Assembly: GCA_011064725.1 (NCBI GenBank)
Contig: JAAKFQ010000002.1
Span: 2,662 to 66,661, forward strand
From: Chlamydiota bacterium
Lineage (GTDB): Bacteria > Chlamydiota > Chlamydiia > Chlamydiales > JAAKFQ01
DNA: 64,000 bases
Direction: 5' to 3'
The translations under genes and the position numbers were made by a program. Positions 1-64,000 of the stretch are shown here, piece by piece; the stretch's first letter is position 1; each line of letters starts with the position of its first letter. The notes under the pieces are model-generated. The model was not told the DNA's origin. It did not search any database and worked only from the letters and a program-made list of their open reading frames with translations.

Positions 1-38367: not shown

Positions 38368-39486
38368 ATGGAACATATCTACCTAGATAACAATGCCACC
38401 ACCTTAATTGATTCACGTGTAAAGGCTGTGCTCTTAGAAGTCTTGGAGATGGGCCCTTTAAATGCCTCGTCTGTGCACTTTTATGGCCAAATGGCCAAAA
38501 CACGCTTGATCGAAGCAAGACGCCATATTGCCCAAATGCTAGATGTTCATCCTCAAGAAATTATTTTCACAAGTGGAGCGACAGAAGCTCTCAATGGTAT
38601 TCTTTTAGGTTTTCGTGCTAAAACCATCTTAACTTCCACCATTGAACATTCTGCTGTCCATAAAACCTGCCAATATTTAGAAACGCTAGGGGTTGATGTT
38701 ATCTACCTAAAACCTACAAGTGAGGGTAATATCGACCCAAAAGAGGTAGAAAAAGCGTTAGAAAAAGGTGTAGACCTTGCGGTATTTGGAGCGGCCAATT
38801 CTGAAACCGGTGTCTTGAATGACATTGAGTCCATTGCCAAGCTTTGTCAGGAGCATTCCACTTTTTGCTTTGTAGATGGCGCACAGCTAATGGGCAAAGA
38901 AAAGGTTATTATTTATCCAGGATGCGATGCGATCTGTTTTTCTGCACACAAGTTTCATGGACCTTGTGGCGTGGGTTTTTGTTATTTGAATAGAAAAGCG
39001 AAGCTAAAACCTTTTTTGATTGGGGGCGGTCAGGAGTATGCAAGGCGCTCTGGCACGCAAAGTTTGCCCCTTATTTGCGCATTGGAAAAAGCTGTTGATA
39101 TTGCCCAAAGTGAGATCGAGAAAAACAAAAAACAGATGCAAAACTTAAGAGATCAATTAGAAGACTCCCTACTTTCAAATCCTTGCATTCAAAGAAATGG
39201 ATCTAAGTTGCGTCTTTGTAACACAACAAATCTATTTTTTGATCATGTAGATGGAGAGGGATTATTATTTAATTTGGATATGGAGGGTGTGTGTGCGTCT
39301 TTGGGATCGGCATGTAGTAGTGGTGCTCTAGAACCTTCTCGTGTCTTGTTAGAAATGGGATATAATCAAGCGCGCGCGCTATCTTCTTTGCGTTTTTCTC
39401 TATCGCGATTTACAACAGAAGAAGAGATAAAAAAATCCGTTGGGGTGATTCAATCTCATATTTCAAAAATCTCATCAGTTAGCTAG
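38368..39486 (+). CDS. cysteine desulfurase (class V aminotransferase, NifS/IscS-like)
   Basis: PLP-Lys context FSAHKFHGPCGVG. Also RRSGTQS and the active-site loop SLGSACSSG. Confidence 0.85.
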   Translation: MEHIYLDNNATTLIDSRVKAVLLEVLEMGPLNASSVHFYGQMAKTRLIEARRHIAQMLDVHPQEIIFTSGATEALNGILLGFRAKTILTSTIEHSAVHKTCQYLETLGVDVIYLKPTSEGNIDPKEVEKALEKGVDLAVFGAANSETGVLNDIESIAKLCQEHSTFCFVDGAQLMGKEKVIIYPGCDAICFSAHKFHGPCGVGFCYLNRKAKLKPFLIGGGQEYARRSGTQSLPLICALEKAVDIAQSEIEKNKKQMQNLRDQLEDSLLSNPCIQRNGSKLRLCNTTNLFFDHVDGEGLLFNLDMEGVCASLGSACSSGALEPSRVLLEMGYNQARALSSLRFSLSRFTTEEEIKKSVGVIQSHISKISSVS

Positions 39487-40309
39487 AAATAATCCGAATA
39501 ATGGAAATGGCATTGAATGCAACATGCAGGCCGAAAGGAGCAAAAATGGAGCGTTTTTTCTCGTATAAAAATCCCAAAAACCATCCTAGGACAAACAAAG
39601 AGACAATGAGTTCAATATTGTCATAGCTTTGTTTTGTGCTGAAATGAAAAAGAGCAAAAATCGCAGCCGAAAAGAGGATCGCAAGATGACGGTTGACAAA
39701 TTTTTTCAAATAATTGAGTAAAAACCCTCTAAAAATTAGCTCTTCTAAAAAAGGAATGATGATTGCAAAAGACAGCGATGTGAGTATAAAAAGAAGGGGG
39801 AAATCCATTAAATTTTTTAGATGCAACACAGCGAGTTGTTCATGAAGATTATAGTCTGTAATCATGTGGACAAAAATTTGAATGATAAGCCCAATTAACG
39901 CGCTTAGAGGGAAAGCAACAAACCAACTAATCACACCAAAAATAAAGGATGTACTTTTGGCACCGTCTCCTAAGATTTGATGTGTCTTTTGAGGACCTAG
40001 CTTATAAAAGAAGAGTAAAAACAAAAGAACAATGCAAATATTAGAAAGAAGATAGAGGGTATCACCAAATGTCTGTGGATTAAAAAATTTGAAAAAAGGC
40101 AAAAACACAAAACCGAGCACAGTGCCTGTTAAAAAATAGATCACAAATCCAAGCAATACCTGCCAAAAGGAAAGTTCTACAACGATTTTGGGTTTTTCCA
40201 AATTGAAAAACCGCGAAAAAAAAGCGATCATCGAAGTAATGGCGCAAACCATCACTAAAAAGAGAACCAATTTAAATTGCTCTAAGACGAGCAAGACGTC
40301 ATTATTCAT
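39479..40309 (-). CDS. CPBP family intramembrane glutamic endopeptidase (CAAX protease-like)
   Basis: Polytopic protein with motifs EELIFRG, FALFH and HVAFN. Confidence 0.8.
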   Translation of the reverse strand: MNNDVLLVLEQFKLVLFLVMVCAITSMIAFFSRFFNLEKPKIVVELSFWQVLLGFVIYFLTGTVLGFVFLPFFKFFNPQTFGDTLYLLSNICIVLLFLLFFYKLGPQKTHQILGDGAKSTSFIFGVISWFVAFPLSALIGLIIQIFVHMITDYNLHEQLAVLHLKNLMDFPLLFILTSLSFAIIIPFLEELIFRGFLLNYLKKFVNRHLAILFSAAIFALFHFSTKQSYDNIELIVSLFVLGWFLGFLYEKKRSIFAPFGLHVAFNAISIIRIISS

Positions 40310-40968
40310 TGTTGACTTTTTGCAACTAAAATGTACTCATGCACACGATGTGCTAAATCCAAAACAACTTTTCTATGTGCCAAAAATACAGGGGTTTTAT
40401 AATACTCAACGCAGCCGATGCCATGTTGAAAATAGTCGGTATTTTTTTGTGCCACATCGATCAGTTGTTCTTTTTCCACAATTTCATGCAAAATCACTTT
40501 GGGTGTTACTGATCGAATATCGACAACCATCAAGCGCATCTTTAAATTCAAAACTTTTGCAATATCCGTTGAATTGGATGTTTGCACGCCTTTTTGTAAA
40601 AGTTCTGCTTCTTGATGATCGATCAATTCTAATTGCACCACAAATTCTGCTGGATGAAAACTGGTATGAAGAGTGTTTTTTTCAGATAACAGATCCGTAT
40701 TGTTTAAATTAAAGATGCCATTTTCTGTTTGTTCAGCCCCGAGCACATAGAGTCCTGCCATTTGCAATAACTCGTTTTTCAAACTAGATTCTAATTCTTG
40801 TACGACATTCCATGGAAGATTAGGATTTGCATTGGATTTCATTGGTAAAAGGGCAATTGTGGGTTTTGCTCGCCCATCGTCAAAATACTTAGAAAAAGTG
40901 GCCTCTTCTTTTTTTTGGCATCCAAAGAACACCAAAACACTTAAAAAAATGGGAACTATTTTGCGCAT
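40306..40968 (-). CDS. hypothetical lipoprotein
   Basis: Signal peptide with a lipobox (LVFFGC). Has a 4-nt overlap with the downstream CPBP gene. No other motif. Confidence 0.55.
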   Translation of the reverse strand: MRKIVPIFLSVLVFFGCQKKEEATFSKYFDDGRAKPTIALLPMKSNANPNLPWNVVQELESSLKNELLQMAGLYVLGAEQTENGIFNLNNTDLLSEKNTLHTSFHPAEFVVQLELIDHQEAELLQKGVQTSNSTDIAKVLNLKMRLMVVDIRSVTPKVILHEIVEKEQLIDVAQKNTDYFQHGIGCVEYYKTPVFLAHRKVVLDLAHRVHEYILVAKSQQ

Positions 40969-41197
40969 AACAACCTCTTTTTTTATTTATTCCCTCGACT
41001 ATATCAAAAAAAAATCAATTTGCAAAGAAAATCAAAATAAAATGTAACCCAATTGAAGCAATTGTGGCTTTTTGTGACTTTGTGATGTAGAAAAAAGTTA
41101 CCAAGTGTAACTGTATGTGGAAAAAATTATTTTAAGTGTATTAAAAAAAATACGCATATGGTACTGTGCAAAAGAACATTAAATGTAGGAGAGCAGC

Positions 41198-41740
41198 ATG
41201 TCACTAGAAAATGCGACAGAAAACTTAAAAGAATTTGGAAAAGAACTTGGTTTAGAGGGCTTAGAATTTGATGAAAATAACACCTGTATTTTAGGGATTG
41301 ATGATGCCTTTTCTATGCACCTCACTTATGAACCCAATTCAGATCGACTCTACATTTATTCTCCTATTTTGGATGGTCTTCCCAAAGACAAAGACACACT
41401 TTTGAGGTTGTATGAAAAGCTTTTAGAAGGATCCATGCTAGGCGGACAGATGGCAGGTGGTGGTTGTGGAGTCGCTCCACAAGAAGAACTCATCTTACTT
41501 CACTGTGCTTTAGACATGTCCCATGCACCTCCACAAGCTCTTAGAGCCTTTGCACCTCTTTATGTAGAGACAGTGGAAAAGTGGAGAAAATGTACCACAG
41601 ATCTTGTAGAAGGACGTACTCCTGAGATTGTCTCTCCGTTGGAGCAATACCGTCAGCAACAAGGCGGAGGAGGACCTGTGCAAGCTCCCAAACAAAAAGG
41701 CGAGGGCCAAGGACCTGGTCTTGGTAGTATCCGCGGTTAA
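41198..41740 (+). CDS. class I type III secretion chaperone (CesT/SycE-like; resembles chlamydial Slc1/Mcsc-type chaperones)
   Basis: The pattern LKEFGKELGLEGLEFDENNTCILGIDDAFSMHLTYEPNSDRLYIYSPI...LYEKLLEGSMLGGQMAGGG is characteristic of chlamydial CesT-family chaperones, with a Gly/Gln-rich tail. GGAGAG lies 6 nt before the ATG. Confidence 0.8.
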   Translation: MSLENATENLKEFGKELGLEGLEFDENNTCILGIDDAFSMHLTYEPNSDRLYIYSPILDGLPKDKDTLLRLYEKLLEGSMLGGQMAGGGCGVAPQEELILLHCALDMSHAPPQALRAFAPLYVETVEKWRKCTTDLVEGRTPEIVSPLEQYRQQQGGGGPVQAPKQKGEGQGPGLGSIRG

Positions 41741-41742
41741 AA

Positions 41743-41901
41743 CCGATATTACACATTAAATGTAACTTATGAGAAGGCTGTAGAGAATAATCTATTGCGT
41801 CTTACTCTTTATCCAACTCAAATGAGAGTTGGATTTCATCGTAATACTTGTATCTTATCCTCTTCGCTCTTCCCCTAAGTAGATTTACTGTGTAACATCG
41901 G
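41743..41901. mobile_element. family A 159-bp MITE-like element, copy A2
   Basis: TIRs CCGATATTACACATTAAATGT / AGATTTACTGTGTAACATCGG. Core GAGAAGGCTGTAGAGAATAATCT...CCAACTC..GAGTTGG...CTTGTATCTTATCCTCTTCGCTCTTCCCC. Starts 2 nt after the chaperone stop codon. Flanks are TTAAAA and TTAAGA. Confidence 0.75.
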
Positions 41902-41946
41902 TTAAGACTGTTACTTAAGCATTAACTTCAAAAAGGCGTCTATTTT

Positions 41947-42489
41947 TTATTCATGCCCTTTGCATTTGCAGCTAGATTTTGAGTTGGGATTGAAGACCTT
42001 AAATCCTGTATTATTGAGCTCTTCAATATAGTCGATTTCAGATCCAAGTAGTTGTTTCACAAGGTTTTGCTTCACAAAAATTGAGATTCCGTTGGAATGA
42101 AACGTGCGATCGTTAAGAGTGGCTTTTTCTTCAAAATCCAGCACATATTGACGCTGGCAGCAACTAGATTCGACCTCTCCAAATCTCAGGCCAAACCCAT
42201 CCTTGTTTTCTGATTTGCAAAAATCCTTAAATTTTTGCGCAGCTAGGGGCATGAGTGAAATCGTATCTAAGGGCCGTGAAATCTCATCATTTAAAGCTTT
42301 TAGGATCTCATCTAGTTGATCTTGTATCCCATGTCCAATAATGCCCGCTTCTAGCGTTTCTGTTGTAGCCACGTGACATCCTACACATTGGAGTCCAAAT
42401 TGCATTAAAATGTGCGCTAGTTTTTCAGCTCTTTGTGGATAGCTTTCGAAAATATCCTCAATAATCATGGTTTTTTTAATCATAAACAC
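41947..42489 (-). CDS. DUF1858 (redox-disulfide domain) fused to a HesB/IscA-like Fe-S assembly domain
   Basis: The N-terminal IEDIFESYPQ...GLQCVGCHVA fits the DUF1858 pattern. The C-terminal GLRFGEVESSCC...FNPNSKSSCKCKG is HesB/IscA-like. Confidence 0.65.
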   Translation of the reverse strand: MFMIKKTMIIEDIFESYPQRAEKLAHILMQFGLQCVGCHVATTETLEAGIIGHGIQDQLDEILKALNDEISRPLDTISLMPLAAQKFKDFCKSENKDGFGLRFGEVESSCCQRQYVLDFEEKATLNDRTFHSNGISIFVKQNLVKQLLGSEIDYIEELNNTGFKVFNPNSKSSCKCKGHE

Positions 42490-42490
42490 C

Positions 42491-42748
42491 TCAGAATGTG
42501 ACCTTTACATTGCCTTCTTTAATTTTACACTGACACGCTAAGCGCTCTTTTTCCATTTCTCCCAAAAAATCTTCTTCTTGCTGAGTAAATGCGCTTAAAT
42601 TCTCCATTCCCTCTGTCACCTCGATAAGACAAGTTCCACAAATACCTTCAGTACAGCCAAAATTCAAGCCTGCTTCTTCGCACACCTCTTGAATTTCAGA
42701 TCCATTCTCCAGTTCCACTTCTTCATCATTTATTGTGAGTCTTGCCAT
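42491..42748 (-). CDS. 2Fe-2S ferredoxin
   Basis: Cys ligand pattern CTEGICGTC...LACQC. Start set at the internal ATG (MARLTIND), which is preceded by GGAGG. Confidence 0.75.
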   Translation of the reverse strand: MARLTINDEEVELENGSEIQEVCEEAGLNFGCTEGICGTCLIEVTEGMENLSAFTQQEEDFLGEMEKERLACQCKIKEGNVKVTF

Positions 42749-42880
42749 AAAAAAACCTCCAAATTTTTCCCATTTTACTTGGAAAGGGATTAATTTCAAA
42801 TCTTTAGAAACGTTTTTGCCAGCAAACCTGCCTAAGGGTATAAAAACAAGTAGGGGCTAAAACCCCCAACAGAAGGATAT

Positions 42881-43081
42881 ATGTCAGAAGAAGACTTGCA
42901 AAAACTCAAGACTCACATAGCAACTCTAGAGAGCAAAATAGACCAATTAGAGTCTGAGCTTGCTTATCTCAACCAACTCTTACTCAAATTTGGCTTTCCC
43001 GAAGGCATTGATAGTCTGAAGCTTGCGATCGAAGAGCTTTTAGATGATGAAGATTTCCCCACGCCTCCGGAGCAGTCTTAA
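42881..43081 (+). CDS. small acidic coiled-coil protein (66 aa), hypothetical
   Basis: GAAGGA lies upstream of the ATG. Heptad-rich (LKTHIATLESKIDQLESELAYLNQLL) with an acidic tail. Confidence 0.45.
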   Translation: MSEEDLQKLKTHIATLESKIDQLESELAYLNQLLLKFGFPEGIDSLKLAIEELLDDEDFPTPPEQS

Positions 43082-43236
43082 GTCTCTTAAAATCAATCAG
43101 TTATTATTATAGTTTTTCTATTAAATTTCTATTAAGTATTTATTAAGGTTAAAGTCTAACCCACTTATAATTAAAGATATATAAAATTAATCCTTCCAAT
43201 ATAGCACCCTAACCTATAGAAAACATTCAAAAAATA

Positions 43237-43245
43237 TGTTATAAT
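43237..43245 (+). promoter_or_regulatory. extended -10 box TGTTATAAT upstream of 43309
   Basis: TG-n-TATAAT in a very AT-rich spacer. It ends 63 nt before the ATG. It is one of six near-identical boxes in the 43-55 kb region. Confidence 0.5.
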
Positions 43246-43308
43246 TAATACAAATAGTGATAAAAAGCATAAAAAATAAAACTAATAATAATAAATAGGA
43301 GAATAAAA

Positions 43309-45612
43309 ATGTTCAATTTAACAACAAGATATGAATTTTATAAAAGCAATCTAAACGGCACTCATTTAAGCCAAACAGCTGAAGAAGGAGATTATGATGA
43401 TGAGGTAAAAACCAGTTTTGGTGTCAAGGCTGGTGCGGTTGCTTTGGCATGTCTTAGCTTATTGCCACGCGGTGCAGTGCAAAACAAAGCTATGATCGGT
43501 ATCATGGGGTGCTTTTTACCAAAACAGCCTAAAGCCGAAGCTGTCAAAACAGATAGTATTGGAAAAAGAATTTTTAGCTGGATCAGCGAAAAAGTATATG
43601 GAACTCCCGAACAGCAAACAGCAAAAGCTGAAGAAAAAGATGCTAAAAAGATGCATGCTGAAATCGAAAAGGCAAGAGCAGATTCACAAGCAGCAAAGAC
43701 AAAAAAAATCAAAGAAGAAACCGCCGCAGAAAAAAGTGCAGCTGTCGCTGAAACCAAAGCGATGAAAACAGGTCGCCAAGCGCTTGAAAAAGAAATCGAT
43801 AGATTTGTTAAAGAATTGGATTTTAAGCAATTTAAATCAATAGAAGAAATGGCTGAAGTAGCTAGGACTGTTTTCTATACTGAGGGAGCTGCGAACATAA
43901 GCTCAGCAATTACAAGTGAAATGAATGTGTTGAAAGAAGCAAGATTTTCTGGGAAATCTGTGAGTGACTTTATGACTGATAAAGAACTAGAGTTACATAT
44001 CCTTGGAAAAGTTATTAATCAATATTATGGAATTGAAGATGGAAAAGCTGTCTATTTTATTTTACAAGCATATGTAAAAGCAAAATGTGACAAAAGTACA
44101 GATTTTCATATCGCGCTTTATGAACAAGTTGATGGAGACCATCCAGCAGAAAGTCGTGCAAAACAGGCTGTTGAAAGCGTAACAAAAACAGTTGAAAAAG
44201 AACTTGCACAATACATTTCTTCAGGTAAAGCAAAAGCAAAACTCAGTGCAATATTTGCAGATTTTGCAGTGGGTTCTCAACAACTATTAGATACAGGTAA
44301 TTTTAGTAAAATAGCACATTCACAAAAAACACTAGACCATCCAGCACTTTTTGCATTAGCAACTCTTAAAGAAGCACAAAAAACAAGAGGAGAACTTCTT
44401 GATGGTTCTTTTGCAGATGTGATGACCGCATTAGATGCATTAAAAGGAGAAGCACGTGTACTACAAGCTGTTCATAATTTCGTTATTGCAGCAGATGAAG
44501 CATCGCAAGAGCTGCATGCAGCGCTAGATCCTAAGCTTCGAGCAGCAGGGACATTAGAAAGAGAATTTGGAAGTGTAGAAGATTTAAGACAATTACTAGA
44601 AATAGAAAAAGCGCTGAAAGCAGGAGTGAAAAAAAGCTTTTCTCAAGCAACAGGAACTCTTGAAGCTGTAACTACACAACAAAAACTCGTTCGACCTATT
44701 TACAATGCATTGTTTGGTACAGGCATTTTAATGCGTGCTAAAGGCTCAACTCGCCAAGCACAATTCGCAAGTTATTTTGACGAAGATGGTAAAGTAAAAA
44801 GTGCTCACGAACATGACTTTCTAAGAAGTAAGAAAGAGTTTGTTGCTGCACTTAAAGGAATAGAGGGCGTTAATTTTGATGCGCTAATTGCGGATGATGC
44901 TGATGCGCTAATTGCGGATGATGCTATAGATCATCTTAAATTACTATTGCTCGAGCTACGAGCTGAAGAAACTACTTCTACTAGAAAAGAAGAGATTATT
45001 TATGAAATTTTCGTTAGAGAAACCGTCAAAATGGCAGGAACGCCTGTAACTTTAGCAGAGTTGGTAGAGCAAAAAAAACAAGCAGTAGACCTGAGTGTAC
45101 AAAATGCTAACAAAGCATTTAGAAATGCGCAAGAAGGAGTAGCATTTCATTCCAAAGAATGTGCATCAAAACAAAAAGAATATGATGCAGCAAAAGCAAA
45201 ACTTCTCAAAGCTCAAGCAGCGTTCATAACTGCGAATGATGCTAGAGGTATAATAATTTCTGTAGAGAAATCATTAGAACAAAATCATAATGCACAAATA
45301 AGTGAAATTGCTGCAGGATATGCTCAACGATTAGTAGCTCTAGAAGAAACGGTAGAGGAAGCATCTGCAGAATGGCGTGAAGCTACAGATAGAGTCGTAC
45401 TAGCAAGTGTTGAAGTAGATATGGCTGCAGAGGACGCAACCGATGCAGATCAAATTTCTACAGGATACCTAGCAACTGCAATTCTTAGAAGATCTGATGA
45501 AATTTACCAAGATGCTCAGCAATTTGCTGCACCGGAAGGAAAAATTGAATTCGATGTTCCAGCCGTTGTGGTTGAAGAAGAAATTGGTGCTGATGCGTTA
45601 GATGAAGAATAA
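43309..45612 (+). CDS. hypothetical Ala/Lys/Glu-rich coiled-coil protein (767 aa), candidate secreted effector
   Basis: AGGAG RBS. Short paired hydrophobic stretch near the N-terminus (AGAVALACLSLL..AMIGIMGCFL), followed by long predicted coiled coils. Contains a perfect 24-bp tandem duplication. No enzymatic motif. Confidence 0.75.
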   Translation: MFNLTTRYEFYKSNLNGTHLSQTAEEGDYDDEVKTSFGVKAGAVALACLSLLPRGAVQNKAMIGIMGCFLPKQPKAEAVKTDSIGKRIFSWISEKVYGTPEQQTAKAEEKDAKKMHAEIEKARADSQAAKTKKIKEETAAEKSAAVAETKAMKTGRQALEKEIDRFVKELDFKQFKSIEEMAEVARTVFYTEGAANISSAITSEMNVLKEARFSGKSVSDFMTDKELELHILGKVINQYYGIEDGKAVYFILQAYVKAKCDKSTDFHIALYEQVDGDHPAESRAKQAVESVTKTVEKELAQYISSGKAKAKLSAIFADFAVGSQQLLDTGNFSKIAHSQKTLDHPALFALATLKEAQKTRGELLDGSFADVMTALDALKGEARVLQAVHNFVIAADEASQELHAALDPKLRAAGTLEREFGSVEDLRQLLEIEKALKAGVKKSFSQATGTLEAVTTQQKLVRPIYNALFGTGILMRAKGSTRQAQFASYFDEDGKVKSAHEHDFLRSKKEFVAALKGIEGVNFDALIADDADALIADDAIDHLKLLLLELRAEETTSTRKEEIIYEIFVRETVKMAGTPVTLAELVEQKKQAVDLSVQNANKAFRNAQEGVAFHSKECASKQKEYDAAKAKLLKAQAAFITANDARGIIISVEKSLEQNHNAQISEIAAGYAQRLVALEETVEEASAEWREATDRVVLASVEVDMAAEDATDADQISTGYLATAILRRSDEIYQDAQQFAAPEGKIEFDVPAVVVEEEIGADALDEE

Positions 45613-45640
45613 GCATCAAGCGAATAGATGTTCTAGAATA

Positions 45641-45668
45641 AAAGCCGGCCTTTAGGTCGGCTTTTTTA
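45641..45668 (+). terminator. Rho-independent terminator
   Basis: AAAGCCGGCC-TTTA-GGTCGGCTTT stem-loop followed by a T-run, 29 nt after the stop codon of the 43309 gene. Confidence 0.8.
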
Positions 45669-45704
45669 TTGCTAGAAAGAATTGAAATACATATACTAAG
45701 CTTA

Positions 45705-45938
45705 TACCAGTAGTAAAAATTAAATGTGTAAATTGGATTCAAGATTTCCAATCGGAATGAAGTCAAGGGGGCTGTGCAAGCAGCCCCATATGAAATCGTA
45801 GCTAACCACTAGGGGACTGCTTAAACAGCCCCTTCAGATGGTTAGCAAGATTGAAAACGAAATTTTACTGACGCCTGAGCGTCAGTTCTGATTGGAAAGA
45901 TGGAGATGAATTTGTACGGTTAATTTTTGCTATTGGTA
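45705..45938 (+). repeat. family B nested-palindrome repeat, copy B4 (long form)
   Basis: Ends TACCAGTAGT ... GCTATTGGTA, flanked by TTA/TTA. Contains all B1 modules plus an extra GGGGGCTGTGCAAGCAGCCCC hairpin. Ends 5 nt before tRNA-Pro. Confidence 0.75.
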
Positions 45939-45943
45939 TTATT

Positions 45944-46018
45944 CGGAGCATAGCGCAGCTTGGCTAGCGCGGCTGCTTTGGGAGCAGTAGGTCGGGGGTT
46001 CAAATCCCTCTGCTCCGA
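45944..46018 (+). tRNA. tRNA-Pro (anticodon UGG)
   Basis: I folded the cloverleaf by hand. The acceptor stem is CGGAGCA/TGCTCCG and the D stem GCGC/GCGC. The anticodon stem GCTGC/GCAGT carries the loop TTTGGGA, and the T arm is GGGGG-TTCAAAT-CCCTC. The discriminator is A and CCA is not encoded. Confidence 0.9.
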
Positions 46019-46088
46019 TCTTTTCTAGAAAGTGTCCCTGTCCTAATAAAAAAGCCGTGTTGAATGAGTGTGGTTTTTTGCTGGGTTG

Positions 46089-46313
46089 GTAACAGTCTTA
46101 AATTCAAGTTTAGTTTGTTTAGAATCAGAGGTAGTTTTTCTTAAGGTTGCCACAAGGAATAATCAAGCCTTAAGGGAAGAGAGAGAAAGTTCATGAAGGT
46201 GATGAGTGAAATAAGCTCGAATTTGAGGTGATAAAGCTATTTTTAAGGTGAAAATCACGGGAAGAAAGAGTTTCTTCTGAGGATAAGAGAACTAAACTTA
46301 GAAACTCAGTTAC
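46089..46313. repeat. family C inverted-repeat element, copy C1
   Basis: Ends GTAACAGTCTTAAATTCAAGTTTAGTT / AACTAAACTTAGAAACTCAGTTAC. Shares the AAGTTTAGTT TIR core and an internal GAAGAAAGAGT segment with the copy at 60928. Confidence 0.5.
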
Positions 46314-46390
46314 TGGTCATATAAAAAAGGAAAATTACTCATCTTGAATAGAAGCATAAATTTCATCAGCTCTTTCTAAGGCAGGAGAAT

Positions 46391-47275
46391 CTAATCCAAG
46401 GGGGTGAATTTAGGGTCTAGGGATAGGGATGCTCTTTGTGTTTTTATTGCAGCGCAATAAATGGCGATAATTTCTTTAAATCCTTCTACCATAGAACCTT
46501 CGTTGTAACCTAAAGCATGCAATAATGCTTGGTGTTCTTTAGGTTGATGGCTATTTAGCTCATTTCTTGCTTGTTCAATACGCTTAAGGATTTCTTCAGG
46601 TGAAAGAAGAGAAAATTCGCGGGCTCTTTCAGCGACAAATTCGTCATAATCTGCTTTTGTTTGAAAACGTTTGAATTGCATTTCTCCCTCGAAAGCAATT
46701 GTATGTTCCTGAAAATCACTTTCATCACCGCTACGTAGCACTTCATCATCAGTTAATATACCCTCGCTTTCATCTTCTGAGGCTAAATCTTCAGGATTAC
46801 TACCAAGAACAGTAACTTTAGGTGTTGATCTATCAGAAGAAATTTCTTCTGATGCGGAATCAGAATCATCTGATTCTAGTCCGCGTCTTATTGAATGAGA
46901 TGGGTGATGGAGATCATCGCTATCACTTAGCCCTTCTGAAAGATTATCCAGTTCTACAGGTTTGCTTGGATCAAAGAAATCTGGTTTTATTCCTAAAATC
47001 AGATGGGAAAGTTGGATCAATGGGGTGCCGGCAGTGTCGAATCTTTCTGTCACGATGTACTTAGTAGAAGTGCTTGAAAATTTGTGATCTTTAAATGCTT
47101 TTTGGACAATAGCTTCCACATCTCTTTGATATAGCGAAACCAATTGTTTTGCGATTTTATCGGTAGTTTGGACAAGTGCATCATCAGGATGTAATAGGTC
47201 CACGGCATAGTGTTTACCCTGAATGGTCACATCCCAAGTCACTGATTCTGAGCCTGTTTTCAATGGTCCAGCCAT
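46391..47275 (-). CDS. hypothetical acidic protein (294 aa) with Ser/Asp/Glu-rich centre, candidate effector
   Basis: Clean ORF with an AAGGAA RBS. The centre is low-complexity and acidic (SDSDDLHHPSH...ESDDSDSASEEISSD...ASEDESEG). It has its own TGTTATAAT box. Confidence 0.65.
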   Translation of the reverse strand: MAGPLKTGSESVTWDVTIQGKHYAVDLLHPDDALVQTTDKIAKQLVSLYQRDVEAIVQKAFKDHKFSSTSTKYIVTERFDTAGTPLIQLSHLILGIKPDFFDPSKPVELDNLSEGLSDSDDLHHPSHSIRRGLESDDSDSASEEISSDRSTPKVTVLGSNPEDLASEDESEGILTDDEVLRSGDESDFQEHTIAFEGEMQFKRFQTKADYDEFVAERAREFSLLSPEEILKRIEQARNELNSHQPKEHQALLHALGYNEGSMVEGFKEIIAIYCAAIKTQRASLSLDPKFTPLD

Positions 47276-47307
47276 AATATGTTTATTCCTTTTATTTTTA
47301 TAATAAT

Positions 47308-47316
47308 ATTATAACA
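47308..47316 (-). promoter_or_regulatory. extended -10 box TGTTATAAT (minus strand) upstream of 46391..47275
   Basis: The reverse complement of 47308-47316 is TGTTATAAT. It ends 32 nt before the start codon. Confidence 0.5.
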
Positions 47317-47477
47317 TATAACGCTTTAATTTTCAGTTAATTTGATAAATCTTAATTCAAATTTAATAAACATAAGCGGTTTATTGTTAGTACTTTGTGT
47401 GAAAAGATAAGAGTTGCGTCATTCGTTTAATGTATTGTATATTGGGTATTATTTTTAAGCTTGATGAGAGGTGTTTT

Positions 47478-55692: not shown

Positions 55693-56550
55693 TTAGGGTC
55701 TTGGGTGGAACTGGTCAAATCGATGCATGAGTTTTTGTGATGACACATGCGTATATTTATCTGTTGTTGCAATATTTGTGTGCCCCAACAGCTCTTGAAT
55801 GATGCGTAAATCTGCTCCTCGATCAAGCAAGTGCGTTGCAAAAGAATGTCGAAATGTGTGTGGCGAGATGATTTTTTGAATATCCGCTTTTTTGACATAG
55901 TCTTTAATGAGTTTCCATAAAAAGTGTCTATCTAAAGGTTTGCTTTTTTTATTGACAAACAGATAAAGGCTTTTGTCTTGGCGTTTGTTGAGATAGTGAT
56001 CAATTTGATAAAGCGCTTTTTTGTGAATGGGCACAATGCGCTCTTTATTCCCTTTTCCTATCACTTTGATAAATGTATCAGACACGTTTTCTAATTTTAA
56101 TTGCACAACCTCAGAAGCCCTCAGGCCGCAGGCGTACATGAGTTCTAAAATGGCTAAATCGCGTGCGCCTATAATTTCTTCAGAGTTGGGTGCGTCCAAG
56201 ATTTTTTCCACCTCCTCTTCCGTGAGTATCTGAGGAATGGTGCTCCAAAGTTTGGGGCTTTCAATACCTTTTGCAAGCAATTTAGGCACCTTTTTCTCTT
56301 TTTTTAAAAAGCGAAAAAAGACCTTGATGGAGGCCAACTGTCGCATTAAAGTAGACGGCGCTTTACCTTCCATTTTTTGCTGAGACAAAAATGCGACAAT
56401 ATCTTCATCGTCGGCACTTTCTAAAGCAATCTGTTGCGTTTTAAAAAAAGCAAAGAGCTTTTCACAATCTCTTCTGTAGGCTTCCACCGTATGCATGGAA
56501 AATCCCTTCTCAATTGACAAATAGACCAAAAAGCTATCTAAATATTCCAT
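55693..56550 (-). CDS. tyrosine site-specific recombinase, XerC/XerD family
   Basis: N-terminal SAM-like core-binding domain (FLVYLSIEKGFSMHTVEAYRRD). Catalytic region with ACGLRASEV, HTFRHSFATHLL, LLGHTNIATTDKYTHV. Confidence 0.85.
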   Translation of the reverse strand: MEYLDSFLVYLSIEKGFSMHTVEAYRRDCEKLFAFFKTQQIALESADDEDIVAFLSQQKMEGKAPSTLMRQLASIKVFFRFLKKEKKVPKLLAKGIESPKLWSTIPQILTEEEVEKILDAPNSEEIIGARDLAILELMYACGLRASEVVQLKLENVSDTFIKVIGKGNKERIVPIHKKALYQIDHYLNKRQDKSLYLFVNKKSKPLDRHFLWKLIKDYVKKADIQKIISPHTFRHSFATHLLDRGADLRIIQELLGHTNIATTDKYTHVSSQKLMHRFDQFHPRP

Positions 56551-56584
56551 AGCATGATGTTAAAGGATTTGGTATTATCATAAA

Positions 56585-57286
56585 ATGCGTATCTTAATTT
56601 ATTGTGATGAAGGGGTCGATGCTTTTTCATTTAGGCAAACCTACAAAACGCTAAAAAAAATACTCAAAGCACATTTTGTAGTAGTGAAATCTCATACACT
56701 GCTTGAATATTTAGACAAAGCAGATCTTTTTGTGATGCCAGGTGGACGTGATGTTTTCTATCACAGAGCTCTTCAGGGTAAAAAAACAGATGCCCTTAGG
56801 GAATTTGTAGAAAACGGAGGCAGCTATTTGGGCCTTTGTGCAGGTGCGTATTTTGGATCTAAATCCATTGAGTTTGAAAAAGGACATGTTCATGAAGTGA
56901 TCGAGCAAAGAGAATTGGCCTTTTTTCCAGGCAAAGCTATTGGACCTGCATTGGGTTTGGGAAAATATGAACCGACAAGTTGCAGGGGAGCTGAATGTGC
57001 CCTCATTGATACAAGAATGGGCTCGTTTGGAACGTATTACAATGGAGGGTGCTATTTTGAGGGTTCTTTTTCAAACGCCAAGCCTCTAGCGTATTTTGCT
57101 AAAACAGGAAACGTCGCCATTGTTGAGTGCTCCGTGGGCAAAGGCAAAGCGCTTTTATCTGGCGTGCATCTTGAATATAGCGTAAAAAATCTTACAGAAA
57201 AGCAGCTTGCACACGCTGATATTGAGGTTTTGAAACGAGATGAAGCACTAAGAACTGACTTTACGCACTACCTTCTGTCTATATGA
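56585..57286 (+). CDS. class I glutamine-amidotransferase-like / BPL_N-domain protein
   Basis: MRILIYCDEG..., DLFVMPGGRD and ENGGSYLGLCAGAYF fit the biotin-protein-ligase N-terminal-like (GATase1-fold) domain. The last 11 codons lie inside the left end of MITE copy A3. Confidence 0.6.
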   Translation: MRILIYCDEGVDAFSFRQTYKTLKKILKAHFVVVKSHTLLEYLDKADLFVMPGGRDVFYHRALQGKKTDALREFVENGGSYLGLCAGAYFGSKSIEFEKGHVHEVIEQRELAFFPGKAIGPALGLGKYEPTSCRGAECALIDTRMGSFGTYYNGGCYFEGSFSNAKPLAYFAKTGNVAIVECSVGKGKALLSGVHLEYSVKNLTEKQLAHADIEVLKRDEALRTDFTHYLLSI

Positions 57287-57579
57287 GGGCTGCAAAAAAC
57301 AATCTACGGCGTCTTGCTTCTCATTCAACTTTCATAGAGTTGAATTTCTTAAGCTACCTTGTATCTTGTTCCTTTCGCTCCTCTTATAAACTGATGTTAC
57401 GCGATAAATCCAACTCATAGGAAGGCTGCAGAAGATAATCTGCTTCGTCTTATTCTTCGTCCAACTCTTCAAGAGTTGGACCTCATCACAGTCCTTGCAT
57501 CTTATCCTCTTCGCTCTTCCCCTAAATTGGATTTATCGCGTAACATCAGTTATAAACAGAACTTACTGCGTAACATCAG
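57255..57579. mobile_element. family A MITE-like element, copy A3, interrupted by nested copy A4
   Basis: Left TIR CTGACTTTACGCAC and right TIR GCGTAACATCAG. After removing A4 and one TTATAAA copy, 159 bp remain. Flanking direct repeats are CTAAGAA (57248-57254) and TTAAGAA (57580-57586). Confidence 0.75.
57391..57549. mobile_element. family A 159-bp MITE-like element, copy A4 (nested in A3)
   Basis: TIRs CTGATGTTACGCGATAAATCC / GGATTTATCGCGTAACATCAG. Flanked by a perfect 7-bp direct repeat TTATAAA (57384-57390 and 57550-57556). Confidence 0.8.
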
Positions 57580-57602
57580 TTAAGAATCAGTTTTTAGAAA
57601 GT

Positions 57603-59045
57603 CTATTCTAACTTAGATTTGAGCAAAGTTGTGACAATGGTAGGATCGGCTTTACCTTGCGTTTTTTTCATCACTTGTCCGACTAAAAAGCCAAAGGCGC
57701 GGTCTTTGCCATTTTTAAAATCTTCGATAGATTGGGGATTATCTTCTAGCACCTGATCGACAATCTGAGAAATTTCTTTGGTATCAGCAAGAGGTTTGAA
57801 ATTGGGGTTATTTTCTACAATATGGCGAGGAGAAGTTTTAGGATTTTTTAGCATCTCATCAGCCACTTGCTTGGCAATTTTTCCCGTGATGATCTTTTCA
57901 TCGATCATCTCAACGAGGAGTGCTAAAAATTCGGGCACAATGTCTGTATCTAAAAGCGTTTTTCCACTGGGTTTGAGCCGTCCTGAAAACTCTACCGTAA
58001 TCCAGTTAGCAACTGCCTGAGGGTTTTTGTCATAGCTATTAAGCGCTTGTTCAAAATAATTAGAAAGTTGTTTATTAGAAACCAAAATGGTGGCTGATTC
58101 TTCTGGAATAAAGGTTAAGTAACGTTTGAAGCGAGAGTGGGGGAGTTCGGGAAGATTGTTGAAAATTTCTTGAATGTATTCATCAGAAAGGACAATAGGA
58201 ACAAGGTCGGGCTCAGGGAAAAAGCGATAGTCTGCGGCCGTCTCTTTTTTTCGCATCAGCACATTTTTATGCACTGCGGTGTCAAATCTGTAAGTGCAGG
58301 GAAAAATCACTTCCTCGGGATCTTTTTGAGGATATTTTTCATACAGCTCAATTTGACGATCGATTTCCATTTGAATCGCTTTTTGCAAGAAATTAAACGA
58401 ATTGACGTTTTTGATTTCGACTTTGGTACGCAATCCTTTTTCTTCTTTTTTCTTCACGGAGACATTGCAATCAACTCTCAAAGAGCCTTCATCCATATTG
58501 CAGTCCGAAGCATCGATGTATTGCATGATGTGTTTGACTTGCAAAGCAAAAGCGGCTGCTTCTTGTGGACTGTGCATACAAGGCTCTGAGACAATTTCGA
58601 TAAGAGGCGTACCTGCACGGTTATAATCCACACCAGAGAAGTTGGAAAAATGCTTGAGCATGCCTGTGTCTTCTTCCAGATGGGCGTGGTTGATTTCAAA
58701 GGTTTTTTCTTCTCCGTTTACAAATGCATGAACTTTTCCGCCTAGAATCAGAGGCATGTCATATTGCGTGATTTGGAAGTTTTTGGGAAGGTCGGGATAA
58801 AAGTAGGATTTTCGATCGAATTTGCAAAAAGGAGCGATATTGGCTTCAATAGCAAGGCCAAACTGTACACCTTTTTTGACCACCTCTTCATTCAATACAG
58901 GCAGGGTGCCTGGTTGCCCTGTGCAAAGATAAGAAATATTGACATTGGGTTCATCTCCAAACCGGTTAAAGGAAGGATCAAAAATTTTGGCTTTTGTGTT
59001 GAGCTGCACATGGATTTCGAGGCCAATGACACAGATCCAGTCCAT
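57603..59045 (-). CDS. gatB: Asp/Glu-tRNA(Asn/Gln) amidotransferase subunit B
   Basis: Full-length GatB pattern (VIGLEIHVQL, HLEEDTGM, C-terminal YqeY-like domain). Position in gatCAB order. Confidence 0.95.
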   Translation of the reverse strand: MDWICVIGLEIHVQLNTKAKIFDPSFNRFGDEPNVNISYLCTGQPGTLPVLNEEVVKKGVQFGLAIEANIAPFCKFDRKSYFYPDLPKNFQITQYDMPLILGGKVHAFVNGEEKTFEINHAHLEEDTGMLKHFSNFSGVDYNRAGTPLIEIVSEPCMHSPQEAAAFALQVKHIMQYIDASDCNMDEGSLRVDCNVSVKKKEEKGLRTKVEIKNVNSFNFLQKAIQMEIDRQIELYEKYPQKDPEEVIFPCTYRFDTAVHKNVLMRKKETAADYRFFPEPDLVPIVLSDEYIQEIFNNLPELPHSRFKRYLTFIPEESATILVSNKQLSNYFEQALNSYDKNPQAVANWITVEFSGRLKPSGKTLLDTDIVPEFLALLVEMIDEKIITGKIAKQVADEMLKNPKTSPRHIVENNPNFKPLADTKEISQIVDQVLEDNPQSIEDFKNGKDRAFGFLVGQVMKKTQGKADPTIVTTLLKSKLE

Positions 59046-60508
59046 CAGAGCACCTCCCTATTAGCAAATTCAGGAATGTTGTGCGTGAATTGCGTCGCTT
59101 TTTCGAAGTTGTGAGCAAATTTCAACACACGCCCATCCTTTTTTTGCGGCCCTATGAGCTGAATAGCATAAGGTTTACGGCCTGGAGAAAATCCAGAAGG
59201 GATGGAAGCTGCTGGCAAACCTGCTAAGTTAATAGAAATGGTGTACAAATCTTGTAGATACATTTTCATAGGATCGACAATTTCTCCAAATTCAAATGCT
59301 GAAGAAGGCGCTGTGGGTGTGGCGATGATATCACAAATATCAAACGCACGTCTGTACTGCTCGATAAACAGCGTGCGCACCTTTTGGGCTTTTTTGTAAA
59401 AGGCTTCGCTATGTCCTGAAGAAAGCACATAAGTTCCTAGCAAAATACGGCGTTTGACTTCTGCTCCAAAACCATCATGGCGTGTTTTGATGTAGAGATC
59501 TTCTAAATGTTCGCTAGATTGTCTTAAGCCATAACGGATTCCATCAAAACGGGCAAGGTTGGTAGATGCTTCTGCTGTTGCCAAAATGTAGTAGACAGCC
59601 ACAGCATATTGTAAAAGGTTTAGATCGACTTCTTTGATGGTACATCCTAAATTTTCAAAATGTTTTAAGCTTTCTTCGAAATTACTCCGTACTTTTGGAC
59701 CTAGATTTTCTAGCGATTGCCAGGGCACTCCAATGACTTTGCCTTCGATGGAATCTTCAATTTTGGCAGTAAAGTTTTCTGGCTTATCGAAAAAATTGGT
59801 CGAATCTAGCGAGCAGTGTTTGCTCATCACTTCTGTCATCAAAGCCAAATCTTTTGTGCGTGTTGCTAAAGGGCCAATCACGTCCAATGAAGAGCCAAAA
59901 GCCACAAGGCCATAGCGGGAAACCCTGCCGTAGGTAGGCTTAAATCCTGCGATTCCACAAAACGATGCAGGTTGGCGGATAGAACCTCCTGTATCTGTGC
60001 CCAAAGCAATAGGGCATAGGCGTGCGGCCACAGCGGCAGCAGATCCTCCAGATGAGCCGCCTGGAACACAATTGAGATCCCATGGATTTTTTGTGATATG
60101 GAACGCTGAATTTTCTGTTGAAGAGCCCATAGCAAATTCATCCAAATTGGTCTTACCAATCAAAATGGCATCTTCTTCTTCCAAAAAACGCACGACGCTT
60201 GCATCAAAAGGTGCTGTGTAATTTTCCAAGATTTTAGAGCCACACGTCGTTTTTTGTCCTTTGATGTGGATATTGTCTTTGATAGCGATGGGAATACCGG
60301 CCAACTTCCCAAGCTTTTTGCCTTGTCGACGTTTTTCATCGAGCATTTGTGCTTTTTGCAAAGCTCTTTGATCGAGCACTTTTAAAAAGGCACCCAGCTT
60401 GGGGTCAAATTCTTGAATGCGTTTTAGATAGCATTCTACAATCTCAGTAGCGCTCAATTCTTCTTGGACAAAACGTGTATGGAGCTCAAAAGCACTGTTT
60501 TGATACAT
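59045..60508 (-). CDS. gatA: Asp/Glu-tRNA(Asn/Gln) amidotransferase subunit A
   Basis: Amidase signature GGSSGGSAAAVAA...GTDTGGSIRQPASFCG. Has a 1-nt overlap with gatB. Confidence 0.95.
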   Translation of the reverse strand: MYQNSAFELHTRFVQEELSATEIVECYLKRIQEFDPKLGAFLKVLDQRALQKAQMLDEKRRQGKKLGKLAGIPIAIKDNIHIKGQKTTCGSKILENYTAPFDASVVRFLEEEDAILIGKTNLDEFAMGSSTENSAFHITKNPWDLNCVPGGSSGGSAAAVAARLCPIALGTDTGGSIRQPASFCGIAGFKPTYGRVSRYGLVAFGSSLDVIGPLATRTKDLALMTEVMSKHCSLDSTNFFDKPENFTAKIEDSIEGKVIGVPWQSLENLGPKVRSNFEESLKHFENLGCTIKEVDLNLLQYAVAVYYILATAEASTNLARFDGIRYGLRQSSEHLEDLYIKTRHDGFGAEVKRRILLGTYVLSSGHSEAFYKKAQKVRTLFIEQYRRAFDICDIIATPTAPSSAFEFGEIVDPMKMYLQDLYTISINLAGLPAASIPSGFSPGRKPYAIQLIGPQKKDGRVLKFAHNFEKATQFTHNIPEFANREVL

Positions 60509-60813
60509 TATTCCTCTTGAAATATTTTGGGGATTTTGATCATCCCTCCAATCTGTTCTGGGGCATTTTGCAAAAACTCATCTCGTGTCAAGTTGTTGTT
60601 GGCCTCATCTTTTCGAAAGACATTTTTCATGTCAGGTAGGACATGGTAGCAGGGATCCACATCTTCGATATCAATGCGATCGAGCATGTGTGCATAGGCC
60701 AAGATTTCTTCCAAATCTTTCAAAAACCCACTCAACTCCTCTTCGGGGAGCTGGATCTTACACTGCGATGTCAGGCTTTCTAAAATCTCTTTGTCAATAT
60801 CTTTCATAGGCAT
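60508..60813 (-). CDS. gatC: Asp/Glu-tRNA(Asn/Gln) amidotransferase subunit C
   Basis: About 100 aa immediately upstream of gatA, overlapping it by 1 nt. The acidic helical pattern is typical of GatC. The start is uncertain (ATG 60813 or 60807; the track starts at 60846). Confidence 0.8.
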   Translation of the reverse strand: MPMKDIDKEILESLTSQCKIQLPEEELSGFLKDLEEILAYAHMLDRIDIEDVDPCYHVLPDMKNVFRKDEANNNLTRDEFLQNAPEQIGGMIKIPKIFQEE

Positions 60814-60927
60814 GAAAATAATACAACTGAGAGAAAAAAGCAACAAAAGCTCAATGTGTTAGGATTTTTTTGAAAAAAAGATGACAAAACCTTATATTTG
60901 CGGTATGCAGAGGGTAATACAATAGAA

Positions 60928-61092
60928 ACCTGAGTTTTGAGTTTAGTTTGCTCATTATTATGATGGATGTCTCTTAAATTCTCGGGGTTTTTTGATGTAG
61001 GGAATGGTTAAAGAACTATTTCCAAGGCAAAAAACACAGAGAAGAAAGAGTCATCTACTTAAGAATGTGTGAAATAAACTTAAAATTCAGGT
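60928..61092. repeat. family C inverted-repeat element, copy C2
   Basis: TIRs ACCTGAGTTTTGAGTTTAGTTTG / TGAAATAAACTTAAAATTCAGGT. Shares the TIR core and GAAGAAAGAGT with C1. Confidence 0.55.
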
Positions 61093-61116
61093 TAAAACAA
61101 AAAAAGGAGTTTCGAG

Positions 61117-61341
61117 ATGAAAGCATTAAATGTTCTTGCTCTAATCTTAGTGGTTATTGGAGCGATTAATTGGGGTCTTATTGGCTTTTTCAATTTTGAT
61201 TTTGTGCTCGCGATCTTTGGTGGATCTCATGCATGGGCACGTGTCGTTTACGCTTTAATTGGCTTAGCTGGACTTTGGTCACTAAGCTTTTTTGGTCGCA
61301 TTAACTGCATTTACGGTCACGAGAAAAAAGAAGGCCAATAA
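61117..61341 (+). CDS. DUF378 family small membrane protein
   Basis: The N-terminal ALILVVIGAINWGLIGFFNFDFV matches the DUF378 pattern. AAGGAG RBS. Confidence 0.75.
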   Translation: MKALNVLALILVVIGAINWGLIGFFNFDFVLAIFGGSHAWARVVYALIGLAGLWSLSFFGRINCIYGHEKKEGQ

Positions 61342-61410
61342 CCTGAATTTTTACCATAGTTACTGATGGTTAAATCAGTTAGCTAAAAACACTTTTGGGC
61401 ATCTGTTAAG

Positions 61411-61452
61411 GGGGGCATACAATGCAATCTCTTTGCGAGATGCCCCCTTTTT
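61411..61452. terminator. GC-stem hairpin with T-run, probable bidirectional terminator
   Basis: GGGGGCA (61411-61417) pairs with TGCCCCC (61441-61447), followed by TTTTT. It lies between convergent genes. Confidence 0.6.
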
Positions 61453-61503
61453 ATTCTGTATGTGGTCCAAAAACACCTTCCGGATCTTCTTGAATAGCAG
61501 CTT

Positions 61504-64000
61504 CTAACAGTTCGGTAAAACGGTCTGTACTATTTTGAGAAGGGGGGTGGAAGAGCCAGGTGGAGGGTCTTCCAAACTTGGAAAGGGAATGGGAGCGGGA
61601 GGACGCTGAAAACCTCTTTCATCTCCTGGAGGTGTAAGTGGAGCGCGAGGGTAGGGGCTTTTAGGGAGCCTTAAAGGAGTTCGCCTTAATGCTAAGTGGT
61701 TTCGGGGTTCTGGTGATGTTTCAACGGCTGCAACACTGTCTCCTTCTTCAGGAAGCTTGAATGCTTGTAGAATGGTTGTTAAGGTTCCTTGTGTTATGCG
61801 AGCTTGGCCTTTCTTTTTTACAACTTCATCTCGAAATGCCTGCAAAAACCTTTGTTTTCTTACATCTATTTTTGCATTGTTGTGAACCATACTACCTATG
61901 GAGGCAGCAGAAGAATCATGACAAATCACAAACTCTACGAGATCGGGGATGAAATCCATAGATATTTCACCAATAAATGCTTCAAAGAGTTTTGGAGTTT
62001 TTAGAATTTGGGTAAGGATAAAGTTGAATATGGTAAAGCGTTGGTGGGTTTCTTTAAAATAGTTTACAATATGTCCACATCCCATTTCGTTAAGTTTGGC
62101 TTGGATATTTTGACAAACTGCTGTTTTAGTTTCATTTTGAAGACCTACAGTTAGTAATAAGCAAAAATGCTCAAAGTCACTACAATTATTGACAAGATAG
62201 GCGAATTGTTCAGGTGTTACTCTTTCAGCAATATCTTTTGCACAGCTCTCTAGGTTTTCATGTTCCCATATATCAAGAGCTTCTGATAAGAAGGCAGCTA
62301 AGATTTGTTCATTTGTTGCTATTTCAAGAAATGTTGAAAGTTCATAGTAGTTCAACTCTCTTACAATTTCAGAAGGTGGTATGCACTCTTCAGCGTTACT
62401 CATTACAAATCGCATAGCCATTTGTAATTTTTCTTTTTGTTTGTTGCCATGGCTATGTTGATTTAATGCGCGAATAATGGATTGTAATTTCTCTTTGTTG
62501 GAAGAGCACATTTGTAAAACAGTTTGTAGTTGTTCTGAACTTGCATGGGTTACCAACACTTCAAAAGTGAATCGACTTGTTTCTTTAGAAAGAGCTTGCT
62601 CTTCATCTAAAGCCTGCTCTACATATGTTTGAAATACTGGTTCTTGTAAATGTGGTAAAAGTTCTCCAAAACAGGGGAGTTGTTTGAGCTGATCAAGCGA
62701 CACATGATCTTGTGCTTGAGCGAAGACTTGTAGTGTTTTATCATCAAGCTTTGTTGATAAAAACACTCTATTAAATTCTTGTAACAATGTAAGTAAGGCT
62801 TCGCTGTTTTCAGATAGATCTCCAAAAAAACCTTCTAAAATAGTTGAAGGATCTTCGCCATTTATACGCATGATTTCTAAAAGCCATGAAAGGAAACGTT
62901 TGTCATCATGAGAGCGATAAAGCTCTCTTTGGCCTTCTTTCCATTGCGATTGTGGAGTTAAAGTTGCTGGATCCGGCCTTCTTTCCACTCGTAAATGAGC
63001 TGCTTGTTGGACGGTTTCTGCAGGAATCTTTACTCGTAACTTTTCAGCTGCAATCAAACAGCGATTGTCTAAACAGCAATAAAAGTCTTGAGGAATAGCA
63101 GCAGCAGCCTGAGTCAAAGCGTGTTCTAATTTTGCTCTATCTGAAGCTGAATCTATGACCGTGTGTTTGCCAGATCTTTTTTGTCGCAATCTTTCTTTAT
63201 CTTCCTCTAAAATAATCCCATATTTTGTACAGAAAGTCTCAAAATTAAAACCTTCATCAGTATCCCAATCATTAACGCATCGTTCATATTTTTCTTTTTC
63301 GAAATCTAAAATTGTTTGAGGAAAGTCCACTTCTCTTACAAAAGCTGCTTCCAATGCTCTACAACAATGAATCCAAAGAGCTTCTTTTGTAAAACATGCT
63401 TCTTGTTGTGTTCGATTTAATGCTTCAATAATACCATCAATTTGTGGAAGAAATTGTTGAAGTTGTTCCAATGTCATGGCTTGCATAAGTGCATAAAATT
63501 TTAGATACATATGATCTTTTTCGTACGAATAATTACCAAGAAATTGAAAAATCAAAAGTTTGAAATTGTTTTCTCGATAAGGAGTTGTATAGGGAATTAA
63601 GATCGCATAATTTGTAATGAGATTCATAACAGCATTGAGGTTAAGAATTTTTGGTAAAATATCGAAAAGATTAGGAAACCTTTCTTTTGATTCAATTTGA
63701 CCATTTCTTGAAATTGTAGGATCGGTTGTAAAGAAGATGGCGTATAAATCTTCCCATGTTGCTTTTTGAAGTTGCGCATTTGCATCCAACTCCAAAGATG
63801 GGGCTCGAAATCTTGTTGGAGTAAGATTACCTCGAATAGGTTGCGAACGCCCAGGAGTTGAAAGAGGGGCCCCGTAGTTAATTCTACGAGGAAAGGGTAA
63901 TGGTGAGGATGGGTTTCCTTCTTGACGTAACTCCAAAAGTCTTGGATGCATCGGAGTTCCAGCTCTAAGAGGAGTTTTAAAACGAGAAATTCGAGCGGAT
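61504..64000 (-). CDS. large hypothetical protein with Pro/Arg-rich N- and C-termini; 5' end probably beyond the window
   Basis: The track ORF is 61504..63951, but the frame stays open upstream of that ATG to the window edge (SARISRFKTPLRAGTP-MHPRLL...). Both termini carry P(L/I)PFP and PSLE(D) motifs. The centre is helical with no motif I recognise. Confidence 0.65.
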   Translation of the reverse strand, partial: SARISRFKTPLRAGTPMHPRLLELRQEGNPSSPLPFPRRINYGAPLSTPGRSQPIRGNLTPTRFRAPSLELDANAQLQKATWEDLYAIFFTTDPTISRNGQIESKERFPNLFDILPKILNLNAVMNLITNYAILIPYTTPYRENNFKLLIFQFLGNYSYEKDHMYLKFYALMQAMTLEQLQQFLPQIDGIIEALNRTQQEACFTKEALWIHCCRALEAAFVREVDFPQTILDFEKEKYERCVNDWDTDEGFNFETFCTKYGIILEEDKERLRQKRSGKHTVIDSASDRAKLEHALTQAAAAIPQDFYCCLDNRCLIAAEKLRVKIPAETVQQAAHLRVERRPDPATLTPQSQWKEGQRELYRSHDDKRFLSWLLEIMRINGEDPSTILEGFFGDLSENSEALLTLLQEFNRVFLSTKLDDKTLQVFAQAQDHVSLDQLKQLPCFGELLPHLQEPVFQTYVEQALDEEQALSKETSRFTFEVLVTHASSEQLQTVLQMCSSNKEKLQSIIRALNQHSHGNKQKEKLQMAMRFVMSNAEECIPPSEIVRELNYYELSTFLEIATNEQILAAFLSEALDIWEHENLESCAKDIAERVTPEQFAYLVNNCSDFEHFCLLLTVGLQNETKTAVCQNIQAKLNEMGCGHIVNYFKETHQRFTIFNFILTQILKTPKLFEAFIGEISMDFIPDLVEFVICHDSSAASIGSMVHNNAKIDVRKQRFLQAFRDEVVKKKGQARITQGTLTTILQAFKLPEEGDSVAAVETSPEPRNHLALRRTPLRLPKSPYPRAPLTPPGDERGFQRPPAPIPFPSLEDPPPGSSTPLLKIVQTVLPNC

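What the first reader, a model, noticed from the sequence alone, without database searches (positions are those of the whole stretch)
57248..57586. Nested MITE-in-MITE insertion with a perfect 7-bp target-site duplication
Copy A4 (57391-57549) sits inside copy A3 and is flanked by the perfect direct repeat TTATAAA (57384-57390 and 57550-57556). Removing A4 and one repeat restores a 159-bp A3 with both TIRs. A3 is itself flanked by CTAAGAA and TTAAGAA. This is direct structural evidence that family A moved by transposition with a ~7-bp duplication, fairly recently given the perfect TSD, rather than being a static regulatory palindrome.
Basis: seen in the sequence. Interest (0 to 1): 0.6.

Follow-up and report, generated by a model that had tools for sequence, protein, structure and literature searches.

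The report
Mobile hairpin repeat nested in another
A 159-161 bp hairpin-forming mobile DNA repeat of an uncultured marine-sediment chlamydia has inserted into an older copy of itself and duplicated a few target bases, which shows that the repeat family spread by transposition; it is an undescribed family of a well-known kind of element (a bacterial MITE).

Summary
A complete 159-bp copy (A4, 57391-57549) interrupts another copy (A3). It is flanked by TTATAAA on both sides. Removing A4 and one repeat restores a colinear 159-bp A3, which is itself flanked by CTAAGAA/TTAAGAA. An independent assembly shows the same right junction.

The window comes from the MAG 'Chlamydiae bacterium K940chlam8'. 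I collected 58-63 full-length copies from this scaffold, two other chlamydial MAGs and sediment metagenomes. Flanking direct repeats in the 7-bp register are strongly enriched: 22 of 58 copies are near-perfect, against 3.4 expected by permutation. Transposition with a target-site duplication into AT-rich T(T)WWW(A)A sites is therefore supported.

Refinements:
- Only the inner 5 bp carry a duplication signal. The bases abutting the element are almost invariant (A 95%, T 98%), so the duplication may be 5 bp (TATAA for A4, a perfect TAAGA for A3) next to a 161-bp element.
- "Recent" is not supported. The nearest relative of A4 is 93% identical.
- Two of the five copies on this scaffold have no duplication.

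Unexpectedly, the whole element is a rod hairpin with extensive compensatory changes, a nearly invariant length, and a strand asymmetry: the reverse strand folds better in 59 of 59 copies. Something beyond selfish decay maintains it. No cognate transposase was found. Verdict: a new member of a known kind.

The parts
57248..57254 (.). Left flanking repeat of outer copy A3: CTAAGAA. The 5-bp core TAAGA is at 57249-57253 and the A at 57254 may be the first base of the element.
   Evidence: sequence; register analysis.
57255..57390 (+). Outer copy A3, left 136 bp (family positions 1-136). It ends in its own TTATAAA, which was the target of A4.
   Evidence: nhmmer model positions 1-139 at 57255-57393; covariance model positions 24-136 at 57278-57390.
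57384..57390 (.). Left copy of the repeat flanking A4: TTATAAA (core TATAA at 57385-57389). It corresponds to the family consensus CTCTAAA/CTATAAA, so it is A3's own sequence.
   Evidence: The L017 copy reads CCTATAAACAG at the same position.
57391..57549 (+). Inner copy A4, complete at 159 bp (161 bp, 57390-57550, if the flanking A/T pair is counted). It has a perfect 23-bp terminal inverted repeat and forms a rod hairpin with the apical stem-loop CCAACTCTTCAAGAGTTGG.
   Evidence: I1; E=1.7e-47; 178.6 bits; fold z-scores -11.5 to -14.6.
57550..57556 (.). Right copy of the repeat flanking A4: TTATAAA (core TATAA at 57551-57555). This is the duplicated copy.
   Evidence: (a 7/7 match occurs in 0.7% of permuted flank pairs).
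57557..57579 (+). Outer copy A3, right 23 bp (right terminal inverted repeat CAGAACTTACTGCGTAACATCAG).
   Evidence: (I3, D1; model positions 131-159 at 57551-57579).
57580..57586 (.). Right flanking repeat of A3: TTAAGAA (core TAAGA at 57581-57585).
14337..14495 (+). Family copy A1, 159 bp. It has no convincing duplication (TTTGTTA | TTAATCA) and lies upstream of a minus-strand fabI-like ORF.
41743..41901 (+). Family copy A2, 159 bp, flanked by TTAAAA | TTAAGA. It starts 3 nt after the stop codon of ORF 41198-41740.
56585..57286 (+). BPL_N-domain gene whose last codons were replaced by A3. The present tail TDFTHYLLSI and the stop codon are encoded by the element. Removing A3, A4 and one TAAGA restores ...ALRISF-stop.
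   Evidence: ORF; Pfam PF09825; alignment with homologues; the last conserved residue is R223, immediately before the element.

Best explanation
Family A is a non-autonomous DNA transposon (a bacterial MITE) of uncultured marine-sediment Chlamydiae.

The element:
- It is 159 bp, or 161 bp counting an almost invariant flanking A...T pair.
- Its termini read (A)CTGAYNTTACGC...GCGTAANRTCAG(T).
- It encodes nothing.
- It folds end to end into a rod-like hairpin capped by a nearly invariant CCAACTC...GAGTTGG stem-loop.

Inferred mechanism: a transposase supplied in trans binds the two ends, makes staggered cuts 5 bp apart (7 bp on the maximal reading, occasionally one more) in an AT-rich target of the form T-[TWWWA]-A, and gap repair duplicates the target.

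Inferred history of this site:
1. A3 inserted into the last three codons of the BPL_N gene, next to the convergent gatB. It duplicated TAAGA and supplied a new ten-codon tail and stop codon.
2. Later, A4 inserted into the 3' arm of A3 at T-TATAA-A and duplicated TATAA.

Shown:
- the nested anatomy;
- the family-wide flanking duplications;
- the target preference;
- paralogous empty sites;
- presence of the family in at least three chlamydial MAG lineages.

Inferred: the enzyme type (not found) and the exact stagger.

Second layer, moderately supported: the hairpin is actively maintained on one strand. Compensatory substitutions run along the whole stem. The tolerated intermediates are those that give G-U (G-T) pairs on the strand opposite to the orientation used here. 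Length stays at 159 +/- 2 bp even in copies whose duplications have decayed. The most likely reason is selection on a single-stranded form, probably RNA read through from neighbouring genes, because the copies hug gene 3' ends.
For: Anatomy.

Independent assembly of one junction.

Source and relatives:
- The window is from ENA scaffold_209, NCBI MAG K940chlam8.
- The family also occurs in MAGs SZUA-160 and KR126_chlam_2 and in 43 metagenome contigs with prefixes SDBV01, SDBU01 and SDBS01.

Duplication statistics on 58 distinct copies:
- In the 7-bp register, 29% of copies match at >=6/7, against 4.6% of permuted pairs.
- 22 copies are near-perfect, against a permuted mean of 3.4 and a maximum of 13 in 5000 permutations.
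- The inner five bases are perfect in 9 copies and 4/5 in 14, against null rates of 0.9% and 7.5%.

Target preference: left flank T T W W T A A, right flank T T W W W A A.

Empty sites:
- The joined flanks of A4 align colinearly with more than 30 intact copies.
- The L020 copy lies inside a member of another repeat family, whose uninterrupted paralogues span the site.

No coding capacity.

Hairpin:
- 56 pairs, 25 of them with double compensatory changes among only 5 copies, against 10.8 +/- 2.3 in shuffles (0/500) and 1-8 in slid controls.
- In 63 copies: 2918 Watson-Crick cells, 309 A.C and 53 G.U.
- The reverse-strand RNA is more stable in 59/59 copies, mean -72.8 against -53.1 kcal/mol.
- Stem quality and length are the same in copies with and without a preserved duplication.

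Gene effect.
Against: - No autonomous element or transposase with these termini was found in about 0.5 Mb of related sequence, so mobilisation in trans is assumed.
- About 35-40% of copies, including A0 and A1 on this scaffold, show no flanking repeat in any register.
- The duplication length is not fixed: mostly the 5/7-bp register, about five copies in a 6/8-bp register, and a few that look like 4 bp.
- No orthologous empty site could be obtained, because the nearest relative of a neighbouring gene is only 50% identical.
- No pair of copies is more than 94% identical, so there is no sign of current activity.
- For the second layer, compensatory change could arise without host-level selection. 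It could come from selection for transposition competence in active lineages, or from arm-to-arm template switching in quasi-palindromes.
- There are no expression data.
Confidence: 0.85

Rival explanations
1. The arrangement is not an insertion. It is a local rearrangement: a truncated copy (A3 left) abutting a full copy (A4), followed by a 30-bp tandem duplication of the A4 right end.
For: the repeat finder D1 shows 57523-57552 and 57553-57582 as 30-nt direct repeats, 80% identical, with spacing 30.
Against: - The 23-bp piece after A4 pairs with the A3 left terminus better than with A4 (18/23 against 14/23, TTCTG shared only with A3).
- A3 left plus A3 right is exactly the family length of 159 bp and colinear with all other copies.
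- The break point is flanked by a perfect direct repeat, as at other insertions of the family.
Confidence: 0.03
2. Metagenome misassembly: two different copies of the repeat were chimerically joined.
For: The source is a metagenome scaffold, and repeats are a classic cause of chimeras. The Logan contig L002 ends inside A4.
Against: - Two assemblies, ENA scaffold_209 and Logan SRR8451930, agree on the right junction.
- A chimeric join would not create a 7-bp direct repeat at both borders.
- It would not leave two halves that sum to exactly one element, with unique genes (BPL_N, gatB) on both sides.
Confidence: 0.02
3. The elements move as single-stranded DNA hairpins of one specific strand, by an HUH/Y1-type or integrase-type enzyme as for IS200/IS605 derivatives or integron attC sites. 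The flanking repeats would then reflect target specificity rather than staggered cutting.
For: - There is a strong, universal strand asymmetry of the hairpin.
- The bases abutting both ends are nearly invariant.
- GTTAC/GTAAC motifs occur in the termini.
- All five copies on this scaffold share one orientation.
Against: - The flanking repeats vary in sequence and match within copies far more than between copies. That is duplication, not a fixed target word.
- Orientation relative to local GC skew is random, 30:28, unlike ssDNA transposons.
- Insertions lie among housekeeping genes in both orientations, not in unidirectional cassette arrays.
- The GTT/AAC order is the reverse of attC R''/R'.
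Confidence: 0.05
4. The family is primarily a host-functional structured RNA or regulatory palindrome, for example a 3'-end hairpin acting as terminator or mRNA stabiliser. Its spread by transposition would be ancient and incidental, and the copies would now be kept by selection.
For: - Covariation runs along the full stem.
- Length is invariant at 69% median identity.
- Stems are equally intact where duplications have decayed.
- Copies sit within about 0-50 nt of stop codons, often filling the whole gap between convergent genes.
- The apical stem-loop is almost invariant.
Against: - No consistent promoter or terminator signature was found.
- Nothing reached the gathering score of any Rfam family. 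The only hit is a generic hairpin match well below threshold.
- In co-directional gene pairs the weaker-folding strand is the one more often in sense (++ 20 against -- 8, from crude ORF calls).
- Copies are themselves disrupted by other mobile repeats.
- A3 tolerates a 166-bp interruption.
- This does not contradict mobility. It is a layer on top of the best explanation.
Confidence: 0.3

Closest known systems
Bacterial MITEs that fold into long hairpins: Correia/NEMIS elements of Neisseria, ERIC/IRU of enterobacteria, RUP of Streptococcus pneumoniae (recalled from general knowledge, not tested by sequence here)
   Same: - 100-160 bp, non-coding, with terminal inverted repeats.
- Dispersed, mostly intergenic copies close to gene ends.
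- Short target duplications.
- The whole element can fold as a hairpin in transcripts, with orientation-dependent stability because of G-U pairs.
- No transposase of their own.
   Different: - The sequence looked unrelated to any of these. No reference sequences were available to align against, and nothing reached an Rfam gathering score.
- The duplication is 5-7 bp in an AT-rich T..A site rather than TA.
- The host is an uncultured chlamydial lineage.
- The strand asymmetry is unusually uniform (59/59 copies).
bcr1 repeat of the Bacillus cereus group (about 155 bp, reported with a TTTAT 5-bp duplication and stable RNA structure; recalled from memory, not checked in the paper library)
   Same: Size class, a 5-bp AT-rich duplication, a predicted stable hairpin, and location in or near transcribed intergenic regions.
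   Different: - The termini read here (CTGAYNTTACGC) did not recall bcr1, though no bcr1 sequence was available to compare.
- The phylum differs.
- bcr1 has a fixed target word, whereas this family has variable T(T)WWW(A)A targets.
Rickettsia palindromic elements (RPE)
   Same: Palindromic repeats of about 100-150 bp, with compensatory stem changes, in an obligate intracellular lineage.
   Different: RPEs are known for in-frame insertion into genes. Here none of 63 copies lies inside a long ORF, and all six frames carry stop codons in most copies. A3 only clips the last three codons of a gene.
IS4-family insertion sequences (IS10/IS50-type termini beginning CTGA; the ISPepr1 subgroup is listed with 7-8 bp duplications; recalled from ISfinder summaries)
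   Same: The termini start with CTGA, and the maximal reading of the flanking repeats is 7 bp, with a minority at 8 bp.
   Different: No transposase was found, so this is only a lead. The 5/6-bp reading would not fit this subgroup.
Nested MITE insertions used as evidence of mobility in plant genomes (for example maize and rice Tourist/Stowaway analyses; general knowledge)
   Same: The logic is the same: an element inside a related element, with a duplication and 'related empty sites' in uninterrupted paralogues.
   Different: The host here is prokaryotic. In these chlamydial contigs at least five unrelated MITE-like families insert into one another.

Membership tests
MITE (non-autonomous class II element) | Small size (below about 300 bp) and no coding capacity | tested here: met
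   159-161 bp. Stop codons occur in all six frames in most of 59 copies, with at most 7 copies open in any frame.
MITE (non-autonomous class II element) | Terminal inverted repeats | tested here: met
   A4 has 23/23 complementary termini, and its arms of 55 nt are 80% complementary. The termini are conserved as CTGAYNTTACGC in most copies.
MITE (non-autonomous class II element) | Target-site duplication of characteristic length flanking copies | tested here: met
   22/58 copies are near-perfect in the 7/8-bp register, against a permuted mean of 3.4. The inner 5 bp are perfect in 9 copies and 4/5 in 14, against null rates of 0.9% and 7.5%. Whether the length is 5 or 7 bp is unresolved.
MITE (non-autonomous class II element) | Many dispersed copies | tested here: met
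   There are 5 copies in about 82 kb of this scaffold and 63 full-length copies in 0.46 Mb of related contigs.
MITE (non-autonomous class II element) | Empty sites (presence/absence of the insertion) | tested here: inconclusive
   Paralogous empty sites were found for A4 in A3 and for the L020 copy in family E. No orthologous empty site could be sought, because no close relative exists in the collections (next homologue 50% identical; exact GatB only in the same sample).
MITE (non-autonomous class II element) | A cognate autonomous IS sharing the termini | tested here: inconclusive
   Orphan termini in all loci belong to interrupted or truncated copies only. No multi-copy long ORF occurs among 372 ORFs of the loci. 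IS elements are usually lost from MAG assemblies.
Rickettsia palindromic element (RPE)-like | In-frame insertion within protein-coding genes, with an open frame through the element | tested here: not met
   0 of 63 copies lie inside a long ORF, and there is no conserved open frame.
IS200/IS605-derived palindromic elements (ssDNA transposition) | No duplication, and insertion next to a fixed 4-5 nt word on one side | tested here: not met
   The flanking repeats vary between copies but match within copies.
IS200/IS605-derived palindromic elements (ssDNA transposition) | Orientation bias relative to the replication strand | tested here: not met
   Element orientation against local GC skew is 30 positive and 28 negative.
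Integron attC site | R''(RYYYAAC)...R'(GTTRRRY) core sites in that order, in unidirectional cassette arrays with intI | tested here: not met
   The termini read 5'-..GTTACGC ... GCGTAAC..-3', which is the opposite order. The neighbours are housekeeping genes in all orientations (gatCAB, BPL_N, xerD-like, fabI-like). The xerD-like gene (Phage_integrase Pfam domains) was not examined as a possible IntI.
REP/BIME | 20-40 bp palindromic units with GTAG/CGTC heads, associated with RAYT | tested here: not met
   The unit is 159 bp with CTGA heads. No RAYT was looked for.
ERIC / Correia families | Sequence homology to the family consensus, and a TA duplication | tested here: not met
   The duplication is 5-7 bp rather than TA. 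Homology to the family consensus was not tested, because no reference sequence was available. Nothing reached an Rfam gathering score.
IS4 family (as source of the termini) | A DDE transposase with the YREK motif bounded by the same termini | not testable with these tools
   No transposase candidate was recovered. The CTGA start and the 7-8 bp reading are only a resemblance recalled from memory.

The most novel reading that the evidence does not exclude
Family A may be more than decaying selfish DNA. It may be a mobile structured element whose hairpin is kept by selection on one specific strand. That could be an RNA module delivered to gene 3' ends (a stabiliser, terminator or processing site). 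Alternatively, the transposition substrate may have to fold as a strand-specific single-stranded hairpin while insertion still produces a target duplication, a combination not known for any bacterial transposon family.
Probability: 0.3. Interest if true: 0.6.

Novelty: new member of a known kind. Interest (0 to 1): 0.4.

Why it matters
- It establishes that the short palindromic repeats that litter these uncultured marine-sediment chlamydial genomes are transposition products, not static signals. I found no description of them in the searched literature.
- It gives the family a defined anatomy, a target preference (AT-rich, often the TAA stop region of genes) and a covariance model.
- This matters for MAG assembly and annotation. 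Contigs break at these repeats and gene 3' ends are rewritten, as in the BPL_N gene here.
- It bears on how mobile DNA persists in lineages usually described as having streamlined genomes.
- The uniform strand asymmetry and the compensatory evolution make the family a good test case for whether bacterial MITE hairpins are maintained by RNA-level selection.

Tried and rejected
1. A stringent element pattern (ATCCYYTTCGCYCTTCCYCTAA) found nothing in genome contigs or metagenome contigs. A pattern built only from invariant columns then found 4 and 43 loci.
2. Orthologous empty site. The exact GatB protein occurs only in the same sample, and the closest BPL_N homologue is 50% identical. This line was abandoned.
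3. L046 against L024 looked like an empty site in BLAST, but only the left flank is homologous. Rejected.
4. RPE-like in-frame element. Frame +1 looked nearly open in the four window copies, but not across 59 copies. Rejected.
5. Replication-strand orientation bias, suggested by 5/5 copies on this scaffold sharing one orientation. Rejected at 30:28.
6. Promoter and terminator scans of three copies gave nothing consistent.
7. Rfam at a permissive threshold gave only a generic hairpin match to a plant miRNA precursor, 35 bits against a 95-bit gathering score.
8. BLAST of A4 against plasmids gave no match.
9. RNAalifold on a plain MAFFT alignment of 59 copies lost the stem because of indel misalignment. 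I replaced it with a covariance-model alignment.
10. Separating a 5-bp from a 7-bp duplication. The leave-one-out match rate of the inner positions (76%) equals that of the outer positions in well-preserved copies (76%), so this test has no power. The proximal/distal asymmetry and the 8-bp-register cases favour 5/6 bp but do not prove it.
11. Three attempts to fetch gene annotations with the look-up of encoding contigs failed because the ORF starts did not match the called genes: the window-start ORF and two ORFs in the middle of the window.
12. Literature searches for chlamydial MITEs returned nothing relevant.
Full report
**What is at the coordinates**

Reading 57000-57900 gives, in order:
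- CTAAGAA (57248-57254);
- 136 bp of a repeat, A3 left (57255-57390), ending in TTATAAA;
- a complete 159-bp repeat, A4 (57391-57549), whose ends are a perfect 23-bp inverted repeat (CTGATGTTACGCGATAAATCCAA ... TTGGATTTATCGCGTAACATCAG);
- TTATAAA again (57550-57556);
- 23 bp, A3 right (57557-57579);
- TTAAGAA (57580-57586).

The repeat finder recovers the inner arms (55 nt, 80% complementary) and the outer arms. Two further copies lie in the window, A1 at 14337-14495 and A2 at 41743-41901. A3 with A4 and one TTATAAA removed is exactly 159 bp, like A1, A2 and A4, and aligns with them end to end. The A3 right terminus matches the A3 left terminus (18/23) better than it matches the A4 terminus (14/23). 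The 30-nt direct repeat reported as D1 is therefore the right end of the interrupted outer copy, not a local duplication.

**Source, and whether it could be an artefact**

The exact GatB protein encoded next to the element is on ENA scaffold BAEC19-1_SAMN10402039_METAG-scaffold_209 (128,044 bp; the window is its reverse complement). It is also on an independent Logan contig from run SRR8451930. The Logan contig shows the same junction of A3 right end, TTTATAA and A4 start before it breaks inside A4. The neighbouring BPL_N protein is named 'K940chlam8_00128 [Chlamydiae bacterium]' at NCBI, and its next relative is only 50% identical. K940_chlam_8 is used as the name of a family-level, sediment-enriched chlamydial lineage in PMC8242063. 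A chimeric assembly would not leave two halves that sum to one element, nor a direct repeat at both borders.

**Collecting the family**

- A fifth copy, A0, lies just outside the window start (L004 12988-13150).
- A stringent 22-mer pattern found nothing in the public collections.
- A pattern made only of invariant columns matched all four window copies.
- That pattern found four loci in two other chlamydial MAGs, SZUA-160 and KR126_chlam_2.
- It also found 43 metagenome contigs with prefixes SDBV01, SDBU01 and SDBS01. Three SDBU01 contigs have the same lengths as KR126_chlam_2 contigs.
- nhmmer and a covariance model (R1) then gave 58-63 distinct full-length copies in about 0.46 Mb.
- Almost all are 157-161 bp. 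Median pairwise identity is 69% and the maximum is 94%. The closest relative of A4 is 93% identical (L040).

**Is there a consistent target-site duplication?**

Yes. I compared the k bases left of each copy with the k bases to its right, using re-paired flanks as the null. Only the 7-bp register stands out.
- 29% of copies match at >=6/7, against 4.6% of permuted pairs.
- 22 of 58 copies are near-perfect (>=6/7 or >=7/8), against a permuted mean of 3.4 and a maximum of 13 in 5000 permutations.
- Perfect examples come from different organisms: L006 TTTTGAA, L035 TTTGTAA, L020 TTCTTAA, L044 TAATTTA.
- The repeats differ between copies, so they are not part of the element.
- They share a composition, T T W W T A A on the left and T T W W W A A on the right, which indicates an AT-rich, roughly palindromic target.

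**How long is the duplication?**

Per-position analysis shows that only the inner five positions match more than the null:

| Position in the 7-bp register | Observed match | Null match |
|---|---|---|
| inner 1 | 0.59 | 0.49 |
| inner 2 | 0.47 | 0.34 |
| inner 3 | 0.53 | 0.33 |
| inner 4 | 0.59 | 0.38 |
| inner 5 | 0.66 | 0.47 |
| outer, left | 0.67 | 0.68 |
| outer, right | 0.71 | 0.71 |

Further points:
- The base touching the left end is A in 55/58 copies and the base touching the right end is T in 57/58. Their supposed duplicates are T in 40/58 and A in 43/58.
- L049 has G...C at these positions with a perfect inner ATATA.
- In the five copies with an 8-bp register, three of the four single mismatches fall on the outermost left base.

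This favours a 161-bp element (A-CTGA...TCAG-T) with a 5-bp duplication, or 6 bp in a minority. On that reading A4 duplicated TATAA and A3 has a perfect TAAGA.

The alternative is not excluded. A strict T-NNNNN-A target could be duplicated as 7 bp, with the proximal bases later protected because they extend the stem. In well-preserved copies the outer positions match at 76%, the same as the leave-one-out rate of the inner positions. I therefore report the duplication as '5 bp certain, 7 bp maximal'.

A0 and A1 show no duplication (2/5), and about a third of all copies do not either.

**Empty sites**

No orthologous empty site is obtainable, because no close relative exists. Paralogous ones are available.
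- The two flanks of A4 joined together align across the junction with more than 30 intact copies.
- The L020 copy, flanked by TTCTTAA on both sides, lies inside a member of a different repeat family (termini AACCTGAGTTT). Its uninterrupted paralogues, including window 60927-61094, span the site.
- Other family-A copies are interrupted by at least three or four further MITE-like families (L008, L011, L014, L017, L023).

Nesting is therefore common in these genomes.

**Effect on neighbours**

A3 sits in the last codons of the BPL_N gene (56585-57286). The last conserved residue, R223, immediately precedes the element. The present tail TDFTHYLLSI and the stop codon are element-encoded. Deleting A3, A4 and one TAAGA restores ...ALRISF-stop, only a few bases from the stop of the convergent gatB.

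Across 63 copies, with crude ORF calling, the elements lie mostly within -30 to +50 nt of gene ends and often fill the gap between convergent genes. The contexts are ++ 20, +- 18, -+ 14 and -- 8. AT-rich targets that include TAA stop codons, together with purifying selection elsewhere, would explain this.

**The hairpin**

- A4 folds as one rod. As DNA it gives -40.8 kcal/mol (z = -11.5); as RNA -70.1 (z = -12.7).
- With only five copies, 25 of 56 predicted pairs show double compensatory changes, against 10.8 +/- 2.3 in column shuffles (0/500) and 1-8 in slid controls. 90% of cells are paired.
- In 63 copies aligned to R1 there are 2918 Watson-Crick cells, 309 A.C, 53 G.U and 221 other.
- The A.C excess is spread over most columns and is polymorphic. 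For example, one pair reads TA 23 / CA 21 / CG 15 / TG 1.
- On the opposite strand these A.C cells are G-U wobble intermediates. Accordingly the reverse strand folds better as RNA in 59 of 59 copies, mean -72.8 against -53.1 kcal/mol. For A4 the values are -88.2 against -71.8 kcal/mol for the same 161 nt on the forward strand.
- Orientation relative to local GC skew is random, 30:28. A replication-linked mutation bias, or an ssDNA-transposon-like strand preference, therefore cannot explain the asymmetry. The shared orientation of the five copies on this scaffold is a local coincidence.
- Copies whose flanking repeats have decayed have stems as good as those with intact repeats (47.4 against 45.9 Watson-Crick pairs of 56) and the same length.

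Together this points to maintenance of a single-stranded fold in one sense, most simply an RNA. Selection for transposition competence in active lineages, or arm-to-arm template switching, could contribute. No promoter or terminator signature is shared. Nothing reaches an Rfam gathering score.

**What it is not**

- It is not RPE-like. No copy lies inside a gene and there is no open frame.
- It is not an IS200/IS605-type element. Duplications are present and there is no strand bias.
- It is not an attC site. The order of the core motifs is wrong and the context is housekeeping genes.
- It is not REP/BIME, on size.
- No transposase partner was found. Orphan termini all belong to broken copies, and no multi-copy long ORF occurs among 372 ORFs.
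- The CTGA termini and a 7-8 bp reading recall IS4-family elements. A 5-bp AT-rich duplication recalls bcr1 of Bacillus. Both are resemblances from memory, not tests.

**Verdict**

It overstates three details:
- the duplication may be 5 bp rather than 7;
- recency is not supported;
- 'mobile' and 'structured palindrome' are not alternatives.

This is a previously undescribed family of a known kind of element, in a poorly known bacterial lineage. Its hairpin is conserved with an unusually clean strand asymmetry, which deserves follow-up.

Noticed in passing
window 14744-14940, 20475-20659, 38215-38280, 45704-45939: A second MITE-like family ('B'), with termini ATACCARTARTAAAATTAAATG and 185-236 bp long. 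The copy at 45704-45939 ends 4 nt before tRNA-Pro (45943-46020). A related element interrupts a family-A copy in L014:1700-1850.
   Followed up: partly
window 60927-61094: A third MITE-like family ('E'), about 168 bp, with termini AACCTGAGTTT...AAATTCAGGTT. It has paralogues in L010, L012, L016, L019, L027, L046 and L048. In L020 one of them carries a family-A insertion flanked by TTCTTAA.
   Followed up: partly
L008:590-900, L011:2738-3048, L017:8154-8479, L023:3327-3596: Family-A copies are interrupted by further unrelated palindromic elements, with termini AAAGTTACAAA, GGGACTGTTGCAA and GAAAC(C/T)(T/C)CTGCATAAT. At least five MITE-like families nest in one another in these chlamydial contigs.
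   Followed up: partly
L004:13150-13200 (just left of window position 1): The left end of copy A0 lies 15 nt upstream of the ATG of a MatE transporter gene, with the AAGGA ribosome-binding site right at the element border. Transcription of that gene must start in, or pass through, the element.
   Followed up: no
L039:843-865 and L041:9480-9502: There are 23-bp 'mini' derivatives consisting of little more than a family-A terminus (CTGATGTTACGCAGTAACTTCAG; CTGACATTACGCAGTAAATTCTG). They are flanked by TTATAA/TTATTAA-like and TTTTAA repeats. They may be internal-deletion products or excision remnants.
   Followed up: no
L012:6039-6364 and L019:8891-9130: Two full copies lie in tandem, separated by only TTAAATAA. 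Elsewhere a full copy is followed by a second right half (81 nt, about 85% identical). These arrangements suggest adjacent insertions or recombination between copies.
   Followed up: no
window 51922-53039 versus 53668-54780: A block is repeated with a period of about 1741-1746 bp at 73-79% identity (families D4-D6). It looks like a tandem pair of diverged paralogous genes together with their upstream regions.
   Followed up: no
window 14337-57579 and L004:12988-13150: All five family-A copies on this scaffold have the same orientation. Across 58 copies, orientation is random with respect to GC skew (30:28), so this appears to be a local coincidence.
   Followed up: yes
window 29581-29677 (-) and 45943-46020 (+): The bacterial small SRP RNA and tRNA-Pro(UGG) are the only Rfam or ARAGORN hits in the window.
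   Followed up: no
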